Part shown: positions 1 through 64,000 of the stretch, one piece after another
Position numbering within the stretch: position 1 is the first letter of the stretch
Layout: each line of letters starts with the position of its first letter
From: Bacteroidota bacterium
GTDB lineage: Bacteria; Bacteroidota; Bacteroidia; Bacteroidales; JAAAOM01
Assembly (NCBI GenBank): GCA_009908855.1
Contig: JAAAOM010000011.1
Span: 52,974-116,973, forward strand
DNA: 64,000 bases
Direction: 5' to 3'
Notes under the pieces: model-generated
Told to the model about the DNA's origin: nothing
What the model saw: only the letters and a program-made list of their open reading frames with translations
Database searches by the model: none
Program-made: the position numbers and the translations under genes

Positions 1-849
1 CACAAAAAAACTACCTGAGAACTGTAGCAGGTAAAAAACAGATGAAACATAGTCAAGCAATATCCTTTGCAGGATCGTTCTTCTAAATTTTTTATCAGGA
101 AGATTCTTATAGAGCATGTAAAGACTGTTACGGTAGTTATAGTATAGTTTGCGCGGATTGTTATTAGGCAATGTTCCCCCGCCGACATGGAATACTTCCA
201 CCGATGGTATAACAACAATATGGTAACCTTTATTCTGAAGTCGCCAGCAAACGTCTATTTCCTCCATGTGTACGAAAAAATCTTCATCCAGTCCGCCAAT
301 TTCAAAATAGGCACTACTTCGCACAAACATACAGGCACCTGAAGCCCAGAAAATATAACTTTTATTGTTGTATTGGCCCTGGTCTGTTTCAATGGTTTTT
401 AAAATCCGACCCCGGCAGAACGGATATCCGTATTTATCAATATAACCACCGGCGGCACCGGCATATTCAAAGCTGTTTTTTTGATTGTATGCTTTGATTT
501 TTGGCATGCATGCAGCTACTTTCGGATGGCCATCCATAAATTTAACAATCGGCTTGAGCCAACCATCAGTTACTTCAATGTCTGAATTGAGCAAGACAAA
601 ATATTCGGCCTCAATTTGTTTTAGTGAGCGGGCATATCCTCCGGCATATCCATAATTATTGTCTAATTCAATAATTCTGACTGTGGGAAAATTGGATTGT
701 AAAAACCGAACCGAATCATCGGTAGAGGCATTATCTGCTACAATAACGGAGACGCCCGGCATATCAGAATTTGAGATAACCGATGGGAGGAATTTTTCGA
801 GATAGGATTTCCCGTTCCAATTGAGGATAACGATGGCAATTTTTATCAT
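1..849 (-). CDS. Glycosyltransferase family 2 protein (C-terminal end lies beyond the window edge)
   Basis: Absent from the ORF track because there is no stop in the window. Manual translation from ATG at 849 gives MIKIAIVILNWNGKSYLEKFLPSVISNSDMPGVSVIVADNASTDDSVRFLQS...LDNNYGYAGGYA, a classic GT2 N-terminus. The frame stays open to base 1. ATGA start/stop overlap with the upstream acyltransferase gene. Confidence 0.8.
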   Translation of the reverse strand, partial: MIKIAIVILNWNGKSYLEKFLPSVISNSDMPGVSVIVADNASTDDSVRFLQSNFPTVRIIELDNNYGYAGGYARSLKQIEAEYFVLLNSDIEVTDGWLKPIVKFMDGHPKVAACMPKIKAYNQKNSFEYAGAAGGYIDKYGYPFCRGRILKTIETDQGQYNNKSYIFWASGACMFVRSSAYFEIGGLDEDFFVHMEEIDVCWRLQNKGYHIVVIPSVEVFHVGGGTLPNNNPRKLYYNYRNSLYMLYKNLPDKKFRRTILQRILLDYVSSVFYLLQFSGSFFV

Positions 850-1727
850 GATTGGGATTGTGGCTTTTTAAATTTCCAACGTTTATGCGACCACAGCCAA
901 TATTCCGGTTTTTCAAGAATAATTTTTTCGAGTTTACGGATGTAGGTATTCGTTACTTCAAATTTCTCCATGCCTGAGGTGTTATCTAACAGCTTATCGA
1001 GGTAAATCTCGTAATGGCCACGTTTAACCTTTCTTATATCCAAAAAAACAACGGCTGCATTCAGTTTATTGGCTATTTTTTCGCCACCCAGGAAAAATGA
1101 GGTGTCCTGATTGAGAAACGTGGTCCAGAATGGGTTTGACCTGGGGGGTCTTTGGTCAGCCAGAAACCAGGTGGTGGTTAAAATACCCTGGCTGTTGTAT
1201 TCAATTATTTTTCTAAAAATATCATTTTGCGGGATCAGTATCGCTCCCCCCTTGCTGCGCATATTTTTCATAAAACGGTCTGCCACTTTGCTTTTTAATG
1301 GCCTGTAAATGACAATGAATGCGTGTTTAATATATCTTCCGAAATAAATCATCCATTCCCAATTGGCATAATGACCGCTTACCAGCACTACATGCTTACC
1401 CTGATTGTATATATCTTCAAATACTTCGGGATTAATAAATTTGTAGCGCTTATCCATTTTCTTTTGAGAGAGGTGCATGGTTTTGATGGATTCAACCACA
1501 AAATCTCCCAGATGGCGATAAAACCTTTTCGCTATGTTGTGTATTTCTTGTTCTGATTTTTCAGGAAAGGCATTTTTCAGGTTCCTGTATATCGTTTTCC
1601 AACGGTATTTAATAATGTATAAGTTGATCACATACAGCAGGTCTGAAATCCGATACAGCACCCAAAACGGGGGGGCTGTTAATATCCATAGCAAAGCGTA
1701 ATATAAGGCGTAACTAATTTTAAACAT
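846..1727 (-). CDS. Lysophospholipid / lipid A acyltransferase family protein (LpxL/HtrB-like)
   Basis: 293-aa ORF with an N-terminal TM helix and SGHYANWEW (HX4E acyltransferase motif). Translationally coupled to the GT2 gene. Confidence 0.8.
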   Translation of the reverse strand: MFKISYALYYALLWILTAPPFWVLYRISDLLYVINLYIIKYRWKTIYRNLKNAFPEKSEQEIHNIAKRFYRHLGDFVVESIKTMHLSQKKMDKRYKFINPEVFEDIYNQGKHVVLVSGHYANWEWMIYFGRYIKHAFIVIYRPLKSKVADRFMKNMRSKGGAILIPQNDIFRKIIEYNSQGILTTTWFLADQRPPRSNPFWTTFLNQDTSFFLGGEKIANKLNAAVVFLDIRKVKRGHYEIYLDKLLDNTSGMEKFEVTNTYIRKLEKIILEKPEYWLWSHKRWKFKKPQSQS

Positions 1728-1861
1728 AATATCTGGTCAACGCGGGCATAAAAGTAATAATTTATATTTCCATGTTTTGGCAAATGAAAAAAATATTATA
1801 ACGATAGCAATAAAATTGGTAATGGCATACATTATTTCCTTGAATAGTTATATACGGTATT

Positions 1862-2680
1862 TTATGGCTTTTCTTCCTTCAGGAAATTTGCAATTTTCAG
1901 ACATTCCACATGTTTTAGAAATTCCTTGTGGAGTATTTTATTGGTGGAAACCAGTTCTTTACCGAACAGGTAATCGTCGGTATTGCTGAAGGTAGAGTTA
2001 TGTCCGCCGGCCTGCTGAATAATAAATACCCCTGCAGCGGCATCCCAGGGCTTAAGGTTGTATTCGTAAAAAGCATCGTAGCGTCCGCAGGCCACGTAGG
2101 CAAGGTCGGTTGCTGCAGAACCCAGTCGGCGCACACCATGCGAGTTTTTAAACAGGTCTTTCAATGTTTCCATGAATGTTTCCATACGGTGAAAATCGGT
2201 GTACGGAAAACCAGTAGCAATCAAAGAATGCGCTACTTTACTTGTTTGAGATACTGTTATTTCTTTGCCGTTTAAATAGGCCGGATGACCCATTGCGGCA
2301 TAAAAACATTCATCCAGCGTGATTTCATATACAACCCCCACAACCATACGGTCATTTTCCATCAGTCCTATGCTTACCGCATACGGCGGTGCTCCGTGAA
2401 TAAAATTGGTGGTGCCGTCCAGCGGATCGATGATCCAGTTGTACACTTCGCCTTTTTTGTTTGAGGTACCTTCTTCAGCAATAAAACCTGATTCGGGAAG
2501 TATCCGGCTGAGTTTTTCAATAATTTTTTTCTCGGCAGCCTGATCAACATACGTTACAAAATCGTTGGTGCCTTTGGCTTCAATTACATCCGATGAAATC
2601 TTATCTCGTTCGTTTTTAATAAAATGACCTACTTCACGTGCCAGTTCAACGGTTTGATTACAAATATCAAGATAATTCAT
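1862..2680 (-). CDS. Inositol monophosphatase family protein
   Basis: Motifs WIIDPLDGTTNFIHG and GSAATDLAYVACGRYDAFYE. Start moved to ATG 2680 (MNYLDICNQ) because the longer ORF-track start runs into mtaB. Confidence 0.9.
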   Translation of the reverse strand: MNYLDICNQTVELAREVGHFIKNERDKISSDVIEAKGTNDFVTYVDQAAEKKIIEKLSRILPESGFIAEEGTSNKKGEVYNWIIDPLDGTTNFIHGAPPYAVSIGLMENDRMVVGVVYEITLDECFYAAMGHPAYLNGKEITVSQTSKVAHSLIATGFPYTDFHRMETFMETLKDLFKNSHGVRRLGSAATDLAYVACGRYDAFYEYNLKPWDAAAGVFIIQQAGGHNSTFSNTDDYLFGKELVSTNKILHKEFLKHVECLKIANFLKEEKP

Positions 2681-3995
2681 ATACATTATTGTTAATAAGT
2701 GATACACCAACATTTCCTGAGTCGGATAGTTGATCGAGGTTTACATGTCTGATTTGTCCAACGAGGTCTTTATCATACGGATGTTCGACCTTTATGTAAT
2801 TTTTGGTAAATCCGGACATATTATCTGCTGCTTGTTGTTTTTCAAAAAGCACATCAGCCCGATGGCCGATAAATTCAGAATAAAAAGCTCTTTTTTTAAG
2901 ATTGGACAATTCCTGTAAGGCTTCGCTTCGTCTTGCTTTTTCTTTGGGATTTACTTTTTGTTTGATTTTGTAAGATAATGCGTCTTTGCGATCGGAATAG
3001 GTGAAAACATGAAGTGCCGATACATCCATATCCTCAATGAACCGGTAGGTTGTTAAGAAATCTTCCTGGCTTTCTCCGGGATGGCCAACAATAACATCGC
3101 ATCCGATAAATGCATCGGGCATGATGTTTTTGATGTATTCAACGCGCTCCTGGTATAGCTCACGTTGATATTTTCTTTTCATGAGTGACAACATTTTGTT
3201 ATTGCCCGACTGTAAGGGAATATGAAAGTGTGGCATGAATTTATCCGATGCGGCCACAAACTGTATAATCTCGTTGGTTAATAAATTGGGTTCAATGGAG
3301 GAAATACGATAACGTTTAATGCCTTCAATATCGTTTAATGCTTTGATGAGAGACAGAAAGTCTTCGCCTGTAGAGCGACCAAAATCACCAATATTTACAC
3401 CGGTCAACACAATTTCTTTTACCCCCGAATCGGCAATTTTTTGGGCGTTTTGTACTACATCAGCAATTGAGCTGTTACGGCTCATGCCACGTGCATAAGG
3501 AATGGTACAGAAGCTACAAAAGTAATCGCATCCATCCTGTACTTTTAAAAAGGAGCGGGTTCGGTCGCCCACCGAGAACGAGGAATTATACCCTTTTACT
3601 TCGTTTATGGCGCAGGCATGGATTTGTGCCAGGCCTATCGATTGGTATTTGTTTACCAGATCGGCTACTTTGAATTTATCCTGTGTACCCACTACCAGGT
3701 CAACACCGTTTATCTGACTTATTTTGGATGGTTGCAGCTGGGCATAACACCCCACCACTGCTATGTAGGCATCAGGATTCAGTTTTCGGGCTTTTTTTAT
3801 GACCTGGCGGCATTTTTTATCGGCATGATCGGTTACCGAACAGGTATTGATAACCACCACATCGGCACTTTCGCTGAAATCAACTTTTTGGTAGCCTTTC
3901 GTCTCGAATTGTCGGCCAATGGTCGATGTCTCTGCAAAATTCAGCTTGCAACCCAGGGTGTATAATGAAACTTTTTTATCAGTATGCTCCGCCAT
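2667..3995 (-). CDS. mtaB: tRNA methylthiotransferase, MtaB-like (radical SAM MTTase)
   Basis: 442 aa. N-terminal MTTase domain (LYTLGCKLNFAETS), radical-SAM CDYFCSFC cluster motif and a C-terminal TRAM-like region. MtaB rather than MiaB/RimO was judged from the GCK.N..E N-terminus. Confidence 0.75.
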   Translation of the reverse strand: MAEHTDKKVSLYTLGCKLNFAETSTIGRQFETKGYQKVDFSESADVVVINTCSVTDHADKKCRQVIKKARKLNPDAYIAVVGCYAQLQPSKISQINGVDLVVGTQDKFKVADLVNKYQSIGLAQIHACAINEVKGYNSSFSVGDRTRSFLKVQDGCDYFCSFCTIPYARGMSRNSSIADVVQNAQKIADSGVKEIVLTGVNIGDFGRSTGEDFLSLIKALNDIEGIKRYRISSIEPNLLTNEIIQFVAASDKFMPHFHIPLQSGNNKMLSLMKRKYQRELYQERVEYIKNIMPDAFIGCDVIVGHPGESQEDFLTTYRFIEDMDVSALHVFTYSDRKDALSYKIKQKVNPKEKARRSEALQELSNLKKRAFYSEFIGHRADVLFEKQQAADNMSGFTKNYIKVEHPYDKDLVGQIRHVNLDQLSDSGNVGVSLINNNVYELS

Positions 3996-4112
3996 TTCTC
4001 TTTTCTTTTTCGAGGTGCAAAGGTAGCAAAATAGGATGGTTTAAGCACGGGTGAAATGATTTATTACGACCGGAATTTGTTCGCACGCTTTACAAATACG
4101 TGAGCGATTAAG

Positions 4113-5330
4113 TTAACTTCTTCGATTAGCCAGGATTATCGGAGGTTCCCCGTTAAACGGATTGAATCGTTCGATTGATCGTGCGCCCATGCCGGCAGCC
4201 CGTATCACAGCCCGGTCGCCATAGCGGTTGCGCATGCGGTCTAAAGCCTGGTAAAGCTGTATGAGCTCGGCCGTATCCTCAAACAGGTTAATTTGGTAGC
4301 TTCCACTTACCAGGTGGCTAAAGCGCACGCCTATAAGCCTGACCAGCAGTCGTCTTTTATACAATTTTTCAAACAAATCCATTACCACGGGTATAAGCAC
4401 ATGATCGGCTGAGGTGTAGGGAATACGGCGCTGTTGTGAGTAGGTGTTAAAGTCGGAATACCTGATTTTAACGGCAACACAAGCTGTTACTTTTTCGGCA
4501 CGACGCAGTTGAAAGGCCAGGTTTTCAGCCATGGCCAGCAGAATGCTTTTAAGTTTTACCACATCAATGGTATCTTTGTCGAAAGTACGTTCGGTAGAGA
4601 TGGATTTACGTTCGGAATAGGGATGTACGGGCGATGGATCAATGCCATTGGCTTTTTTCCAGATGGCTAACCCGTTTTTCCCCAGTGTGCTTTCCATCAG
4701 TTCGGGCGGCATTTCCTGAATGGTTTTTATTTTTTTGATACCCAGGTTACGTAAGGTTTGGTAGGTTTTTTCGCCAACCATAGGTATTTTTCGGATTGAC
4801 AGCGGGGACAAAAAGTCTTTTTCACGGCCATAAGCCACTTCTTTCTGGTTATTGGGTTTTGCTTCGCCGGTGGCTACTTTGGATACGGTTTTGTTAACGG
4901 ACATCCCGAATGATATGGGCAGGCCCGTGTTTTTAATGATTTGTTTCCGTAAGTCAATGGCGTATTTGAAACATCCGAAAAACTTATCCATGCCGGTGAG
5001 GTCGATATAAAATTCATCGACTGAGGTTTTTTCGAATAGGGGGGCGTTTTCGCGAATAATATCGGTTACCAGGTGTGAGTATTTGCTATAAACACCTGAG
5101 TTTCCTTTTATAACAATGGCTTCGGGGCAAAGCTGGCGTGCCATTTTCATGGGCATGGCTGAGTGAATACCGAAGGCACGGGCTTCGTAGCTGCAGGATG
5201 CCACCACGCCTCTGTCGCTTGTACCGCCAATCAGCACCGGCTTACCAATGAGATGGCTGTCTTGCAAGCGCTCGCAGGAGACAAAAAAGGTATCCAGGTC
5301 CATGTGTACAATAGCGCGATGTATGTCCAT
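4113..5330 (-). CDS. dinB: DNA polymerase IV (Y-family)
   Basis: 405 aa. IVHMDLDTFFVSCE catalytic N-terminus, SVDEFYIDLTG, and a little-finger region. Confidence 0.9.
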   Translation of the reverse strand: MDIHRAIVHMDLDTFFVSCERLQDSHLIGKPVLIGGTSDRGVVASCSYEARAFGIHSAMPMKMARQLCPEAIVIKGNSGVYSKYSHLVTDIIRENAPLFEKTSVDEFYIDLTGMDKFFGCFKYAIDLRKQIIKNTGLPISFGMSVNKTVSKVATGEAKPNNQKEVAYGREKDFLSPLSIRKIPMVGEKTYQTLRNLGIKKIKTIQEMPPELMESTLGKNGLAIWKKANGIDPSPVHPYSERKSISTERTFDKDTIDVVKLKSILLAMAENLAFQLRRAEKVTACVAVKIRYSDFNTYSQQRRIPYTSADHVLIPVVMDLFEKLYKRRLLVRLIGVRFSHLVSGSYQINLFEDTAELIQLYQALDRMRNRYGDRAVIRAAGMGARSIERFNPFNGEPPIILANRRS

Positions 5331-5544
5331 TTATCCGGGTTTTGCGTTGTTGTAAAAAAGTGTTTATGAGTCTATTGGCGCTAAATGCTCAGGCAAATAA
5401 TACTATTTCGTGTGTTCTAAAATTTTACCAGTTCTACTGCTCTGACGGGCTTACACCCAAAATTCGCAAGGATTAATTTAAATTCGTTGCATGAATTAGG
5501 TTACAAATGTGTTTTGATGGGTTGAATGAAAGCGATGCCTGTTT

Positions 5545-6345
5545 TTACTTTTCCATCATTTTCTTTTTTAGTTGTTTCACATCGTTTTTTAATTCGGCAA
5601 TGGTTTCAATAAGGGTTGACACATCAAAGGTCTTCGGAATATCATCGTGGAGGTCAAAACAGGTATATCCCCGGGCTTTCCATACTTCAATAACCTGGTC
5701 GGCCTGAATGGTGCAGGGTTTGTATTCAGGGTTGTCGGATTTCAGTACCAGCTCGCCATCCTGCAGGTTATTGATCAGGCGTTTGTACACAATGCCTTCG
5801 TCTTTGGTAACCAAAACATAGCACATTTCATTTTTAATGTTGTGCCAGTCCTGCTCATATTCACAAATAATATAAGCCCTGGGAGGCACCGGTAGCATAC
5901 TTTCGCCGGCAATCTGAAACAACCGGTATGTACGGTTATGAGCAAGCTCAGGGTAGGGCAGGTTGAATTTGGGCAGGCTTTCGATAAAATCAACATCGCC
6001 ATACCCTTTTGTGTACCCGGCGCTGGCTTTTACCGGCACCAGGGTGCTAAGTTCTTCTTCCGTGGTGCGGTCGGTTACAACGGGCAGTATCCGTAATTGC
6101 CGGCCTTTTATATCGGGTGGCCGGGTTTGTTGAGGGTGTTGCTGCAAATCGGTACGGATCAGATCATCCACGGAGATTGAGAAATAATGCCCGATGGCCA
6201 GTAGTGTGCGCAATTTCGGCTCCACCCTTCCTTCTTCATAAGCTCCTACCAGTGTGCGTTTAACACCAATTTTATTGGCTAACTCTTCCTGGGTTAACTT
6301 TTTGTTTTTTCGCAACCATCTGATATTTGATCCTAAAAAATGCAT
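5545..6345 (-). CDS. XRE-family HTH repressor fused to an S24 (LexA/CI-like) autopeptidase domain
   Basis: N-terminal HTH (LTQEELANKIGVKRTLVGAYEEG), a possible Ala-Gly cleavage site (KASAGY), catalytic Ser in GESMLP and Lys in VYKRL. Confidence 0.85.
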   Translation of the reverse strand: MHFLGSNIRWLRKNKKLTQEELANKIGVKRTLVGAYEEGRVEPKLRTLLAIGHYFSISVDDLIRTDLQQHPQQTRPPDIKGRQLRILPVVTDRTTEEELSTLVPVKASAGYTKGYGDVDFIESLPKFNLPYPELAHNRTYRLFQIAGESMLPVPPRAYIICEYEQDWHNIKNEMCYVLVTKDEGIVYKRLINNLQDGELVLKSDNPEYKPCTIQADQVIEVWKARGYTCFDLHDDIPKTFDVSTLIETIAELKNDVKQLKKKMMEK

Positions 6346-6397
6346 AATAAAATTTTAATGCTAATATAATAAGAATTCTAATAAAAATAGATAATTT

Positions 6398-6411
6398 AAC
6401 ATAATTATGTT
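6398..6411. promoter_or_regulatory. Perfect 14-bp palindrome AACATAATTATGTT, candidate operator in the divergent S24-repressor / SRAP promoter region
   Basis: Self-complementary by inspection. It lies 53-66 nt upstream of the repressor ATG (6345, minus) and about 130 nt upstream of the SRAP ATG (6542). Confidence 0.3.
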
Positions 6412-6541
6412 TCTTTTGTATTTTTAACCTAATTTCAGTAATGGTTTTAAATAAATTAGCAAATATCATTGCGAGATTTAGCTGTTACCAAACTTGAAAC
6501 TGTTAAAGCAGAATTATAATTTATGTAATAAATATATAGTT

Positions 6542-7348
6542 ATGTGTTACTATTCCTCTATGGATTACAATGCCCGGGTACTCGAACAGGAGCTTAGAAA
6601 GCCCTGGAAAATTAAACAGGATACGATGTATCAACAAAGTTTTTTAGCGGCGGCAAACGGGTATAATTACGGTGTAAAACTACCGGCAGTTACCATACAG
6701 GATCAGGCGATTGAGTTGATGGAATGGTCGTTGTATCCGGGTATGCCACCGGATATTGCTAAAAAAGTAAGGAATGGCACCTACAATTGCAGGAGTGAGG
6801 AGGCAACACAGAAGAAATCTTTTAAAGGCCCGATTAATAAAGGGCAATTCTGCCTGATCCCTTCATCGTGGATTTTGGAATTTCATACAATACCTAAAAA
6901 GATAACCGGCGATAAAAAGGATTTAAAAATTCCCTTCAGGATCACTAATAAGGAAGGCTTTTTTGCCATTCCGGGATTATGGAATCCTTATAAAAATGAG
7001 CAGGGTGAAATTGTAAGATCATTCACCATGCTTACCAAACATGGGGGAGAGGTATTCTCAAAAATTCACAATGCACCCCGATTTAGCAGGGACTGTCGCC
7101 AGGTTGTAATGTTTGGTCGCGAATATTGGGATGCCTGGCTGGATGACAAATTTTTGTGGGACGATCGGTTGGAATTAATTGAGGAAGGGGTGATAAAAGA
7201 TGAAGAACTGGTGTTTCATCCTGTGCGACACCCGAATAAAATAAGAAACATCAATATTCCGGAAATGAAAGAGGATTATCGGGAATATGAAGGAATTGAC
7301 AAAATCCAGTATCCTGAATTGTTGGATTCGTTCCCAAATACATTATAA
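6542..7348 (+). CDS. SOS response-associated peptidase (SRAP / YedK-HMCES family)
   Basis: Start placed at ATG 6542 so that the protein begins MC (the catalytic Cys2 typical of SRAP). Also YNCRSEEA (N.R.E motif), a FTMLT core and a C-terminal WLD segment. The ORF-track start at 6494 would bury the Cys. Confidence 0.7.
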   Translation: MCYYSSMDYNARVLEQELRKPWKIKQDTMYQQSFLAAANGYNYGVKLPAVTIQDQAIELMEWSLYPGMPPDIAKKVRNGTYNCRSEEATQKKSFKGPINKGQFCLIPSSWILEFHTIPKKITGDKKDLKIPFRITNKEGFFAIPGLWNPYKNEQGEIVRSFTMLTKHGGEVFSKIHNAPRFSRDCRQVVMFGREYWDAWLDDKFLWDDRLELIEEGVIKDEELVFHPVRHPNKIRNINIPEMKEDYREYEGIDKIQYPELLDSFPNTL

Positions 7349-7381
7349 ATAAACCGGAATTATGCTGTATGTCTCACTTAA

Positions 7382-9544
7382 TTATTTGTTTGTATAATCG
7401 AATTCCGATTGCAGCCAAATATGCCTGGAAGATGAACCGATTAACACCTGAAATTTACCTGATTCGGCCGTCCATTTCTTTTCGTTGGGATCCCAAAAGG
7501 ACAAGTCTTCTTTATTAATATTTAATGTTATTTTTTTATGTTCTCCGGGTTGTAAATGTATTTTGGCAAAGTTTTTAAGCTCTTTTAGCGGTCGCAATAC
7601 AGTGCTCTCGGGATCGCTGATATATAACTGGGCAATTTCTTTACCCGCGCGGCTGCCGGTATTTTTCACTGTAAAACTTACCATGATTTCCTCATCGCCG
7701 TTCGGTTTGTTGTTTGACAGTGATAAACTATCGTATTCAAAGGAGGTGTATGACAATCCGAAGCCAAACGGATAAAGCGGTTCAATATTTTTGGTGTCGT
7801 ACCAGCGATAACCAATTAGCACACCTTCATCGTAATGAATATCATACACATCTCTTTGGTTTTCATCATCATCATTCCAACCTGTATATAATTCCTCTCC
7901 TTCAGGAATATAACCATAGCCTGGTGAGTCTTTGAATGATTTTTCGATCGAAATGGGCAGTTTTCCTGAAGGATTTACCTGGCCTGCTAATATCTCGGCC
8001 AAGGCCACATTGCCGTTTTGCCCTGTGTACCAGGCATACAGAATGGCTTTGGCTTTATCGTTCCAGGCAGTCATGTCTATACCGCCACCTGAATTTACTA
8101 TAACAACAGTGTTTTCGTTGTTGTTAAGTACTTTTTGAATAAATACAGAATCTTCGCGTGGCAGTTCGAAAGGACGATCCCGGGCTTCACTATCTTCGGT
8201 ACCAACACTTAACAATACCAGGTCGGCATTGGCTATTGTCCATCTCCCCGGATTTCTGCGAATTTTGAGTTTTGTGCCAAATGCATCGGCACATGCTTTG
8301 GATAAGGAAATATTATCGTAGCCTTCCACATGAGCTGCTCCACCGCCTTTGTGAATTTTATCCGTGAATTTACCGGTTAGCAATATGGTTTTAACGGTAT
8401 CTGACCGGATGGGCAATAGGTTATTTTTATTTTTTAGCAATACAATGCCTTCTCTGGCTGTTTGCAACGCGTGGTTTTCATGATTGGCAAAACGGGGGAC
8501 ATACTTCTCCGGTTCGGCTTTTTTATTATATAATTCCATGGCCACGCAGGTTGCAATGATATTTTTTACCATACGGTCGATATCAGACTCCTGAACCTTG
8601 CCGGATGCTAACAGCTCTTGGGCATTGGTAGCCGCAATGGTATAGGGCATTTCTATATCCTGGCCTGATTCTATGACTTTTTGGCCATCATATACACTCC
8701 ACCAGTCAGTCATTACCAGCCATTTGAACCCCAATTCTTTTCGTAACAGGGAATCAATTACATATTTACTTTGTCCGGCCCACTCACCATTTACCAGGTT
8801 ATAGGCTGTCATAACGGCCATTGCACCGGCCTCAATACCTGCTTTGAAGGCTGGCATGTAAATTTCATGCAACGTACGCTCGTCGACAACCGAATTGCTT
8901 TTACGTCTGAAATAATCGGTATTATTGGCCACAAAGTGTTTCAGGGTAGCGATCACTCCTGTTTCCTGAACACCCAGTACGTATTGCTCAATCATTTTTC
9001 CGGCCAAAAAAGGGTCTTCACCAAAATATTCAAAGTTTCGACCACATTGTGCATGTCGATACATATTCATACCAGGGCCCAGCAATATACCAATTCCGGC
9101 TGCGCGGCATTGTTCGCCAATGCTATGCGCATAATGACGGGCCAGGTCGGGATTCCAGGTGGAGGCCAATGAAATGGCTGCGGGAAAAGAGGTGGTACTG
9201 TCAATGGCTTGATTGTATTCAATGGTTGTATCCCTGGATTTATCGTAGAATTTATCACGTAAGTTTACACCCATCGTGGCATCCGACATGAAAACCCGCT
9301 TAATGCCCAAACGCTCAATAGCCTGGGTATAAAAGATATCTGCCCCTCCAATAAGCATTATTTTTTCTTCTGTTGTCATGGCTGCTACCAGGCTGTCGGC
9401 CTTATTCATGGCCTCATTGTAGCTCACCGGTGGTTCAAATAATGGTTTCGATTTCATGTCTTTTGTATTAACAATGGTGCATGATTGCAGGATACTAATG
9501 GATGCAAGGAGAATAACGGGTGTGGTAGGAATTATTATTTTCAT
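7382..9544 (-). CDS. Glycoside hydrolase family 3 (beta-glucosidase-like), lipoprotein
   Basis: 720 aa. Signal peptide with SILQSC lipobox, GH3 N-domain with the VMTDWWS nucleophile region, a C-terminal alpha/beta domain and an Fn3-like domain. Confidence 0.9.
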   Translation of the reverse strand: MKIIIPTTPVILLASISILQSCTIVNTKDMKSKPLFEPPVSYNEAMNKADSLVAAMTTEEKIMLIGGADIFYTQAIERLGIKRVFMSDATMGVNLRDKFYDKSRDTTIEYNQAIDSTTSFPAAISLASTWNPDLARHYAHSIGEQCRAAGIGILLGPGMNMYRHAQCGRNFEYFGEDPFLAGKMIEQYVLGVQETGVIATLKHFVANNTDYFRRKSNSVVDERTLHEIYMPAFKAGIEAGAMAVMTAYNLVNGEWAGQSKYVIDSLLRKELGFKWLVMTDWWSVYDGQKVIESGQDIEMPYTIAATNAQELLASGKVQESDIDRMVKNIIATCVAMELYNKKAEPEKYVPRFANHENHALQTAREGIVLLKNKNNLLPIRSDTVKTILLTGKFTDKIHKGGGAAHVEGYDNISLSKACADAFGTKLKIRRNPGRWTIANADLVLLSVGTEDSEARDRPFELPREDSVFIQKVLNNNENTVVIVNSGGGIDMTAWNDKAKAILYAWYTGQNGNVALAEILAGQVNPSGKLPISIEKSFKDSPGYGYIPEGEELYTGWNDDDENQRDVYDIHYDEGVLIGYRWYDTKNIEPLYPFGFGLSYTSFEYDSLSLSNNKPNGDEEIMVSFTVKNTGSRAGKEIAQLYISDPESTVLRPLKELKNFAKIHLQPGEHKKITLNINKEDLSFWDPNEKKWTAESGKFQVLIGSSSRHIWLQSEFDYTNK

Positions 9545-9623
9545 GGTGATTTATAACGGATGTTTTTGGTAAAATATCAAAAGTATAAAGGAAATAAAAA
9601 TAACAATACCCAAAAATGGCAGA

Positions 9624-10391
9624 TTATACACCTTTACACCAATACAGAGAGCAAAACTGATTTTCGAGCACCTCATTGGCAACTTCAGCGGCTTTATCTT
9701 TCCAAATGCTGTTTTGTCCGGAAAGCGAAATAATATCAATGTTTTTACGACTGGAAAAGGATTTCACACCATCCAGCAGTCTGTCATTGTGCACAACATT
9801 CAGGGTAGAAGATGTCAGATTATTCCGATTGGCAATTTCTTCGAGTGCTTTTAAAACTTCAATGCGATTGGGTTCATTATTTCCCATCACGTACAATAAA
9901 TGAATTTTAGCATTCAAAAAGTTTGACAGTTCTTTTACGCGTTGTATTTCTTTAGTAGATACGTTATTTATGTCGGATAGAATAAATCCAATGTCCTGTA
10001 AAATAATATTTCCATTTAGGTTGGCACTTATTAAGACCGGAATATTTACTTTGGATAACAAATTTTCATAGGTAGCTACATCCAACATGGAGTTGTTGGT
10101 TGGTTCACGGGATATTCCCATAATAATGAGATGAATATCCTCATCGTTTACAATCTTTTCAATATCATCCGGAAAATGGTGCCGGGTATTTAAGAAGGTG
10201 AGCTGAAATTGTGTGGTCAATGACAATTCACTATAAAACAAATCTTTATCCGCTTTATTGAGGATGTTATCCCGGGGTATTTCAAGGATCAGCAGATGAC
10301 CACCCATCTTCTTAATAACCGCATTGGCATAAGTTATTCCAATTTTGGATTGATCGGAAAAATCATTCAGAACCAGTACATTTCTCATCAC
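9624..10391 (-). CDS. Universal stress protein family protein (tandem USP-like)
   Basis: 255 aa. Two USP-like halves (VLVLNDFSDQS... and LHLLYVMGNN...). Confidence 0.7.
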   Translation of the reverse strand: MMRNVLVLNDFSDQSKIGITYANAVIKKMGGHLLILEIPRDNILNKADKDLFYSELSLTTQFQLTFLNTRHHFPDDIEKIVNDEDIHLIIMGISREPTNNSMLDVATYENLLSKVNIPVLISANLNGNIILQDIGFILSDINNVSTKEIQRVKELSNFLNAKIHLLYVMGNNEPNRIEVLKALEEIANRNNLTSSTLNVVHNDRLLDGVKSFSSRKNIDIISLSGQNSIWKDKAAEVANEVLENQFCSLYWCKGV

Positions 10392-10521
10392 TCTGCTAAT
10401 TTTCTTGCAACTTCATTCGGTTTTACGTGTTCATATAAATAGGGTTATACATTTAATTTTCGTAAAAATCATACCAGAATTGTATAAATTTTGCCTAAAA
10501 TCATAAAAATTTTATGAAATC

Positions 10522-12894
10522 ATGAATTCTCAATTTGTTAAAGAGAAAAAGTTCCTTGAAACATTTTTGAAACTTGACAATGAACAAAAGGATGTGGTTC
10601 AGATTGCACAAAAATGTTTTAACATAGTTGGGGTGTTGATAATTGCACTCGACCTGGATGGCAACATTATGATGGTAAATAAAAAAACCGTCGACTGGCT
10701 TGGTATCAAAGAAGAAGAATTAATAGGCAAAAACTGGATTGAGCAGTTTGTGCATGATTCGGATAAACGCAAGGTTAAAAACTATATCAACCAAATTATA
10801 CAGGAAAAAAACCTGGAAAATAATAATTTCCGGTTTCAGCTGGTGCAAACAGACAATGCTGTTGCATTAATGGAAAGCACGGCCATTCTTTTTAAGGATT
10901 CGGATAATAACATTTCAGGTGTCATTATTTCCTGCGAAGATGTATCGGATTATCTTGCTACACAGTCTCAACTGAAGGATAGTATTAATTTATACCGTGT
11001 ACTGGCCGGAAATATTCCCGATACCAATATGTATCTGTTCGACAGGGATACCCGGCACATTATTGCCGAGGGACGGGAAATGAAACGTCACGGATTGTCC
11101 AAAGAAGTGATAGAAGGGAAAAAACTGGATGAAATAATGGACAACGAAATGCGTGAATTTTTTAAACCTCTTTACCAGGCAGCCCTGGATGGTAAAGAAA
11201 TATCAACCGAGTACGAATATCATGGCTCCTATTATCTTATATGGGTATTGCCGGTGCGTAATCAGCAGGATGAAATTTATGCCGGAATGGCCATTACGCA
11301 AAATATCACTGAAGACAAGCTGTTCGAGGATAAAATAAGAAGTGCCAAGGATGAAGCGGAAGCCGCCAACAGGGCCAAAAGTGAATTTCTGGCCACCATC
11401 ACTCATGAAATTCGTACACCCCTGAACGCCATTATTGGTTTTACCGAACAGGTGCAAAAAACCGAATTGGATGAGAAGCAGGAGAATTTTATGAAAATCA
11501 TTGAAAAGTCATCAGAACACCTGTTGTCCCTGGTTAATGAAATATTGGTTTTATCGCGTATCGAAGCCGGTGAAGTCCGATTTGATGAAGTACCCTTTAA
11601 GATTGAACACGTTGTAACAGAAGTTTACGACACCCTGAAAATTAAAGCAGACCAAAAGAACATCCAGTTTCATTACCAGGTGCATGATAATGTAAAAGAT
11701 ATATTTATTGGTGATCCGTTCCGGTTAAAACAAATATTGATAAACATACTGAACAATGCCATTAAATTTACAGAAGCAGGTTATGTAAGTGTTAATTGTT
11801 TTGCGGCTGAGGACAAGGAGGACAAGTCGCAGGTGCGTTTTGATGTTACCGACACAGGTGTTGGGATATCACAGGAAAAAATCGATTCCATTTTTGATCA
11901 GTTTAAGCAGGCCGACTCCACGGTAACACGTAAGTATGGCGGTACAGGACTGGGCTTAACCATTAGCAAGAAACTTACTGAATTGCAAAATGGTAAAATA
12001 TCTGTACGCAGCCAAGTGGGTATGGGAACGCAATTTACCATATTATTGCCTTATAAAAAGGCTGAAGATGATGTTGAAGTGGTCGACGAATCCGGTAATA
12101 TTAACAGAGAATTGTTACATGGATTGTCTTTCTTACTGGTTGATGATGATACCGTAAACCGTTTGCTGGGTAAAACCATCCTGGATGAACTTGAGTGTGA
12201 TACCGATGTAGCCGGCGATGGAAAAGAGGCCATTGAAAAAATAAAGAATAAAAAATACGATGCCATACTGCTTGATATACACATGCCGCAAACCAGTGGA
12301 CTTGATGTGGCAGATTTTATCAGAAAGGAACTGAAGGATAACAATACCAAAATAATTGCCGTAACCGCTGCTGTATTAAAGGCCGATATTGAGAATTACC
12401 AGAAACACGGAATAGACGACTACCTTATTAAACCATTCAGAGAAATTAATTTATATCATAAAATCATTAAAAACCTGAATTTGGGTGATCCAAAAATTAT
12501 ATTAACCGAAGCGGAAAATATTTTGCATGATGAGAAAAACCATAAAAGCTACGACCTGTCTGAATTAAAACAGGTGGCAAAATCTGATAATCAGTTCTAC
12601 ATTAACATGCTCAATACATTTATAAATAACACAAAGGAAGGGTTACAGAAACTGGATGATCATCTGGCCACCAAAAAATGGGAAGATTTGGGAGAGGCAG
12701 CACATAAAATGTTACCTTCTTTTCGCCATATAAAGGTCAACTATGTAATTGATAAATTATTCACCATCAAAATAAAAACCCTGGAGGAGAAAAACTATGA
12801 AGGATTGACCGAACTGGTAGAAGAAGTGAAGAAAGAATCAAATGAATTAATTACAGACCTGGAGCAGGAAATAGAAAAAGCCAGACAAGCATGA
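10522..12894 (+). CDS. Hybrid sensor histidine kinase / response regulator with HPt domain
   Basis: 790 aa. PAS-like repeats, H-box FLATITHEIRTPLNAI, HATPase (GGTGLGLTIS), receiver (LLVDDD...LLDIHMPQTSG) and a C-terminal HPt (AAHKMLPSFRHI). Confidence 0.9.
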   Translation: MNSQFVKEKKFLETFLKLDNEQKDVVQIAQKCFNIVGVLIIALDLDGNIMMVNKKTVDWLGIKEEELIGKNWIEQFVHDSDKRKVKNYINQIIQEKNLENNNFRFQLVQTDNAVALMESTAILFKDSDNNISGVIISCEDVSDYLATQSQLKDSINLYRVLAGNIPDTNMYLFDRDTRHIIAEGREMKRHGLSKEVIEGKKLDEIMDNEMREFFKPLYQAALDGKEISTEYEYHGSYYLIWVLPVRNQQDEIYAGMAITQNITEDKLFEDKIRSAKDEAEAANRAKSEFLATITHEIRTPLNAIIGFTEQVQKTELDEKQENFMKIIEKSSEHLLSLVNEILVLSRIEAGEVRFDEVPFKIEHVVTEVYDTLKIKADQKNIQFHYQVHDNVKDIFIGDPFRLKQILINILNNAIKFTEAGYVSVNCFAAEDKEDKSQVRFDVTDTGVGISQEKIDSIFDQFKQADSTVTRKYGGTGLGLTISKKLTELQNGKISVRSQVGMGTQFTILLPYKKAEDDVEVVDESGNINRELLHGLSFLLVDDDTVNRLLGKTILDELECDTDVAGDGKEAIEKIKNKKYDAILLDIHMPQTSGLDVADFIRKELKDNNTKIIAVTAAVLKADIENYQKHGIDDYLIKPFREINLYHKIIKNLNLGDPKIILTEAENILHDEKNHKSYDLSELKQVAKSDNQFYINMLNTFINNTKEGLQKLDDHLATKKWEDLGEAAHKMLPSFRHIKVNYVIDKLFTIKIKTLEEKNYEGLTELVEEVKKESNELITDLEQEIEKARQA

Positions 12895-13287
12895 CATTTG
12901 GTTTAGTTGATAACGAAAAACGTGTAATTATTCCACACCTTGTGAATCAAAGCCCCAAATCGCCTGTTTAATAACTGTTTTGATCACGCGTTGAAGTTTT
13001 TATAGAATACATCGTTTTCTTGCAGCCACTATCTATGCTACATCCATGTATTTTTAAATAATGATGAATAAGTTGATAAATAGCTGTCTTTTAATATTTT
13101 AATATCATACATGTAATTACTCCATACCCTAATTAACGGTAAAATTAATGGTGTGTGGCATAATATTGTCATTATAAATTAATAAAAAAGAAACTCACAA
13201 AATACAATATATTTTTCTGGATGCTTTTATTTACGTTGTTTGTAATCATTGCCATCCAGTTTGTTATTCCTTAAAAGTAAACAAGCT

Positions 13288-15534
13288 ATGGAAAGATTGA
13301 TAATTGTCTCTAACCGATTGCCTGTTAAGATAAAATTTGAAAATGACGATATAAAAGTAATACCCAGTGAAGGGGGACTGGCTACTGGTATTAAATCGGT
13401 TTATAAAAATTACGATGGTAAGTGGATCGGTTGGGCTGGTATTGATCCTGAGACCTTAAGTAAAAAGGACAAAAATAAAATAAATGATTACCTGGCTGAG
13501 GAACGTTGCAAACCGGTATATTTAAGTAACGAAGACATAGATAATTACTATTATGGCTTCAGCAATCGCACAATCTGGCCTTTATTTCATTATTTTAATC
13601 AATATACACATTATAACGAAACATATTGGGAATCCTATAAATATGTAAATAACCTGTTTGCCGAAGAGGTTATAAAAGAACTGCAACCGGGAGACAAAGT
13701 TTGGATTCAGGACTATCACCTGCTGTTATTACCCAATCTTATAAAGCAGGCCCGTCCGGATGTTGATGTCGGTTTTTTTCTGCATATCCCGTTTCCGTCG
13801 TACGAGCTGTTCAGGGTATTGCCCTGGCGTGAAGAAATACTAAGAGGCATGTTGGGTGCTGATTTACTTGGTTTTCACGATTACGATTACGAGCGTCATT
13901 ACCTGAGTTGTGTAAGGCGATTATTGGGATATGACACTTTGTTTAACGAAATTCATCTCGAGAACCGCATTGCCATTACCGATGCCTTTCCCATGGGTAT
14001 TGATTATGATAAGTTCCATAATATGGCCGTGGAAAGCCGTCAGAAATCCGTTAAGGATAAATCTTCTATCCGACAGGAAATAGAGAAAAACTACCTGTTA
14101 ACGCCTGATCTAAAGCTGATTTTATCTATCGACCGGCTCGATTATTCCAAAGGTATTGCCCACCGGCTTTATGCATTTGAACGATTCCTTGAAAATTACC
14201 CTGACTACCGCGAAAAAGTTTCCTTACTAATGCTGGCTGTACCATCACGTATCAATGTGGAGCAATATCAAATAATGAAAAGTGAGGTGGATGAGTTGGT
14301 AGGGCGAATTAATGGTAAATATTCATCCATTAACTGGACACCTATATGGTACTTTTATCGGTCATTGCCCTTCCATGAACTTATTGAACTTTATAATTCA
14401 TGCGATATCGGATTGATTACACCTGTGCGCGATGGTATGAATCTGGTGGCCAAAGAATATGTGGCCGCCAGGTCCGATGGTTCAGGTGTATTAATACTTA
14501 GTGAAATGGCCGGAGCAGCCAAAGAATTGAGTGAATCGATACTTATAAACCCAAATAATATGAATGAGATAGCTTCTGCTATTGAGCATGCGTTAAATAT
14601 GCCGCGTGAAGAACAACAGGAACGCAATAAATTTATGCAGGAGCGCATCAAACGATATGATATAAAAAAATGGGCATCCGACTTTATGAAGGGTATGGCC
14701 AATGTAAAATCGCTGCAGGAAAAATACCTGGGTAAAAAACTTACCAACCACGACCGAAATACAATTTACAACAAATACCTGAATGCTGATAAACGAATTC
14801 TGTTTTTGGATTATGACGGTACATTGGTGAATTATGAGCGTAAACCACAACATGCCAAGCCCGATAATGATTTATATTCATTGTTAGATAAATTATCACA
14901 ACAGGAAGGCAATGAAATTGTGATTATTTCAAGTCGCGATAAGGATATTTTTGAAAGATGGTTTGGGCATACGCAATATAATCTCATTGCCGAACATGGT
15001 ATGTGGATCAAAGAAAATGGAAATGATTGGGCAAAGCTGGAAGAAGATGATGTAAATACGGAATGGAAAAAATTTATTAAACCAGCCATTCAATTTTATG
15101 TAGACCGCACACCCGGGTCATTTCTTGAAGAGAAAACCTTTTCAATGGCTTGGCATTACCGGAAAACCGACCCCGATTTAGGTCAGCAACGCGCCATTGA
15201 CCTTAAAGAAGAGCTTGCTTCACAGTCTGCTAATCTTGGACTTGAAATAGTAGAGGGTAATAAGGTGATTGAGATTAAAAACAGCGATATTAATAAAGGT
15301 AAAGCAGCCAATCATAAAATTAAAAAGGGTAATTACGATTTTGTAATGGCCATTGGTGATGACTGGACCGATGAGGATTTATTCGGGGAATTAGGTCAGG
15401 ATGCCATTACCATGAAAGTAGGCCTGAAAAATACACGTGCACGTTATTCGCTCGAGTCTTTTCAGGAGGTGCGCAATTTGTTAAAAGAACTAATAGCTAC
15501 CTATGAAAATAAGTACGATACGGTAAATCATTAA
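13288..15534 (+). CDS. otsA: Bifunctional trehalose-6-phosphate synthase / phosphatase (GT20 + HAD)
   Basis: Starts MERLIIVSNRLPV at ATG 13288 (the ORF-track TTG at 13249 is less likely). GT20 core, then a HAD phosphatase (LFLDYDGTL, GDDWTDEDLF). Confidence 0.9.
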   Translation: MERLIIVSNRLPVKIKFENDDIKVIPSEGGLATGIKSVYKNYDGKWIGWAGIDPETLSKKDKNKINDYLAEERCKPVYLSNEDIDNYYYGFSNRTIWPLFHYFNQYTHYNETYWESYKYVNNLFAEEVIKELQPGDKVWIQDYHLLLLPNLIKQARPDVDVGFFLHIPFPSYELFRVLPWREEILRGMLGADLLGFHDYDYERHYLSCVRRLLGYDTLFNEIHLENRIAITDAFPMGIDYDKFHNMAVESRQKSVKDKSSIRQEIEKNYLLTPDLKLILSIDRLDYSKGIAHRLYAFERFLENYPDYREKVSLLMLAVPSRINVEQYQIMKSEVDELVGRINGKYSSINWTPIWYFYRSLPFHELIELYNSCDIGLITPVRDGMNLVAKEYVAARSDGSGVLILSEMAGAAKELSESILINPNNMNEIASAIEHALNMPREEQQERNKFMQERIKRYDIKKWASDFMKGMANVKSLQEKYLGKKLTNHDRNTIYNKYLNADKRILFLDYDGTLVNYERKPQHAKPDNDLYSLLDKLSQQEGNEIVIISSRDKDIFERWFGHTQYNLIAEHGMWIKENGNDWAKLEEDDVNTEWKKFIKPAIQFYVDRTPGSFLEEKTFSMAWHYRKTDPDLGQQRAIDLKEELASQSANLGLEIVEGNKVIEIKNSDINKGKAANHKIKKGNYDFVMAIGDDWTDEDLFGELGQDAITMKVGLKNTRARYSLESFQEVRNLLKELIATYENKYDTVNH

Positions 15535-15557
15535 ACTGACAGCAAGGGAATACGGTT

Positions 15558-15794
15558 ATGAAGATAAAAAATATTAGAAATCAGGAAATAGAAATAAAGC
15601 ATCCGGTGGATGAACAAATTATCAATCACATGAATGAATACGAAAAATGCTTGTTTGGCGATTTGGTAAAAAATTTGGATATACCTTATAATGAATTGCT
15701 GAAACATGTGATTGAACTTAAGAATAAGGGCCTTATTGTAAAGGAAATGAATGGTTTTTTTACATTGCCCTCATACGCAGATACAGAGAAATAA
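15558..15794 (+). CDS. Small hypothetical protein, winged-helix-like
   Basis: 78-aa ORF. LFGDLVKNLDIPYNELLKHVIELKNKGLIV resembles a wHTH recognition segment. Visibly more AT-rich than the neighbouring genes. Confidence 0.5.
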   Translation: MKIKNIRNQEIEIKHPVDEQIINHMNEYEKCLFGDLVKNLDIPYNELLKHVIELKNKGLIVKEMNGFFTLPSYADTEK

Positions 15795-15815
15795 CATTCT
15801 AAAAATTAATTAATT

Positions 15816-16196
15816 ATGAAAAAAGAGAATAGTATAAATAAAAAGATGGTTGCCCGGGCCATGATTCAAAAAATTGAACAGGAAAGAGACCCGGTTGAAA
15901 TAAAAACAAATTTTGTTGTGGGCTATCAGTCACCTGAAAGAATTGCCATTAAAGGTAAAACAGACGGGTATGAACCCGATATTGAAGTTCAGTACAATAA
16001 GGAAATGCATTTATACGCCATTGAGCTTGATGATAGCATGAACACAAACAAGTGGCGTCTTATGTCCCTCTATGCTAAAAAAAATAATGGCAATTTACAC
16101 CTAATCGTGCCCGATTGGCTGAAACAGCCGGTACGCGATAATTTGGACAAAGAAGAAATTAATGCAGGCTTAATATTTTTTAACACAGCTGAATAA
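15816..16196 (+). CDS. Hypothetical protein, possibly a restriction-endonuclease-like (PD-D/ExK-type) fold
   Basis: 126-aa ORF 21 nt after the previous one. EPDIEV ... YAIELD spacing and an alpha-beta3-alpha-beta pattern guessed by eye. No canonical ExK lysine. Confidence 0.45.
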   Translation: MKKENSINKKMVARAMIQKIEQERDPVEIKTNFVVGYQSPERIAIKGKTDGYEPDIEVQYNKEMHLYAIELDDSMNTNKWRLMSLYAKKNNGNLHLIVPDWLKQPVRDNLDKEEINAGLIFFNTAE

Positions 16197-16298
16197 ATAA
16201 TTTTTATTCTGAGGTGTTATATTAAATAGGTCAAAAGAAATATTTAAATCTATTCACCGATATTTGATATTCATTAATAGTGTATGTAACTTGGAGTC

Positions 16299-17645
16299 AT
16301 GAAGAAAATATTAATAGTTGACGACGATACCTATATTTGCGACCTGTTGGTCCACTTTTTAACACAAAAAAACTTTAAAACCGATGGCACTTATTCGGGT
16401 AATAATGCCATTAAAAAAATGAAATCGAATACCTACGATTTAATATTATGCGATTACCGATTACCGGATGCCGATGGACTGGAGGTTTTAAGAGCGGCCA
16501 AAGCCAAAGACGCCTCCCTGCCGGTTATAATTATGACCGCCTATGCTGACGTACAAATGGCAGTTAAACTTATAAAAGAAGGCGCTTACGATTATGTAAC
16601 CAAACCTATTCAGCAGGAAGAAACGCTAAAACTGATTGAAAAAGCAACAGAAAAAGAAAACAAAGAAGAAACATCGGTTGAATTTGAAAGCGATTTCATT
16701 ACCGGGCACAGCCAAAAAATACAAGCTGTTATGAATCATGTTAAGGCTGTAGGGCCTACTGAATTAACAGTATTGGTTGAAGGCGAAACCGGATCGGGGA
16801 AAGAATATATTGCTCGTGCAATTCATCACGCCAGTCACCGGGATAAAAAACCCTTTATCGCGGTCGATTGTGGCGCTCTCCCCAAAGAAATTGCAAACAG
16901 CGAATTATTTGGACATGTGAAAGGCTCTTTTACCGGTGCATTAAAAGATAAAAAGGGCTATTTTGAAATTGCCAAAGGCGGAACTTTATTCCTTGATGAG
17001 GTGGGAAATTTAAACTACGAGAATCAAATTAAATTATTAAGAGCCATACAGGAACGTGTAATTACCCGTGTTGGAGATGAGAAAAAAATTCCCATTGATG
17101 TGCGTATTATTGCGGCAACCAACGATGATTTATGGTTACGGGTGGACGAAAATAATTTCCGTGAAGACCTGTACCATCGCTTAAACGGATTCAAAATCCA
17201 AATTCCGGCACTGCGTGAACGTACTGACGATATATTTGAATTTGTTGACCAGTTTATTGAAAAAGCCAATAATGACTTCAATAAGAAGGTTCTAGGCCCT
17301 GATGATGAAGTAAAACAGATTTTTACACAATATTCCTGGCCCGGAAACATCAGAGAACTGCTAAATGTGGTTAAAAGAAGTGTATTGCTTGCTACATCCG
17401 AATATATTACCATTGATACACTTCCTGATGAAATATTGCAGTCCAACATTGAATCGAATTTCACCCCCCTCGATTCGGTTACACAACTCAGAGACGCTAC
17501 TTCAGTTGCTGAACGGGAAGTAATTGAAAATGCATTGCGCGAGACCAATTTTAATAAATCCAAAGCAGCACAATTGCTTAATATCGATCGCAAAACGCTC
17601 TATAATAAAATAAAGCAATTGGATATACAGGTGCAACCCGGATAA
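16299..17645 (+). CDS. Sigma-54-dependent response regulator (NtrC family)
   Basis: Receiver domain, AAA+ Walker A GETGSGKE, GSFTGA (GAFTGA variant), NSELFGH and a C-terminal Fis-type HTH (KSKAAQLLNIDRKTLYNKI). Confidence 0.92.
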   Translation: MKKILIVDDDTYICDLLVHFLTQKNFKTDGTYSGNNAIKKMKSNTYDLILCDYRLPDADGLEVLRAAKAKDASLPVIIMTAYADVQMAVKLIKEGAYDYVTKPIQQEETLKLIEKATEKENKEETSVEFESDFITGHSQKIQAVMNHVKAVGPTELTVLVEGETGSGKEYIARAIHHASHRDKKPFIAVDCGALPKEIANSELFGHVKGSFTGALKDKKGYFEIAKGGTLFLDEVGNLNYENQIKLLRAIQERVITRVGDEKKIPIDVRIIAATNDDLWLRVDENNFREDLYHRLNGFKIQIPALRERTDDIFEFVDQFIEKANNDFNKKVLGPDDEVKQIFTQYSWPGNIRELLNVVKRSVLLATSEYITIDTLPDEILQSNIESNFTPLDSVTQLRDATSVAEREVIENALRETNFNKSKAAQLLNIDRKTLYNKIKQLDIQVQPG

Positions 17646-17802
17646 TTTATAGGATACAAAAGTATCCGGCTTCTAAACCACCGGGGAGATATATGCTGAT
17701 TATGCGACATTCCTTTATAAAAAACTTCTAATTAACATTTTTTTTCTATTTCCGGTTCTGTTTGGCACAATCTTGTAAGTTATTATTCAAAATTTATTGC
17801 TT

Positions 17803-18297
17803 ATGACTGCAACAGAATTTAATTACATGTTAATCAATAAACAGGATGACCTGAAGAAATTTGCCATGTCGCTTACCTCAAATGTAGTGGAAGCAGAGGA
17901 CCTGGTGCAGGAAACCTGTTTGAAAGCGTTAAGCAAAAAGGACTATTTTTTACGGCAACCCAAAAACCTGGTTGGATGGTTGTTTACTATTATGAAAAAC
18001 ATTTTTATTAATCAATACCGACGTGCTGTGAACCATAAAAAGGTTAATTATGATAAGAACAGCAGTATGTCTGCCAATTTTACCAAAACAACGCAGTTAA
18101 ACCCTGAGTCGGACTATACCATGAAAGAGATTCAGGAAAAACTAAATAACCTGGATGAAAAACATAAAACACCATTAAAGATGTTCTTATCGGGATATAA
18201 ATACCAGGAAATTGCCGAAAAGCTGAACTTAAACATGGGTACAGTGAAAAGCCGGATATTTTTCTCCCGTCAATTACTTAAGAATCAGTGGGCATAG
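17803..18297 (+). CDS. ECF-type RNA polymerase sigma-70 family factor
   Basis: Region 2 (DLVQETCLKAL...W...I..N..IN.YR) and region 4 (YQEIAEKLNLNMGTVKSRIFFSR). ATG 17803 preferred over TTG 17797. Confidence 0.85.
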   Translation: MTATEFNYMLINKQDDLKKFAMSLTSNVVEAEDLVQETCLKALSKKDYFLRQPKNLVGWLFTIMKNIFINQYRRAVNHKKVNYDKNSSMSANFTKTTQLNPESDYTMKEIQEKLNNLDEKHKTPLKMFLSGYKYQEIAEKLNLNMGTVKSRIFFSRQLLKNQWA

Positions 18298-19375
18298 AAT
18301 TTGGCCTGCTATCCTCCAGAATTAATCGCGTGCGGGGTAAGGACTGAGGATAGTTTTGCTGTAAGAATTCAATAAGTTTTTCCCTCACTTCAACCCGCAG
18401 GTTCCATGCGGTGGGTGAGTCAACGGCGCTCATCAGCATGCGAATCTCAACTGATCGTTCTTTCGCATCGGTTACCTGCATTACATTTACTTTTCCATCC
18501 CAAAATTTACTGGCATTTAGCAGTCGTGTTAATTCGTCGCGCAGGGCTTTAAAGGGTATGCTATAATCGGTATGGATAAACACAGTTCCCATAATATTGG
18601 CATCGCTTCGGGTCCAATTCTGAAAAGGTTTTTCAATAAAATAGGTTGTGGGAACCACCAGGCGCCGTAAATCCCATACTTTTATTACCACATAAGTGAG
18701 ATTTATTTCCTCAATCCACCCCCATTCATTTTCAACAATTACCGCATCACCCAATCGAATAGGCTGGGTGATGGCAATCTGAAAACCGGCTAAAATGCCA
18801 CCAATAACTTTTTGTGCAGCCAATCCTAAAATAATACCCGCTACACCGGCTGATGCGAATATACTAACCCCTATTTTACGAATGCTTTCAAAAGTCATTA
18901 ATGAAACCGAAAATGCAATAACAACAACCATCACAATCAGTATGCGTTCTATGATTTTGAATTGCGTATAAACTTTGCGGGCTTTTAGATTATCACGGGT
19001 ATGAATATCATATCGACCTAAAATAAAATGTTTGAACAAGCGGATTGCATGAATCAGTATCCAGGAGATATTAATAATATATAATATGGTTAGCACGTGT
19101 TTAAGAGAATAATAAACTTCCTCTGACGGAGCAATAATAAACACATTGATGGTGCTTGCAATAAGCAGGGCCAGCATAAAGCCAGGCCACTTAAAACGCT
19201 TACGTATTTGATGAAGCAATGGATTTTCGACTCCCTTCGCCAATCGCCCGGTAAAAACAATAATGAACCAGTAGATAACTGCTACAAACAGGTATAACCC
19301 AACAACCAAAATCAATTTATCCCCAAATTCTTTTGGAATGGCATCGTTGTTAAACATTTTTTGTAAATGTTGCAT
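18278..19375 (-). CDS. Mechanosensitive ion channel family protein (MscS-like)
   Basis: 365 aa. Several TM helices followed by an MscS beta-domain signature (ITQPIRLGDAVIVENEWGWIEEINLTYVVIKVWDLRRLVVPTTYF). The 3' end overlaps the convergent sigma gene by 20 bp. Confidence 0.85.
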   Translation of the reverse strand: MQHLQKMFNNDAIPKEFGDKLILVVGLYLFVAVIYWFIIVFTGRLAKGVENPLLHQIRKRFKWPGFMLALLIASTINVFIIAPSEEVYYSLKHVLTILYIINISWILIHAIRLFKHFILGRYDIHTRDNLKARKVYTQFKIIERILIVMVVVIAFSVSLMTFESIRKIGVSIFASAGVAGIILGLAAQKVIGGILAGFQIAITQPIRLGDAVIVENEWGWIEEINLTYVVIKVWDLRRLVVPTTYFIEKPFQNWTRSDANIMGTVFIHTDYSIPFKALRDELTRLLNASKFWDGKVNVMQVTDAKERSVEIRMLMSAVDSPTAWNLRVEVREKLIEFLQQNYPQSLPRTRLILEDSRPNSMPTDS

Positions 19376-19436
19376 ATCTAAATATGTTAATAAAGAAATT
19401 GATTATCCGCAAGCATACATTAAATAATTACGGTAA

Positions 19437-19571
19437 AAAGCAATTTTCGAAAATGCCATCAAACGCTCCAGTCACATTGAGCGTAGTCGAAATGTCCTGG
19501 TAATGAGTTCTAATAACCCTTCGACTACGCTCAGGGTGACCACCTTACAAGGCATTTTCGAAAATTGCTTT
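19437..19571. repeat. 135-bp imperfect palindromic (REP/MITE-like) element
   Basis: Outer arms AAAGCAATTTTCGAAAATGCC (19437-19457) and its exact reverse complement (19551-19571). Inner arms GTCACATTGAGCGTAGTCGAA (19471-19491) versus TTCGACTACGCTCAGGGTGAC (19521-19541), with 2 mismatches. Confidence 0.8.
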
Positions 19572-19764
19572 ATTCAATTATGAGCGATTGCGAATATTCA
19601 TACAACGTAATAAACCAATTGGAGTAACATATTGTTGAATCACGCCAACATTGTTGAGAACGATCAACAGTTTATGCCCCGCTCCGCCACGTATTTTCAA
19701 ATGGCATAATTTTCTAATGGTATACTACAAACAAATATATTGTTTTACTAAAAATAAATTGATT

Positions 19765-21282
19765 ATGAAGACATTAAAAAATATGGCAATTAAACCAATT
19801 ATAATGAGCATATTGTTAGGTGCCTGTATGATGAGTGCTGACACTTATGCACAGGATAATAAGATAGACGATCAGGAAATTACCATGGCAATCAATAATG
19901 AATTAATGTTTACAGCTTCTGTTCCTGCGTATATGGTTGATGTTGCTACAAAAAACGGAATTGTTACGCTTACCGGAACAACCAATAATATCCTGGCTAA
20001 AGAAAGAGCTGTTAAAGTGGCTCAAAGTATTAAAGGAGTGAGGGGAGTGGTGAACAATTTAGAAGTTGATCCACCGCTTAGGTCAGATTATGCACTCGAA
20101 AAAGATGTAAATGAAGCATTATTGTACGATCCGGCAACCGATTCTTATGAAATTAACACAAAAGTAAAAAATGGTGTTGTTTCCCTGGATGGTACGGTGC
20201 AAAGCTGGCAGGAAAAAGAACTGGCTGCCCATGTGGTTAAAAGTGTAAAAGGGGTGAAGCAACTGGAAAATAACATTATTGTTAACTATACCTCCAACCG
20301 GAAAGATTATGAAATACAAAAAGAAATAGAACAGGCGCTTCAAAATGATGTGCGTGTAGATGACGCCCTGATAGAAGTAGAAGTAAATGACGGCCATGTG
20401 AATTTGGAAGGGGCCGTTGGTAGCGCCTCTGAAAGAGAACAAGCCATGGCAGATTCATGGGTTGCAGGTGTAAAGCATGTTGCTGCCGATAATCTGGATG
20501 TATCGGATTGGGCACGTGATGAAGACATGAGAAATGATAAATATGTTTATAAGCCCGATGATCAAATTAAGGAAGCTGTTAAAGATGCGCTATACTATGA
20601 TCCACGTGTATATTCTTTCAATCCGACAGTTAAAGTAACTGATGGCGTGGTAACGTTAAGTGGTGTGGTAGACAATGTAAAAGCGAAAAATGCGGCTGAG
20701 CAGGATGCCAAAAATGTGGTTGGTGTTTGGTCGGTTAAAAACTATATCAAAGTTCGGCCAACGCATATCCCCGAGGATGCGGAATTAACCGGTGATATTA
20801 AAAGTGCATTGATGCGCGATCCGTTCGTTGAAAACTATCAGGTGGATGTTTCGGTTGATAACGGAGTCGTTTATCTGACAGGAAAAGTAAATACCGATTA
20901 TGAAAAAGAACAGGCTGAAAATATTGTGTCACGGATAAACGGTGTGATAGCAATTGAAAACAACCTGCAGCTCGAAAAAGAAAATAAATTTGCATACGAC
21001 GACTATTTAGGTTGGGATAGCCATACGCCACCGGTTCATTTTCAGGTTGATGATACATATCAATCAGATTGGGAGATTAAAAATAATATAAACGATCAAT
21101 TGTACTGGTCGCCCTATGTAAACGAAGAAGAGGTGGAGATTACCGTAGATAACGGTGTAGCTGTATTAGAAGGTGATGTGGATACCCGACGTGAAAAACT
21201 ATATGCTGAAGTGAATGCCTATGAGGGTGGTGCCGATGAAGTGAAAAATAAACTGAATGTAGAATACAGTCCGAATGACTAA
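19765..21282 (+). CDS. Multi-BON-domain periplasmic protein (OsmY-like)
   Basis: Start at ATG 19765 gives a signal peptide (MKTLKNMAIKPIIMSILLGACMMSADTYAQ). Repeated BON pattern (V.V.NG.V.L.G.V....E...A...V..V.GV..V.N.L). Confidence 0.85.
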   Translation: MKTLKNMAIKPIIMSILLGACMMSADTYAQDNKIDDQEITMAINNELMFTASVPAYMVDVATKNGIVTLTGTTNNILAKERAVKVAQSIKGVRGVVNNLEVDPPLRSDYALEKDVNEALLYDPATDSYEINTKVKNGVVSLDGTVQSWQEKELAAHVVKSVKGVKQLENNIIVNYTSNRKDYEIQKEIEQALQNDVRVDDALIEVEVNDGHVNLEGAVGSASEREQAMADSWVAGVKHVAADNLDVSDWARDEDMRNDKYVYKPDDQIKEAVKDALYYDPRVYSFNPTVKVTDGVVTLSGVVDNVKAKNAAEQDAKNVVGVWSVKNYIKVRPTHIPEDAELTGDIKSALMRDPFVENYQVDVSVDNGVVYLTGKVNTDYEKEQAENIVSRINGVIAIENNLQLEKENKFAYDDYLGWDSHTPPVHFQVDDTYQSDWEIKNNINDQLYWSPYVNEEEVEITVDNGVAVLEGDVDTRREKLYAEVNAYEGGADEVKNKLNVEYSPND

Positions 21283-21316
21283 GTGATCATTCGGTATATA
21301 CCTTTTCATATAAATT

Positions 21317-21356
21317 ACCGACCGTTTTGGCAGACATAGCGGTCGGTGGTTTTTTT
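21317..21356 (+). terminator. Rho-independent terminator after the BON gene
   Basis: ACCGACCG (21317-21324) pairs with CGGTCGGT (21340-21347), followed by GGTTTTTTT. Confidence 0.6.
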
Positions 21357-21448
21357 GAACTTACCGGTATTTAAAGGTCATTCACTTATTTTTCCTTTTA
21401 TAAATCGACATGGAAAAGTATTTTCGTAGGGTAATTAAGACTTTCGAT

Positions 21449-22165
21449 ATGAAAAAAAATATTTTTATTACAGGAACAAGTTCAGGCATTGGCTATGGTT
21501 TGGCGAAGTTTTATCTTGAAGGCAACCACCAGGTATTTGGTATGAGCCGACGAACCGGCGATGCGCTTAATACATACGGTAACTATTCCCATTTGGTTCA
21601 GGATTTATCGGAACTGGAAGGAATGAATGCACCGGTTAAAAAATTTCTCGCGGATACGGACAAATTGGATATGGTGATATTAAATGCCGGTATTTTGCCT
21701 CAAATACGGGATATGAAGGATACTCCGTTAGATGAAATAAAAAAAGTAATGGATATTAATGTATGGGCCAATAAAATATTACTGGATCAATTATTTGAGA
21801 ATACCGGTATCATTAAGCAGGTAGTAGCCATTTCCTCGGGTGCTGCTGTAAGCGGCTCCAGAGGGTGGAACGCCTATTCATTGTCGAAGGCCACATTAAA
21901 CATGCTTATTAATCTGTATGCTAAGGAATACACAAACACTCATTTTATTGCACTGGCGCCTGGTATTATTGATACGGCCATGCAGGATTTTATTTCGTCG
22001 TTACCCGACGATGAAAGATTTCCGGTGGTATCATCGCTAAAAAATGCCAAAGGTACTGAAATGATGCCCGATGCTGAGACCATTGCCCCCAAGCTGGACA
22101 GGGCTTTTCAGAAGGCCATTAAATTTTCAAGCGGCGAATTTATAGATATACGAAACATATTATAA
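21449..22165 (+). CDS. SDR family NAD(P)-dependent oxidoreductase
   Basis: Start at MKKNIFITGTSSGIGYG (TGxxxGxG). NAG motif (ILNAGI) and catalytic YSLSK (YxxxK). Confidence 0.85.
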   Translation: MKKNIFITGTSSGIGYGLAKFYLEGNHQVFGMSRRTGDALNTYGNYSHLVQDLSELEGMNAPVKKFLADTDKLDMVILNAGILPQIRDMKDTPLDEIKKVMDINVWANKILLDQLFENTGIIKQVVAISSGAAVSGSRGWNAYSLSKATLNMLINLYAKEYTNTHFIALAPGIIDTAMQDFISSLPDDERFPVVSSLKNAKGTEMMPDAETIAPKLDRAFQKAIKFSSGEFIDIRNIL

Positions 22166-22438
22166 ATGAATACACGGAATTGCGCATAATGCAATATAAG
22201 TAATGCTGGTAAATGCCTCTAAAGTTTCACGATCTGATCGTTGAAGCAATTTAATTATCAGTTTTAAGTATATCTTGCTGACCAACGTTTAATTTGAATA
22301 TCAGCATTTGGATAAATGTAAAAACACCCTGGCAAAGCATACCTTTTCCTTTTGCAGGCGGCCTTTCTAATTCCAGGCAGAGCATCTCAGGCTTTTGGCA
22401 CAACCACCCAATAAGTCGGGTTTAAAGGTTTTTCCCGT

Positions 22439-24430
22439 TTAAGTATTTAAGCTTTTACCCAATATTTCGGTTACATCATCCTCTAAAAGCACTTCATTTT
22501 CAAGCAGGCGATTGGCCATTTGATCCAGTTTATCTTTGTGCTTTTCAAGCATTTCACGTGTTTCATTATAACAATCGTTAATGATACCCTGGGCTTCGGC
22601 ATCAATTACCTGCTCGGTTTTTTCAGATCGCTTATCTACCATTAACTGATTGCCCAGCATTTCATTTTGGTTTTGCTTTTTAAATGATACGTTGGGCAGT
22701 TTTTTGCTCATGCCATATAATGTAACCATGTTGTAAGCCATCTGGGTCACCTTTTCCAGGTCGTTTGCCGCCCCGGTTGATATATCCCCGAAAATAAGAT
22801 CCTCAGCTGCTCGTCCGCCTAGCAATCCTTTGATCTTGCCCCGGATTTCTTTTTCAGACATTAAAAACCGGTCTTCCAGGGGTGTTTGCATGGTAAAACC
22901 TAAAGCGGCAACCCCCCTGGGCACGATGGATACTTTTTGTACCGGGTCAGCGCCCGGGGTATAATGCCCCACAATGGCATGGCCTGATTCGTGGTAGGCC
23001 ACAATTTTTCGTTCTTTTTCGTTGATCAGGCGGTTTTTCTTTTCCAAGCCGGCAACAATGCGCTCAATAGCTTCCTGTAAATCGGACAATTCAACTTCGT
23101 TTTTGTCCTTTCGTGAAGCCCATAAGGCGGCTTCGTTACAGATATTGGCCAGGTCGGCGCCCGAGAAACCGGCTGTATTGGCAGCTATTTTATGCAGGTC
23201 TTCTTCATTGGCCAGCTTGATATCTTTGGTATGTAGCTTAAGGATATCGTAGCGGCCTTTTTTATCCGGGCGGTCAACCATTACCTGTCGGTCAAAACGG
23301 CCGGGCCGCAGCAGTGCTTTATCCAATACTTCCGGCCTGTTGGTGGATGCCATAACAATGATGGTATCGTTGGCGGTAAAACCATCCATTTCAGATAGCA
23401 GTTGATTTAATGTATTTTCACGTTCATCATTGGCGCCCATTTGTACATTTTGTCCGCGACTTTTACCTATGGCATCCAACTCATCGATAAAAATGATACA
23501 AGGTTGTTTGCTTTTGGCCTGCTTAAAGAGATCGCGCACGCGTGATGCACCTACACCGACAAACATCTCAATAAATTCAGAGCCGGTAAGGCTAAAAAAG
23601 GGCACATCGGCTTCACCGGCTACAGCCCTGGCCAGCAATGTTTTTCCTGTACCCGGAGGGCCAATCAGTACGACTCCTTTTGGTAATTTGCCGCCCAGTC
23701 GGGTAAATTTTTCAGGTGTACGCAGAAATTCAATCATTTCCTTCAATTCTTCTTTGGCTTCATCTACCCCGGCAACGTCTTTAAAGGTAACATCGTTTTC
23801 CTTGCTTTTAACATGCATTTGGGCTTTGCTTTTTCCAATATTAAAGGGGTTTTGCATACCTCCGGCTCCCCCGCCCATTGTTTTACTCATGCGACGAATA
23901 ATGAAAGCCCATATCAGAATGAAAAACAAAATAGGAATGATCCATCCCAGTGCTTCACGCCAAAAGGTGTTTTCCACACGGCCTTCATAGTTAACATTGT
24001 ATCTTTCAAGCTGATGGATTAAGCTGTCATCCTGCACACGAACGGTTACAAAATCATAACCTTCACCACCGGAGGCCTTTTGACGTATGCTTTCAATTTT
24101 AGGCATTGTGTCGGGTTGCGGCATACCACGGGTATCAAATCGTTGATATCGTCCCATGATTTCATTTTTTCCGATACTCACTTTTTCGATGGCACCAGAT
24201 TTCAGCGTGTCTTTAAAAGTCTTATAACTTATTTCATTGGTTTGCTTAGGATAAAAAAACCATTGTATAACTATGAAAACACCTATGAATGCAAGATAAT
24301 GCCAGATTTTTATCCGTGGCCCCCTGCCTGGTTCCTGGTTTAAATAATCATTACCAGTGTTTTGTTGGTCTTGCTGTTGCTTGTTGTTCTGTTGATCTTG
24401 TTGCTTTTGTTGCTTTTGTTGCTTTGCCAT
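22439..24430 (-). CDS. ftsH: ATP-dependent zinc metalloprotease FtsH
   Basis: 663 aa. Walker A GPPGTGKT, Walker B IIFIDELD, an SRH region and the HESGHA zinc motif. Unusual Q/K-rich N-terminal tail. Confidence 0.95.
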
Positions 24431-24435
24431 GCTAA

Positions 24436-25785
24436 TTATTTTTCCAGATATTCTTCGGCTAACTCCTTGGTTAACGGGTCGTTTTGTTTTACATAAGGCC
24501 TTACGATAAGCCTGATACCCCTGTCGTAACTAAAATAGTTCCATACCCAGTTTGTAAACACCACCAGTTTATTTCTGAAACCAATCAGGTACATTAAATG
24601 CACAAACAGCCATATCACCCAACCAACGAATCCGGCGATAAAAATGTTCCCCGGTAAATCGCCAATTGCTTTGTTTCGACCTACCGTAGCAAGAGCTCCC
24701 TTGTTAACATAACGGAATGGTTTCAAGTTTTTATTACTGATTGCATTCACAATATTTCGGGCGGCATGCCTTCCCTGTTGGATGGCAACCGGTGCCAACA
24801 TGGGATATCCCTCCGGTAAATCTTTAGTGCGGATCATTGCCACATCTCCCAGGGCAAATATATTATTGAAATATTCATTATCCGATTTAAACACCTGATT
24901 ATATTCGTTGGTAACGATTCTTCCTTTGTAGATGCTTTCTACCGGCAGTCCTTCCAACGGATTGCCCTTCACACCTGCTGCCCATATAACTGTTTGCGCC
25001 TGCAGGGTATGGCCATCTTTAAAGGTTACATAATTACCATCGTAATTGTTTATTAACTGTCCCAGTCGAATATCAACACCCATTTTGCTCAGGTATTTGT
25101 GGGTTATTTTACCTGCTTTTGCCGACATTTGCGGTAAAAGAGAATTCATGCCTTCAACCAGGATAATACGCATTTGTGCCAGATCAAGTGTTGGATAATC
25201 TTTAGGTAGAACATGTCGTTTTAATTCGGCCAATGCACCGGCCAGCTCAACGCCTGTAGGGCCTCCACCAACCACTATAAAGGTTAGCAATTGTTTTACT
25301 TCATCGGGGTTCGATTTAAGCGTGGCCTGTTCGAGTTGCTGAAACAAATAACTGCGCAAATCAAGCGCATGCGGCAGTTGTTTCATGGGCATGGCATTTT
25401 TCATAATTTCTTCATTGCCAAAGTAATTCATCCGCGCACCTGTGGCAATGGCCAGGAAATCGAATTCTATATCACCCACTAAAGTATGAAGTTTGTTATT
25501 TTTAGTGTCAACCCCGAGTACTTTAATCATCCTGAAATGAAAATCAGGTATGGATTCGATTATTTTACGCAGGGGGCCGGCTACCGAATCGGGTTCTAAC
25601 CCTGCTGTTGATACCTGGTATAATAAAGGTTGGAAAGTGTGGTAGTTGTATCGGTCAAACAACACAACCTGCACATTCTTGCCTTTTAACTTTCTAACCA
25701 GGTTCACACCGGCAAATCCGCCACCAACTATAATTACCCGGGGTTTTTCAGTTTCTGGTATATTAATGTTAAATTCGTTTTTCAT
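24436..25785 (-). CDS. ndh: Type II NADH:quinone oxidoreductase (NDH-2)
   Basis: GGGFAG and GGGPTGVE dinucleotide-binding motifs. C-terminal hydrophobic anchor. Confidence 0.85.
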   Translation of the reverse strand: MKNEFNINIPETEKPRVIIVGGGFAGVNLVRKLKGKNVQVVLFDRYNYHTFQPLLYQVSTAGLEPDSVAGPLRKIIESIPDFHFRMIKVLGVDTKNNKLHTLVGDIEFDFLAIATGARMNYFGNEEIMKNAMPMKQLPHALDLRSYLFQQLEQATLKSNPDEVKQLLTFIVVGGGPTGVELAGALAELKRHVLPKDYPTLDLAQMRIILVEGMNSLLPQMSAKAGKITHKYLSKMGVDIRLGQLINNYDGNYVTFKDGHTLQAQTVIWAAGVKGNPLEGLPVESIYKGRIVTNEYNQVFKSDNEYFNNIFALGDVAMIRTKDLPEGYPMLAPVAIQQGRHAARNIVNAISNKNLKPFRYVNKGALATVGRNKAIGDLPGNIFIAGFVGWVIWLFVHLMYLIGFRNKLVVFTNWVWNYFSYDRGIRLIVRPYVKQNDPLTKELAEEYLEK

Positions 25786-25808
25786 TCAGTTTGCTTCAAT
25801 ACTATACA

Positions 25809-26756
25809 TTAATAGTTCTCTTTCTTACTCAAATCAGCCGTTGTTACTTCATCACAAGGCACCTCATAATCGTAATAGCCTTCCACTTCCTTATAAAATA
25901 ACAGCGGACCAAAAGCACCATGTCCCTGGTGTTTTTCATAATAGCGTGCTGATTTCAATGTGCATTTGTCTTCAGCTGTCCAATAATAGGCCACCGTAGC
26001 TATGAGGTTCCGGTGTGTTATATTACCATTATCATCGGTAAAATAGGTCCAGTCACCTTCCATATCGGTAATTACTGCATCAATAGGAAACGCTCCTGTA
26101 TACAACTCTGAACTAGCATCAACAATCCTGTCCTCGATTTGTTGACTTTCAATGGTTGATGGGGGTAGATCCGAAGTTTTTCGGTCTTCATAAGCCATTA
26201 ATTCATTTTTATCTAATTTGAATTTGAATGTACCCGATGCTACTACCGGAAGCTCTTTTTGGGCTATATCGGGATAAATGGGCACAAACTCTAGTTTGAT
26301 GGTATGCATGCCTTCTTCATATTGCTTTAGTAATTCCATCCATTGCATTATGAGCGGAAAATGTTGTTGCGTAACATCTTCCTTTTCTGAAGCCAGTGCA
26401 TGTCGAACAACGGTTTTGGAATCAAAGTCGTTTTTGGGCATTTCTACCAGGAACTGGCCGTCAAGTTTACCGTCAACATATACTCTCAGGCCATAATTAT
26501 AGGTGTAAGTGGCATCGCTGAAATCGTAAGCATAATTATGCTTGTTATAAATATCCTCTAATGTACCGGGTAATGTTGTTTGCATGTAAAGTTCATCGCC
26601 CACTTCAAATGTTTTTTGGGTATTTTTCGAAAATTCCCCGAAAGAATCTGAAAATGTAATCTTGCCTCCGTTGGCATAAGTCATTGCCGAAGTGACCATT
26701 ATAACCACTAGTGTAATGATTTTTAGTAATCCTGAATTATTTTTCTTTGTTTTCAT
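25809..26756 (-). CDS. Hypothetical secreted protein
   Basis: 315-aa ORF with an N-terminal signal peptide (LLKIITLVVIMVTSAMTYA). No family recognised. Confidence 0.6.
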   Translation of the reverse strand: MKTKKNNSGLLKIITLVVIMVTSAMTYANGGKITFSDSFGEFSKNTQKTFEVGDELYMQTTLPGTLEDIYNKHNYAYDFSDATYTYNYGLRVYVDGKLDGQFLVEMPKNDFDSKTVVRHALASEKEDVTQQHFPLIMQWMELLKQYEEGMHTIKLEFVPIYPDIAQKELPVVASGTFKFKLDKNELMAYEDRKTSDLPPSTIESQQIEDRIVDASSELYTGAFPIDAVITDMEGDWTYFTDDNGNITHRNLIATVAYYWTAEDKCTLKSARYYEKHQGHGAFGPLLFYKEVEGYYDYEVPCDEVTTADLSKKENY

Positions 26757-27143
26757 AACTTCAATTTTAAAAATTCTACAATAGAATGAAAAACATCATG
26801 CCAACATCCTGAAATCCGGGTTTTAATTTTATTAAAATCATACCTGCATCGGCAGTTATCCGTTAAACCAGGGTGGTTATTAAAAAGGGTAATAAATTTG
26901 GATATGTATTGTAGAAAATACTCTACATCCTGTGGTAAAACTATAAGAGCTGATATATACTTTTCTATCTGTAACCGGGTAATACTTTAAACAGATTGGC
27001 TACAAATCTGCCGGTTGTGCCGATTGGGAGTAATTGTTAAATTCTTTTAAACTGCTGAATATGTATGACTTGTTTTTCTGCTGGCAGGATTTTGGTAAAT
27101 GAGACAACGAAATCTTACTATGTTGAATCAAACAAAAAGAATT

Positions 27144-27731
27144 ATGAAAATCATGAAAACTACACTAATTGTTTTAACCTTGTTTATAGTGCAAACCGGA
27201 TTTAGTCAGTCAACCACCTGGAAATTTGACAAAAACCACTCAAAAATTGAGTTCAGCGCCGTACACATGGGTATTTCAGAAGTAACCGGACAATTTAAAT
27301 CTTTTGAGGGAACGATAAAAGCTGACAAAGCTGATTTTACGGACGCTGAAGTTAACATTGCCATTGATGCCTCCAGCATTGATACCGACAATGAAAAACG
27401 AGACGGACATTTAAAAGGAGAGGACTTTTTACATGTCGGGGAATACCCCGAGATAAAATTTGATGGTAAATCCCTTAAAAAAGTCAAAGGAGACAACTAT
27501 AAGCTAACCGGCGATCTTACCATTCGCGATGTGACCAAAACAAAAACCTTTGATGTAATTTACCGGGGAACCGTGGAAGCTATGGGCAACACCATTGCCG
27601 GGTTTAAAGTCACAGGCACTATTGATCGTTTTGAATTCAATGTAGATTGGAATCAAAAATTTGCCAAAGGACTGATTGTGGGTGAAGAAATAGGAATTAC
27701 CTGTAATATCGAACTTATTAAGGAAAAATAG
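27144..27731 (+). CDS. YceI family periplasmic protein
   Basis: Start at MKIMKTTLIVL gives a signal peptide. WKFDKNHSKIEFSAVHMGISEVTGQF and D.R.GHLK..DFL are typical YceI segments. Confidence 0.85.
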   Translation: MKIMKTTLIVLTLFIVQTGFSQSTTWKFDKNHSKIEFSAVHMGISEVTGQFKSFEGTIKADKADFTDAEVNIAIDASSIDTDNEKRDGHLKGEDFLHVGEYPEIKFDGKSLKKVKGDNYKLTGDLTIRDVTKTKTFDVIYRGTVEAMGNTIAGFKVTGTIDRFEFNVDWNQKFAKGLIVGEEIGITCNIELIKEK

Positions 27732-27892
27732 TTGTAGAATAATTACACTATTTGCTTAATTAAGGGATTATTAGTTTGCTCGATTATTAATTAAAACATT
27801 GGCAATCTGATATTTAAAAAATCATTGTAAGGACTGTATTTAGAAGTGGCACGATATTATTATAAATGCAGTAATTATTATAATAACTAAAA

Positions 27893-28360
27893 ATGAAAAT
27901 TTTAATTATGAAAACACCACGTAAATTAATTTTTAAAACAATGATGACAGCAACATCTTTCATTATGCTTGTTGCCTGCGGACAATCAGGAAATAATCAG
28001 GATACATCGGATGGAATATCGGATGTTAAGGAAGAAGTAAAAGAAGTAGGTGATGCCATTGAGCATTCAGCAAAAACCGGATCAGAAAATTTAAAAGATA
28101 AAGCTCATTCTGTTTTCGATGAATTTGAAGACAAAGCGGATAAGCTGGAGTATAAAATCGAAGAATCGGGTGAAAAGCTTGATACGGAAGTTTCTCAACA
28201 GCTGGAAAGTCTTAAAGACCAAAAACGTGAATTAGAACAGCGTTTGGAAAGCATGAGTGAACAAACAGGCGAAAATATTAAGGATAAAAAAAGTGAACTT
28301 GAAAAAGACATTAAAAATTTCGGCCAGGCGGTTGAAAACTTTTTCAAAGACAACTCTTAA
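27893..28360 (+). CDS. Hydrophilic coiled-coil lipoprotein (hypothetical)
   Basis: Lipobox LVAC, then a highly charged E/K/D-rich helical sequence. Confidence 0.6.
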   Translation: MKILIMKTPRKLIFKTMMTATSFIMLVACGQSGNNQDTSDGISDVKEEVKEVGDAIEHSAKTGSENLKDKAHSVFDEFEDKADKLEYKIEESGEKLDTEVSQQLESLKDQKRELEQRLESMSEQTGENIKDKKSELEKDIKNFGQAVENFFKDNS

Positions 28361-28381
28361 TTAAACATTTCGCTTCGACAT

Positions 28382-28436
28382 ATCCCGGAAGGTTTATCAT
28401 AAAATATTACATGTTAAACCTGCCGGGATTTTTTTC
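28382..28436 (+). terminator. Rho-independent terminator
   Basis: ATCCCGGAAGGTTTA (28382-28396) pairs with TAAACCTGCCGGGAT (28415-28429) with 1 mismatch, followed by a T-run. Confidence 0.65.
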
Positions 28437-28487
28437 TTATTCTGTTGATGCTTATATACTGCTTATTCTTGTTAGAAGATTCAATAC

Positions 28488-29504
28488 ATGACCACTTTTA
28501 ATCGTATACCAAAGGAAACAAATCAGAACGGAGCAAAAAGAAAAATCGGCTTTGAACTTGAGTTTGCCAATCTCAATATTGATCATGCAACAGCCCTGAT
28601 TATGCAATTATATGGTGGTGAGAAAGAGGTTTTTAACCGGTATTTTTCAAAAGTAATAAATACGGAATTGGGGGATTTTTCAGTTAAATTAGATGCCAAC
28701 ATATTATATGAGAAAAAGTATGGCAAGGCCATTTCGCTGCTAAACGAAATAAGTCAAAATCACCTACCCGATAAACAATGGGAAAAAGGCATTGAAGAGT
28801 TGTTGGAGAAAATATTCAGTTCTGTTGTGCCGTATGAAATTGTTGCACCACCGGTTACTTTTGATCAACTGGACCGTCTTGAAGAACTGAGAAAATCGCT
28901 TTATGAAAAGGAAGCCAAAGGTACTGAACAATCAACATTTTATGCTTTTGCAACCCATATAAATACGGAAGTCCCCGAATTAAACATAGAAACAATTTTT
29001 ATCTATCTGAAGGCATTCCTGCTGTTGTATCCATATTTACTGGAAAAACACAAAACCAATATAGCACGGAAATTAACACCTTTCATAAATCCTTTTCCTA
29101 AAAAATATGTCCGGCAAATATTAAAAAGTGATCACCCCCCGTCAGTCATTGAATTTATTGATAATTACCACCATTACAATCCTACCCGAAACCGACCGTT
29201 GGATTTATATCCTGTACTGGCCGTTATGGACGGTGAGAGAATACATTCATTCAGGCACATTGGCAACGTTAAAAAAAGGCCTACATTTCATTACCGATTA
29301 CCCAACAGCAGTATACATCTTTCAAACTGGTCATTGGCACGTGAATGGAACAGTTGGTGCCTGGTTGAAATCCTGGCTCAGGAACCGGATATAAGGCATG
29401 AAATGACACACCGATATTTAACGATCATGCGCAAAAATTGGTATAATCCTGAACATAAATGGAAGGAGGAATCAGAAAAATGGATCCGGGAAAAACTATT
29501 ATAA
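28488..29504 (+). CDS. Putative amidoligase (Amidoligase_2-like, glutamine-synthetase-fold family)
   Basis: 338 aa. N-terminal KIGFELEF strand and an overall resemblance to the Pfam putative amidoligase family, recalled from memory. Characteristic partner gene immediately downstream. Confidence 0.55.
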   Translation: MTTFNRIPKETNQNGAKRKIGFELEFANLNIDHATALIMQLYGGEKEVFNRYFSKVINTELGDFSVKLDANILYEKKYGKAISLLNEISQNHLPDKQWEKGIEELLEKIFSSVVPYEIVAPPVTFDQLDRLEELRKSLYEKEAKGTEQSTFYAFATHINTEVPELNIETIFIYLKAFLLLYPYLLEKHKTNIARKLTPFINPFPKKYVRQILKSDHPPSVIEFIDNYHHYNPTRNRPLDLYPVLAVMDGERIHSFRHIGNVKKRPTFHYRLPNSSIHLSNWSLAREWNSWCLVEILAQEPDIRHEMTHRYLTIMRKNWYNPEHKWKEESEKWIREKLL

Positions 29505-30298
29505 AAACACCACGCATTGGAATTACCGGGCCCGATACCGGTGGAGGGGCTGCATGGTTGTTTACATCCTTATCTGTTCGATTGGCCGGTGGCAAGCCAA
29601 TTCGCATAAGACCCATGAGGCCTTCACGCGGGAATAATATTCACGGACTCATTCTTGGCGGTGGCGCTGATATTGACCCCAGGGCATACACAGAGGATCA
29701 TTTTATTACCGAATACCTGAATCAGACGCTTCGCGATACCCGTAAATCATTTTTTTACAGGATATATTATTTTATAAGATGGTTTTATTATCCGGTTGTA
29801 TTTTTACTTCGTAAATTGCTCAGTAGAAAGTCGGGTAAAGGTGATAAAGCACGAGACGAACTTGAATTTCAGTTGCTTAAAAAGGCAGTGGAGAACAAGT
29901 TACCCATAATGGGGATATGCCGTGGTGCTCAGCTTATTAATGTGTTTTTTGAGGGTACGCTTTTTCAGAATATCAATCAGTTTTATTTTGAGGAGCCGAA
30001 TAAACACAGCATTTTTCCGGTAAAAACCATTTATATAAAGCCCGATAGCAAACTGCATAAACTACTGGGAGAAAAAGAATTAAAGGTTAACGCCCTGCAC
30101 AACCAGGCAGTGAAGGAAAAGGGCAAACAACTTGATATTGTGGCCTATGAACCGAATTCGGTTGTGCAGGGTATCGAAGCCATCAAAGATCAACTAATTT
30201 TTGGTGTACAATGGCATCCTGAATATTTGTTATTACACAAAAATCAACGAAATTTATTTAAAGCTGTTGTACAATATGCCAAAGCGGATAAAAAATAA
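29480..30298 (+). CDS. Gamma-glutamyl hydrolase-like class I glutamine amidotransferase / peptidase C26 family protein
   Basis: GICRGAQLINV nucleophile elbow and GVQWHPE His/Glu. The start (29459 or 29480) overlaps the amidoligase 3' end by 25-46 nt. Confidence 0.8.
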   Translation: MDPGKTIIKTPRIGITGPDTGGGAAWLFTSLSVRLAGGKPIRIRPMRPSRGNNIHGLILGGGADIDPRAYTEDHFITEYLNQTLRDTRKSFFYRIYYFIRWFYYPVVFLLRKLLSRKSGKGDKARDELEFQLLKKAVENKLPIMGICRGAQLINVFFEGTLFQNINQFYFEEPNKHSIFPVKTIYIKPDSKLHKLLGEKELKVNALHNQAVKEKGKQLDIVAYEPNSVVQGIEAIKDQLIFGVQWHPEYLLLHKNQRNLFKAVVQYAKADKK

Positions 30299-30404
30299 AA
30301 TAAATATGAAACAAGCATGATAAAAATAATTATTAACTCATACGACAATGATTATTTTTCATCATGCGGTTCCATCTGACAATTGAAAAATAAATTATAA
30401 ACAG

Positions 30405-31532
30405 ATGAAAGGTGATATAAAAATCCTGAACTCATTTACATTTCGTGCTGCCATTGTGTTATTGGCACTGGTATTATTTACATTTAGCGTTATAAAAGCA
30501 CGGAATTTTTTATATCCCATAACCTTGGGATTTCTATTGGCATACCTGTTATTTCCGCTTGCTAATTTGCTGGAAAAAAATAAATTTCCGCGCATTTTAT
30601 CCATCATTATAAGCATTATTGTAGGTGTGGTAATTATCGGTAGTGTGGTAATGTTTTTTTATTCCCAGTTGACCATTTTGTTTGATGATTTTGAAAGCCT
30701 CAAAAAGAGTGCAAACCGTAATATAGAAACTTTGCAACACACCTTATCCGAAACATTTGGCATTACCGATAACCGTGTTGAGGTATTTCTCAAGAAACAG
30801 GTTAGCACTTTTTTCCAGTTCAGCAACCAAAGCCTTCAAAAACTATTTTCAAGCACAACCGGAACCATTTTCCGAATTGGTATACTACCGGTTTATGTTT
30901 TTCTGTTTCTGTATTACCGTACCAAATTTGCGTATTTTATTTTGAAGAAAGTAAGCAAAAAGCACGAACGCCTGGCACTTAATATTTTGAGAGACATTTC
31001 AACCGTTGCGGCAAAATATATGGGAGGTGTGAGTATTGTAGTATTTATTTTATGTATTCTCAACTCAACAGGTCTTATGATAATAGGGGTGAAATATGCC
31101 ATTTTGTTGGGAATTATTTCTGCAATATTTAATTTCATCCCATATTTTGGAACCCTTATGGGTGGTGCCGTTCCGTTACTTTTTGTGTTGCTTACATCGG
31201 CTGATCCGTCCACGATGGCTATTAGGGTTGTTGTGCTTTTTGTTATTATACAGTTTACCGAGAATAATATCTTAACCCCCAATATTGTGGGCGGATATGT
31301 TGACATTAACCCATTTTTTATTATTGTGGGATTAATTGCCGGCGGCATGATATGGGGTATACCGGGAATGTTAATTGTTGTGCCCATGCTGGCCATTGCG
31401 CGAATTATATTCAGAAATATTCCCGAACTGGAGGCTTACGCCTTTCTATTGGGTCCCAGAGGAACACAACAACATGCCCTGAGCTTTAAGAACATTAAAA
31501 AACTTGTAAAGTACCTGAAACCGAACAAATAA
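30405..31532 (+). CDS. AI-2E family transporter (PerM/UPF0118)
   Basis: 375 aa, multi-TM, with the conserved C-terminal block FIPYFGT...ENNILTPNIVG...INPFF. Confidence 0.85.
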   Translation: MKGDIKILNSFTFRAAIVLLALVLFTFSVIKARNFLYPITLGFLLAYLLFPLANLLEKNKFPRILSIIISIIVGVVIIGSVVMFFYSQLTILFDDFESLKKSANRNIETLQHTLSETFGITDNRVEVFLKKQVSTFFQFSNQSLQKLFSSTTGTIFRIGILPVYVFLFLYYRTKFAYFILKKVSKKHERLALNILRDISTVAAKYMGGVSIVVFILCILNSTGLMIIGVKYAILLGIISAIFNFIPYFGTLMGGAVPLLFVLLTSADPSTMAIRVVVLFVIIQFTENNILTPNIVGGYVDINPFFIIVGLIAGGMIWGIPGMLIVVPMLAIARIIFRNIPELEAYAFLLGPRGTQQHALSFKNIKKLVKYLKPNK

Positions 31533-31600
31533 AAAGGTTGTCGATAAATATTTACCGGTGGTAAAGCAAAAACTGTATTTTTACACCCGATTATTAAAAT

Positions 31601-32314
31601 ATGCCGCCTGCTATGTTGAAACAATGGTCTGTTTTTGTACTGTTCATTTTTGGTTCACTGTGTTTACAATCCTCGGGTGATAACAGTAACAATTATTTTT
31701 GGAAAACAGATAATAATCTGGATAGCATTTACTTTAACCGCTATCTGAATTTACAGGGTAACAAACCTGATTATCGTATATTTCTTTTGGCGATGCGTGG
31801 TTACGATAAATTAAAATCATCACAATTATTGTCCGATAAAAATATAATTTCCATCATTGATTATCGGTTGTCTTCCAATAAAGAGCGACTTTGGGTAATC
31901 GACCTTAACACAAACAGGGTGTTATACAATGTATTGGTTGCGCATGGCAAAAATACCGGTGAGGAATATGCTGTACAATTTTCAAATAACCAACGTTCAT
32001 GGCAAAGCAGTTTGGGATTTTTCATTACCGGAGATAAATACCTTGGAAAACATGGTTTATCGCTACGACTTGAAGGAATTGAAAAAGGTATTAACGATAA
32101 TGCCAGGCAACGGGCCATTGTTATGCACGGGGCCAATTACGTAAGTCATGCTTTCATTGAAAAAAACGGACGACTGGGAAGGAGCTTCGGTTGTCCGGCT
32201 GTTAGCTACCCGGTTCATAAGGAGATAATTGAGCTCATAGCCCGGCAAACCTGCTTATTTACCTATGCGCATCCCGAATACATAGCGCAATCGGAAATAC
32301 TGGCTGCTCCATAA
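31601..32314 (+). CDS. L,D-transpeptidase catalytic-domain family protein (YkuD_2-like)
   Basis: Signal peptide. IVMHGANYV...GRSFGCPAV catalytic His/Cys block. Confidence 0.75.
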   Translation: MPPAMLKQWSVFVLFIFGSLCLQSSGDNSNNYFWKTDNNLDSIYFNRYLNLQGNKPDYRIFLLAMRGYDKLKSSQLLSDKNIISIIDYRLSSNKERLWVIDLNTNRVLYNVLVAHGKNTGEEYAVQFSNNQRSWQSSLGFFITGDKYLGKHGLSLRLEGIEKGINDNARQRAIVMHGANYVSHAFIEKNGRLGRSFGCPAVSYPVHKEIIELIARQTCLFTYAHPEYIAQSEILAAP

Positions 32315-32437
32315 TTCTTTGCGAATTACCTGCTTTTTTTAGCAAAATATGTATGCAAATACCCCATTATTTTAATTGGATGCTTTTACATATTGGTCTT
32401 TGGCTTTCGCCCGTTTTCCTGGTTGGCCTTTTAATGG

Positions 32438-33556
32438 CTATTGCTTTTTATTGTCGGATGATTTATTAACTTTCTTACTTATATATTTCAAAAATGGTGT
32501 TTTTTTATAGCCAAAATCGCTGCTTAACAAAATGGCATAAGGTTCCAGCGATTCCACATGTTCAAAAATAACCTTTACGATGGCTATAAAAGGGATAAAC
32601 AATACCAATCCTGCTATGCCCCATAATACACCGCCTATCAGCAAGGCGAGGAGGGCAAAAAGCGGATTGATACTTACTCTTGAACCTACTATTTTGGGAG
32701 TAAGAATATTGCCCTCCAGGGTTTGTACCATTATATACCAGCTTACCACAAGCAATGCCGGTATAAGTGTTTCATTGTTTACTGCCGCATAAAGGGTAGG
32801 AAGCAGACCACCGATAAAAGTGCCAATATACGGGATGATGGCCAGGAACGCCGCAAAAAAGCCAAACAAAAACGGATAGTCAATTCCGATAATCCAAAGT
32901 CCAAAACCATTTAACAAACCCAATATCAGTATAATGAGAAACAATCCATAAAAATAGTGCTGGGCCACTTTCTGTATACTTGTCAAAACCTCTTCAATTT
33001 CCTCTTTTTTACGTTTACGTCTGAATTGATACAGAAAAAAATTCTTAAATGAGGTTCGGTACAGTAAAAATAAAAATGCATACACGAATACAAGTGCTAC
33101 ATTGGCCAGAAATGTAGTTGACAGGGTCAGGGTTTTTTCCAGAATGTTTATTGAATCGAAAAGCCTGCCTGATTTATTCTGCTTATAAAGCTCAATTAGT
33201 TCAACATTATTTCCGAGAATTTCAGCATCAATATAATCGATCATTTTTTTGGTAATGGCTTGTATATTATTACTAAAATCCTTTAAATTCTCAAACAGGG
33301 AGAAAAATTGCGAGCCAAAAAAATAAAACACACCGGTTAAAATGATAATAACCATTAAAAAGGCTACCAAAATTGCCGGTATTCGCATAATCCTTTTTTC
33401 CAGGTAATCGCATATCGGATAAAGCATAAATGCAAATAACAAGGCAAATGAAAGAGGGATTAATATTTGCCGGCCTACATAAAGCAAGCCCACGGAGATT
33501 GCAATTACCAACAGATAATTAACGATGCGGCCTAAATTTATACGGAATACACTCAT
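32438..33556 (-). CDS. AI-2E family transporter (second paralog)
   Basis: 372 aa with the same conserved block (IIPYIGT...EGNILTPKIVG...INPLF). Confidence 0.85.
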   Translation of the reverse strand: MSVFRINLGRIVNYLLVIAISVGLLYVGRQILIPLSFALLFAFMLYPICDYLEKRIMRIPAILVAFLMVIIILTGVFYFFGSQFFSLFENLKDFSNNIQAITKKMIDYIDAEILGNNVELIELYKQNKSGRLFDSINILEKTLTLSTTFLANVALVFVYAFLFLLYRTSFKNFFLYQFRRKRKKEEIEEVLTSIQKVAQHYFYGLFLIILILGLLNGFGLWIIGIDYPFLFGFFAAFLAIIPYIGTFIGGLLPTLYAAVNNETLIPALLVVSWYIMVQTLEGNILTPKIVGSRVSINPLFALLALLIGGVLWGIAGLVLFIPFIAIVKVIFEHVESLEPYAILLSSDFGYKKTPFLKYISKKVNKSSDNKKQ

Positions 33557-33822
33557 AAATAACCCAAATTGAAAGATTCTTCAGGATAAAGGTACAATTA
33601 AGAAGCCAACCATGTAAAAATAATTGGATTTGTTATTGAACAATTAATGCAGTAAATTATTACTACTATGTGCGAACTTTTTCCACATTGCACCTGTTGT
33701 AAATGAGGTTGATCTTCACAAAACAGGCAAATTTCATTAGTTTTATAGATTGTCATTCATTTGGCAGGATTTTTTTAGACCTTATAATGAACTTTATTGT
33801 TTAATCTTAAAACAGGAATATT

Positions 33823-34167
33823 ATGTCAAAATCAACAAACACATTAGTTGGATTTATTTTAGGAGCAGCTGCCGGAGCAGCAGCAGGTATTTTACTGGCA
33901 CCCGATAAGGGCTCCAAAACGCGAAAAAAATTAAGTAAGAACATGGAAGACAGCACGGCTGAATTACGTCATAATATCGATGCAAAGGTTAAAGACCTGA
34001 AAGATTATATGACTGATTTTGTGGATGATGTAAAAGATCGATTCAAAAATCTTGAATCAGAAGTTACCGATAAAGCCAAAACGGCACAGAAAGAAACGGC
34101 ACAGAAAGTAAAAGACAGTGCTGAGAAAGTAGCCAGTAAAGCCTCACAGGCAGCTTCTTCTAACTAA
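33823..34167 (+). CDS. YtxH domain-containing protein
   Basis: N-terminal LVGFILGAAAGAAAGILLAPDKGSKTRKKL followed by a charged helical tail. Confidence 0.85.
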   Translation: MSKSTNTLVGFILGAAAGAAAGILLAPDKGSKTRKKLSKNMEDSTAELRHNIDAKVKDLKDYMTDFVDDVKDRFKNLESEVTDKAKTAQKETAQKVKDSAEKVASKASQAASSN

Positions 34168-34190
34168 TTCACATGTTTGGGAATTATTTT

Positions 34191-34247
34191 TCATCCGGAC
34201 TCTGTTGCTGCTATTACCTGCAAAAGCAGAGTGTGGATGATTTTTTT
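34191..34247 (+). terminator. Terminator-like hairpin with T7 run
   Basis: TCATCCGGACTCTG pairs with CAGAGTGTGGATGA (14 bp, 2 central mismatches), then TTTTTTT. Confidence 0.45.
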
Positions 34248-34273
34248 ACATCAAAAACAAATACGCTTTATAG

Positions 34274-34639
34274 ATGAAAGGAAAAACACTATCAGATAAT
34301 TTTGCTGAGTTAAATGAAATCGTAAGAAGTTATCTAAATGCCCGATATGATTACCTCAGAATACTTATTCTCGAAAAGCTAACGAAAATTGGTACATATT
34401 TTATCACCACCTTATCCCTGGTCACTATATTTCTGTTTGTATTGCTCTTTTTAACTTTTGCTTTTAGTTTTTGGTATAGTCAGCATGTTGGAGAAATATC
34501 TGAAGCCTTTCTGATTTGTGCCGGTTTTTACTTAATATTAGGCATCATCGTGTATGCTCTCAGGAAACCTTTATTTTCCGGCAGTATTGTAAGAAACATT
34601 TCAGATATATTATTTCCTGAAAACGAAGATGAAATCTAA
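34274..34639 (+). CDS. Small two-TM membrane protein (phage-holin-family-like; usual partner of YtxH genes)
   Basis: 121 aa with two long hydrophobic helices. The family call is from gene context and memory only. Confidence 0.5.
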   Translation: MKGKTLSDNFAELNEIVRSYLNARYDYLRILILEKLTKIGTYFITTLSLVTIFLFVLLFLTFAFSFWYSQHVGEISEAFLICAGFYLILGIIVYALRKPLFSGSIVRNISDILFPENEDEI

Positions 34640-34651
34640 AACACCTGTGAA

Positions 34652-34885
34652 ATGAGCAAAAAGTTTAAAAATTTTACTGAGGTTCTTGTGGCCAAAGAAC
34701 GTTACAAATACAAATTGAAAACCAAAGAAGAAGAATTACTTATTGGTGTTGACGAATTTCGATATGGCATACTTGATTCGGCCCGGAACTCAGTATTTAA
34801 AATGGGAACCAAAGCACTAACAGGATTGGTTATTAATCTTATAAGAAAAAGATACCGTAACCGGAAATCAAAAAGCGCCTCCTAA
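34652..34885 (+). CDS. Small basic hypothetical protein
   Basis: 77-aa ORF 12 nt after the previous gene. Third member of the YtxH cluster. Confidence 0.45.
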   Translation: MSKKFKNFTEVLVAKERYKYKLKTKEEELLIGVDEFRYGILDSARNSVFKMGTKALTGLVINLIRKRYRNRKSKSAS

Positions 34886-34977
34886 ACCATTCGCGCGGTT
34901 ATACTACCTACACTAATATCACGTGCTTTAGACTGTGACTGTAACCGCTGTTTCGTGCTAATACCAGCCACTGATTT

Positions 34978-35147
34978 TCGGGTTGCCGCAATTATTAAAA
35001 TGGTAATATACTACGGTTGGGTCAGTCTGCTTTATCGTATAAAGTCCTGACAACCCTTTCCTGAAGGGGCACACCAGCGCGCTTGCATCCCCTTAGCGGC
35101 TGTCCTGACTAGGGAGAGAGGAGAGAGGGTGAGCGAAGGCAACCGGC
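34978..35147. other. GC-rich, highly self-complementary intergenic segment (candidate structured RNA or degenerate repeat element)
   Basis: GGTTGCC (34981-34987) pairs with GGCAACC (35138-35144). Hairpin 35021-35051 (GTCAG..CTTTAT cgt ATAAAG..CTGAC). 8-bp direct repeat GTCCTGAC at 35044 and 35102. Palindrome AGCGCGCT at 35076-35083. Purine tract at 35111-35139. Confidence 0.3.
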
Positions 35148-35311
35148 AGTTTAGATATAAAATTTCACAACTGTTGTATTATTTCCTCAATGCAGGCTGA
35201 TAATTTTCAACAATTGTTTTGTAACATAGTAAAGTTTAATTTGTTATAAAGTAAGAACGAACATGGCATATTTTTTATACATCAATTAGAAACATAAAAC
35301 ATGAAATAACC

Positions 35312-36154
35312 ATGAACCAGATTTTACTCCTCACAAATCCTTATGAATATGCACAAAATACGCTTGAATACGGACTGAAGCTGGCCTCCGAATTAGAAAG
35401 TGAAGTACGGGTGTTGCATGTGGTTGACCAAAAAGAAGAGGAATGGTTTCCTGAGCACGGATCGGAAGAGTCGTTTCCTGAATCTGACAGCTATGATGAA
35501 ATGCTCGAAAAAGAACGTGTGGTGCGCAGTGAGCAAATTCATAAATGGATCAGTCATTACAGTGCTGAGCTTGCCAGACAGCAACCCATTACGCTCAGTG
35601 TAGATGTAGGTTTTGTCAGGCATGTTGTGCGTAATTATATCCGACAAAATGAAGTATCCCTTATTCTTGTTTGTCAACACCAGGCCTCGAGCCATAATTA
35701 CGGAATATCCCTTTCGCAGTCCTTTAATATTCCGGTATTAATATGTAATCCTGAAAATAAATATGTTAAACCGGGAAATTTTATTTTTGGAACCAGTTAT
35801 GAGGAAAAAGATATAGATGTATTGCATCAACTAACACAATTTGCTGATAAATTGCAGGCCAATATTCAGGTTGTTCATGTAGCCCGAAAAGTTGATTTTA
35901 AAGAAAAGCTTCAGGCGACGGGTTTTCAACGACAAATCCAGGAAAAAATTGATTACAAACCCGTTCATTTTCAAAGCGCGCAAAGCTCCGGTATAAAAAA
36001 AGGATTACTAACTGTTACACAAAATGCACTGGGTGATGTGATTGTACTGGGCAAAAAGAAAAAAAATATTTTTCAGGAATTGGTCAGTAGCCACAGTGTG
36101 CGGCAAATTGTTAACGAGAGTGAAAAACCAGTTTTAGTTTTTCCTTTTTCTTAA
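35312..36154 (+). CDS. Universal stress protein family protein (tandem USP)
   Basis: 280 aa with two USP-like halves. Confidence 0.7.
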   Translation: MNQILLLTNPYEYAQNTLEYGLKLASELESEVRVLHVVDQKEEEWFPEHGSEESFPESDSYDEMLEKERVVRSEQIHKWISHYSAELARQQPITLSVDVGFVRHVVRNYIRQNEVSLILVCQHQASSHNYGISLSQSFNIPVLICNPENKYVKPGNFIFGTSYEEKDIDVLHQLTQFADKLQANIQVVHVARKVDFKEKLQATGFQRQIQEKIDYKPVHFQSAQSSGIKKGLLTVTQNALGDVIVLGKKKKNIFQELVSSHSVRQIVNESEKPVLVFPFS

Positions 36155-36197
36155 GCGTTAAATGTTATAACATTGCTTTACAAAAGCCTTAGCGGAA

Positions 36198-36977
36198 ATG
36201 AACAGAGTACCTGAATTTTATAAGGGAATTGAAAATTTTTTTGTTGAAGTAGCATTGATTGTTCGCTTTACAGGATTAATTTTCACCAACCTTTTTAAGC
36301 CACCCTTTGAGCATCGTGAATTGGGCCGACAATTATATCACATGGGGTATAAGTCGGTTGCGCTAATAGGCATTACCGGATTTATACTGGGATTGGTTTT
36401 AACCCTGCAGTCGCGTCCGGTATTGGTCGATTTTGGTGCCGAATCCATGCTCCCGGGTATGGTTACCGTATCCATTTTCAGGGAAATAGGCCCGGTTATT
36501 ACCGCCCTGCTTTGTGCCGGTAAAATAAGCTCGGGCATTGGGGCCGAGTTAGGATCCATGCGCGTAACCGAACAAATCGACGCCATGGAGGTATCCGGCA
36601 CCAATCCAATGAGTTTTGTGGTTGCCACCCGTGTAATGGCTACTTCCATTATGGTTCCGTTACTGGCTGTATTTGCCTCAACTATAGCAGTAGTTGGCTC
36701 TTATGTGGCGGTAAACATGTATTCGAATATGAGTTGGGCGTTATATGTATCCCTGTCATTTGATGTTGTTGCATTCTCTGATATTGTACCCTCTTTTCTG
36801 AAATCCATTGTATTCGGATTTTTTATTGGTCTGATTGGTTGTTATAAAGGATATTATGCCATGTCAGGCACCGAATCAGTCGGAAGAGCCGCTAATTCAG
36901 CAGTAGTAACGGCATCACTGGTTATTTTTATAATTGATCTGATTGCCGTGCAGGTCATTGAATTGGTTTACCCTTAA
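36198..36977 (+). CDS. mlaE: MlaE-family ABC transporter permease
   Basis: 259 aa. Conserved REIGPVITALLCAGKISSGIGAELGSMRVTEQIDA block. Confidence 0.9.
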   Translation: MNRVPEFYKGIENFFVEVALIVRFTGLIFTNLFKPPFEHRELGRQLYHMGYKSVALIGITGFILGLVLTLQSRPVLVDFGAESMLPGMVTVSIFREIGPVITALLCAGKISSGIGAELGSMRVTEQIDAMEVSGTNPMSFVVATRVMATSIMVPLLAVFASTIAVVGSYVAVNMYSNMSWALYVSLSFDVVAFSDIVPSFLKSIVFGFFIGLIGCYKGYYAMSGTESVGRAANSAVVTASLVIFIIDLIAVQVIELVYP

Positions 36978-36987
36978 TTTGCAAAGA

Positions 36988-37719
36988 ATGGGCGATAAAG
37001 TAATTGAGATTGAAGGTTTGAAAAAAAGTTTTGGCGACAACCATGTGTTGAAAAATATCAACCTTGAACTTAATCGTGGCAAAAACATTGCCGTTATCGG
37101 GAAATCGGGCATTGGTAAATCGGTATTAACCAAATGCATTGTTCGTTTAATTCAACCTGACGAGGGAAAAGTGGTTGTATTGGGTAAGGAAGTACCGTTA
37201 TTGGATATTGATGAATTAGACCAGCTGAGGAAAAGAGTGGGTTACCTTTTTCAGGGTGGGGCGTTGTATGACTCAATGACCGTGCGTGAAAACCTTGAAT
37301 TTCCGATACGACGTACGCAATTATCCAAACAAAATGCTGAGCTCAAAGGCCTTGTTGAAGACGCGCTGGAGAGTGTAGGCCTGATCGACGCCATTGATAA
37401 AATGCCATCTGAATTATCCGGTGGTATGCGCAAAAGGGTTGGACTGGCTCGTACACTCATTTTAAAACCTGAAATAATATTATACGACGAACCCACTACC
37501 GGTCTCGATCCCGTTACTTCATTGGGTATAAGCGAACTGATTATGTCCGTTCAGGAAAAATTAAATAATTCAAGCATTATCATAACACATGATATTAAAT
37601 GCGCGCGTATCACTTCAAATGAAATAAAACTATTGAAAGACGGCACTTTTTATGCATCGGGCACGTTTGAAGAACTAAAGAAAAGTAAGGAAAAAGAGAT
37701 TAGTGCCTATTTTAATTAA
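36988..37719 (+). CDS. mlaF: MlaF-like ABC transporter ATP-binding protein
   Basis: Start at ATG 36988 (MGDKVIEIEGL). Walker A GKSGIGKS, signature LSGGMRKRV, Walker B ILYDEPT. Confidence 0.9.
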   Translation: MGDKVIEIEGLKKSFGDNHVLKNINLELNRGKNIAVIGKSGIGKSVLTKCIVRLIQPDEGKVVVLGKEVPLLDIDELDQLRKRVGYLFQGGALYDSMTVRENLEFPIRRTQLSKQNAELKGLVEDALESVGLIDAIDKMPSELSGGMRKRVGLARTLILKPEIILYDEPTTGLDPVTSLGISELIMSVQEKLNNSSIIITHDIKCARITSNEIKLLKDGTFYASGTFEELKKSKEKEISAYFN

Positions 37720-37734
37720 CGAATATTTAGAAAA

Positions 37735-38685
37735 ATGAGAAATACCAAAGCACAAAACCTCAAATTGGGAATTTTCATTGTCATCAGCTTGTTTCTGTTT
37801 ATTGCCGCTATCTATTATTTGGGTAAGCAGCAAAATCTTTTTCAGCGGGTTACAAAAATATACGCCTATTTTGATGACATAAAAGGGCTTAAAGTAGGGA
37901 ATAGTATCCTTTTCTCCGGAATTCATGCCGGAACCGTAGCTGATTTAACCATTGTGAATGATTCAACCATAAAGGTTGAAATGATCATTAATAATGAGGT
38001 TACGCCGTTTATTAAAAAGGACTCAAAAGTAGAAATCAGCAATGAAGGTGTGATTGGAAATAAAATAATCAATATTTATCCCGGATCAGCTGATTTTGGA
38101 AGCGTTGAAGAAGGGGACAGGCTTCCGGTAAGACAAACCCTTAATGTTGAAGATGTTATGAAAGAAGCCATGGAAATAGTAAGGCAGGCCAAAACGTTTA
38201 GCGAAGATATGACCCTGTTATCCAAAAAAGTGGTTGAGGGGAATGGCGTATTGGGAACCCTCATTAACAATCAGCATCTGCAACAAGACCTGCTACAATC
38301 TGTAAACGACCTGAAAGAAACCTCTGTACGAATGAATCGAATTATCACTTCTATTGATGAAGGAAAAGGCGATTTGGGTAAAATGGTAAACAATGATTAT
38401 TTAACCAATGATGTTGATACCATGCTTGCAAAAATACATTCCATTAGCCTAAAATTGGACAATGTATCACAGGAGTTGGTTCAAACTACCCGGCAAATAA
38501 ATAATGGTCAGGGACTTGTAACCAAATTGCTTTACGATTCAACACTGACAACGGATGTGGATTCAACACTCCTAAAAGCCGGCCAAAGCATTGATGAAAT
38601 TCGCTCGGCGGCCACGGCTATTGAAAATGCATGGATCGTGAATCTTTTTTCAAAGAAGGACAAAAAGAAAGATAAGGATAAATAG
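37735..38685 (+). CDS. mlaD: MlaD / MCE-domain protein
   Basis: N-terminal TM, an MCE domain (GLKVGNSILFSGIHAGTV) and a long helical C-terminus. Confidence 0.85.
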   Translation: MRNTKAQNLKLGIFIVISLFLFIAAIYYLGKQQNLFQRVTKIYAYFDDIKGLKVGNSILFSGIHAGTVADLTIVNDSTIKVEMIINNEVTPFIKKDSKVEISNEGVIGNKIINIYPGSADFGSVEEGDRLPVRQTLNVEDVMKEAMEIVRQAKTFSEDMTLLSKKVVEGNGVLGTLINNQHLQQDLLQSVNDLKETSVRMNRIITSIDEGKGDLGKMVNNDYLTNDVDTMLAKIHSISLKLDNVSQELVQTTRQINNGQGLVTKLLYDSTLTTDVDSTLLKAGQSIDEIRSAATAIENAWIVNLFSKKDKKKDKDK

Positions 38686-38774
38686 AATTTTACTATCATA
38701 TTAATAAAATACATTGTTGTTTGATGACGTTTAATGTTTTTAGACATACAGATATAAAATTATAAAACGAAAAA

Positions 38775-39272
38775 ATGAAAAAGATTGTTATTGGCCTGCT
38801 ATTATGCGGTGCATGGCTTATAAATGCCAAAGCACAGAGTGATTATAAAACATCCATTGGTATTAGGCTCGGAGCAGCCAACGGATTAACCGTAAAGCAC
38901 TTTACATCTGATGCTACCTCGCTCGAAGGAATTCTTTCAACACGCTGGGATGGATTTATTATTACAGGCTTGTACGAAATTAACCAGGATGTATTTGATA
39001 CCCGCAATTTTAATTTCTATTACGGTGGCGGTGCACATGTTGGTTTCTGGGATCTTAATAACCGTCCAACGCCCTGGGATAGCCGGGATGATGAATTTGA
39101 TGACAATAGCTATGTTGCCATTGGCATTGACGGCATTGTGGGTTTGGAATATACATTTGACGAAGTTCCCTTTAATCTATCCCTGGACTGGAAACCTGCT
39201 TTCAACCTTATTGAAGACACTGGTTTTTGGTTTGAACATTTTGGCTTATCGGTAAGGTTTATATTCCCTTAA
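38775..39272 (+). CDS. Small outer-membrane beta-barrel protein
   Basis: Signal peptide, alternating aromatic/glycine beta-strand pattern and a C-terminal aromatic residue. Confidence 0.55.
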   Translation: MKKIVIGLLLCGAWLINAKAQSDYKTSIGIRLGAANGLTVKHFTSDATSLEGILSTRWDGFIITGLYEINQDVFDTRNFNFYYGGGAHVGFWDLNNRPTPWDSRDDEFDDNSYVAIGIDGIVGLEYTFDEVPFNLSLDWKPAFNLIEDTGFWFEHFGLSVRFIFP

Positions 39273-39359
39273 TAAATAATTTAGTTAAATGAAGTGTTTG
39301 GTTTAATGAATATATTGTAACTTGACTCCTGATTACAATAATCCTTAAACCGTTAAATC

Positions 39360-40283
39360 ATGAAAATCCTTCTTACATCAATCTTCATTACCGTTTTAAG
39401 CAGTTTTGCTTTTTCACAGTCCGTTGAATTAAAGTATAACCTGGATAAAGATAAAACCTACAAAGTAAAATCGTCAAGTATCCAGGATCAAACTGTGACC
39501 ATGCAAGGCATGGAAAGAAAATCGGAAACCAGGAGCATTTCTTATTTTTCGCTTAAAATGCTGGACCCCAAGCCTGATTTCTTTATTGCTGAAGTAAAAT
39601 TCGACACGTTAAAAACAACCATTAGCATGCCTCCCATGGAATTAACTTCTGCTAAAAAAGGAGATATCAACTCTGAAGAGGTGGGAGAAGTATCCAATTG
39701 TATCCTAAACCGGCTGAGCAATAGTACATTGGTTGTAAGAATGGATTACACGGGCCATGTACAGGAAATAATGAATCACCGGGTGATAAAAGAAACGGTG
39801 CTGGCAGGTACGGACTCCCTCAAAGGGCAGGCAGCCATGGCCAAAGGACAATTGGAAATGATCGCCTCAAAAGATGCTTTAATTGGTATGATTGAAGGTG
39901 TAACAGCCTATTTGCCGAATAAAGAAGTTAAAAAAGGTGATTCATGGGAATCTTCTTTTATTAGCAAGAACGGAGGCGTGGGCATGAACATCAGCAGTAA
40001 TTTAAAGCTGAAGGAGTTTTTCAAAAAGAATGCTGTTATAGAAGGCGATGTTGTTGCCGAACCGGAATCTTCCGAACCGACCGTGATGAACGGTGCAGAA
40101 ATAACCAATGAACTTAGAGGGCTGGGGAAATCAACTATTGAAATTGATCCCGAAACCGGTTGGATCATAAGTAGCTCATCAAAAATCCAATTATCCGGAA
40201 ATATGCATATAAAAGCCCAAGGGCAAAATATGACCATGCCTGTTGAAAGTATTATCACCGGTGAATCCATGGTGATTGAATAG
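39360..40283 (+). CDS. Hypothetical secreted protein
   Basis: 307-aa ORF with a signal peptide. No family recognised. Confidence 0.6.
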   Translation: MKILLTSIFITVLSSFAFSQSVELKYNLDKDKTYKVKSSSIQDQTVTMQGMERKSETRSISYFSLKMLDPKPDFFIAEVKFDTLKTTISMPPMELTSAKKGDINSEEVGEVSNCILNRLSNSTLVVRMDYTGHVQEIMNHRVIKETVLAGTDSLKGQAAMAKGQLEMIASKDALIGMIEGVTAYLPNKEVKKGDSWESSFISKNGGVGMNISSNLKLKEFFKKNAVIEGDVVAEPESSEPTVMNGAEITNELRGLGKSTIEIDPETGWIISSSSKIQLSGNMHIKAQGQNMTMPVESIITGESMVIE

Positions 40284-40298
40284 CTTTTACATGTAACT

Positions 40299-42680
40299 AT
40301 GAAAAAAATAGTCTTTCTTTTCGTTCTCATCATAGGCATTGTTCCATGTGTTCATTCACAGAGCATTCAGGGCTATGTTTTTTTTAATGAAGAACAATCG
40401 CCTGTTGAATATGGCTCAGTAGTACTGAAAACTCTACCTGATTCGGCATTTGTTTCGGGCGTTATCACTTATTCGAAGGGACAATATACATTCAACAATG
40501 TGGAACCGGGTAAATACCGGATAAGCTCAAGCTACCTGGGCTATCAGGAAAGTGCTGTGAATATTGAAGTAACAAATGGATCGGGTGTAAATATGGCTGA
40601 CACCATTTATTTATTCTCCAAATCAGTTGACATTGAAGAGGCTACGGTTGAGGCCGATTATATCCGAGGTAAAGAACTGGTTGATCGAACCGTGTATTCC
40701 ATTCCGCCCGAAATCTCAGAAACCTCCGTCAACGGCTATGAGATACTCCGGAAATTGCCTTCAGTCCAGGTTGATTTTAACAACAACATTACCTTGAATG
40801 GCAGCAGCAATTTCATCATTCAGGTAGATGGAAAAGAAAGGAACAAAGAATTTCTGGCCCGTTTAACCCCGGCAGATATCAAGTCTATAGAAATTATTCA
40901 TAATCCGTCCGGAAAGTACGATGGATCTATTGATGGAGTGATCAACGTAATACTCAATCCCGAAGCCCGGATGGGGTTCAGTGGAAATATAGTTGGCGTA
41001 GTAAAACCATTTAACCGCACCTTTGCTTTTGGCAATGCCGGACTTGATTATGGTCGGGAGAAAATCACCTATTATATTTCAGGGTATTCGTTTCGGCAAA
41101 GCCTGGCACAAAATACTGATAATGAGTATCGTTTCAAAGGCAATTCATCGCTTGATTCCGTAATCAACCTTGAGGGTAACGGGGACTTTCTGATTGCTGC
41201 GAGCGCTATCAATACCGGGTTTGATTACTATATTAATGACAAGCATAACCTGAGTATAAACTACAGCTACAAGCCCAATAAAATCAATACAGAGCTTGAA
41301 AACAACGGTTCCATCTATGTTCAGGATGAGCTGGCGCATCAACAGGATTATAGTAATACCAATCAAACCAAAAGTGGTGAATCCAACGTATCGATATATT
41401 TCCAAAAGGAGTTCAACAAACCCATCCAGGAGTTTACCATGGAATCAAATGTATATTGGTTTAACTCCGATGATGAGAACACCTTTGCCTCGCGTTTATA
41501 TCCTGTTGGCAATCCAATGAATGCCGATTCTTCCTCATACGTTGAAATCATCGAAAATAACCGGAATTATGTGAGTTCAAAATTCGATTATGTACATCCG
41601 CTGGGGGTATCCATGCGTTTAGAGACCGGGTATCAGTTCTACTACCAGAATATGGCTTTTAATACGGAGAACACCGATGTATTGTTGAGCAACAAATTTA
41701 ATTACAATGAATGGAGGAATGCCATTTACCTCAGTTGGATGTGGAACATCGATAAATTTGGTTTTATGGCTACCATTCGGGAAGAACACAGCGACATCAG
41801 GATCAACGACTCCACATCAACAAGTTATTTTACTTTTTTGCCGTCTACCAATATCCAATATAAGATCAATAGCAATCAGAATGTAAAGCTTACATATAAC
41901 CGTCGAATAGACAGACCCGGCATTTATCAGTTAAATCCATTTGAGAGGCTGAATAATTACCAGTTCATTTCATCCGGTAATCCTTATCTGGAACCTGAGC
42001 ACAGAGATCATTTTGAATTGAAATATTCACTCAACTTCAAAAAGAATTTCATTTCGCCTTTTGTCTATCACACCATCATCTCAGAAAAGATCGGAACACT
42101 GAACCGACTGGTTACTTTACCAAACAGTGATAACTTATTTATCCGAACATCACCCGACAACGTGCTTACAGGCTATGAACAAGGATTGGGTTTAAACTCC
42201 ATGTTGGGATTTGTAAAACTGGATGGAAAAGTTTTCCAGGGCCACTTTAACAAATACAGCGACGGAAATACCACTATCGATTCGCACGATTATTTTTCAT
42301 ATAATCTATCCGGTTTTGTATTTTATCAGCCCATCAAGGAAATTCTCACTATTTATAGTTTTGGCATGTATCAAGGCGTTCGATTTGATGCCCAGAGCAA
42401 AACCATTTCCCATCCTGTTTATGGTGCCGGTGGCAATTATAAACTGGACAATCATACATTTGCCATTAACTGGGTTTTCCCGGGCATTAAGGACTATACA
42501 TACGATAAAGTAATTACAGAAACACCTGCTTTGTACTCCAAAACTTCCAATAATTTTGATGTTAGGTATTTCGTGCAATTTGTTTATTCCTTTAATTTCA
42601 AAAAAGGAAAAAGTATAAAGAAAATTGGACACAAATCAGATATTGAAAGCGACACAAAAGGTGGTGGTATACAGAATTAA
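40299..42680 (+). CDS. Outer-membrane beta-barrel / TonB-dependent-receptor-like protein with CarboxypepD_reg-like N-domain
   Basis: 793 aa. IQGYVF...GQYTFNNVEPGKYRISSSYLGYQ (carboxypeptidase regulatory-like fold), a plug-like segment and a long barrel. Confidence 0.8.
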   Translation: MKKIVFLFVLIIGIVPCVHSQSIQGYVFFNEEQSPVEYGSVVLKTLPDSAFVSGVITYSKGQYTFNNVEPGKYRISSSYLGYQESAVNIEVTNGSGVNMADTIYLFSKSVDIEEATVEADYIRGKELVDRTVYSIPPEISETSVNGYEILRKLPSVQVDFNNNITLNGSSNFIIQVDGKERNKEFLARLTPADIKSIEIIHNPSGKYDGSIDGVINVILNPEARMGFSGNIVGVVKPFNRTFAFGNAGLDYGREKITYYISGYSFRQSLAQNTDNEYRFKGNSSLDSVINLEGNGDFLIAASAINTGFDYYINDKHNLSINYSYKPNKINTELENNGSIYVQDELAHQQDYSNTNQTKSGESNVSIYFQKEFNKPIQEFTMESNVYWFNSDDENTFASRLYPVGNPMNADSSSYVEIIENNRNYVSSKFDYVHPLGVSMRLETGYQFYYQNMAFNTENTDVLLSNKFNYNEWRNAIYLSWMWNIDKFGFMATIREEHSDIRINDSTSTSYFTFLPSTNIQYKINSNQNVKLTYNRRIDRPGIYQLNPFERLNNYQFISSGNPYLEPEHRDHFELKYSLNFKKNFISPFVYHTIISEKIGTLNRLVTLPNSDNLFIRTSPDNVLTGYEQGLGLNSMLGFVKLDGKVFQGHFNKYSDGNTTIDSHDYFSYNLSGFVFYQPIKEILTIYSFGMYQGVRFDAQSKTISHPVYGAGGNYKLDNHTFAINWVFPGIKDYTYDKVITETPALYSKTSNNFDVRYFVQFVYSFNFKKGKSIKKIGHKSDIESDTKGGGIQN

Positions 42681-42830
42681 TGGCTTAAATGAATCTCCAT
42701 TTTATACCTATTTACTTTATAATTGCTAATACCCAACGCAATCAAGGCTAAACATCGGAAATACAAAGTTACATGCAACAAATTATGGTAAGTTATTTGC
42801 AAAAATTACCAAATAACAGGATTATTGATT

Positions 42831-43430
42831 ATGAAGGAACGTATACAGAAGATCATTCAACTTCTTACCCTCTCAGCAACGAAATTCAGGAAAGATGATC
42901 CATTGCGCCTGGCCGGCACAACGGCCTATTTTACGGTTTTTGCCATGGCCCCGATTATAATTATCATCGTATCCTTATCTGGTTTGTTATTGGGTGAAGA
43001 AGCCATTCAGCAAAAAGTTTTTGAGGAATTGAATGCTTTGATAGGTATTCAGGGAACAGACTATATAAAAAAATTGGTTGTGATTGTGTCTTTTACCATT
43101 ATCATGCTGATTTTTGCCATGATCTATAAGTTGTTGCCAGATGTAATCATTAAATGGAAGGTAACCTGGATAGGCGCATTAATAACGACCATTTTATTTG
43201 TTGCTGGTAAATATTTGATAGGTCTTTTACTCGGTAACACCGACATTGGAATTATGTTTGGTGCAGCGGGATCATTGGTGATTATACTGATTTGGGTATT
43301 TTATTCCTCACTCATTTTTTTCTTTGGTGCCGAAATTACTCAGCAATATGCCGAGCTTTATTCAAAAAGCATTCAACCTAAGAAATACGCAGTTAAGTTT
43401 GAAATTACTGAGATTGAACAAGAAAATTAA
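42831..43430 (+). CDS. YihY/BrkB (virulence factor BrkB) family membrane protein, unusually short
   Basis: N-terminal LRLAGTTAYFTVFAMAP and C-terminal YSSLIFFFGAEITQ are YihY hallmarks, but the protein is only about 200 aa versus the roughly 280-300 aa I recall as typical. Confidence 0.65.
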   Translation: MKERIQKIIQLLTLSATKFRKDDPLRLAGTTAYFTVFAMAPIIIIIVSLSGLLLGEEAIQQKVFEELNALIGIQGTDYIKKLVVIVSFTIIMLIFAMIYKLLPDVIIKWKVTWIGALITTILFVAGKYLIGLLLGNTDIGIMFGAAGSLVIILIWVFYSSLIFFFGAEITQQYAELYSKSIQPKKYAVKFEITEIEQEN

Positions 43431-43436
43431 TTCGGA

Positions 43437-44318
43437 TTATGCTTTCAGCCATTTTTTAATAATTAATCCGAATAATACTGCATTAAAGAAAGTAAACAGT
43501 CCGTACACGAGGGCAGGAATGGCCATGTCATAATTACCTAAAAAAACCGGACTGCTGGTAATGGTAATGGCCAGCGCACTATTTTGTATGCCTACTTCAA
43601 CAGGGAGTGTGATCTGTTTCTTTTTGTTAAAACGCAGCAATCTGGCAATTACATATCCTGTAATCATACCCAATACATTTAACGCAAAAACATAGGGCGC
43701 CACTTTTAAATAAATGTCAAATGGATTATCAGACCCGCCGTTGTCTTTTTCAAATACCACCATAGCAAACACAAAAGCCAGTAGAATAGTGGTTATATAT
43801 TTCATGTATTTCTCCACCTCGTTGGCAAAGCGCGGATAAAATCGCCGTACAGTCATACCAATGGCTGTGGGGATTAAAATCATGTAAAAAATTTTAAATA
43901 TTGTGTCTTTGATGGGCAATTCAATAAAACCGGACTCATGCATGAATGTTTTGAGTGCCAAAAAAACAATTAACGGTATGGTTACTAAAATGATGATACT
44001 GTTTAAAGAGGTAAGCGAGATGGATAATGGCACATCACCTTTCAGGTGATAAGTAATAAGGTTGGAGGTAGCTCCGCCGGGACAGGCAGCGATCACCACA
44101 ATTCCTGCTTTAATGGCGGGGGATAAATCGGCCAGGTGTGCAATCATGAATGCAATGCCCGGAAGTAGTATCATTTGACTGAGCAGGCCAATTAACAGTG
44201 GCTTGGGTTGTTCAACAATGCGCCTAAAGTCCCTGAATCGCAATGATAAACCCAGGGTAAACATAATAAGCCCGATTACAATAGGCAGGGAATATGTTGA
44301 AAAAAAAGATCCGTTCAT
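43437..44318 (-). CDS. Bile acid:sodium symporter (BASS) family transporter
   Basis: 293 aa, multi-TM, with an AACPGGATSN signature. Confidence 0.85.
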   Translation of the reverse strand: MNGSFFSTYSLPIVIGLIMFTLGLSLRFRDFRRIVEQPKPLLIGLLSQMILLPGIAFMIAHLADLSPAIKAGIVVIAACPGGATSNLITYHLKGDVPLSISLTSLNSIIILVTIPLIVFLALKTFMHESGFIELPIKDTIFKIFYMILIPTAIGMTVRRFYPRFANEVEKYMKYITTILLAFVFAMVVFEKDNGGSDNPFDIYLKVAPYVFALNVLGMITGYVIARLLRFNKKKQITLPVEVGIQNSALAITITSSPVFLGNYDMAIPALVYGLFTFFNAVLFGLIIKKWLKA

Positions 44319-44480
44319 TGCTTTGAATTAGTTACCCACAAAGATATCAACACTTCGCGATTAAGCCTGCAAGTTTAATATTTACCAGCCAAACTTTAAA
44401 ATGAAATGTACAAATCATAAATTTTTATTTTACCAGCTGATTACGCCATGAAAATGAACACCATTTTGGAATAATGTATT

Positions 44481-44520
44481 AAAAAAAGAGGCTTTGTATT
44501 GATAAAAAGCCTCTTTTTTA
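44481..44520 (-). terminator. Rho-independent terminator downstream of sodC
   Basis: Perfect 13-bp stem, AAAAAGAGGCTTT (44483-44495) with AAAGCCTCTTTTT (44506-44518), with A/T runs on both sides. Confidence 0.8.
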
Positions 44521-44550
44521 GGTTTGAGTAAAATTATGTACCCTGATTTA

Positions 44551-45096
44551 TTAATTTTCCTGTACAATACCTATCACTCCGCAGGCTACGCGTGCTCCGG
44601 CTGCACCTGTGGGCTGGCTGGTTAGATCGTCTTCACCGGCATGAACAATTACACCACGACCGATGATTGAATTTTGTCCTTCAAAAGTTATTTTGGTATC
44701 CAGGTACTCCAGTTTTGCATAACCTGTACTGTCGGCATCAAGATTTCCCAGGTCTCCTACATGCCGTACTTCATCATGAGGGCCGGCATGGTCTACATCA
44801 TGCGGGTTAAAATGGCCACCTGCCGATGTTCCGTCAGGAGAGCTGCAATCGCCGTACTGGTGGATATGAAAACCATGTTTACCCGGGGTTAAACCGTTCA
44901 CCTCGGCGTTCACCACAATGCCCGAATCGGTTTTTGTAAAGCTAATCATCCCTGAAGTTTCATTACCTTCTGTGGGATGCAGCTCGCATACTGCTTTTTC
45001 TACTTTTGTTACTTCTACAACTTCTTGTATGGGTTGTTTGCAAGATAACGCCATGATAGCTAATAAGGCCGGAAGAATAATTCCTTTTGTTTTCAT
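44551..45096 (-). CDS. sodC: Cu/Zn superoxide dismutase (lipoprotein)
   Basis: GFHIHQYGDCS, GGHFNP and HVGDLGN motifs. Lipobox LSC. Confidence 0.92.
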   Translation of the reverse strand: MKTKGIILPALLAIMALSCKQPIQEVVEVTKVEKAVCELHPTEGNETSGMISFTKTDSGIVVNAEVNGLTPGKHGFHIHQYGDCSSPDGTSAGGHFNPHDVDHAGPHDEVRHVGDLGNLDADSTGYAKLEYLDTKITFEGQNSIIGRGVIVHAGEDDLTSQPTGAAGARVACGVIGIVQEN

Positions 45097-45155
45097 ATTA
45101 TGTTATTTATTTTAGGGTTTAAAGTAAAAGTAACAACTTTTTGCATGGATTGTTC

Positions 45156-46007
45156 TTATGCATGAAAAATCAATACCGGTATTTGCGGTCGATTAACAAA
45201 CTGCTTAATAGGGCTGTTGTGCAACAGCTTTTCAATAAATCCGCGATTTTCTTTCCAGAAGGCAATCAAATCGGCATTTTCTGCTTCGGCATAATGCTGA
45301 AGCTCATCCGCGATGTTGTCACCAGTGAGAATTACATGCTCAATGGGTTGGTATCCCACTTTTTCATGTACTTCGTTTTGAAATCCTTCATGTTGTAATT
45401 GCTCTTTAAACGACGCGTCGTCCGTAACATGCACTGCCTTTATGTGGCTTTTATAGGGTTTAATATACCTTGTAAGGTATTGCAATGAAGCAATATCAGC
45501 TTGTCTGTAATCGGTGGCATAAATGGTTTTTTGTATGGGTTTATAGTGATAGTCCTGCGGAATGATTAAAACAGGACAACCTGCTTTGTCTATTAGTGCA
45601 TTGGCCGATGGATTAAAAATATCGAATAACATTTGGTCGGTTGTGGCCGTAAATATTACCAAACCAACATCGTTATTATGTGTTTGCAGGTCAATGATTT
45701 CTTCATCGTAACCAAATTCAACCCGGGTAGTAATTTCAGGCAATTCATTGTATTGGGTTTGTAGTTTCAGTTTTAAATTTTGCAGAAATGTTTCAGATGC
45801 TTCTTTTTTTTGGTTTTCAATGTCTAAAGAAGCATCGGGAGTTGTCATATAGTCAATTCCTGATGCATAAGGAACACCCTGGTAAACAATATTTACCACA
45901 CTAATCATTTCAACCTGCATGTGTAATTTTAATGCGAGTTGAATGGTGTAATCAATGACCGGTTGTTGATCATTTTCAATCTCGATGGGTAAAATTATTT
46001 TTTTCAT
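45156..46007 (-). CDS. Universal stress protein family protein (tandem USP)
   Basis: 283 aa with two USP-like halves. Confidence 0.7.
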   Translation of the reverse strand: MKKIILPIEIENDQQPVIDYTIQLALKLHMQVEMISVVNIVYQGVPYASGIDYMTTPDASLDIENQKKEASETFLQNLKLKLQTQYNELPEITTRVEFGYDEEIIDLQTHNNDVGLVIFTATTDQMLFDIFNPSANALIDKAGCPVLIIPQDYHYKPIQKTIYATDYRQADIASLQYLTRYIKPYKSHIKAVHVTDDASFKEQLQHEGFQNEVHEKVGYQPIEHVILTGDNIADELQHYAEAENADLIAFWKENRGFIEKLLHNSPIKQFVNRPQIPVLIFHA

Positions 46008-46064
46008 AGTTGTAAATTTTATTTCGGTATTAATGGCCTGCCGGAGGTTCCAAAAGATATGGAT

Positions 46065-47477
46065 TTACACATTTTCCTCCTTATGCTTCAATAATTGTTG
46101 CATTTTTACTATTTCAGGACTTATGCCCACAATATATTTTTGCGGGTTTTGAAACGATTTAAAATCATCGGGCAACTGCGCAAATCGAGATAAAAAGTAT
46201 TGTTGGGATTCGTATACTGTTGGCTGATCCACGATCATTTCCCCTTCTTCCATTACTTTGGTTAACAACAACTTACTTTTGGAACCTTTCATTTTAAATT
46301 TTTGATCCCCTGCTGGTATAGAATAATAAGTATTGTTACCAGTTTCTTCAGGATAACATATCCCGTCTCCGGCAAACGTTTTATTGCTGTTATAATACCT
46401 GACCAATTCTTTTTTGCCAGGCATGGTAATTTTGGCTTTATCGTCAGAAAATTTCATGGTGGGTTTACCATTTATATCCACCAGTTTGTAAATACCGTCC
46501 AGTGCTGCATCGGGTATACCAACTGACAGGGCTGTTCCCACGCCAAATGCATCCACTGGTGCATTGTTGGATAACAGATCATAAATAGCAAACTCATCCA
46601 GTTGGTTGGACAAAACAATGGTTACATATTGCAATCCGTTTTCATCCAGCATCTTCCGGGCTAACTTGCTTTTTTCCAATAAATTACCACTATCGATCCG
46701 GATACCCTTTAGTTTTTTTCCTTTTCGCTCCATTTCATGAGCTACCTTAATGGCATTCGGAATACCCAGGTTTTCGGTATCATAAGTATCTACCAATAAT
46801 ATGGTTTGGTTGCCATAAATATTTGCATACGCACGAAAAGCCTCCAGTTCGGTATTAAACACCTGAATCCATGAGTGCGCCATGGTACCGGAGGCTTCCA
46901 GGTTGTATCGTTGCGCGCTTAAAACGTTCGAGGTTTTTTGAAAGCCACCAATTATGGCAGCTTTACTGGCCAATAGACCACCCCAACCCTGTGCACGACG
47001 CAATCCAAATTCCAACAGTAAAGTATCTTTGGCAGCATATTTTATCCGGGCTGCTTTGGTGGCTATTAAGGATTGGAAATTCAGAATATTAAGTAAAAGG
47101 GATTCAATAATCTGTGTTTCAATAATGTTTCCCTCTACGCGTAAAACCGGTGTATGAGGAAAAATAATTTCTCCTTCGGATACAGCATAAACATCACCTG
47201 TAAAAGTGAAATTGCTGAGATAATCCAGAAATTCTTGCTGAAATCCTTGTTGCTCCAGGTAATCTATATCTTTTTCTGAAAAATAGAACGATTGGATCAT
47301 GGCCAAAGCAGTGGATAAGCCTGCAAAGACAGCATATCCGCCGTTAAAAGGATTGGTTCTGTAAAAGTAATCGAATATTGCGGCTTCCTTCTGTTTGTGA
47401 TTATAAAAATAACCCTGAGCCATAGTGAGCTCATAAAAGTCCGTATACAACGCCGTATGCAGGAAGGGGTTTTTCAT
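46065..47477 (-). CDS. pncB: Nicotinate phosphoribosyltransferase
   Basis: 470 aa. N-terminal LYTDFYELTMAQGY and the GTMAHSW motif. Confidence 0.88.
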   Translation of the reverse strand: MKNPFLHTALYTDFYELTMAQGYFYNHKQKEAAIFDYFYRTNPFNGGYAVFAGLSTALAMIQSFYFSEKDIDYLEQQGFQQEFLDYLSNFTFTGDVYAVSEGEIIFPHTPVLRVEGNIIETQIIESLLLNILNFQSLIATKAARIKYAAKDTLLLEFGLRRAQGWGGLLASKAAIIGGFQKTSNVLSAQRYNLEASGTMAHSWIQVFNTELEAFRAYANIYGNQTILLVDTYDTENLGIPNAIKVAHEMERKGKKLKGIRIDSGNLLEKSKLARKMLDENGLQYVTIVLSNQLDEFAIYDLLSNNAPVDAFGVGTALSVGIPDAALDGIYKLVDINGKPTMKFSDDKAKITMPGKKELVRYYNSNKTFAGDGICYPEETGNNTYYSIPAGDQKFKMKGSKSKLLLTKVMEEGEMIVDQPTVYESQQYFLSRFAQLPDDFKSFQNPQKYIVGISPEIVKMQQLLKHKEENV

Positions 47478-47480
47478 ATT

Positions 47481-47804
47481 TTATAAATCATCAATTTTTG
47501 CCGCCAGTATAAAATCGTTGGGTGTTAACCCATTTAACGCATGTGTACTTATTTCTATCTCCACTTCGCTGGGGGAGACGTTAAGCTGTGGATGATGGTT
47601 TTCTTTCTCGGCTATGGTTGCTACATCATTGGCAAATGCCATGCTTTGTTTAAAGTTAAGAAAAGGATATTCTTTCCTCAACAACTTGTTCTCCACAACC
47701 TTCCAACCTGTTGGCATTTTCTTCAGGTATTTTTTTATATCATCCGGATTCATTGCGGACTGTTCAAGTTCAATGGGTTCACATGTCATTTCTTTTAATT
47801 GCAT
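47481..47804 (-). CDS. 4a-hydroxytetrahydrobiopterin dehydratase (PCD/DCoH)
   Basis: EKENHHPQL motif. The start is ambiguous (ATG at 47804 or 47789; the ORF-track start at 47843 is less likely). The stop lies 3 nt from the pncB start. Confidence 0.8.
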   Translation of the reverse strand: MQLKEMTCEPIELEQSAMNPDDIKKYLKKMPTGWKVVENKLLRKEYPFLNFKQSMAFANDVATIAEKENHHPQLNVSPSEVEIEISTHALNGLTPNDFILAAKIDDL

Positions 47805-47912
47805 ATTCAATAGACAGTTTAATTGTTTAAAAAATAGATTCAATAGGATAAATAAAAAAATTATGCCATTTCGATCAAAAAAAATCGGATATAATCTTTA
47901 AAAATCTTCCAA

Positions 47913-48311
47913 TCACAAGGGTTGATAAATCATACCCGTTATGATTAAACCAAACAGCAATAACATTAATATCCAAAAAAATATACTTACTGCAACTGCT
48001 CGTGAATCGGTGTTTTGTTGTTCATATTCTTTTTCTATTGATCTTCTGGCTTGTGCAGACGGGGTTGCTGAGGCCAGCAAAAACGCCACAACAAATCCGG
48101 CTATGATTGGAGGAATCCAATGTATTTCGCTTATAGTTGGATTTTTTGGGTTGATCCATACAGCTGTTCCCAATATGAAAAGGAATAAAACAACAGCAAA
48201 CATCCAATAGTTTTGCCAGGGGCCTTTTATTTTAATTACATAAAAGAAAAGGGCTGCTATGAGGATGGATAGCAACAATGCGTATAAAATTGAACTCAGT
48301 ACCATGACCAA
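47913..48311 (-). CDS. Hypothetical membrane protein (4 TM)
   Basis: 132-aa hydrophobic ORF. No family recognised. Confidence 0.55.
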   Translation of the reverse strand: MVMVLSSILYALLLSILIAALFFYVIKIKGPWQNYWMFAVVLFLFILGTAVWINPKNPTISEIHWIPPIIAGFVVAFLLASATPSAQARRSIEKEYEQQNTDSRAVAVSIFFWILMLLLFGLIITGMIYQPL

Positions 48312-48326
48312 ATAATTTGGCTTGAA

Positions 48327-48944
48327 TTATTTATCTTCAATTTTATTCACTTTCCTTGCAAAGGATGCCTGTGCTTCCTTAATTTGAAGCAGGTGTTTGA
48401 TTTTATCGGCAAACTCTTGTATATAATCGTTTTTTTGGCATGTTATCAGGTTTTCATGATCCACCACATGCGATTGCAACCAGGTATTTTCTTTTTCAAT
48501 AAAATCATCTTTGAAATTAGTAGGTGATGTTAGCATTTTCCCCCGAATCTGTTGCATTTCAAGTAAAATTCGGGTTCCGTGATTCATGGCAGCAATCACA
48601 CCACCTTTTTGATAATAGTTATCAAGGAGTTTGATAATCCACGGATTGGTCATAAGTTTAAAGCTGCTAAAGGGGCCTCCGGGTATGATAACAATATGAT
48701 AATCGCTGATTAACATTTTTTCAGGACTATCAAATTCCTCAATCAGTAAACCTGTCCCATGTTTAGGTTCAAGCTCTGAAAATAGGGTTTCACCCGATTT
48801 AATAGTTTGGTCTTCAGGAGAAATTACATGCAGTTGTACACCAATTTCCTCCAAAACACTTTTTAAATGCAACAAGGCATCGTCATGAAACCCATTGGCA
48901 AGTAAAAAGGCGGCTTTTAAATCTTTTCTGAATGTAGTTTTCAT
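48327..48944 (-). CDS. DJ-1/PfpI-like (class I GATase-like fold) protein lacking the nucleophile Cys
   Basis: The IVIIPGG...GGVIAAMNHGTRILL pattern matches the DJ-1/PfpI elbow (..AAICHG..), but with Asn (codon 48582-48584) in place of Cys. Confidence 0.7.
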   Translation of the reverse strand: MKTTFRKDLKAAFLLANGFHDDALLHLKSVLEEIGVQLHVISPEDQTIKSGETLFSELEPKHGTGLLIEEFDSPEKMLISDYHIVIIPGGPFSSFKLMTNPWIIKLLDNYYQKGGVIAAMNHGTRILLEMQQIRGKMLTSPTNFKDDFIEKENTWLQSHVVDHENLITCQKNDYIQEFADKIKHLLQIKEAQASFARKVNKIEDK

Positions 48945-49181
48945 AAGCCATAATTTTTATTTTCAAGCGCCAAATCATATCTGCAATTCAATTCAGAAAT
49001 GAATAATATATACCTAAAAATATTGTGCCATGAATGAATTATTGTCCAAAGAATGCACCATATTTAACATGGTTGGTAATACAATGAAAATAATCCCCAT
49101 TTAGCCCTTGTGATGGGGAATAAATTCTACATCCAAACGGATTAATAACTGTAAAAATTTGATTTTAAAAGCGAATAATTT

Positions 49182-49197
49182 TGGCACAGTACTGGCA
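49182..49197 (+). promoter_or_regulatory. Candidate sigma-54 (-24/-12) promoter TGGCAC-AGTAC-TGGCA
   Basis: GG-N10-GC spacing is correct (TGGCAC at 49182-49187, GC at 49195-49196), with a 1-nt deviation from TTGC. It lies 21 nt upstream of ATG 49218. Confidence 0.35.
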
Positions 49198-49217
49198 TAC
49201 CATTATCAAAATTAACC

Positions 49218-49490
49218 ATGATAACAATGAGTAACGAGGATAAAGAAAATAAAAGAAAGAAAAAGGAAGAAGAGGAAATAATTGATGAGTTGAATGAATT
49301 TTCGGAAGACACGAAATCCAATCGGCATCATCAAAAAAAGGACAAGGTATATATTGTTAATCGCCAAAAAGAGAAAGAGCAAAAAGTGGAGGATGAAAAC
49401 GATGATATTAAAATCAATGAACATATTGATGAGCAAGATGTATCTAAGAAAAAAGAAAAGGGCGATGAGGATGATCCCAATTCAGCATAA
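49218..49490 (+). CDS. Small hyper-charged (K/E/D-rich) disordered protein, hydrophilin-like
   Basis: 90-aa ORF, the longest of three overlapping ORFs in a purine-rich stretch. The strand and frame choice is uncertain. Confidence 0.4.
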   Translation: MITMSNEDKENKRKKKEEEEIIDELNEFSEDTKSNRHHQKKDKVYIVNRQKEKEQKVEDENDDIKINEHIDEQDVSKKKEKGDEDDPNSA

Positions 49491-49694
49491 ATAACAGGTA
49501 AAATATTGATGAGATGTTTTTATTCAATAGAACAATTCTCAATGATGTACTCATAATGGAAGTGTATTGTAAGAATAGGTTCATGTACCCGATGAATTAC
49601 CTGCCCATACTGATGAATTAAACATTATTTTCGTAAGAGTTTTGATTATATTTCAACCCTGAAACCAAAACCAACGAAAAAGTAAATTCACAAC

Positions 49695-50195
49695 ATGAAA
49701 AAGATACTTATTAGCCTGTTCGTAATAATACTGCTTTTCGGAGCCATCTATATTACGGGTATGGCATTACCCGAAAAACATTCGGTTACTGTAACGGATA
49801 CCATTCAGGCACCCGGCAATGAAGTTTATAAGCGTGTAAGAAATGTTTCGGAATATGATTTATGGCGAAAAAATCTTCGTGAGGTGAAAGTTTTTTCACC
49901 GAACGATTGGTTTGAAGTACATGCTGATGCGGATACCATTTTATATCGCATGACAATTCTGGAAGAAAAAAAGAAACTGCTCACCACCATTGAGTCGGAT
50001 CATTTACCTTTCGGGGGGCATTGGATTTTTGAGTTTACAACCCCGGATATGGAGTCTACAATATTGACCATTACGGAGAACGGGGAGGTATACAATCCTA
50101 TTTACCGCTTTGTCAGCCGATTTATCACCGGGTATGATGCTTCTATTAAAGAATACCTTATTAGTCTGAAACGATCTTTCGGGGACGTTGATTAA
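49695..50195 (+). CDS. SRPBCC-superfamily-like protein with N-terminal TM anchor
   Basis: 166 aa. The length and the beta-rich pattern after the TM helix resemble polyketide-cyclase/SRPBCC proteins. Confidence 0.5.
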   Translation: MKKILISLFVIILLFGAIYITGMALPEKHSVTVTDTIQAPGNEVYKRVRNVSEYDLWRKNLREVKVFSPNDWFEVHADADTILYRMTILEEKKKLLTTIESDHLPFGGHWIFEFTTPDMESTILTITENGEVYNPIYRFVSRFITGYDASIKEYLISLKRSFGDVD

Positions 50196-50289
50196 TATAA
50201 GAGCATCGTTATTGTGAGGGGATTAAACCACCTTTATTGAAAAACTCACTTGCCCTATAGCAAAACATCAATTATGGCCCATAAAACAG

Positions 50290-50341
50290 CCTGCTGAAGC
50301 AATCTCAATAAACAGTACGAACATGAGATTGCTTCAACAGG
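50290..50341. repeat. Long hairpin (18-bp stem, 1 mismatch) between convergent genes
   Basis: CCTGCTGAAGCAATCTCA (50290-50307) pairs with TGAGATTGCTTCAACAGG (50324-50341), with a 16-nt loop and no flanking T-run. Confidence 0.6.
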
Positions 50342-50412
50342 CCGGCATGTTACCCTGATTATATAATTTTAATATGGCTTACTCAATCTATGAACACATG
50401 CTGAGTGAGATG

Positions 50413-51447
50413 TTACATCGTAAAAAATAAGAATACATTTCCTGCAATGTAAAGCAAAAGTATCAATGTGCTTTCCCATCCAATTTTCGCAATACCTTGT
50501 TTTTGACGGTGTAACAGACCTAATATTAAAATACTGGTCATCAGGATAGAGAGTGTAACAATGAAAATCTGACTATCCGAAATGGCATGCAGAATACTTC
50601 CTTTTTTGTAAGCTACATCGGCAAATGAAACAAATAATACATCAAATGTATTACCGCCGATGATGTTACTTATCGCCAAAGTGAGCGCATTTTGACGCAC
50701 AGCAGCCACCGACACAATAAGTTCAGGCAACGATGTTGAAATGGCAGTAAATAATGTACCCACAAAAACTTCAGATAATCCGGTTTTTGTTGAAATAGCA
50801 ATGCCCGTTTGGGTGACGGCATAGCCGGCAGCCCCGACAAATAGCGTTTGTATGATAAACTGAATGATCAAACGTCTCAGACTCAGGTTTTGAATATTTT
50901 TCTTGTCAGGAATATCTCTCATTGTATCTACCGTAATTCGGGGGCGCCACATAGGATGATCTTTGGCATTAGTGATAAGTTTCGATCCGGCTAAATAGAA
51001 AGCAATAATAAGTAATGAAAAGGGATGGATATTGAATATACTTAGTTCTGGCCCTGTGATACCGATCAGCACAATAGACAATAAACAAATGAGCAGCAAT
51101 CCCTGCATTATATTGGTAAACGAAGCTGCCGCATGTTCCAGGTTCACTTTGGAATAGGTAATATCAGCAATGGATAAAAATACGGTTTGTGCCGCTATTC
51201 CACCTATGGCATTACTCATAGCCAGTTGAGGATAATTATGTGAAGCAGCAACCACGGATGTTATAATACCAGATAAAGAGGTAACCCCCCCTAAAAATAT
51301 AGCGCCAAATAAAGCTTCTCCCCAACCCGTTACATCAGCCAGCTGATCAGAAGTTCGGGCAAGCATGGTGCCGGCAACGCCAATTACCAGGGTTGAGATT
51401 ATGAATAAAATGATCGCTGTTGTTAATTCCATACTATCTCCAATCAA
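50413..51447 (-). CDS. Ca2+/Na+ antiporter family (CaCA, YrbG-like)
   Basis: 344 aa, multi-TM, with two alpha-repeat-like segments (GGVTSLSGI and STSLPELIVSV). The start may be Met6 (51432). Confidence 0.75.
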   Translation of the reverse strand: MIGDSMELTTAIILFIISTLVIGVAGTMLARTSDQLADVTGWGEALFGAIFLGGVTSLSGIITSVVAASHNYPQLAMSNAIGGIAAQTVFLSIADITYSKVNLEHAAASFTNIMQGLLLICLLSIVLIGITGPELSIFNIHPFSLLIIAFYLAGSKLITNAKDHPMWRPRITVDTMRDIPDKKNIQNLSLRRLIIQFIIQTLFVGAAGYAVTQTGIAISTKTGLSEVFVGTLFTAISTSLPELIVSVAAVRQNALTLAISNIIGGNTFDVLFVSFADVAYKKGSILHAISDSQIFIVTLSILMTSILILGLLHRQKQGIAKIGWESTLILLLYIAGNVFLFFTM

Positions 51448-51575
51448 ATCATTTCCAATAGTTTACTAACACTTTTGACATAACCAACGATCCTCCCTGA
51501 ACAATAGTTCATTCTGCATGCCTTAACGATTGATCTTCAGGGAATAATTATTATATAAGTTATATTAAATCTTAA

Positions 51576-53273
<1,698 letters not shown>

Positions 53274-53322
53274 ACTGAATGCGAGGCATTCTTCTTACAT
53301 GAAACAAGCAAGATGACTCTTC

Positions 53323-53338
53323 TACGGTAAATTTACCG
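53323..53338. terminator. Short palindrome ACGGTAAATTTACCGT between convergent genes (possible bidirectional terminator)
   Basis: Perfect 16-bp palindrome followed by TTT. The stem is short and AT-rich. Confidence 0.3.
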
Positions 53339-53349
53339 TTTGGAAGCAT

Positions 53350-54594
53350 CTATTGTTTTCCATGATTTTTATTTTGTGAACGGGATTTATTCTTAGGGTG
53401 GTTTTTCTTATTGTAATTTTTTCTTTTTCCCCTGTTCTGATTGGGCATTTCCCACTCCGGCCCTTCACCCAATTCCGGAGGTAATGGGATTTTCATTACT
53501 TCGGCTTCAATCAGTTTCTCGATGCGATGAAATTTATAGATATCATCCTTATTCACAAAAGTTAAGCCCACACCGGTTGTTGATGCCCGCGCTGTTCGTC
53601 CGATACGGTGAACATAATCTTCCGCATCACCCGGCACATCGTAATTGATTACCAGATTAATATCCTGAATATCAATACCACGACTTAGCACGTCCGTTGC
53701 AACCAGCACTCGTGTATTTTTGGCTTTAAACCGGTTCAATACTTCTTCTCTTTCATCCTGTTCCAAGTCAGAGGACATGGCTTCTACAGTGAAGTCATTT
53801 CGTTTTAAGTCCCGCACAATTTGGGCTACTTTTCTTTTGGTTGAGCTAAATATGAGAATGGATTTATAATCCGGCTTATCACTAATAAGCTTATTAATGA
53901 GTTCGTTTTTTTGTTGGTCATGAATTAAATAGGCAGCCTGCAGCGCACCCTCCGCTGGTTTCGATACGGCTATACTTATTTCAACCGGATTGGTTAATAT
54001 TTTGTTGGCAAATGTTTTGATTTTGGGCGGCATGGTTGCACTGAACAGCAAGGTTTGTCTTTGCTTGGGAACATAAGAGATGATTTTCATAATATCATCA
54101 TGAAAACCAATATCTAACATCCGGTCGGCCTCGTCCAAAATCAGGTACTTGATTTCATCGAGCTTGGCGTATCCCATGTTCAGATGGGATATTAATTTTC
54201 CCGGGGTGGCGATAATAACATTGCAGCCCGATTTTAATGCCCGGCGTTGTGCTTCCCAGTCATCTCCCTGTCCGCCTCCCACAATCGATGCGGATGTAAT
54301 ACCTGCCATATAACCGATGCCTTGCACCTGTTGGTCTATTTGCAAAGCCAATTCACGTGTCGGAACAATTATTAAAGCATCTGTTTTGTTGCTTTTATGG
54401 GTCATTAACTGATCCAGCAGTGGCAATAAAAAGGCAGCTGTTTTGCCAGTTCCGGTTTGTGCACAGGCTATTAAATCGTTTCCTTTCAGTATTTCAGGAA
54501 TGGCTTTTTCCTGTATCGGGGTAGAATCCTCAAATCCCATATAAGAAATAGATTCAAGCAATTCATCCTGCAAATCAAATTCGGTAAATTTCAT
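53350..54594 (-). CDS. rhlE: DEAD-box ATP-dependent RNA helicase (RhlE-like)
   Basis: Q-motif, AQTGTGKT, DEAD, SAT and HRIGRTAR motifs. Basic C-terminal tail. Confidence 0.93.
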   Translation of the reverse strand: MKFTEFDLQDELLESISYMGFEDSTPIQEKAIPEILKGNDLIACAQTGTGKTAAFLLPLLDQLMTHKSNKTDALIIVPTRELALQIDQQVQGIGYMAGITSASIVGGGQGDDWEAQRRALKSGCNVIIATPGKLISHLNMGYAKLDEIKYLILDEADRMLDIGFHDDIMKIISYVPKQRQTLLFSATMPPKIKTFANKILTNPVEISIAVSKPAEGALQAAYLIHDQQKNELINKLISDKPDYKSILIFSSTKRKVAQIVRDLKRNDFTVEAMSSDLEQDEREEVLNRFKAKNTRVLVATDVLSRGIDIQDINLVINYDVPGDAEDYVHRIGRTARASTTGVGLTFVNKDDIYKFHRIEKLIEAEVMKIPLPPELGEGPEWEMPNQNRGKRKNYNKKNHPKNKSRSQNKNHGKQ

Positions 54595-54935
54595 GAAATA
54601 ATCGTGTATCTTCTTTTCAATAAAAATTATTACAAAAATAATGTAAAGTTGGTGGCCATGGTCAGGTGTTAATAAAACTTTATGAACAGATGGTTGGGTA
54701 AACGATCATTATGCATCGATCCATAGTCACTTTCTGGTTTTATGGCTTCTTTTGCGTGTCGCAATTTCAATATAATTCCTGTTAATCATAGAAAAATATA
54801 ACCCAAGATTGGTTTTGTTAACAGTCCAAAAACAATAAACGTTTGAAGTAACCATAAAGTTTGAATAAATTTGACTGAATTTTTGATATGTCTAAGTTTC
54901 GATGTAAAATTGTTAAAAATAAATTCCAAAAAATC

Positions 54936-55517
54936 ATGAAAAAAATACTCAGTCTTTCTCTGGTCGTGCTAATGATGGCAGGATGTTATAATTCCCGTAA
55001 GGTTTCACGGGTGGATCCGGATAAAACAATTGATTTAAGTGGTCGCTGGAATGATACCGATTCTCGTTTGGTAGCCGAAGAAATGGTGCGTGATGGCTTG
55101 TCCCGACCGTGGTTGGAGCGATTTACCGAAAAAGCTGGTGAACGTCCGGTTGTAATTGTGGGGGATATTAAGAACAAGACAAGCGAACATATCAGTACCG
55201 AAACATTTATTAACGATATCGAAAGGGAATTTATAAATTCCGGTCAGGTACGTGTTGTTCAGGGTGGTGAAGACCGCGAGCAGATGCGGCAGGAACGTGC
55301 CGATCAGCAGGAGTATGCGTCTCAGCAAACTATGAACCAGTGGGGGCGAGAAATGGGCGCTGATTTTATGATGACTGGTTCGGTAAATTCGGTAACTGAT
55401 CAGTATGGAAAAGATAAGGTGGTGCTCTACCAGGTCGATCTTGAGCTATCCGATTTGGAGACCAATGAAAAAGTGTGGATTGGAAATAAGAAGATTAAAA
55501 AGACTATTCAGGATTAG
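54936..55517 (+). CDS. lpoB: LpoB-like lipoprotein (penicillin-binding protein activator family)
   Basis: Start at ATG 54936 gives the signal peptide MKKILSLSLVVLMMAGC. The pattern W..TDS..VAEEMV...VVIVGDIKNKT...ADFMMTG...L.L.D.ET.E.VW matches the LpoB fold family as I remember it. Confidence 0.65.
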   Translation: MKKILSLSLVVLMMAGCYNSRKVSRVDPDKTIDLSGRWNDTDSRLVAEEMVRDGLSRPWLERFTEKAGERPVVIVGDIKNKTSEHISTETFINDIEREFINSGQVRVVQGGEDREQMRQERADQQEYASQQTMNQWGREMGADFMMTGSVNSVTDQYGKDKVVLYQVDLELSDLETNEKVWIGNKKIKKTIQD

Positions 55518-55533
55518 TGTGGTGAGAAGGGGG

Positions 55534-55967
55534 AGTGGGGAGTGAGGAGTGGACAGTGGGCAGTAAGCAGTAAGCAGTAAGCAGTGAACAGTAAGTAGTG
55601 GGGAGTGAGGAGTGTACAGTAAGTAGTGAACAGTAAGTAGTGGGCAGTGAGGAGTGGACAGTAAGTAGTGAACAGTGAGCAGTAAACAGTAAGTAGTGGG
55701 GAGTGAGGAGTGTACAGTAAGTAGTGAACAGTAAGTAGTGGGCAGTGGGCAGTAAACAGTAAGTAGTGGACAGTGAGCAGTAAACAGTAAGTAGTGAGCA
55801 GTGGGCAGTAAATAGTGAACAGTGAACAGTAAGTAGTGAACAGTAAGTAGTGAACAGTGGGCAGTAAACAGTGAGGAGTGGACAGTAAGTAGTGAACAGT
55901 GAGCAGTGGGCAGTAAATAGTGAACAGTAAGTAGTGAACAGTGTACAGTAAATTGTGATCAGTATGG
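55534..55967 (+). repeat. Tandem heptanucleotide array, 62 units of AGTRRRN, strictly in phase
   Basis: Counted by hand: 434 bp = 62 x 7 with no indel, and 60/62 units start with AGT. Unit counts are AGTAAGT x13, AGTGAAC x11, AGTGGGC x7, AGTGAGG x5; AGTAAAC, AGTGAGC and AGTGGAC x4 each; AGTGGGG, AGTGTAC, AGTAAGC and AGTAAAT x3 each. 16 nt of degenerate repeat precede it (55518-55533). The last unit, AGTATGG, holds the downstream ATG. Confidence 0.97.
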
Positions 55968-56368
55968 AAAAGAAATTGGGTTATGCGGGTAGTTTTAAGG
56001 AATTGGAAGTGTATAAGCAGACACGGGAATTGGCGAGGATTATTTTTGAATTGACAAAGACTTTTCCTAAAGAGGAGAAATACTCACTGACTGATCAGAT
56101 AAGAAGATCCTCACGTTCAGTTGGAGCACAGATTGCTGAAAGTTGGGGTAAAAGAAGGTATGAGAAACACTTTATTTCAAAAATGACTGATGCGGATGCT
56201 GAACAATACGAAACGCAACATTGGATAGAGGTAGCTTACGAAAACCGGTATATTGATCAAAATACAAAGCTGGAATTAATTGATAAGTGTGAAGGGATTG
56301 GAAAAATGATTGGATCAATAATCGATAAATCTTTTCAATTCTGTAAGAAGTATAAAACTGTCTCATGA
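55964..56368 (+). CDS. Four-helix-bundle protein (23S rRNA intervening-sequence protein family; DGR Avd-like)
   Basis: 134 aa from ATG 55964. F.ELEVYKQ...LA..I...T..FPKEEKYSLTDQIRRSSRSVGAQIAE.W.... and E.Q.WIE.A is the hallmark pattern of this family. Confidence 0.88.
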   Translation: MEKKLGYAGSFKELEVYKQTRELARIIFELTKTFPKEEKYSLTDQIRRSSRSVGAQIAESWGKRRYEKHFISKMTDADAEQYETQHWIEVAYENRYIDQNTKLELIDKCEGIGKMIGSIIDKSFQFCKKYKTVS

Positions 56369-56488
56369 TCCTGAACATCAATGTACCTGGTAAAAATATT
56401 CCACTCAACGGTCATGGCTTATTGCTCACTTTTACTATTTACCTCAATTAAGAAACATCATGTTAATGTATACGCAAAACACATATAA

Positions 56489-57898
56489 ATGCTGAAATCC
56501 CATACCATCAAACTAGTTTTTCTTTGGGTTTTATTGTTCGTAGTTTTTGGTTGTGCGACTTATTACACCAAAAATCTGGAGTTCCAACAGCAGTTTGCCA
56601 CTGGTAATATTGAAGAAGCCGATAATACTCTCGAGAAACTGGAGAAAAAGGTAAAAGACAAAGATCGGATTTTGTATTACCTTAAAAAAGGAGTGGTGGA
56701 GCAAATGCTGGGTAATTACGAGAAGAGCAATGAGGTTTTTGAACAAGCCTATTTTTATTTTGAGGACTACCGAAAAAAGCTGGCTACGGAAGCCTTGAGC
56801 TTAATCACCAATCCGGCCATAAAACCATACAAGGGAGAAGATCACGAAATTGTACTTCTTCATTATTATAAATCCATCAACTTTATTATGATGGGTCGGT
56901 ATGACGATGCCCTTGTTGAGTGTCGTCGTCTGAATAACAAACTCAATGCGTTGCAGGACAGGTATGAATATAAGAATTATCGTTATAAATCTGATGCCTT
57001 TGTCAATAACCTTATGGGTATCATCTACGAGGCTAACCGTGATGTTAACAATGCCTTTATAGCTTACCGGAATGCTTACAATACATACAAAAATGTGTAT
57101 GCCCCCAATTATAACGTATCGGTTCCACACCAGTTAAAAGAGGATTTATTACGAACGGCCTATCTCAATGGATTCAGAGAAGAGCTGCGCCAGTATGAGA
57201 AAGCGTTCAGCATGAACTATGAACCGCCGGAAAATAAAAACACGGGAGATTTTGTGTTTTTTTGGCACAATGGACTTGGACCGGTTAAAGATGAATGGAG
57301 TATTAATTTTGCCATCCAGCGTGGACAGGGTGGAACGGTAATGTTTGTAAACGATGAGCTCGGATTAAGTTTCCCGTTTGTGCTTTCAGGTGATGGTAGC
57401 GGATCGTTAAGTGATTTGAAATTTATAAGGGTAGCATTTCCTAAATATGTTGAGCGCAAACCGATCTTTAATAGCGCCTATCTCAATATCGACAATAAAA
57501 AGGTACAATTGGACAGGGCGCAGGATATAAATCAGATCGCCTTTAAATCACTTGAGGACCGAATGTTGCGTGAGTTAGGAACATCATTGTTACGCCTGGC
57601 CCTAAAACAGGCTGCTGAGGCTCAGGTGCGAAAAGAAAATCAAAACCTCGGAATGTTGGTATCAATCATGAATGCAGTAACCGAAAAAGCCGATACCAGA
57701 AACTGGCAGACATTACCTTATTCAATATGGTACACAAGGATTCGATTACCAGAAGGCGACCACAGGGTGCGATTGAATACGCGCGAACCCGGTCAGGTGA
57801 ATGAGGCAGCCAATTTGAATGTAAATATTCGCAACAACCATACTACATTTTATTTATACCATAGCCTGGAAAGCTATGCACCCAATATTTCTCAGTAA
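56489..57898 (+). CDS. Large TPR-like lipoprotein (hypothetical; likely functional partner of the LpoB-like gene)
   Basis: 469 aa. Lipobox VVFGC and N-terminal TPR-like helices (LYYLKKGVVEQMLGNYEKSNEVFEQA). Confidence 0.75.
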   Translation: MLKSHTIKLVFLWVLLFVVFGCATYYTKNLEFQQQFATGNIEEADNTLEKLEKKVKDKDRILYYLKKGVVEQMLGNYEKSNEVFEQAYFYFEDYRKKLATEALSLITNPAIKPYKGEDHEIVLLHYYKSINFIMMGRYDDALVECRRLNNKLNALQDRYEYKNYRYKSDAFVNNLMGIIYEANRDVNNAFIAYRNAYNTYKNVYAPNYNVSVPHQLKEDLLRTAYLNGFREELRQYEKAFSMNYEPPENKNTGDFVFFWHNGLGPVKDEWSINFAIQRGQGGTVMFVNDELGLSFPFVLSGDGSGSLSDLKFIRVAFPKYVERKPIFNSAYLNIDNKKVQLDRAQDINQIAFKSLEDRMLRELGTSLLRLALKQAAEAQVRKENQNLGMLVSIMNAVTEKADTRNWQTLPYSIWYTRIRLPEGDHRVRLNTREPGQVNEAANLNVNIRNNHTTFYLYHSLESYAPNISQ

Positions 57899-58022
57899 GC
57901 AATAAAGGTTTAGTAGTCAGCACGATGACGGCTTTGTTTTAAACAATCACGACCATAAATTGCAGATAACCTGTGATATCACTAATTTTGTGCACGCAAC
58001 CAAACCAGTTTATTGAACGCAC

Positions 58023-60011
58023 ATGGAATTGGATATACTACGTGACATTGTAATCATATTTGCCCTCTCCACGCTTGTTAATTTTATTTTTACCAAAATA
58101 AAAGTACCCACAATAATCGGTTACCTGCTTACGGGAATAGTAGCAGGCCCTTATCTCTTCGGTATTATACATGCTCCTCATCAAATTGAGCTGATGGCAG
58201 AGATTGGCGTAATTTTGCTGATGTTCACCATTGGTTTAGAATTTTCTCTGAAGCATTTGTTACGTATTCGGAGGATTGTTTTTCTGGGTGGTTTTCTGCA
58301 ATTGATACTCACGGCATTTATTACCCTGTTTATTGCCAAAGGATATGGCATGGAATGGAAAAATGCCCTGTTCATGGGGTTTATAACAGCATTGAGCAGT
58401 ACAGCCGTCGTATTAAAGTTGCTGCAGGAACGCTCTGAAATTACCTCAAATTATGGTCGTACAGTATTAGGGATACTTATTTTTCAGGACGTGATACTGG
58501 TTCCTTTATTGCTTTTTACACCCATTTTAGGTGGCGAATCGGCTGATATGGCATCGGAATTTTTATGGTTGGGTGTCAAGGCCATAGGCATAATGGGATT
58601 TGTTTATGTTGGAAATAAATGGCTTATGCCCAAATTGTTACACTGGATTGCGCTGACCAAAAATCAGGAATTATTTTTAATGAGTATATTACTAATTTGC
58701 CTGTCCGTTGCGCTATTAACCTCTAAACTGGGTATGTCGCTGGCTTTTGGTGCATTCCTGGCCGGACTTATGATTTCCGAATCCAATTACAGTCACAATG
58801 CCTTTGGACACTTAATTCCATTTAAAGATACATTTACCAGTTTCTTTTTTGTATCCATCGGTTTATTGCTGGATGTTAGCTATGTGATTGACAACTGGTT
58901 GCTGGTATTGAGTACCGTGGCTATTGTGCTGGTAGTAAAGACTATCATCGCCGGTGGTACAGCCTTTATACTGGGGCATACCTTTAAAGGAACGATGATG
59001 GTTGGCCTGGCGCTCAGTCAGGTGGGTGAGTTCTCATTTATCCTGGCCAAGCTGGGAGTTGATTACAATTTACTATCCGGTCATTTTTACCAGTTGTTTT
59101 TAGCAGTGGCTATTATTACCATGTCACTCTCGCCGTTTTTAATAACAGTGGCGCCCAGGGTAGCCAATTTATTTCTAAGGCTACCATTGCCGCAGTCGGT
59201 TGTGGAAGGATTATTTCCATTAAAGCAAGTTGAAATACCGATTATGAAAAATCACCTGGTATTGATCGGCAAGGACTCTCGTGCGCTAAACCTTTCACGC
59301 ATGGCCCAACATATTAAATTACCACATGCCTCTATTGTATTTGATCCGGCTCTTGCCCGAAAAAGGCAGGAACAAGGTGATACCGTTGTTTATGGCGATG
59401 CGGTGAATGAGCCGATTCTTGAAAAGGCTCATGTGGAACATGCCGAAACAGTGGTGATTTCTATTGGCGATCTAATAACGGCTATGGCTGTTGTTGAAAA
59501 GGTGAGACTTATGAACAAGCATGCATTCATCATTGTGCGAACCAAACATGTGCATGAAATTAATGAGTTGTATAAACTAGGTGCTAACCAAGTAATTCCC
59601 GAGGAGTTTGAAACCGCTATTGACCTGTTTGAGCGTGTATTGAAAAAATTGTTGCTGCCCAAAGGTGAGATTGAACGTATAGCTGCCCATATACGCGATG
59701 ATCATTATGGCATATTCAGAGAGGAAATTGAAAAATCATCTGATGATGTTTTCAATGAATTACCCAATATCGATATTAGTGCAGTACGCATTGAAGATCA
59801 ATCATTTTTAATTGAAAAAACCTTGCGTGAAATGAATTTTAGAAAAACTTTTGGTGTAACATTGGTTGCCGTTAAACGCGATGACAGAATCATTGAACAT
59901 CCTGATTCACGAATGAAGTTTAAACAGGGGGATGTGGCATATATCCTCGGTAAACCAGACCAGATTGCCAATGCCACCGAATTATTCAGCAGGGCAGAGA
60001 TTGAGAATTAA
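58023..60011 (+). CDS. CPA2-family cation:proton antiporter with RCK (TrkA-N / TrkA-C) domains
   Basis: 662 aa. Na_H exchanger TM domain, then a Rossmann-like LVLIGKDSRA region and a C-terminal TrkA-C-like segment. Confidence 0.85.
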   Translation: MELDILRDIVIIFALSTLVNFIFTKIKVPTIIGYLLTGIVAGPYLFGIIHAPHQIELMAEIGVILLMFTIGLEFSLKHLLRIRRIVFLGGFLQLILTAFITLFIAKGYGMEWKNALFMGFITALSSTAVVLKLLQERSEITSNYGRTVLGILIFQDVILVPLLLFTPILGGESADMASEFLWLGVKAIGIMGFVYVGNKWLMPKLLHWIALTKNQELFLMSILLICLSVALLTSKLGMSLAFGAFLAGLMISESNYSHNAFGHLIPFKDTFTSFFFVSIGLLLDVSYVIDNWLLVLSTVAIVLVVKTIIAGGTAFILGHTFKGTMMVGLALSQVGEFSFILAKLGVDYNLLSGHFYQLFLAVAIITMSLSPFLITVAPRVANLFLRLPLPQSVVEGLFPLKQVEIPIMKNHLVLIGKDSRALNLSRMAQHIKLPHASIVFDPALARKRQEQGDTVVYGDAVNEPILEKAHVEHAETVVISIGDLITAMAVVEKVRLMNKHAFIIVRTKHVHEINELYKLGANQVIPEEFETAIDLFERVLKKLLLPKGEIERIAAHIRDDHYGIFREEIEKSSDDVFNELPNIDISAVRIEDQSFLIEKTLREMNFRKTFGVTLVAVKRDDRIIEHPDSRMKFKQGDVAYILGKPDQIANATELFSRAEIEN

Positions 60012-61072
60012 AACCATTTTTTCCTTCTGAAATAAAACAACATCCATCCGGCAATGATTACCAATGCTCCCCAAAAAATAAAATAGCTGTATTTATAATT
60101 AAATTCCGGTATGTAACTGAAGTTAGTACCGTAAATGCCGGCAACAAATGTCAACGGAATAAATATACTGGCAAATATAGTTAAAACCCTCATAATCTCG
60201 TTGGTACGGTTACTCTGGTTGGAGAATAACACATTTTGATAATCAGTGAGTAAAACCTCGTAACTATCCAGTGCATCGAAACATTGATTAACCAGGTCGT
60301 GCAGGTCTTTAATAAACTTGTGAATGGATTTATCGAAATGTGGATACTCGGTTTTAGACCATTGGTTCATTAGTTCGCGCAGGGGCCGTATATGCCTGCG
60401 CAGGTAATTTAGTTCTGTTTTAATATGAAAAAGTTGTTGGGCCAGTTTGTTATCACTGGATTTTAGCACGGCCAGTCCCAGTTTTTCTACTTCGTCGCCT
60501 AACTGTTCAATAATGGTTAAATAGTTATCTACAATGGTATCCATAAGGGCATATACCAGATAAGCTGCTTTGCGGGTACGTATTTTACCCCTGCTTTTAT
60601 TGATACGGTCTTTTACAGGATTAAAAAGCTCTCCACGGCGTTCATGAAATACAATTACTTTATTTTCATGAAGCATGATGGATACTTGTTCAGCACTTAC
60701 TTTTTGTTCAGTTTTATCATACGATAAATCTTTTAAAATAAAAACAGGGTGTTCATTCTCCTCAGTTAACTTAGGGCGTTGGTCGGTGTTCAGAATATCC
60801 TCTAAAATAAGCGGGTCAATGGAAAATATTTCACCAATGGTCTGTATCAATTTGGTGTCGTGCAATCCGTAAACATTAATCCAGTTTACACGATGGTCAT
60901 CCATTTCTGTTTTTAGTTGTTCAGGGGTAATTTCAATTTCTGTAAAAAGTTCATCCGTGTTGAATTTAAACAAGGTAACAATAGATTTTTTCATTTTTTG
61001 GGAACCGATGTGAATTAGGGTTCCGGGAGGTTCGCCTTTACTTTTTAAACGTGGTAGTATGAATCGCGCCAT
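60008..61072 (-). CDS. corA: CorA-family divalent metal transporter with a GTN (not GMN) signature
   Basis: 354 aa with two C-terminal TM helices. The loop motif is YGTNF (codons 60122-60130), where CorA normally has YGMNF. Confidence 0.85.
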   Translation of the reverse strand: MARFILPRLKSKGEPPGTLIHIGSQKMKKSIVTLFKFNTDELFTEIEITPEQLKTEMDDHRVNWINVYGLHDTKLIQTIGEIFSIDPLILEDILNTDQRPKLTEENEHPVFILKDLSYDKTEQKVSAEQVSIMLHENKVIVFHERRGELFNPVKDRINKSRGKIRTRKAAYLVYALMDTIVDNYLTIIEQLGDEVEKLGLAVLKSSDNKLAQQLFHIKTELNYLRRHIRPLRELMNQWSKTEYPHFDKSIHKFIKDLHDLVNQCFDALDSYEVLLTDYQNVLFSNQSNRTNEIMRVLTIFASIFIPLTFVAGIYGTNFSYIPEFNYKYSYFIFWGALVIIAGWMLFYFRRKKWF

Positions 61073-61114
61073 AATATTTCCTTATTTTGTTGCGAAATAA
61101 AAATACAAATTCTC

Positions 61115-61600
61115 ATGAAGAAAATTATTTTAGTCGGTATGATCGTTTTGTGCGGCGCACAGGCATATTCTCAATCCGGTAATGTATTGGAACAGTTGTT
61201 CACCCAACCATTTCCGCATCCATTGTCTGCTGAATCATTTATCAATGAGCTGGGGATATTTACCAAAATTAAGCAGGAACAAACCAACAATGTTCATTAT
61301 CCTGAAGTTAAGGATACGCTTACGCATATAAAGTATTTCAAATCCAACATTCAACTGTATGAAGCGCAGGATAAAACATTGTTGGTTGAGTTTCACATTC
61401 AGAATCGCCGGGTAAAACTGATAAAAGATATTCATAAAGGCATAAAGCGGGAAGAATTAACAAAAATTTTAAACGAACCAGTTCCGATTGAAGGAGATAC
61501 GGTTACTTTTGCAGACGCGGAACAAACTGTAAAAATGGATTTTGTTTTTAACAAGTGGAACCGGTTAAAGGCTATAAACTATAAATCGAAGATATTTTAG
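61115..61600 (+). CDS. Hypothetical secreted protein
   Basis: 161-aa ORF with a signal peptide. Confidence 0.55.
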   Translation: MKKIILVGMIVLCGAQAYSQSGNVLEQLFTQPFPHPLSAESFINELGIFTKIKQEQTNNVHYPEVKDTLTHIKYFKSNIQLYEAQDKTLLVEFHIQNRRVKLIKDIHKGIKREELTKILNEPVPIEGDTVTFADAEQTVKMDFVFNKWNRLKAINYKSKIF

Positions 61601-61606
61601 CAGCGT

Positions 61607-62218
61607 ATGAACAAAAAGATGATTTACCTGGTACGCCATGGTGAAACGGAGTGGAATGTAGAAAGACGTTACCAGGGACAGTTAAATAGTAATTTAACAA
61701 ACTTAGGAAAGGAGCAGGCCGGGCAAACCGGGATGTTGTTGAAGAACACGCTCATCGATCTGCACATTAGCAGTGATTTACCCCGTGCCAAACAAACAGC
61801 CGATATTATTGCTGAAACTATTAACAAACCTGTTGACCGGACACATCAGGAAATCCGAGAACGTCATTTTGGTGAACTGCAGGGCCTGCAACGTGATGAG
61901 ATAGGGAAGCAGCTTCCTGAGCTGGAAGGAGATTTGTTTGCCAGTAATCCTGATCTAAAAATTCCCGGAGGCGAATCATTTTATGAGTTCTATAACCGGA
62001 TTGTACCTTTTTTCGATAATCTTGCACAATTCGAACAAGCCAATAAAATACTGGCAGTGGTGCATGGCGGTGTACTCAATTGTATGTTCAGGCATGTACT
62101 GGGCATTTCTCTTAGTCAGACACGTAATTTCTCCTTAAAAAACGCCAGCATCAATACTTTCAGCTACGATGATAAAGGTTGGCATCTCGAAGCGTGGGGT
62201 GTTACACATATTATTTAA
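61607..62218 (+). CDS. Histidine phosphatase family protein (phosphoglycerate mutase-like)
   Basis: LVRHGETEWN catalytic motif and a C-terminal VVHGG. Confidence 0.88.
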   Translation: MNKKMIYLVRHGETEWNVERRYQGQLNSNLTNLGKEQAGQTGMLLKNTLIDLHISSDLPRAKQTADIIAETINKPVDRTHQEIRERHFGELQGLQRDEIGKQLPELEGDLFASNPDLKIPGGESFYEFYNRIVPFFDNLAQFEQANKILAVVHGGVLNCMFRHVLGISLSQTRNFSLKNASINTFSYDDKGWHLEAWGVTHII

Positions 62219-62325
62219 TTGATTCAGTCAGTTGGCTTACCATTATTTATTCAAAATTAATTTTAATAGCTGCCTGTTTATATGTTAGCCTGATTTGTTA
62301 AGAATGGATAATTGTCCGCTTAGCT

Positions 62326-62745
62326 TCAGGGATACTTTTTTAATAACCACTTTTTGGCATTTTCCTCATTGTTAAATAACATAAAATCCAATTGAGGTTT
62401 TAATATCGACAATTTACCAGCTTCGGCGCGTGCCTGTCCAAAAATATTATGCGGAAGTACAACAGCCATTTTTTGAATATTTAATTGCATGAATGGTTTC
62501 AATAATGAATTTTCAAGCCAGTTTGGTTGTTCCGGATTTAAAAAGTAGTTGGTATTCTTATAAATAACCAGTAGATGTTGTATTCTTTTGTCCTGAAAGT
62601 CGGACTTTAGATTTAATATTTCTTCTTCAATATCAACCTGCTGAACATTTTTATATGCCGGTTTCCAGTTAATCGTCAACAAATCCTGATCTTTTCGGTA
62701 TTGCGATTCAATTAATGATGTATCAATAATTCTAAATCCTTCCAT
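62326..62745 (-). CDS. Hypothetical protein
   Basis: 139-aa ORF. No family recognised. Confidence 0.5.
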   Translation of the reverse strand: MEGFRIIDTSLIESQYRKDQDLLTINWKPAYKNVQQVDIEEEILNLKSDFQDKRIQHLLVIYKNTNYFLNPEQPNWLENSLLKPFMQLNIQKMAVVLPHNIFGQARAEAGKLSILKPQLDFMLFNNEENAKKWLLKKYP

Positions 62746-62768
62746 AATTTTATTGTTTAATAATTATA

Positions 62769-63605
62769 TCAAGACTGCTCATTTCTTCTTCTCAACGCCT
62801 TATGCGTGTTAACATGGCTGTATTTCATAAATGCTACAAATACAACGCCACCTATTAAATTTCCAATGGTTGCCCATCCCAGCGCTCTGAAATAATCGCC
62901 TAATTCGATGGAGGGGGATAAAATAAAACCTGTATATACTTCAATGGAGCCTACTATACAGTGATGCAACTTACCAATACCAATTACACTGGTGATCAGT
63001 GAAATAATAAAAATACGACTAATCGTATCCTGCGAGGAAGTAACTAACCACGAAAGCAGTCCCATAAGCCAACCGGCCAGCATACCGCTGCCCAATATGA
63101 TATATGCATTATGGTTGATATAATCGTGAGCCAGTTCAATTAAAACATTGGTTTCAATGATATTCATTTTAACGGGTAAAACCGATAGTATGTAACTAAA
63201 AGCCAAGCCACCTATGATATTACCAATAAATATGACAAGCCATAGTCTTAATAAGCTGGGTAATGATGCCCTGCGGTTGAGCACAGGAATGACCGCCAAT
63301 GTGGTATGCTCGGTAAACAATTCCGATTTACCCAGGATAACAAATATAAACCCCAACGGGTAGGCTAAGGCTTGAATAACGTGCAGAAAATCATGCGGTA
63401 TTACATCGTTGAAAATGGTAAGGAGCGTTGCTATTAGAAGTACACTAAAACCAAGTTCGAGACCTGCCGATATGGCCGAGATAAACACATCAGTTGTGGG
63501 CCGGCGGTGTTCACGAAGTGCCAGTTCGCTTTGTTCCGATAATATCTCCTCTATATCCTTGGGCTTATTCAGGGCTTCTTTCAGGTCTCTTATTCGTCTT
63601 TCCAT
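62769..63605 (-). CDS. Formate/nitrite transporter (FNT) family protein
   Basis: 278 aa, six TM, with FTEHTTLAV and NLIGG-type segments. Confidence 0.8.
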   Translation of the reverse strand: MERRIRDLKEALNKPKDIEEILSEQSELALREHRRPTTDVFISAISAGLELGFSVLLIATLLTIFNDVIPHDFLHVIQALAYPLGFIFVILGKSELFTEHTTLAVIPVLNRRASLPSLLRLWLVIFIGNIIGGLAFSYILSVLPVKMNIIETNVLIELAHDYINHNAYIILGSGMLAGWLMGLLSWLVTSSQDTISRIFIISLITSVIGIGKLHHCIVGSIEVYTGFILSPSIELGDYFRALGWATIGNLIGGVVFVAFMKYSHVNTHKALRRRNEQS

Positions 63606-63803
63606 ACCTTACATTTTGCAAAAGCATTGCCAGGCTTTTAAAGACTGATATGAGTAAGGAAAAATGAACAAACTTCCTCAAATATGAGGAAAACATTCCA
63701 CACCATCTACAGGACATCAGGATTTTGCAGAACTGGTATAGTATTCGTATGTATAACCAGGAATAACAGCAATACACAAAGAGAAGTGAAAAATAATATA
63801 ATT

Positions 63804-64000
63804 ATGAAGATTACAAGTATAAATCCATTTACACAAAAAGTATTAGAATCCTTTGATGAATACGCGGACGAGCAACTTGAGGTAATACTAAAAAAAGCTA
63901 CAAGTGCTTATGACAATTGGCGGCATGCCAATCCTGAAACACGAAAAAACTATATGTGCAAGGTGGCTGAGATACTGCGTATGAACAAGGAAAAATATGC
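63804..64000 (+). CDS. NAD(P)-dependent aldehyde dehydrogenase, succinate-semialdehyde-dehydrogenase-like (N-terminal fragment, runs off the window)
   Basis: Manual translation from ATG 63804: MKITSINPFTQKVLESFDEYADEQLEVILKKATSAYDNWRHANPETRKNYMCKVAEILRMNKEKY, a typical ALDH N-terminus. Confidence 0.7.
   Translation, partial: MKITSINPFTQKVLESFDEYADEQLEVILKKATSAYDNWRHANPETRKNYMCKVAEILRMNKEKY

Follow-up and report, generated by a model that had tools for sequence, protein, structure and literature searches.

Organization of the locus

The two genes studied here lie on the forward strand of the window, by which we mean the whole 64-kb stretch of DNA that was analyzed. The first encodes a protein of the Amidoligase_2 family (referred to as the ligase), and the second, whose reading frame overlaps the end of the first, encodes a Peptidase C26 / class I GATase-like protein (referred to as the C26 protein). 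The following features were assigned, with the basis of each assignment in brackets.

28382..28436, + strand: upstream hairpin and T-run (folding energy compared with shuffled sequences)
28488..29504, + strand: Amidoligase_2 gene, 338 aa (Pfam, homologue alignment)
29480..29504, + strand: overlap of the ligase and hydrolase genes, 25 nt (ORF coordinates)
29480..30298, + strand: Peptidase C26 / class I GATase-like gene, 272 aa (Pfam, PuuD alignment, Foldseek)
29693..29842, + strand: C26 insertion region, approximately aa 72-121 (alignment against PuuD, model)
30315..30367, + strand: AT-rich hairpin in the spacer 3' of the C26 gene (folding energy)
30405..31532, + strand: AI-2E family permease gene, 375 aa (Pfam, E 6e-56)

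The initial annotation had described the pair as an autonomous two-gene operon with a strong terminator upstream and an overlap of 25-46 nt between the reading frames. Both reading frames were confirmed at the coordinates listed above and the overlap is real, its length depending on whether the C26 gene starts at ATG 29459 (279 aa, 46-nt overlap) or at ATG 29480 (272 aa, 25-nt overlap). The shorter overlap is likelier, because the public annotation uses the start at 29480 (P0121, 272 aa) and C26 homology begins only at approximately residue 16-18 of the longer ORF. The 25-nt overlap implies translational coupling of the two genes. It is also kept elsewhere, since in most of the related loci (n=68) all possible C26 starts are located 5' of the ligase stop codon.

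The hairpin upstream of the pair (28382-28429, with the T-run extending to 28436) contains the stems ATCCCGG/CCGGGAT and AGGTTTA/TAAACCT and folds with -23.9 kcal/mol (z = -4.6), a stability that none of 200 shuffled sequences reached. It likely terminates transcription of the 155-aa gene upstream and marks the 5' edge of the module. A simple terminator scan made no call at this hairpin because its loop is long. The strong upstream terminator of the initial annotation is likely, whereas the limit to two genes is probably too narrow here, as the AI-2E permease gene is linked to the pair. The hairpin that separates the C26 stop codon from this gene (-20.6 kcal/mol, z = -4.7) has no T-run, and read-through into the AI-2E gene is therefore possible. 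The window had no hits in Rfam and tRNA scans.

Families and conserved residues of the two proteins

The first protein belongs to the amidoligase family, as had been proposed, with a match to PF12224 Amidoligase_2 of 191.5 bits (E 3e-56, cut-off 22) that spans residues 17-291 and profile positions 2-244 of 245. The N-terminal GFELEF strand is present at nt 28548-28565 and contains E23 and E25, and the invariant residues of the ligase further include E117, H157, N159, R234, N235, R236, R264, H268, and R270. The protein has no signal peptide. In total, 1,417 homologues (clustered at 90%) were found, with 660 representatives at 50%.

In the AF2 model of the ligase (pLDDT 86.5), the positions of the conserved Glu, His, and Arg residues on the strands are consistent with a metal/ATP site. 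As regards the GS-like fold named in the initial annotation (GS/GCS2-like), a Foldseek search with this model against the PDB gave no more than weak top hits, namely YbdK and glutamine synthetases (E 0.18-2, TM ~0.33). The ligase profile had no match in a PDB sequence search even at E 10, and its hhalign comparison with E. coli YbdK and PuuA yielded nothing, which is a weak test since the templates were single sequences. No NCBIfam model matched the ligase, and a literature search retrieved no biochemical characterization of any Amidoligase_2 member. The matches to the term "amidoligase" in the literature mostly concern CTP synthase or ATP-grasp enzymes.

The assignment of the second protein to the Peptidase C26 / class I GATase-like proteins was likewise borne out, with 143.7 bits against PF07722 Peptidase_C26 (E 9.5e-42, cut-off 20.5) and 65.6 bits against PF00117 GATase (E 6.2e-18). 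Its proposed Cys-His-Glu triad is intact: in the numbering of the 272-aa form, Cys147 (codon 29918-29920, motif GICRGAQ) and His246 and Glu248 (codons 30215-30217 and 30221-30223, motif QWHPE) align with the triad of E. coli PuuD (GICRG, QWHPE) and are invariant among the homologues. The best superpositions of the C26 model in Foldseek were those on Lin1909 (3fij, E 5.6e-18), SpuA (7d50), and PuuD (6vtv), the matched SpuA structure having been solved with a glutamyl-thioester. We rejected the possibility that the C26 protein is a PuuD orthologue, i.e., a gamma-glutamyl-GABA hydrolase: it reaches 58.6 bits with the NCBIfam PuuD equivalog NF008471 (cut-off 266), carries an insertion of 35-40 aa, and has a clade-specific N-terminal motif (GITGPDxGG) that differs from the one of PuuD.

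The C26 model also superposes on the GATase subunits of GMP synthase and PabA. Together with the GATase match, this would fit a two-subunit glutamine-dependent amidotransferase, in which the C26 protein hydrolyses glutamine and the ligase uses the ammonia and ATP to amidate a carboxylate, following the logic of CTP synthase or MurT/GatD. We regard this function as rather unlikely. The Peptidase_C26 score is far above the GATase score, the nearest structures are gamma-glutamyl-amine hydrolases and include no ammonia-donating subunits, and we know of no GS-like ligase that uses a GATase subunit.

Conserved pairing, gene fusions, and neighbouring genes

When gene neighbourhoods were compared, the pairing of the two genes, which had been taken to be conserved, was indeed kept in other genomes. 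At the loci found by tblastn, the C26 gene was paired with the ligase gene in 77 of 80 cases, and after the removal of near-duplicates it was located directly 3' of the ligase gene in 65 of 67 related genomes and at 37 of 42 distant metagenome loci. Two Pontibacter genomes have kept the ligase gene without an adjacent C26 gene. Chance can be dismissed as the origin of the pair, given its conservation and the number of significant homologues, which exceeds 1,000 for each protein. The genes that flank the pair vary between the conserved loci, and across 80 genome loci no third gene was conserved beyond lineage-level synteny (LigA, OmpA-like, SerA, Dabb, amidohydrolases).

An Amidoligase_2 neighbourhood with a GAT-like thiol peptidase was reportedly predicted computationally by Iyer, Abhiman, Burroughs, and Aravind in 2009 (Mol Biosyst 5:1636), and the family description is said to note the pairing for Proteobacteria. 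Judged by sequence, the pair in the window belongs to this system, which has been defined computationally: both Pfam families, the gene order, and the conserved neighbourhood are the same. Here, the pairing was found across several phyla, with members in Cytophagales, Balneolales, Gammaproteobacteria, Polyangiaceae, and Opitutales (in the last as fusions), the clade of the window adds the C26 insertion and the GITGPDxGG motif, and AI-2E and VTT proteins appear as partners.

At least 48 clusters consist of single-chain Amidoligase_2-C26 fusions, and the fusions that were inspected have both active-site motifs intact. One lineage encodes, directly after a ligase gene, a fusion of a GGACT (gamma-glutamylamine cyclotransferase-like) domain with a C26 protein from the same subfamily. 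At 11 loci from three genera, a divergent gamma-glutamyltranspeptidase (GGT) gene lies upstream of the pair. The fusions resemble E. coli GspSA, which also combines an ATP-dependent amide ligase with a reversing cysteine amidase in one protein. The folds of GspSA (ATP-grasp and CHAP) are unrelated to those of the pair, and the resemblance is no more than an analogy. In other parts of the family, ligase genes are reported beside genes for gamma-glutamyl cyclotransferases or glutamine amidotransferases (PMC11318856, PMC10945688, PMC10580990), and all of these partners target gamma-glutamyl amide bonds. With regard to the amidotransferase considered above, the tight coupling, the kept overlap, and the fusions with the synthetase at the N-terminus and the GATase at the C-terminus are typical of such enzymes, and phage relatives of the ligase adjoin class II glutamine amidotransferases (PMC10580990). 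However, a GGACT domain on the same C26 subfamily would have no role in ammonia supply, and the gamma-glutamyl cyclotransferase partners (PMC11318856) do not fit an amidotransferase either.

The variable flanks and the GGACT fusion also bear on a pupylation-type tagging system, in which a glutamyl group or a peptide ending in glutamate would be put on protein lysines or envelope peptides and removed by the C26 protein. Reversible tags work in this manner, with a ligase and a thiol hydrolase dedicated to undoing its reaction. The GGACT enzymes have gamma-glutamyl-epsilon-lysine as a substrate, and the fusion of such a domain to the same C26 subfamily would thus suit a tag on lysine. Passages in papers that cite Iyer et al. 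2009 propose these ligases as candidates for the modification of proteins or cell-wall peptides (PMC10580990, PMC11318856), which counts in the same direction. Nevertheless, tagging appears very unlikely to us: no small ORF for a tag lies beside the pair (spacers of 127 and 106 nt), no third family is conserved at the Bacteroidota loci, there are no proteasome-type or recognition genes, and, from the descriptions of the structures retrieved by Foldseek, the C26 enzymes characterized so far have small-molecule substrates.

PuuA/PuuD of E. coli and SpuB/SpuA of Pseudomonas are similar to the pair in that an ATP-dependent ligase adjoins a C26 hydrolase of gamma-glutamyl amides with a Cys-His-Glu triad, and the fold and triad of PuuD and SpuA are common to the C26 protein in the window. 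In contrast to PuuA and SpuB, the ligase falls outside the glutamine synthetase family by sequence. The window-type genes overlap or fuse, unlike the divergent Puu/Spu genes, and the pair has no linked oxidase or dehydrogenase gene. Membership in a Puu/Spu-type catabolic pathway was therefore rejected, given the lack of similarity to PuuA and of conserved redox genes nearby. A variant of this idea holds that the pair catalyzes the first and the last step of a Puu/Spu/Ipu-type amine degradation, whose middle enzymes are encoded at other sites in the genome, so that gamma-glutamylation would be followed by oxidation elsewhere and then by deglutamylation. PuuD and SpuA are the closest characterized relatives of the hydrolase, and puuA and puuD are likewise adjacent in E. 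coli. We consider this variant highly doubtful, however, as approximately 115 de-duplicated loci contain no conserved oxidase or aldehyde dehydrogenase gene near the pair, the ligase sequence is unrelated to PuuA, the C26 protein scores far below the PuuD equivalog cut-off, and a fusion of the first and the last enzyme of a multi-step pathway would be odd.

The pair also has neighbours that encode membrane proteins. In the closest relative for which the genomic context is available (L172), the start codon of the AI-2E permease gene and the C26 stop codon overlap in the sequence ATGA. The permease in the window, which follows the pair after the hairpin without a T-run, is the orthologue of this protein (75% identity). 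In the lineage of the window, the permease probably belongs to the module as an accessory, outside the conserved core. Of the distant loci (de-duplicated), 6 of 31 have an AI-2E gene from another subfamily next to the pair, and 23 of 37 have a VTT/DedA gene after it, with a VTT-ligase fusion in one case. By tblastn with VTT seeds, no VTT gene was found near the pair in the window or at the Bacteroidota loci. A YkuD L,D-transpeptidase gene beside the permease was rejected as a part of the module, because L172, which is syntenic, lacks it.

The 35-40 aa insertion of the C26 protein, which is absent from PuuD, is aromatic and basic, with the core FFYRIYYFIRWFYYPVVFLLRKLLS, and was modelled as a helical hairpin (helices 91-100 and 103-114). 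Among C26 proteins, the distance from the GGxxD to the CRG motif is distributed bimodally, at either 78-88 or 44-50 residues. A VTT gene co-occurred with none of the 79 C26 proteins of the long form, which has the insertion, compared with at least 16 of the 22 that have no insertion, an either/or pattern that is confounded by phylogeny. The links to membrane proteins (AI-2E in the lineage of the window, a small VTT/DedA protein in a distant clade) and the mutual exclusion of insertion and VTT gene go beyond the initial annotation. This exclusiveness suggests a membrane-coupled, reversible amide modification, in which a glutamyl or other acyl or aminoacyl group would be placed on a membrane-embedded or exported amine, e.g., the head group of an aminolipid, a precursor linked to a lipid, or an amine that is secreted. 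The small YqaA/DedA-type VTT protein or, in the clade of the window, the helical hairpin of the C26 protein might give access to the membrane, and the AI-2E permease might move the substrate or the product. In this specific form, we regard the modification as distinctly unlikely.

Proposed function of the pair

We propose, with a probability of roughly 0.5, that the pair constitutes a self-contained cytoplasmic two-enzyme module, in which the ligase makes a gamma-glutamyl-type amide and the C26 protein cleaves it. At the expense of ATP, the ligase would activate a carboxylate and couple it to an amine. This carboxylate would most likely be the gamma-carboxyl group of glutamate or a glutamyl residue, although glutamate need not be the acyl donor. 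Cys147, His246, and Glu248 of the C26 protein would then cleave the amide via a glutamyl-thioester, like PuuD and SpuA, and this step would release or recycle the amine. Overlapping genes would ensure that both enzymes are made in a fixed proportion, and the two proteins probably form one complex. Such a module would control how much of a gamma-glutamylated amine is present, or produce a reversible glutamyl modification, rather than serve a catabolic pathway. It appears to work at or with the inner membrane, as suggested by the AI-2E permease gene that follows and by the aromatic and basic helical insertion of the hydrolase. The observations comprise the two family assignments, the intact active-site residues, the kept pairing and overlap, the fusions, and the neighbours that encode membrane proteins, and from these the chemistry, a glutamyl bond, the complex, and the membrane association are inferred.

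The idea of a ligate-and-trim cycle on a gamma-glutamyl-type amide, which the initial annotation had put forward, has gained indirect support through the ligase-C26 fusions and the C26-GGACT fusion beside the ligase gene, but is not proven. A ligase and a hydrolase that act on the same bond with no step between them would run a futile ATP cycle unless they are regulated, a problem that an amidotransferase would avoid and that oxidation between the two steps of an amine degradation would remove. The product of GspSA can accumulate when the amidase cysteine is oxidized.

The Amidoligase_2 family is large, spans bacteria and phages, and has neither an assigned reaction nor a solved structure. The pair offers a simple entry point, as it comprises two soluble enzymes with natural fusions for structural work, and this type of hydrolase has already yielded a trapped glutamyl-thioester (SpuA). 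Moreover, the partners form a short list (AI-2E, VTT/DedA, GGACT, and GGT), which directs the search towards gamma-glutamyl amines at the membrane or close to it. A solution would provide a function for thousands of genes annotated as "amidoligase" or "PuuD family".

A mobile-element or defence function was considered and rejected: PADLOC reported no defence match for the pair, the ligase had no match in PHROGs, a scan of viral contigs revealed no relatives of the clade of the window, and the GC content of the pair equals that of its surroundings. The amidoligases of phages and prophages (phiEco32-type, Arthrobacter phage Salgado) share the Pfam family and a similar predicted fold with the ligase (BFVD Foldseek E 1e-5) and also adjoin enzymes that cleave gamma-glutamyl bonds (PMC10580990, PMC11318856, PMC10945688). 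Their identity to the ligase in the window is 10-12%, however, and their partners are class II GATases or GGCT instead of C26 proteins. Solving the function of the pair might also explain these related phage genes, which have been labelled auxiliary metabolic genes.

Gene pair and predicted structures

The ligase gene and the C26 hydrolase gene overlap on the plus strand, and the features of the window that bear on the pair are listed below.

Features of the window at and around the ligase/C26 pair
28382–28436: hairpin with T-run, upstream of the pair (−23.9 kcal/mol, z = −4.6)
28488–29504, plus strand: ligase ORF (338 aa), Amidoligase_2 match
29459/29480–30298, plus strand: C26 ORF (279 or 272 aa), Peptidase_C26 match
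30315–30367: AT-rich hairpin without T-run, downstream of the pair (z = −4.7)
30405–31532, plus strand: first AI-2E permease gene
31601–32314: YkuD_2 L,D-transpeptidase gene, between the AI-2E genes
32438–33556, minus strand: second AI-2E permease gene

The initial annotation had named the first protein an amidoligase and the second a peptidase C26/GATase-like protein, and Pfam searches confirmed both assignments. Amidoligase_2 covers the ligase ORF almost fully (E 3e-56; 191.5 bits, cut-off 22). For the second ORF the stronger match is Peptidase_C26 (E 9.5e-42), with class I GATase a weaker one (E 6.2e-18). No NCBIfam model matched the ligase, and the C26 protein scored ~58 bits with the equivalogs for PuuD and gamma-glutamyl-CDP-amidate hydrolase, far under their cut-offs of 266 and 250, respectively. 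No signal peptide was read from either protein sequence, and the GC content of the pair is that of its surroundings. The strong terminator proposed upstream of the pair was recovered as the hairpin with T-run. Of the proposed overlap of 25–46 nt, the overlap itself stood, and its length is most likely 25 nt rather than that given by the longer start, because the public annotation starts the C26 protein at 29480 (P0121, 272 aa) and the homology of relatives to the longer ORF starts only at ~residue 16–18.

The ligase model (pLDDT 86.5) had no PDB match by sequence. Its best PDB fold matches were YbdK (GCS2) and glutamine synthetases, which is the direction expected but at scores that are not significant (E 0.18, TM ~0.33), and among predicted viral structures it matched phage “amidoligases” (E 1e-5, identity 10–12%). 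Invariant residues lie on or beside predicted strands (E23, E25, E117, H157, N159, R234-N235-R236, R264, H268, R270), and the Glu, His and Arg residues among them may resemble the sites at which ligases of the GS type hold metal and phosphate.

The C26 model (pLDDT 79) superposes on Lin1909 (E 5.6e-18), SpuA, including its glutamyl-thioester form, and PuuD. In the alignment, C147, H246 and E248 fall on the triad of E. coli PuuD, in agreement with the intact Cys-His-Glu triad described initially. An insertion of 35–40 residues (~aa 72–121) is absent from E. coli PuuD; it is aromatic and basic (FFYRIYYFIRWFYYPVVFLLRKLLS), is predicted to form two helices, and is kept, together with an N-terminal GITGPDxGG motif, across the clade of the window’s C26.

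Conservation and fusion of the pair

A ligase scan covering a single genome for each species gave 573 relatives, the best 80 of which were used as loci. They originated from Hymenobacteraceae (Rufibacter, Pontibacter, Adhaeribacter), other Cytophagales, Balneolales and a few Gammaproteobacteria (Alkalilimnicola, Thioalkalivibrio). A C26 homologue lies directly downstream of the ligase on the same strand in 77 of these 80 loci, and in 65 of 67 after near-identical loci were collapsed. In a distant metagenome set of 80 loci the pairing was found in 37/42 after de-duplication, and the expectation that it is conserved in other genomes was thus borne out. Two of the three exceptions among the best 80 are Pontibacter loci with an intact ligase gene and no C26 gene within 8 kb; in the third, the contig ends just after the ligase gene. 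The Pontibacter exceptions are P. harenae and P. ummariensis (L022 and L034, 8000–9010), with a full-length ligase and the 8 kb counted downstream. Any third gene family occurs in at most 15 of the 80 loci, and recurring neighbour families track lineage boundaries. In most of the 68 loci in which the C26 N-terminal motif was located, each possible C26 start precedes the ligase stop by 1–55 nt, so that the overlap, too, is conserved.

An exhaustive profile search yielded 660 representative ligase relatives; among the long ones, three have Amidoligase_2 N-terminal and Peptidase_C26 C-terminal. Further searching brought such fusions to at least 48 clusters at 90% identity (511–620 aa), drawn from several data sources; one named source is an Opitutales MAG. 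The ligase ExE strand and the hydrolase GICRG and QWHPE motifs were intact in all three fusion sequences inspected. Moreover, one protein of the same C26 subfamily, 40% identical to the window’s C26 and with the insertion kept, bears a C-terminal gamma-glutamylamine cyclotransferase-like (GGACT) domain that clears the Pfam cut-off (E 1.3e-11), and its gene directly follows an Amidoligase_2 gene. The conserved overlap, the extent of ligase-C26 fusion and the GGACT fusion are added by this analysis. Other ligase relatives outside the window (P0250, P0303, P0259, P0388) are enlarged by big insertions within the protein or by extended N termini, for which Pfam gave no match; in P0250, for instance, the Amidoligase_2 match is stretched over residues 17–463.

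Proposed function and known systems

The shared target of the two enzymes would be a gamma-glutamyl-type amide, and they would probably form a complex, a reading to which we assign a probability of about one half. It is suggested by the grouping of the hydrolase with enzymes cleaving gamma-glutamyl-amines and by the GGACT fusion, which brings a second gamma-glutamyl-amine-directed activity. Recurring partners across the wider ligase family are C26, gamma-glutamyl cyclotransferase (GGCT) and glutamine amidotransferase (PMC11318856, PMC10945688, PMC10580990), and the reading is also suggested because each of these enzymes targets gamma-glutamyl amide bonds. A further argument is a gamma-glutamyltranspeptidase as divergent neighbour in three genera.

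The main rival, a glutamine-dependent amidotransferase, accounts equally well for the coupling and the fusions and involves no futile cycle, but it leaves the GGACT and GGCT partners and the closeness of the protein to C26 hydrolases unexplained, and we regard it as rather unlikely. A futile cycle is the weak point of the gamma-glutamyl-amide reading if ligase and hydrolase share one bond; it could be avoided by regulation of the cysteine hydrolase, or by substrate and product being kept apart across the membrane. Glutathionylspermidine synthetase/amidase offers an analogy for such an escape. A protein tagging system, for which a tag gene is lacking, is improbable. The same holds for a Puu-like catabolic pathway, which lacks its redox enzymes and in which one would hardly expect the first step to be fused with the last.

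The neighbourhood of Amidoligase_2 with a GAT-like thiol peptidase was reportedly predicted computationally in 2009, and the window’s pair belongs to it. PuuA/PuuD and GspSA work in a similar mode, but the pair belongs to neither. No experimental characterisation was found in the literature searched. Within its large chromosomal clade, the window’s copy is unremarkable.

The gamma-glutamyltranspeptidase gene (PF01019, E 2e-162) is divergent from the ligase gene, with a spacer of 35–418 nt, in 11 loci from Pontibacter, Telluribacter and Botryobacter (at ~6000–7900 in L006, L018, L020, L021, L023, L027, L031, L032, L034, L036 and L039). Among these loci, L034 is without the C26 partner; the window has no such gene.

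Membrane-protein neighbours and wider surroundings

Synteny with the window is seen in the closest relative that has gene context (L172, whose ligase is 53% identical), where the order is YceI, small protein, ligase, C26, AI-2E permease and a second AI-2E on the opposite strand. Its permease start overlaps the C26 stop (ATGA), and the first window permease is 75% identical to this protein; the two window permeases share 34% identity. The L172 permease genes are directly adjacent without a YkuD gene, which suggests that the YkuD gene was inserted in the window’s genome. AI-2E permeases of other subfamilies (20–24% identity to the window’s permease) adjoin the pair in 6/31 de-duplicated distant loci, in several arrangements.

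A VTT/DedA-type membrane protein (~141–148 aa) is encoded downstream of C26 in 23 of 37 de-duplicated distant metagenome loci, and Thalassocella likewise has a small VTT/DedA gene after C26; in one lineage the VTT domain is fused to the ligase. Long-insert C26 had a neighbouring VTT gene in 0/79 loci, whereas at least 16 of the 22 loci with short-form C26 did. The mutual exclusivity of insertion and VTT gene is suggestive and provides no independent test, because the two states match two clades. The AI-2E and VTT partners, together with the clade-specific insertion alternating with the VTT gene, extend the initial annotation. A membrane-coupled reversible modification system has a small chance of being correct.

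Upstream of the pair (window 27099–28360, L172 3256–4307), a YceI-like gene comes first and then a small gene whose product is helical, resembles apolipoproteins and has a probable lipoprotein signal; this arrangement is lineage-level synteny and did not recur among the other 80 loci. At the VTT-ligase fusion locus (L087, 3019–9301), the pair has as near neighbours, each no more than a few genes away, genes for a diacylglycerol-kinase-like protein (DAGK_cat/YegS), a LysR regulator and a CDP-alcohol phosphatidyltransferase, which hints at a lipid context in this one lineage. On the minus strand of the window, an FtsH-like AAA protease ORF (22439–24430) starts with an unusual tail of low complexity in which Gln, Lys and Asn are abundant. 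A 315-aa ORF (25809–26756), also on the minus strand, gave no Pfam match at E 0.001, and its N-terminal segment is signal-like. Small membrane/stress-type genes at 33823–34885 encode a YtxH-like protein, a basic protein of 77 aa and a product with a weak Phage_holin_3_6-like match; L172 has small genes at the same position, one of which is also a weak Phage_holin_3_6 match.

Follow-up and report, generated by a model that had tools for sequence, protein, structure and literature searches.

Organization of the lpoB-COG3014 locus

The window analyzed here is a 64,000-nucleotide stretch of a short-read metagenome-assembled genome (MAG) of a Bacteroidota bacterium. It contains two lipoprotein genes on the same strand, 971 bp apart (Table 1). 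The original prediction had described this pair and had divided the 971 bp into a repeat array, a 405-bp four-helix-bundle (4HB) ORF, and a tail of about 120 bp; all of its coordinates were correct, both lipoboxes were found, and the composition was confirmed, with 120 bp as the length of the tail 3' of the 4HB gene. The product of the upstream gene belongs to LpoB by its score against the TIGR02722 equivalog (120.9 bits, cutoff 110.55) and carries the lipobox LMMAGC. For the downstream gene we use the name "COG3014 family protein," which the sources give to close homologues of its product. The genes flanking the locus encode an ABC-F ATPase, a DEAD helicase, a Na/H exchanger, and CorA, and none of these four (about 51.7-61.1 kb) is a recombinase, reverse transcriptase, or transposase.

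Table 1. Features of the lpoB-COG3014 locus (positions in the 64-kb window).
Feature	Coordinates	Strand	Evidence
Candidate Bacteroidota-type -7 promoter box TAAATTTG, 5' of lpoB	54866..54873	+	Pattern scan, consensus match only (weak)
lpoB-like lipoprotein gene, upstream host gene	54936..55517	+	PF13036 (E 7.6e-47); TIGR02722; lipobox LMMAGC
5' heptad array (5' arm), ~63 CAGTRRR units, 72% purine on the sense strand	55518..55963	+	Period-7 analysis
4HB gene, 405 bp, 134 aa, 23S rRNA IVS protein family	55964..56368	+	PF05635, TIGR02436
Spacer from the 4HB stop codon to the 3' arm remnant, without recognizable feature	56369..56416	+	
Degenerate 3' inverted-heptad arm, ~4 units, phase broken by a 1-nt deletion	56417..56446	+	Alignment to the 3' arm of relative L162
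Probable rest of the native lpoB-COG3014 spacer	56447..56488	+	Empty-site spacer lengths
COG3014-family TPR-like lipoprotein gene, downstream host gene	56489..57898	+	Lipobox VVFGC; homologue names

The heptad array occupies the entire 446-bp interval between the lpoB stop codon and the ATG of the 4HB gene. It runs in a single phase, free of indels, over about 63 heptads in a C-A-G-T-R-R-R register, with A, G, and T each kept in 61-62 of the 63 units, and its 60 stop codons are distributed over all three forward frames. Higher-order periods of 28, 42, and 98 bp point to block duplications in the array. The only uncertain quantity is its copy number, since short-read assembly may have misjudged how long the array is. 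A period-7 detector found no second array in the 64 kb, and searches at periods 5, 6, 8, and 11 were also empty. A tblastn search of the window with the 4HB protein returned only the self match. The cassette formed by the array, the 4HB gene, and the remnant of the 3' arm has a protein-coding gene on either side and is not part of a 23S rRNA gene, where IVSs occupy helix 25 or 45; an Rfam search of positions 55300-56700 gave no meaningful match to it. The promoter box 5' of lpoB was the sole TAnnTTTG match outside ORFs in positions 54501-56600, and scans for sigma-70 promoters and intrinsic terminators in 54600-58200 were uninformative, with counts at or below the shuffled expectation.

The 4HB protein matched PF05635 with 110.2 bits (cutoff 33.8, E 7e-32) over profile positions 1-105 of 106 and TIGR02436 with 105 bits (cutoff 24, E 2.4e-30). 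Its homologues in the PDB, by sequence homology only, are 2GSC (E 3.1e-8) and 2RLD (E 2.8e-7). We know of no function assigned to this intervening-sequence (IVS) or "S23p" four-helix-bundle family since 1993, and a database-wide search placed its members in 8,148 clusters at 50% identity. An alignment of 23 homologues contains many invariant residues. Comparison with the copy in the nearest relative (L162, below) gave a dN/dS of 0.085, which indicates that the gene is under purifying selection. None of the relatives sought in viral contigs was confirmed.

Empty sites and the age of the insertion

The lipoprotein pair had been described as adjacent in other bacteria, and this was borne out: lpoB lies directly 5' of the COG3014 gene on the same strand in 78 of 80 other genome loci, the remaining two being cut by the end of a contig or without lpoB. 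The gap between the genes has a median of 56 bp and is at most 186 bp in 77 of the 78 loci. The single exception, an 885-bp gap, was ruled out as a second cassette, since the ORF inside it is binding-protein-like and unrelated, and repeats are absent. No 4HB homologue was found within 5 kb in any of the 80 loci, nor in any of the 78 gaps. The empty sites that the original prediction had proposed to look for occur in the next-closest relatives (L001, L169, L170, and L171; 64-66% identity), where the gaps are AT-rich and only 13-26 nt long. Judged by these related loci, the cassette was inserted into a normally tight gene pair.

The same cassette follows lpoB in the sole close relative found, in which the COG3014 protein is 75% identical. 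This locus, L162, has lpoB, about 10 heptads, a 4HB gene (83% amino acid identity), and a clear inverted 3' arm, at which the assembly is split into two contigs (L162 and L161). The duplex between its arms was predicted at -44.7 kcal/mol, compared with -18.3 +/- 4.8 for shuffled sequences, and 0 of 200 shuffles were as low. Because the nearest relative carries the cassette at the same site and dS between the two 4HB genes is about 1.15, the insertion is old rather than recent. No target-site duplication was visible at the junctions when compared with the empty sites, though divergence is high, and neither presence/absence polymorphism within a species nor a mobility enzyme was found. The description of the cassette as mobile thus rests on its phylogenetic distribution. 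The original prediction of a mobile cassette that lacks its own recombinase agrees with the absence of such a gene nearby, while the movement itself is deduced rather than observed.

A degenerate 3' arm in the window

The string read on the opposite strand at 56418-56446 had been noted as a weak, poor match to inverted heptads, which would give the cassette inverted ends. The string was exact, but taken alone, the inverted-heptad match of the 3' tail was no better than chance in shuffled controls. RNAfold paired 56417-56446 with 55872-55911 over 30 bp, whereas shuffled tails averaged 21 pairs and reached 36. Gapless complementarity was 22 of 35, and the RNAduplex result for the whole 5' array against the tail was matched or beaten by 5 of 60 shuffles and by 12 of 60 random 120-mers. 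The tail does align with the clear inverted arm that L162 has in the corresponding position (16 of 19 positions with a 1-nt deletion; score equalled by 19 of 500 shuffles). The 3' arm of the window is a decayed remnant, and the inverted ends rest on comparative evidence, namely the relative and the other cassettes described below, not on the window sequence, in which the arm is too degenerate. Because it is too degenerate for an above-chance stem, RNase III-type processing may no longer work at this copy. The asymmetry between the arms (63 vs about 4 units) is unpredicted by the pairing model set out below.

Heptad arms around 4HB genes of Bacteroidota

Our comparison set of 80 metagenome loci, which is biased in that it comprises the best 80 hits of one subfamily, contained 125 period-7 arrays in 280 kb, compared with 8 in 795 kb of control loci. 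For 99 of these arrays, a 4HB gene is no more than 150 nt away. For the 68 4HB genes with both flanks available, an array was found upstream in 43, downstream in 40, and on both sides in 32; 17 of the 68 cassettes have no arms, and 8 of 37 have arms in direct orientation, with tandem cassettes making up some of these exceptions. Inverted alignment gave a better match between arms of the same locus than direct alignment did (p = 4e-10), and all 13 cassettes that were folded, chosen for having both arms, formed 24-74 arm-arm pairs around the ORF. Of the 52 upstream arms, 38 carry a CRG motif on the sense strand, and 34 of the 50 downstream arms carry it on the antisense strand (chance expectation 16%). 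The common ends that the original prediction had suggested looking for in other copies do recur, as an upstream heptad array and an inverted downstream array. Neither the A/G covariation of heptad positions between the two arms across Bacteroidota loci (Fisher p = 0.53) nor the excess of G-U over A-C mismatches between arms (42 vs 28, p = 0.12), taken as a sign of pairing at the RNA level, was significant.

The cassettes are co-oriented with the upstream gene in 58 of 62 cases (p = 5.5e-6 against a 70% null), and the 5' arm starts at a median of -8 nt relative to the upstream stop codon. Such cassettes sit 3' of a host gene and in the same orientation. Several cassettes are internal to operons (HlyD-AcrB, ABC2-ABC2, and, in Xanthomonadales, accB-accC). 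Heptad hairpins also exist without a gene, one of them in the lpoB-COG3014 spacer of locus L065.

The same design in other bacterial groups

Heptad arms of this design were found in four sources: Bacteroidota metagenome contigs, cyanobacterial plasmids, the accB-accC operon of Xanthomonadales, and a 23S rRNA IVS of Azospirillum, the samples outside Bacteroidota being small. In all four, purine-rich heptads precede the ORF and their complement follows it, and the cassette usually has the orientation of the host gene 5' of it. All 11 cyanobacterial plasmid loci have arms. In six Xanthomonadales lineages, a 4HB gene flanked by 4 + 4 GGGAATC heptads lies between accB and accC. The terminal stem formed by these arms is 24 bp long, with 95.8% of it paired and 5 compensatory pairs, compared with 22-70% paired and at most 1 compensatory pair in slid controls. 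The Azospirillum copy (L172), which served as a positive control for an rRNA location, lies inside an LSU rRNA match and has CAGAGGA/CGGATGA heptads and an inverted 3' arm. In the Coxiella IVS, three to four GACAGAT heptads precede the S23p ORF, the first repeat holds the RNase III site, and RNase III has been shown in vitro to excise the IVS (PMC4990558). The arrangement of 5' purine-rich heptads, an ORF, and a 3' inverted array is thus the usual design of the family, in rRNA IVSs and protein operons alike, and its presence in four bacterial groups points to one widespread selfish element. Apart from the Coxiella IVS paper, which notes its 3-4 heptads, the literature searched held no paper linking the PF05635 family generally with flanking inverted heptad arrays.

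Origin of the cassette

We consider it likely that the 971-bp spacer is an IVS-type cassette, made up of the 4HB gene and its heptad arms, that was inserted after the lpoB stop codon in an ancestor of this MAG and one relative. The original prediction had drawn an analogy with rRNA IVSs; because the 4HB gene is itself a member of the IVS protein family and its kind of heptad arms recurs in the Azospirillum IVS, the relation goes beyond analogy to an IVS-type element in a protein-coding operon. Like the 23S rRNA IVSs of Leptospira, Coxiella, Brucella, and Azospirillum, the cassette has a PF05635 gene with purine-rich heptads just 5' of the ORF, and like them it would be a passive passenger of the host transcript, with no mobility gene. 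The stem-forming inverted terminal repeats that enclose the ORF in these IVSs are clear in L162, whereas the stem predicted for the window is not above shuffled controls. The window copy differs in lying in an operon spacer rather than in helix 25 or 45 of the 23S rRNA, in having a 446-bp array in place of a stem of ~28 bp, and in its decayed 3' arm. Excision by RNase III has been demonstrated experimentally for rRNA IVSs only.

In the mechanism that we propose, the cassette would be promoterless and transcribed by read-through from the lpoB promoter. In intact copies, the arms would pair in the transcript to form a long stem around the ORF, and this stem may be an RNase III substrate as in rRNA IVSs, so that cleavage would free the 4HB message and separate the host cistrons. 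Replication slippage could alter arm length in steps of 7 nt; the 5' arm of the window may in this way have expanded to ~63 units (~10 in the relative), with decay of its 3' arm. Proteins of the Avd four-helix-bundle family form pentamers, and the common CRG-purine heptad core is a possible recognition site, perhaps for a pentameric 4HB protein.

The long vertical stability of the cassette would fit a domesticated host function equally well. The host could be keeping the 4HB protein and arms to regulate co-transcribed genes post-transcriptionally or to insulate them from each other, for example by uncoupling cistron stability or translation, with the arms as operator sites. Strong purifying selection on the gene, persistence at one site both here and in six Xanthomonadales lineages, where the arms are maintained with compensatory changes, the conservation of the CRG core across phyla, and the stop codons in all three frames of the arms are all compatible with such a role. 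However, cassettes occur in operons that bear no relation to one another (lipoproteins, efflux pumps, ABC permeases, accBC, cas genes, and rRNA), nearly all lpoB-COG3014 operons function without a cassette, we found no link between the 4HB protein and the function of neighboring genes, and the S23p ORF of Coxiella is reported to be decaying and probably untranslated (PMC4990558); we therefore think domestication unlikely. The inverted arms at both ends could also be the terminal inverted repeats of a MITE-like element moved by a transposase in trans, or DNA hairpins or cruciforms used in excision or insertion, with the 4HB gene as cargo. The gene-less hairpins, including that of L065, and the 70 inverted GGGAATC pairs of Xanthomonas campestris (PMC4692102) would suit this explanation, and the mismatch counts do not favor RNA over DNA. 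Yet there is no transposase near any examined copy and no target-site duplication was seen, while the arms range from 4 to more than 60 units and differ in sequence by locus, which sets them apart from defined transposon ends. The strong bias toward the strand of host transcription, with the purine-rich sense arm constantly upstream, argues for a constraint at the transcript level, and we regard a DNA-level transposon as improbable.

Two further explanations have very little probability left. PF05635 is the Pfam family that co-occurs most often with diversity-generating retroelements (DGRs), and its structural relation to Avd has been stated (PMC10053308); the 4HB protein, of a related fold family, gave weak matches to bAvd (PF22296, E 9.7e-13) and to NF033474 (40.5 bits, cutoff 80). 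It could in principle be an Avd accessory protein (bAvd, PDB 4DWL) left behind after the loss of a reverse transcriptase and of the template and variable repeats. This DGR remnant is largely refuted: the neighborhood encodes no reverse transcriptase and no template/variable repeat adjoins the gene, the PF05635 and TIGR02436 scores are far above those of the sub-cutoff Avd models, the two bona fide phage DGR Avd genes examined both lack heptad arms, and the same architecture occurs in rRNA IVSs and accBC, where DGRs are absent. The array and 4HB gene could also have been misjoined to lpoB and COG3014 during assembly or binning of the MAG. Heptad arrays do disrupt short-read assemblies, as seen in the many 4HB contigs shorter than 2 kb and in the split of L162 and L161. 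Such an artefact was rejected given that an independent assembly from another sample (L162) repeats the junction of lpoB, array, and 4HB gene, the array units are varied enough for unique k-mers, and both cassette junctions lie within one 126-kb contig.

Relation to heptameric repeats and other small elements

The cassette of the window has a counterpart in XCC0516 of Xanthomonas campestris (PDB 2GSC) and its Xanthomonadales orthologues, which encode a homologous 4HB protein (E 3e-8; the structure of XCC0516 is a crystal structure) inside a tight operon (accB/accC), co-oriented with it, and with heptads upstream and inverted heptads downstream. Their arms are short, symmetric (4 + 4), and conserved with compensatory changes, whereas those of the window are very unequal, and they consist of GGGAATC heptads where the window has CAGTRRR. 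The known GGGAATC repeat and the arm of XCC0516 are one and the same sequence. GGGAATC and the GGGGA(C/T)T "G-quadruplex" heptamers of Xanthomonas and Nostoc (PMC4692102), like the TAACTGA repeats of Beggiatoaceae, Cyanobacteria, and Bacteroidetes (PMC4679880), resemble the window array as intergenic period-7 arrays of variable copy number. They occur preferentially between co-directional genes, and those of Xanthomonas are mostly transcribed and often form inverted pairs (PMC4692102). These papers treat the repeats as free-standing (G4 formers or translational operators), and many have no gene between them; neither S23, "four helix," nor a flanked hypothetical protein came up in term searches of PMC4692102 and PMC4679880. 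REP/BIME elements and MITEs are likewise small, intergenic, inverted in symmetry, devoid of their own mobility gene, and tolerated in operons, but where they have a fixed palindrome or terminal inverted repeat, the arms described here are tandem heptad arrays that vary in length, and the cassette encloses a conserved protein gene with no RAYT or IS transposase association seen.

The locus and its comparisons join two puzzles, the IVS 4HB family and the heptamer arrays of cyanobacteria, Xanthomonas, and Bacteroidota, with the gene and repeats as a single unit of constant polarity behind a host stop codon in operons or rRNA. Heptamers termed STRR were reportedly described from cyanobacteria by Mazel et al. 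in 1990. A tentative generalization, possible but in our view doubtful, is that PF05635 4HB genes with inverted CRG-purine arms form one phylum-spanning class of self-contained element (protein plus cis sites) that colonizes transcribed spacers right after stop codons, rRNA IVSs being only one niche. The arms would be bound by the 4HB pentamer, which would maintain them, expand them, or make them spread, and the STRR, GGGAATC, and Bacteroidota heptamers would largely be arms or gene-less relics. 4HB genes are routinely taken as functionally tied to the operon in which they lie, for example in cas loci, and this is probably wrong; the cmr3-cmr2 pair is another cassette site within an operon (PMC3936711).

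Insertion of a repeat-flanked gene between lpoB and COG3014

The cassette is inserted into a gene pair that is normally tight. We used an alignment of COG3014 homologs to fetch 80 loci from one-genome-per-species contigs, and an lpoB homolog lay directly upstream of the COG3014 gene on the same strand in 78 of them; in the remaining two the contig was cut or lpoB was missing. The original prediction had supposed that these two lipoprotein genes are usual neighbors and had proposed looking for empty sites in relatives, and both ideas were borne out. The gap between the genes had a median of 56 bp and was at most 186 bp in 77 of the 78 loci, and no 4HB (four-helix-bundle) homolog was found within 5 kb in any of the 80. 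In the four loci next-closest to the window (L001, L169, L170, and L171; 64-66% identity), only 13-26 nt separate the two genes. The corresponding distance in the window is 971 bp, made up of a period-7 array, the 4HB ORF, and a 120-bp tail. The ~42 nt ahead of the COG3014 ATG are probably leftover native spacer, and no target duplication was visible at the cassette junctions at this divergence.

Features of the cassette and its flanking genes in the window
Feature	Position	Strand	Basis
lpoB	54936-55517	+	Pfam LpoB, E 7.6e-47; NCBIfam LpoB equivalog TIGR02722 above cutoff; lipobox present
Period-7 array	55518-55963		repeat unit of 7, ~63 units
4HB ORF, 405 bp	55964-56368		clearly belongs to PF05635 (23S rRNA intervening-sequence protein) and to TIGR02436 ("four helix bundle protein")
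TPR-like lipoprotein gene, 469 aa	56489-57898	+	close homologs named "COG3014 family protein" by their sources

A protein identical to the TPR-like lipoprotein is already on record from a Bacteroidetes MAG. The 4HB ORF matched models of Avd, the accessory protein of diversity-generating retroelements (DGRs), more weakly and below cutoff, and the relatives of its product with solved structures are 2GSC (XCC0516) and 2RLD. The neighborhood codes for an ABC-F ATPase, a DEAD-box helicase, a Na/H exchanger with TrkA domains, and CorA; no recombinase or reverse transcriptase is among them, in agreement with the predicted lack of a recombinase belonging to the cassette.

The array is the sole period-7 array within the 64 kb, and its units stand in one phase with zero indels. 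Read in the register C-A-G-T-R-R-R, 61-62 of 63 units keep the A, the G, and the T. Tandem Repeats Finder also reported periods of a higher order (28, 42, and 98 bp), which point to block duplication. The sense strand is 72% purine. The three forward frames together contain 60 stop codons, and the opposite strand has one stop and no start codon. The length of the array may be wrong in this short-read MAG; its junctions are backed by an independent assembly. A period-9/27 repeat (TTGTTGCTT) at 24358-24425 and a weak period-10 signal at 49220-49282 are unrelated to the cassette.

Two other lpoB-COG3014 spacers stood out. The only other long gap (L025:1843-2729, from a CSSED10-310 MAG) measures 885 bp and has no repeats; its ORF of ~280-309 aa resembles a periplasmic solute-binding protein and is an independent insertion at the same spacer, unrelated to the cassette. 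In the 110-nt spacer of another locus (L065:4890-4960), three AAAGTAC heptads lead into a perfect palindrome of 20 bp that is itself built of heptads (GTACAATGTATTAGGTACAA ... TTGTACCTAATACATTGTAC). No gene lies within, and this heptad hairpin occupies the site that holds the cassette in the window.

Inverted heptad arms around Bacteroidota 4HB genes

An array-ORF-inverted array architecture with fixed polarity is found family-wide. We fetched 80 metagenome loci encoding 4HB proteins of 59-78% identity, the best-scoring matches of one subfamily, and applied a simple period-7 detector with arbitrary thresholds, for which control periods and control loci behaved as expected. There were 125 period-7 arrays in 280 kb of 4HB loci vs. 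8 in 795 kb of COG3014 loci, and almost no arrays of other periods. Ninety-nine of the 125 lay within 150 nt of a 4HB gene. Among the 68 4HB genes with at least 150 nt on each side, arrays were present at the start in 43, at the stop in 40, at both in 32, and at neither in 17. In 27 of 37 cases the consensus heptads on the two sides were reverse complements of each other (e.g., GGTAATC upstream, GATTACC downstream). Other copies do share the same kind of ends, a point that the original prediction had asked to have checked. Arms of the same locus matched better by inverted complementarity than in direct orientation (p = 4e-10), and their complementarity also exceeded that of arms taken from different loci (p = 4.5e-4). 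When 13 cassettes chosen for having both arms were folded, all 13 formed 24-74 arm-arm bp around the ORF.

The other 26 arrays had no recognizable adjoining 4HB gene (in L084, L085, L090, and L093; e.g., L093:2488-2624 and 4978-5154). Some of these arrays come in pairs after other genes and may be relics that lack a gene or arms left by decayed copies. Partial second 4HB matches were seen at L084:3480-3722, L091:907-1053, L098:15-293, and L103:2324-2482. Public contigs with close 4HB homologs are mostly only 0.5-2 kb long, which suggests that short-read assemblies routinely break at the flanking arrays, leaving cassettes under-represented in MAGs.

These cassettes sit behind a host gene and are co-oriented with it. 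Of 62 4HB genes, 58 pointed the same way as their upstream neighbor (p = 5.5e-6 vs. a 70% null), and 37 of 47 the same way as their downstream neighbor. With arm boundaries uncertain by 10-20 nt, the 5' arm starts at the upstream stop codon (median -8 nt), and a median of 35 nt separates the end of the 3' arm from the next ATG. Host gene pairs include HlyD-AcrB and ABC2-ABC2, among others; published examples are cmr3-cmr2 in Pleurocapsa (PMC3936711) and guanylate kinase-nadD in Flavobacterium columnare (PMC5524665).

The closest relative and the 3' end of the window cassette

The closest relative found (sample SRR12687296, COG3014 75% identical) is split over two short contigs, L162 and L161. 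On L162, an lpoB with the same C-terminus is followed by ~10 heptads (CAGTGAA/CAGTAAG), a gene for a 4HB protein 83% identical to that of the window, and an inverted arm that is clearly recognizable (CACTGTT and variants). Arm-arm complementarity reached -44.7 kcal/mol vs. -18.3 +/- 4.8 in shuffles, with 0 of 200 as low. L161 begins just ahead of COG3014 and may directly follow L162. On this evidence, the cassette was inserted once in the common ancestor of the two lineages and has been retained since. The 4HB gene is conserved: a dS of ~1.15 and a dN/dS of 0.085 between the two copies indicate an old insertion and purifying selection. Upstream of COG3014, L161:30-70 contains a terminator-like hairpin and then a T-run (AACCCTGG...CCGGGGTTCTTTTTT), and nothing comparable is present in the window.

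Poorly matching inverted ends had also been proposed for the window cassette, from a string at 56418-56446 that was quoted exactly. The window's own 3' match proved to be near shuffle level: RNAfold pairs 56417-56446 with the heptads at 55872-55911 over 30 bp, shuffled tails pair about equally well, and gapless complementarity is only 22/35. The tail aligns to the clear inverted 3' arm of L162 (CTCACT-TTTACTATTTAC vs. CTCACTGTTCACTGTTTAC), a score reached by 19 of 500 shuffles. We read the tail as a decayed 3' arm that fell out of phase through a 1-nt deletion, a reading made credible only by the comparative evidence.

Arms in other phyla and in rRNA intervening sequences

Our samples beyond Bacteroidota were small. 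Cyanobacterial plasmid homologs (31-57% identity) had arms in all 11 loci examined, with purine-rich 7-8 nt repeats (GCAGGGG, GCAGAGGA, GGGTGTA) upstream and their complement downstream. A 4HB match on an Azospirillum lipoferum plasmid (L172:1140-1620) is located within a 23S rRNA gene (Rfam LSU match), which makes it a genuine intervening sequence (IVS). Its PF05635 ORF, which is absent from the plasmid gene table, has CAGAGGA/CGGATGA heptads before it and inverted TCCGTCC/TCTGTCT heptads after it. The Coxiella IVS is reported to carry 3-4 GACAGAT heptads ahead of the ORF for the IVS protein S23p, and its RNase III site falls on the first of them (PMC4990558). As a negative control, we examined two phage DGR Avd genes, and neither had flanking repeats.

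With a fragment of XCC0516, the structural-genomics representative of the 4HB family (PDB 2GSC), as the query, we located a gene of this type in six Xanthomonadales lineages (L180:1424-1872, L182, L184-L188), namely two Xanthomonas species, Rhodanobacter, Dokdonella, Luteimonas, and one Dyella-like genome; each time it lies between accB and accC. Four GGGAATC-type heptads stand on each side, inverted. RNAalifold predicted a 24-bp terminal stem around the ORF, in four 6-bp segments with every seventh position unpaired. In this stem 95.8% of cells were paired and five pairs had compensatory change (n = 6, supportive rather than conclusive), vs. 22-70% paired and at most one compensatory pair in slid-partner controls; in Rhodanobacter, GGGAATC becomes GGGATTC in both arms. 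The GGGAATC heptads of these arms are the repeats published as free-standing "G-quadruplex repeats," which are reported to be highly enriched in Xanthomonas (70 inverted pairs, four units preferred), to lie between co-directional ORFs, and to be mostly transcribed (PMC4692102). Neither S23 nor a flanked hypothetical protein turned up in a term search of that paper.

Heptads of the different groups, rotated to begin with C
Source	Heptad
Window	CAGTRRR
Bacteroidota, commonest	CGGTAAT
Xanthomonas	CGGGAAT
Nostoc	CAGGGGA
Azospirillum IVS	CAGAGGA / CGGATGA
Coxiella IVS	CAGATGA

Of the arms in the Bacteroidota set, 38 of the 52 upstream ones carried C-R-G on the sense strand and 34 of the 50 downstream ones had it on the antisense strand, vs. 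16% expected for random heptads. This hints at a recognized motif beyond mere complementarity; because the register was picked after the data were seen, the core is a lead and not a test.

Possible mechanism and role

The cassette is likely transcribed by read-through from upstream, because there is no promoter room between the array and the ATG and the sole TAnnTTTG box outside ORFs in a pattern scan of 54501-56600 is upstream of lpoB. By analogy to experiments on rRNA IVSs, the arms of intact copies would pair into a stem that RNase III cuts, and arm length might shift by slippage (10 units in the relative vs. ~63 in the window). The window copy fits such pairing poorly, as its 3' arm appears decayed and the arms are very unequal. 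Mismatches between arms were G-U in 42 cases vs. A-C in 28 (p = 0.12), which does not separate RNA- from DNA-level constraint. A serious rival to the selfish element of the original prediction is a domesticated regulatory role, which is favored by the long vertical retention of the cassette and by the purifying selection on its 4HB gene.

Earlier papers already contain several pieces of this picture: IVSs that combine inverted ends with an S23p ORF, the heptads of the Coxiella IVS, families of heptamer repeats, and PF05635 genes in cas operons. Our full-text searches found no literature that combines them in a single architecture or describes such cassettes in protein-coding operons as a general rule; an earlier description elsewhere may exist. 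The 4HB family is large, comprising 8,148 clusters at 50% identity (E up to 0.001).

Follow-up and report, generated by a model that had tools for sequence, protein, structure and literature searches.

The DNA analysed here is a stretch of 64,000 nucleotides (the window) from a metagenome-assembled genome of the Bacteroidota. It contains a four-helix-bundle (4HB) gene of the 23S rRNA intervening-sequence protein family (55964..56368, forward strand), which lies between two host genes of the same orientation. The upstream gene lpoB (54888..55517, forward strand) encodes the penicillin-binding-protein activator LpoB (PF13036, E = 9e-47; TIGR02722, 120.5 bits at a cut-off of 110.55). The downstream gene (56489..57898, forward strand) encodes a TPR lipoprotein, whose homologues are named 'COG3014 family protein'. 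A long array of heptanucleotide units (55534..55967) precedes the 4HB gene, and about six degenerate inverted heptads (56400..56446) follow it. Together they form a cassette of ~930 nt (55518..56446, right boundary approximate), which abuts the stop codon of lpoB.

As had been described in a first-pass annotation of this DNA, the TAG stop codon of lpoB (55515-55517) is followed by 16 nt of degenerate repeat (TGTGGTGAGAAGGGGG, 55518..55533); these are the first units of the 5′ arm. The claim of an array free of insertions and deletions was borne out: read as 7-mers, 55534-55967 consists of 62 units of the type AGTRRRN in a single phase. The last of them, AGTATGG, indeed contains the ATG (55964) of the 4HB gene. 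Positions 2 and 3 of the unit are G and T in 62 of 62 cases and position 1 is A in 61, so that 61 units start with AGT and not 60, as had been claimed. In the same way, 13 unit types were counted instead of 11; without the two odd units at the end, TGTGATC and AGTATGG, the lower number holds. The dominant units are AGTAAGT (13 copies) and AGTGAAC (11 copies), as stated before, and the two reported segmental duplications are exact (55590-55645 equals 55688-55743, and 55646-55680 equals 55870-55904). In addition to the period of 7, Tandem Repeats Finder reported higher-order periods of 28, 42, and 98, the last corresponding to 14 units (4.0 copies, 84% match). AGT recurs at a lag of 7 at 65 places in the window, 59 of which are inside the array, and no other period-7 tract was found in the 64 kb. 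The array is far beyond chance. Its G+C content is 0.46 compared to 0.39 for the window.

A coding repeat was rejected as a reading of the array because every sense frame contains 16-22 stop codons (antisense frames contain 0-1). A CRISPR was rejected as well, since the 7-nt units are contiguous and lack spacers, while CRISPR repeats measure ~24-48 nt. L001, an independent assembly of this organism from short reads, is interrupted within the array at 65 nt from the ATG; these 65 nt are identical in both assemblies, and the array is therefore regarded as real. The exact number of 62 units depends on one assembly.

The 4HB protein consists of 134 amino acids with a pI of 8.95. It matches the families PF05635 (23S_rRNA_IVP; E = 7e-32, 110.2 bits, cut-off 33.8) and TIGR02436 (E = 2.4e-30, 105 bits, cut-off 24), and has relatives of known structure in the PDB, namely 2GSC (XCC0516, 3e-8) and 2RLD (3e-7), so that the earlier assignment to the Avd/IVS family was correct. 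An alternative start codon GTG is located at 55955, but homologues begin with MEKK, which favours the ATG at 55964. The window protein contains the motif QIRRSSRSVGAQIAE, a block also seen in distant homologues. A conserved 4HB helix motif GxxRxxxSxxxNxxE has been described (Lin et al., 2006, as quoted in PMC3936711); compared with the form quoted there, R, S, and E occupy the expected positions, whereas Q replaces N and the first G. 2GSC and 2RLD have been solved as pentamers, and by sequence similarity the window protein may share their pentameric four-helix-bundle fold; binding of nucleic acids is what is usually guessed for such an Avd-like fold. The ORF is intact in 75 of 79 homologues, and a median dN/dS of 0.074 indicates strong purifying selection at the sequence level. 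A scan of viral contigs with the protein revealed no relatives.

The earlier description had overlooked the inverted heptads on the downstream side of the gene. The 3′ arm TCCACTC..GCTCACT TTTACT ATTTACC is the reverse complement of GAGTGGA, AGTGAGC, AGTAAA, and GGTAAAT. With this, the previously described pair of array and gene becomes a gene between inverted arms, as in 23S rRNA intervening sequences (IVSs).

The cassette is absent from the corresponding site in other genomes. The COG3014 gene is the usual immediate downstream partner of lpoB, and in five relatives the gap between the two measures 9 (L208), 13 (L227), 23 (L207), 25 (L209), and 26 nt (L228) compared to 971 nt in the window. 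The ~930-nt cassette is therefore an insertion, which bears out the earlier proposal that array and gene form one unit. No heptads were found at these five empty sites, hence the arms either came with the gene or grew afterwards. In the closest relative of the COG3014 gene (L226, 75% identical) the contig starts 47 nt before the gene; these 47 nt contain no heptads, which does not inform on the junction. The cassette has the same orientation as both host genes. An Rfam scan of 54800-57000 at E ≤ 1 gave no rRNA or other match, and no intrinsic terminator was predicted in the cassette. A sigma-70 promoter scan of the cassette showed no excess, with Bacteroidota promoters being outside the coverage of the tool. 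Neither a recombinase nor a reverse transcriptase nor a transposase was found among the ORFs within ±9 kb, and no target-site duplication is recognisable at the junctions.

The layout of a gene between inverted heptad arms recurs in nearly every relative examined. The upstream arm is almost always purine-rich, of the form (N-GT-RRR-N)n, and the downstream arm is its reverse complement. For 80 metagenomic 4HB homologues (50-78% identical) the arms were scored as at least four phased NGTNNNN units within 200 nt upstream and at least four NNNNACN units downstream. Upstream heptads are present at 65 of 71 loci (92%), compared to 10 of 629 control windows, and downstream complement units at 55 of 68 loci (81%), compared to 8 of 629, which further supports the view of one unit. 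The layout of the cassette was also found in other, independent insertion contexts, namely between genes for an ABC ATPase and FtsX (L002/L003) and for PfkB and an aldehyde dehydrogenase (L004-L006). The cassette is co-oriented with its upstream neighbour in 47 of 53 loci and with its downstream neighbour in 35 of 46. Tandem cassettes occur as well (L132, L133, L139), and solo, gene-less heptad hairpins share contigs and units with cassettes. A further apparent site, between a histidine kinase and a response regulator, was noticed by reading the upstream coding sequence only.

Expansion and contraction of the array between strains, for which the first-pass annotation had proposed a comparison, was seen directly. 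L002 and L003 carry 10 and 13 units with 100% identical flanks, and L004 and L005 carry 27 and 28 units with 99.6% identical flanks. Furthermore, the unit sequences differ among close protein homologues, even at one orthologous site (GGTAAAA, GGTAATC, GGTGTAA).

The complementarity of the arms is locus-specific, and the arms co-vary within a locus. At the homologue loci, the duplex of a locus' own 5′ and 3′ arms has an energy of −52.5 kcal/mol compared to −41.0 ± 1.2 kcal/mol for permuted partners (0 of 20,000 permutations), and the cosine of the 5′ and 3′ unit spectra is 0.40 for own and 0.18 for cross pairs (0 of 10,000). Minimum free energy (MFE) folds contain a median of 59.5 long-range arm-arm pairs, compared to 24.5 with a shuffled and 28.5 with a reversed 3′ flank, and at least 40 such pairs are formed in 43 of 62 loci compared to 15 of 62 controls. 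In the window, 59 pairs connect 55511-55615 with 56396-56469 in the MFE as well as the centroid fold, and the degenerate units at 55518-55533 take part in the long-range stem of the MFE fold. The best 49-nt duplex of array and 3′ arm has −41.8 kcal/mol compared to −30.7 ± 3.8 kcal/mol for a shuffled 3′ segment (~3 SD), and many registers are possible. When the whole array is paired with the downstream 120 nt, the duplex (−62.1 kcal/mol) exceeds shuffles by only ~2 SD in stability, a value also reached by 12% of random window segments. For the overall 991-nt fold no gain in stability over shuffles was seen (z = 0.47), a comparison that is uninformative at this length. Finally, arm duplexes in sense and antisense orientation, compared as a G-U test for RNA-level selection, are about equally stable (−54.4 and −53.4, p = 0.23), which is compatible with RNA-level selection and DNA-level inverted repeats alike.

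Similar arms were identified around more distant members of the family. Cyanobacterial plasmid 4HB genes (28-57% identical) have clear inverted heptad arms in 10 of 12 cases inspected, with units different from those of the window (e.g., GCAGGGG/CCCCTGC, GGCAGAA/CCTTCTG, AGGGTGT/ACACCCT); the cyanobacterial gene in L054 is without heptads. The Azospirillum locus L215 is a genuine 23S rRNA IVS with arms of CAGAGGA/CGGAGGA on both sides. At L212 the gene is flanked on each side by purine-rich arrays, and in L216 the arrays on both sides are direct, not inverted. Heptad arms were not found at two inspected phage DGR Avd genes. A published precedent is the 23S IVS of Coxiella, in which a 4HB ORF lies inside a stem of terminal inverted repeats (Warrier et al., 2016, PMC4990558). 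Two to three tandem GACAGAT heptamers, plus one degenerate copy, are located directly before its ATG, with a copy number that depends on the strain, and the first repeat is the site of RNase III cleavage (PMC4990558). The earlier statement that no function had been described for such a pairing overlooks these heptamers and the RNase III cut (PMC4990558).

Viewed from the side of the repeats, the picture is different. Among AGTRRRN arrays from many phyla, 0 of 125 adjoin a 4HB gene, and a 4HB gene lies within 8 kb at 1 of 120 loci. By the first-pass annotation, arrays that occur just as often away from 4HB genes would refute its proposal, and at large scale most AGTRRRN arrays indeed lie away from them. 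The proposed adjacency thus holds from the gene side (92% and 81% compared to ~1.5% in controls) but not from the array side. An HMM search of six-frame ORFs, its reach validated on 4HB homologues of 28-50% identity, found no 4HB genes or remnants beside or inside the 125 arrays, nor did tblastn with a panel of 14 4HB proteins. An inverted partner is located within 400 nt on the 3′ side of 30 of the 125 arrays, and within 200 nt on the 5′ side of none.

Taken together, the array is probably the hyper-expanded 5′ arm of an IVS-type selfish cassette, with the two arms forming a processing stem. The cassette would be transcribed by read-through from the host operon, and the arms would then pair into a long stem. 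Since tandem repeats offer many registers for pairing, such a stem would tolerate register shifts, and arms of unequal length would not matter. By analogy with the 23S rRNA IVSs, the stem may be cut by RNase III. Cleavage would free the cassette RNA and part the host cistrons on its two sides, and the insertion would thereby be tolerated. Slippage during replication, together with unequal recombination of blocks of several units, may have produced the 62 units, and the 3′ arm would have decayed to about six units. Several points count against the IVS-type reading. The 3′ arm in the window is short and degenerate, its duplexes with the array exceed shuffles by only ~2-3 SD, sense and antisense arm duplexes are equally stable, L216, L212, and L054 depart from the layout, no recombinase, reverse transcriptase or transposase lies within ±9 kb, and slippage alone leaves the constant period of seven unexplained.

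This constant period, which needs something beyond slippage, can also be read as a binding register. In that case the pentameric 4HB protein would bind the heptads of its own arms, as DNA or RNA, for autoregulation, packaging or mobilisation. In favour of this, the protein is conserved (dN/dS 0.07) and mildly basic, contains an invariant R/S-rich helix (QIRRSS.S), and has relatives that form pentameric rings (2GSC; PMC4990558). Gene and arms co-occur across the non-DGR family, although the unit sequences differ by lineage, and the gene-less hairpins on cassette contigs use the units of the cassette arms, which would fit an action in trans. The variation of the units among close homologues, even at one site, argues against sequence-specific recognition and disfavours the binding platform suggested earlier, as do the 125 arrays without an adjoining 4HB gene; overall we consider such binding unlikely. 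The protein might instead act more generally, non-DGR PF05635 proteins being the trans-acting partner that generates, spreads, maintains or processes heptad arrays and hairpins. The gene-bearing cassette would then be the autonomous form, the gene-less hairpins would be non-autonomous derivatives or targets, and the 7-nt period would come from the mechanism of the protein and not from slippage. This idea is tentative and in our judgement doubtful. If true, it would cover STRR elements (cyanobacterial heptanucleotide repeats) as well as long simple sequence repeats (SSRs) of cyanobacterial, Bacteroidota, Xanthomonas, acidobacterial, and other genomes.

The equal complementarity of the arms on both strands is also what a DNA-level element would show, in which inverted arrays form hairpins or cruciforms for recombination or transposition in trans, comparable to REP/RAYT or integron attC, and the 4HB ORF is either carried in the loop as cargo or enters heptad hairpins that were already present. 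Gene-less hairpins are common and always have one configuration, solo hairpins with the same units occur on cassette contigs, tandem cassettes exist, and 70 convergent GGGAATC pairs are known from Xanthomonas (PMC4692102). Against this stand the missing recombinase in or near the cassette (±9 kb), the window junctions without a recognisable target-site duplication, the five empty lpoB/COG3014 sites without heptads, and the solo hairpin loops without 4HB remnants, which together leave this reading with a rather small probability. It is most improbable that the array is a functionless, hypermutable SSR, grown by slippage beside a chance intergenic gene. Unit number and order do change between otherwise identical strains, the unit sequence is not conserved, and among the long SSRs of bacteria heptamers are quoted as the commonest and most over-represented class, with slippage given as the cause (Mrazek et al., 2007, cited in PMC4679880 and PMC4692102). 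This reading is already disfavoured by the association with the gene (92% and 81% compared to ~1.5%), the matching inverted downstream arm with own-versus-permuted duplex energies and unit spectra that show locus-specific co-variation, the single arm configuration allowed, and the same architecture in distant lineages with unrelated units.

The IVS-type cassette ties together two long-standing orphans, the bacterial heptanucleotide repeats and the 23S-IVS/4HB proteins. Heptanucleotide tandem repeats have been noted in cyanobacteria since 1990, and we know of no accepted function for them. The 4HB proteins are annotated by the thousand, to our knowledge without a known function. A general link between heptad arrays and 4HB genes was not found stated in the searchable literature, the sole precedent being the Coxiella IVS with its 3-4 heptamers. 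Inverted heptad arms around 4HB genes are found in every non-DGR lineage sampled, both in mRNA operons and within rRNA, and a testable model can be offered, in which an IVS-like stem is processed by RNase III and the protein possibly acts on the heptads. An inserted cassette with arms explains that 4HB genes turn up in unrelated operons, including cas operons (L216, L223). 4HB genes in cas operons have been read as cas-associated. Short-read assemblies break at 4HB genes because of the adjacent arrays, and for annotators such intergenic arrays belong to an inserted element.

Canonical STRR elements of heterocystous cyanobacteria consist of the units CCCCAGT, TTGGTCA, and CAACAGT, and were reportedly described by Mazel and co-workers in 1990. 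The window array, located in a Bacteroidota MAG and composed of AGTAAGT, AGTGAAC, and other units, is not a canonical STRR. It has, however, the features of heptanucleotide SSRs in general, i.e., tandem intergenic units and copy numbers that change in steps of 7 nt. Like the window array, the known examples (STRR; GGGAATC/GGGGAYT of Xanthomonas and Nostoc, PMC4692102; TAACTGA, PMC4679880) are intergenic tandem 7-nt units, often lie between co-oriented genes, begin at the stop codon of the upstream gene or shortly behind it, vary in length between strains in 7-nt steps, and frequently form convergent inverted pairs. Their unit sequences differ, and 4HB genes are missing from the neighbourhood of most such arrays; neither PMC4692102 nor PMC4679880 was found to mention S23 or four-helix proteins.

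REP/BIME and MITE-like palindromes are likewise intergenic inverted repeats inside operons with the capacity to form stem-loops, and the gene-less heptad hairpins look analogous to them. In the cassette, by contrast, the arms are tandem 7-nt arrays and not a unique palindrome, the loop contains a conserved ORF, and neither a target-site duplication nor a cognate transposase was found. In the cassette, inverted arms are the only feature of MITE or IS elements observed, with no junction duplication recognisable and no transposase within ±9 kb; a transposase acting in trans is a possibility. The DGR accessory protein Avd (bAvd, PF22296; NF033474) shares a homologous fold, and the window protein is a weak bAvd match (E = 1e-12). 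Its score for DivGenRetAVD (NF033474) is 40.5 bits compared to an equivalog cut-off of 80, and no reverse transcriptase lies within ±9 kb, on which grounds the reading as a DGR/Avd gene was rejected.

The closest known system is the IVS of 23S rRNA. IVSs with an S23p/4HB ORF are known from Leptospira, Coxiella burnetii, Brucella, and Xanthomonas, and IVSs carrying the S23p ORF were reportedly described by Ralph and McClelland in 1993. The same protein family (PF05635) is encoded in the loop, the ORF is enclosed by complementary arms (59 predicted pairs in the window, ~2-3 SD above shuffles) and is in sense to the host transcript. As in Coxiella, tandem heptamers of variable copy number abut the start codon, with 62 units in the window and different numbers in its relatives. 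In contrast to an IVS, the cassette is not inserted in a 23S rRNA helix (9, 25 or 45) but in the protein-coding operon lpoB-COG3014. Moreover, Coxiella has 3-4 heptamers compared to 62 here, where the arms are very unequal (62 and ~6 units), and its ORF is reported to be decaying and probably untranslated (PMC4990558), whereas the ORF family analysed here is under strong purifying selection. Excision by RNase III has been shown for the rRNA IVSs (PMC4990558), and by analogy the cassette in the lpoB-COG3014 operon may be processed in the same way.

The element between lpoB and the COG3014 gene (55518 to about 56446) is an inserted, promoter-less cassette, co-oriented with its neighbors, in which a gene for a four-helix-bundle protein under selection is enclosed by matched inverted heptad arms of hypervariable length. 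Its 5′ arm, located in a Bacteroidota metagenome-assembled genome, was cut into 7-mers and comprises 62 heptads in one phase from 55534 to 55967 with no indels, a unit number which rests on a single assembly, since a second, independent short-read assembly breaks within the array. Positions 2 and 3 are G and T in all 62 units, and position 1 is A in 61, where the first-pass annotation had counted 60 AGT-initial units. It had also listed 11 unit types, which is correct without the last two odd units, but the overall number is 13. The remaining details were reproduced: AGTAAGT (13 copies) and AGTGAAC (11 copies) are the commonest units, the two segmental duplications show no mismatch, the lpoB stop codon (55515-55517) is followed by 16 degenerate bases, and the last unit, AGTATGG, includes the ATG at 55964. 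A higher-order period of 98 nt, equal to 14 units, was detected with Tandem Repeats Finder (4 copies, 84% match). No period-7 structure was found elsewhere in the 64-kb window; an unrelated tandem repeat of period 9/27, with about 5 copies of TTGTTGCTT, is located at 24358-24430. Between 55518 and 55963, stop codons number 16-22 per sense frame and 0-1 in the antisense frames, so that translation leaving lpoB would be halted at once in all frames. Stops in all frames were likewise argued for TAACTGA repeats (MacGregor, 2015; PMC4679880).

The 134-residue ORF downstream of the array (55964-56368, forward strand) is a clear member of PF05635/TIGR02436, matches the models of the DGR accessory protein Avd weakly, and has solved-structure relatives in XCC0516 (2GSC) and 2RLD. 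About 30 nt past its stop codon, degenerate reverse-complement heptads form a 3′ arm (56400-56446), for example GCTCACT and TCCACTC, which are complementary to AGTGAGC and GAGTGGA, respectively. Array and gene had been taken as one unit, and this stands, but the second, inverted arm had been overlooked. In both predicted folds of 55500-56490, MFE and centroid, a long-range stem of 59 pairs (55511-55615 with 56396-56469) closes the array plus the ORF. The pairing of the window arms is modestly above chance (about 2-3 SD), and the case for paired arms therefore depends on related loci.

Five relatives with COG3014 proteins of 64-66% identity have a heptad-free gap of 9-26 nt between lpoB and the COG3014 gene, compared with 971 nt in the window. 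This indicates that array, gene and inverted arm came, or grew, as one block. Scans of this block gave no terminator, no promoter excess and no Rfam family. The genes within 9 kb on either side are housekeeping genes, and no reverse transcriptase, transposase or integrase was found among them.

The first homologues examined lie in unrelated contexts, one between genes for an ABC ATPase and an FtsX permease, the other between a PfkB kinase and an aldehyde dehydrogenase gene. Both show (GGTAAAA/AGTGAAC/AGTAAAC)n upstream and GTTCACT/TTTTACT downstream of the four-helix-bundle gene. The sample was extended to 80 metagenomic loci with encoded proteins 50-78% identical, for which the consensus heptad is RGTRAAC. 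At least four phased NGTNNNN units are present within 200 nt upstream in 65 of 71 loci (92%) vs. 10 of 629 control windows, and at least four NNNNACN units within 200 nt downstream in 55 of 68 (81%) vs. 8 of 629. The arms also match each other: the duplex with the own partner has -52.5 kcal/mol, compared with -41.0 ± 1.2 for permuted partners (0 of 20,000 permutations reach the observed value), and the cosine of the unit spectra is 0.40 for own vs. 0.18 for crossed arms (0 of 10,000). In MFE folds the flanks share a median of 59.5 bp, vs. 24.5 with the 3′ flank shuffled and 28.5 with it reversed.

Cassette and upstream gene share their orientation in 47 of 53 loci, cassette and downstream gene in 35 of 46, which fits read-through transcription. 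The arrays are hypervariable, as unit numbers of 10 vs. 13 were found with 100% identical flanks and of 27 vs. 28 with 99.6% identical flanks, unit order differing as well. The ORF is not decaying, as it is intact in 75 of 79 cases with a median dN/dS of 0.074. Tandem cassettes, with two four-helix-bundle genes each preceded by its own array, occur on the contigs L132 (1989-2827), L133 (1107-1960) and L139 (871-1865). Several diverged genomes (L002, L003, L132, L147, L154) carry a cassette at the site between the LolD/MacB-like ABC ATPase and the FtsX permease, with differing arm units (GGTAAAA, AGTAAAA, GGTAATC, GGTGTAA). This points to an ancient insertion with arms that change over time yet remain heptadic and matched. 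Many contigs of close homologues (e.g., L001, L006) have a length of just 0.5-2 kb, and in some cases they begin within the array. Short-read assemblies break at these cassettes, which MAGs probably under-represent.

A tblastn search of plasmids yielded 37 homologues from cyanobacteria and proteobacteria (28-57% identical), of which 13 were inspected. Inverted heptad arms are clear at 10 of the 12 cyanobacterial loci inspected, with very different sequences: GCAGGGG/CCCCTGC in Nostoc and Tolypothrix, GGCAGAA/CCTTCTG in Stanieria, AGGGTGT/ACACCCT in Calothrix and AAAGGGA/TCCCTTT in Geminocystis. In Brasilonema the array runs into the ATG, as in the window. Exceptions are L216 (630-1320), with direct arrays of CTAAAAG (18 copies) upstream and CCAAAAG (10 copies) downstream, L212, with purine-rich arrays on both sides, and L217, where an IS interrupts the left arm. 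Locus L215, on the Azospirillum lipoferum 4B plasmid AZO_p2 (13595-15530), is a genuine 23S rRNA IVS, with the ORF inside an apparent 23S rRNA gene and arms of CAGAGGA/CGGAGGA heptads and their complement; this ORF is unannotated, and the PLSDB table has no feature there. No heptad arms were found at a further cyanobacterial member (L054, 5536-5934, reverse strand), and no heptads at two phage DGR Avd genes used as negative control. Judged by these sequences, heptad arms are a trait of the whole family and not of a single clade. Heptad-flanked members also lie between cas genes on a Pseudanabaena plasmid (L216, cas6/cas4) and a Picosynechococcus plasmid (L223, cas10/cmr3). 23S_rRNA_IVP genes amid cas genes have been read as cas-associated (Zhang and Ye, 2013; PMC3936711), and the association is also listed in PMC10910872; it may reflect promiscuous operon insertion and not a cas function.

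The converse, that heptad arrays adjoin such genes, did not hold: in a scan for (AGTRRRN)x6 with one genome per species, the arrays among the matches listed are mostly gene-free. At least 120 loci were obtained from Bacteroidota, Cyanobacteria, Acidobacteriota, Planctomycetota, Verrucomicrobiota, Chloroflexota, Firmicutes and Proteobacteria. With an HMM that reaches homologues just 28% identical, one locus among the matches listed has the gene within 8 kb, namely L054, where AGTAGGG (8 copies, 1885-1925) lies 3.6 kb from the unarmed gene; tblastn detected no ORF remnants at the listed arrays. About a quarter of the listed arrays have their inverted complement 12-400 nt further on and make up heptad hairpins without a gene (e.g., L019, L031, L034, L044, L096, L116, L122). 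Among the matches listed, their sole configuration is a 5′ purine arm and a 3′ pyrimidine arm, the inverted partner being located 3′ (within 400 nt) for 30 arrays and 5′ (within 200 nt) for none. Solo hairpins share contigs and unit types with cassettes (L138, L179, L187, L197).

By analogy with rRNA IVSs, the cassette is probably IVS-like. The arms would pair within the host transcript into a stem tolerant of register shifts, and RNase III would cut this stem, freeing the cassette RNA without loss of function in the flanking cistrons. Slippage and unequal exchange would have expanded one arm to 62 units. Two points limit this reading: the sense/antisense arm test gave no RNA-specific signal, and slippage leaves the always-seven period unaccounted for. 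That the heptads instead form a binding platform for a protein seems unlikely, and a hairpin acting at the DNA level, as recombination substrate or target, is quite improbable. An array that is a functionless SSR is hardly credible.

Intergenic heptamer arrays, convergent pairs included, have been described as abundant, with no function given and no mention of the four-helix-bundle family (Rehm et al., 2015, PMC4692102; MacGregor, 2015). A full-text literature search, covering few subscription journals, returned no statement of a general link between heptad repeats and PF05635. With the window array as starting point, a family-wide association came to light that is apparently unreported. The first-pass pairing of array and gene persists as a two-armed, IVS-type cassette, but it has a small-scale precedent, and arrays mostly occur without the gene. 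This precedent is the 23S IVS of Coxiella, in which the four-helix-bundle (S23p) ORF lies in the loop of a 28-bp terminal-inverted-repeat stem that RNase III cleaves, and 2-3 (plus one degenerate) tandem GACAGAT heptamers, with strain-dependent copy number, abut the ATG (Warrier et al., 2016; PMC4990558). It represents the design of the window cassette in miniature.
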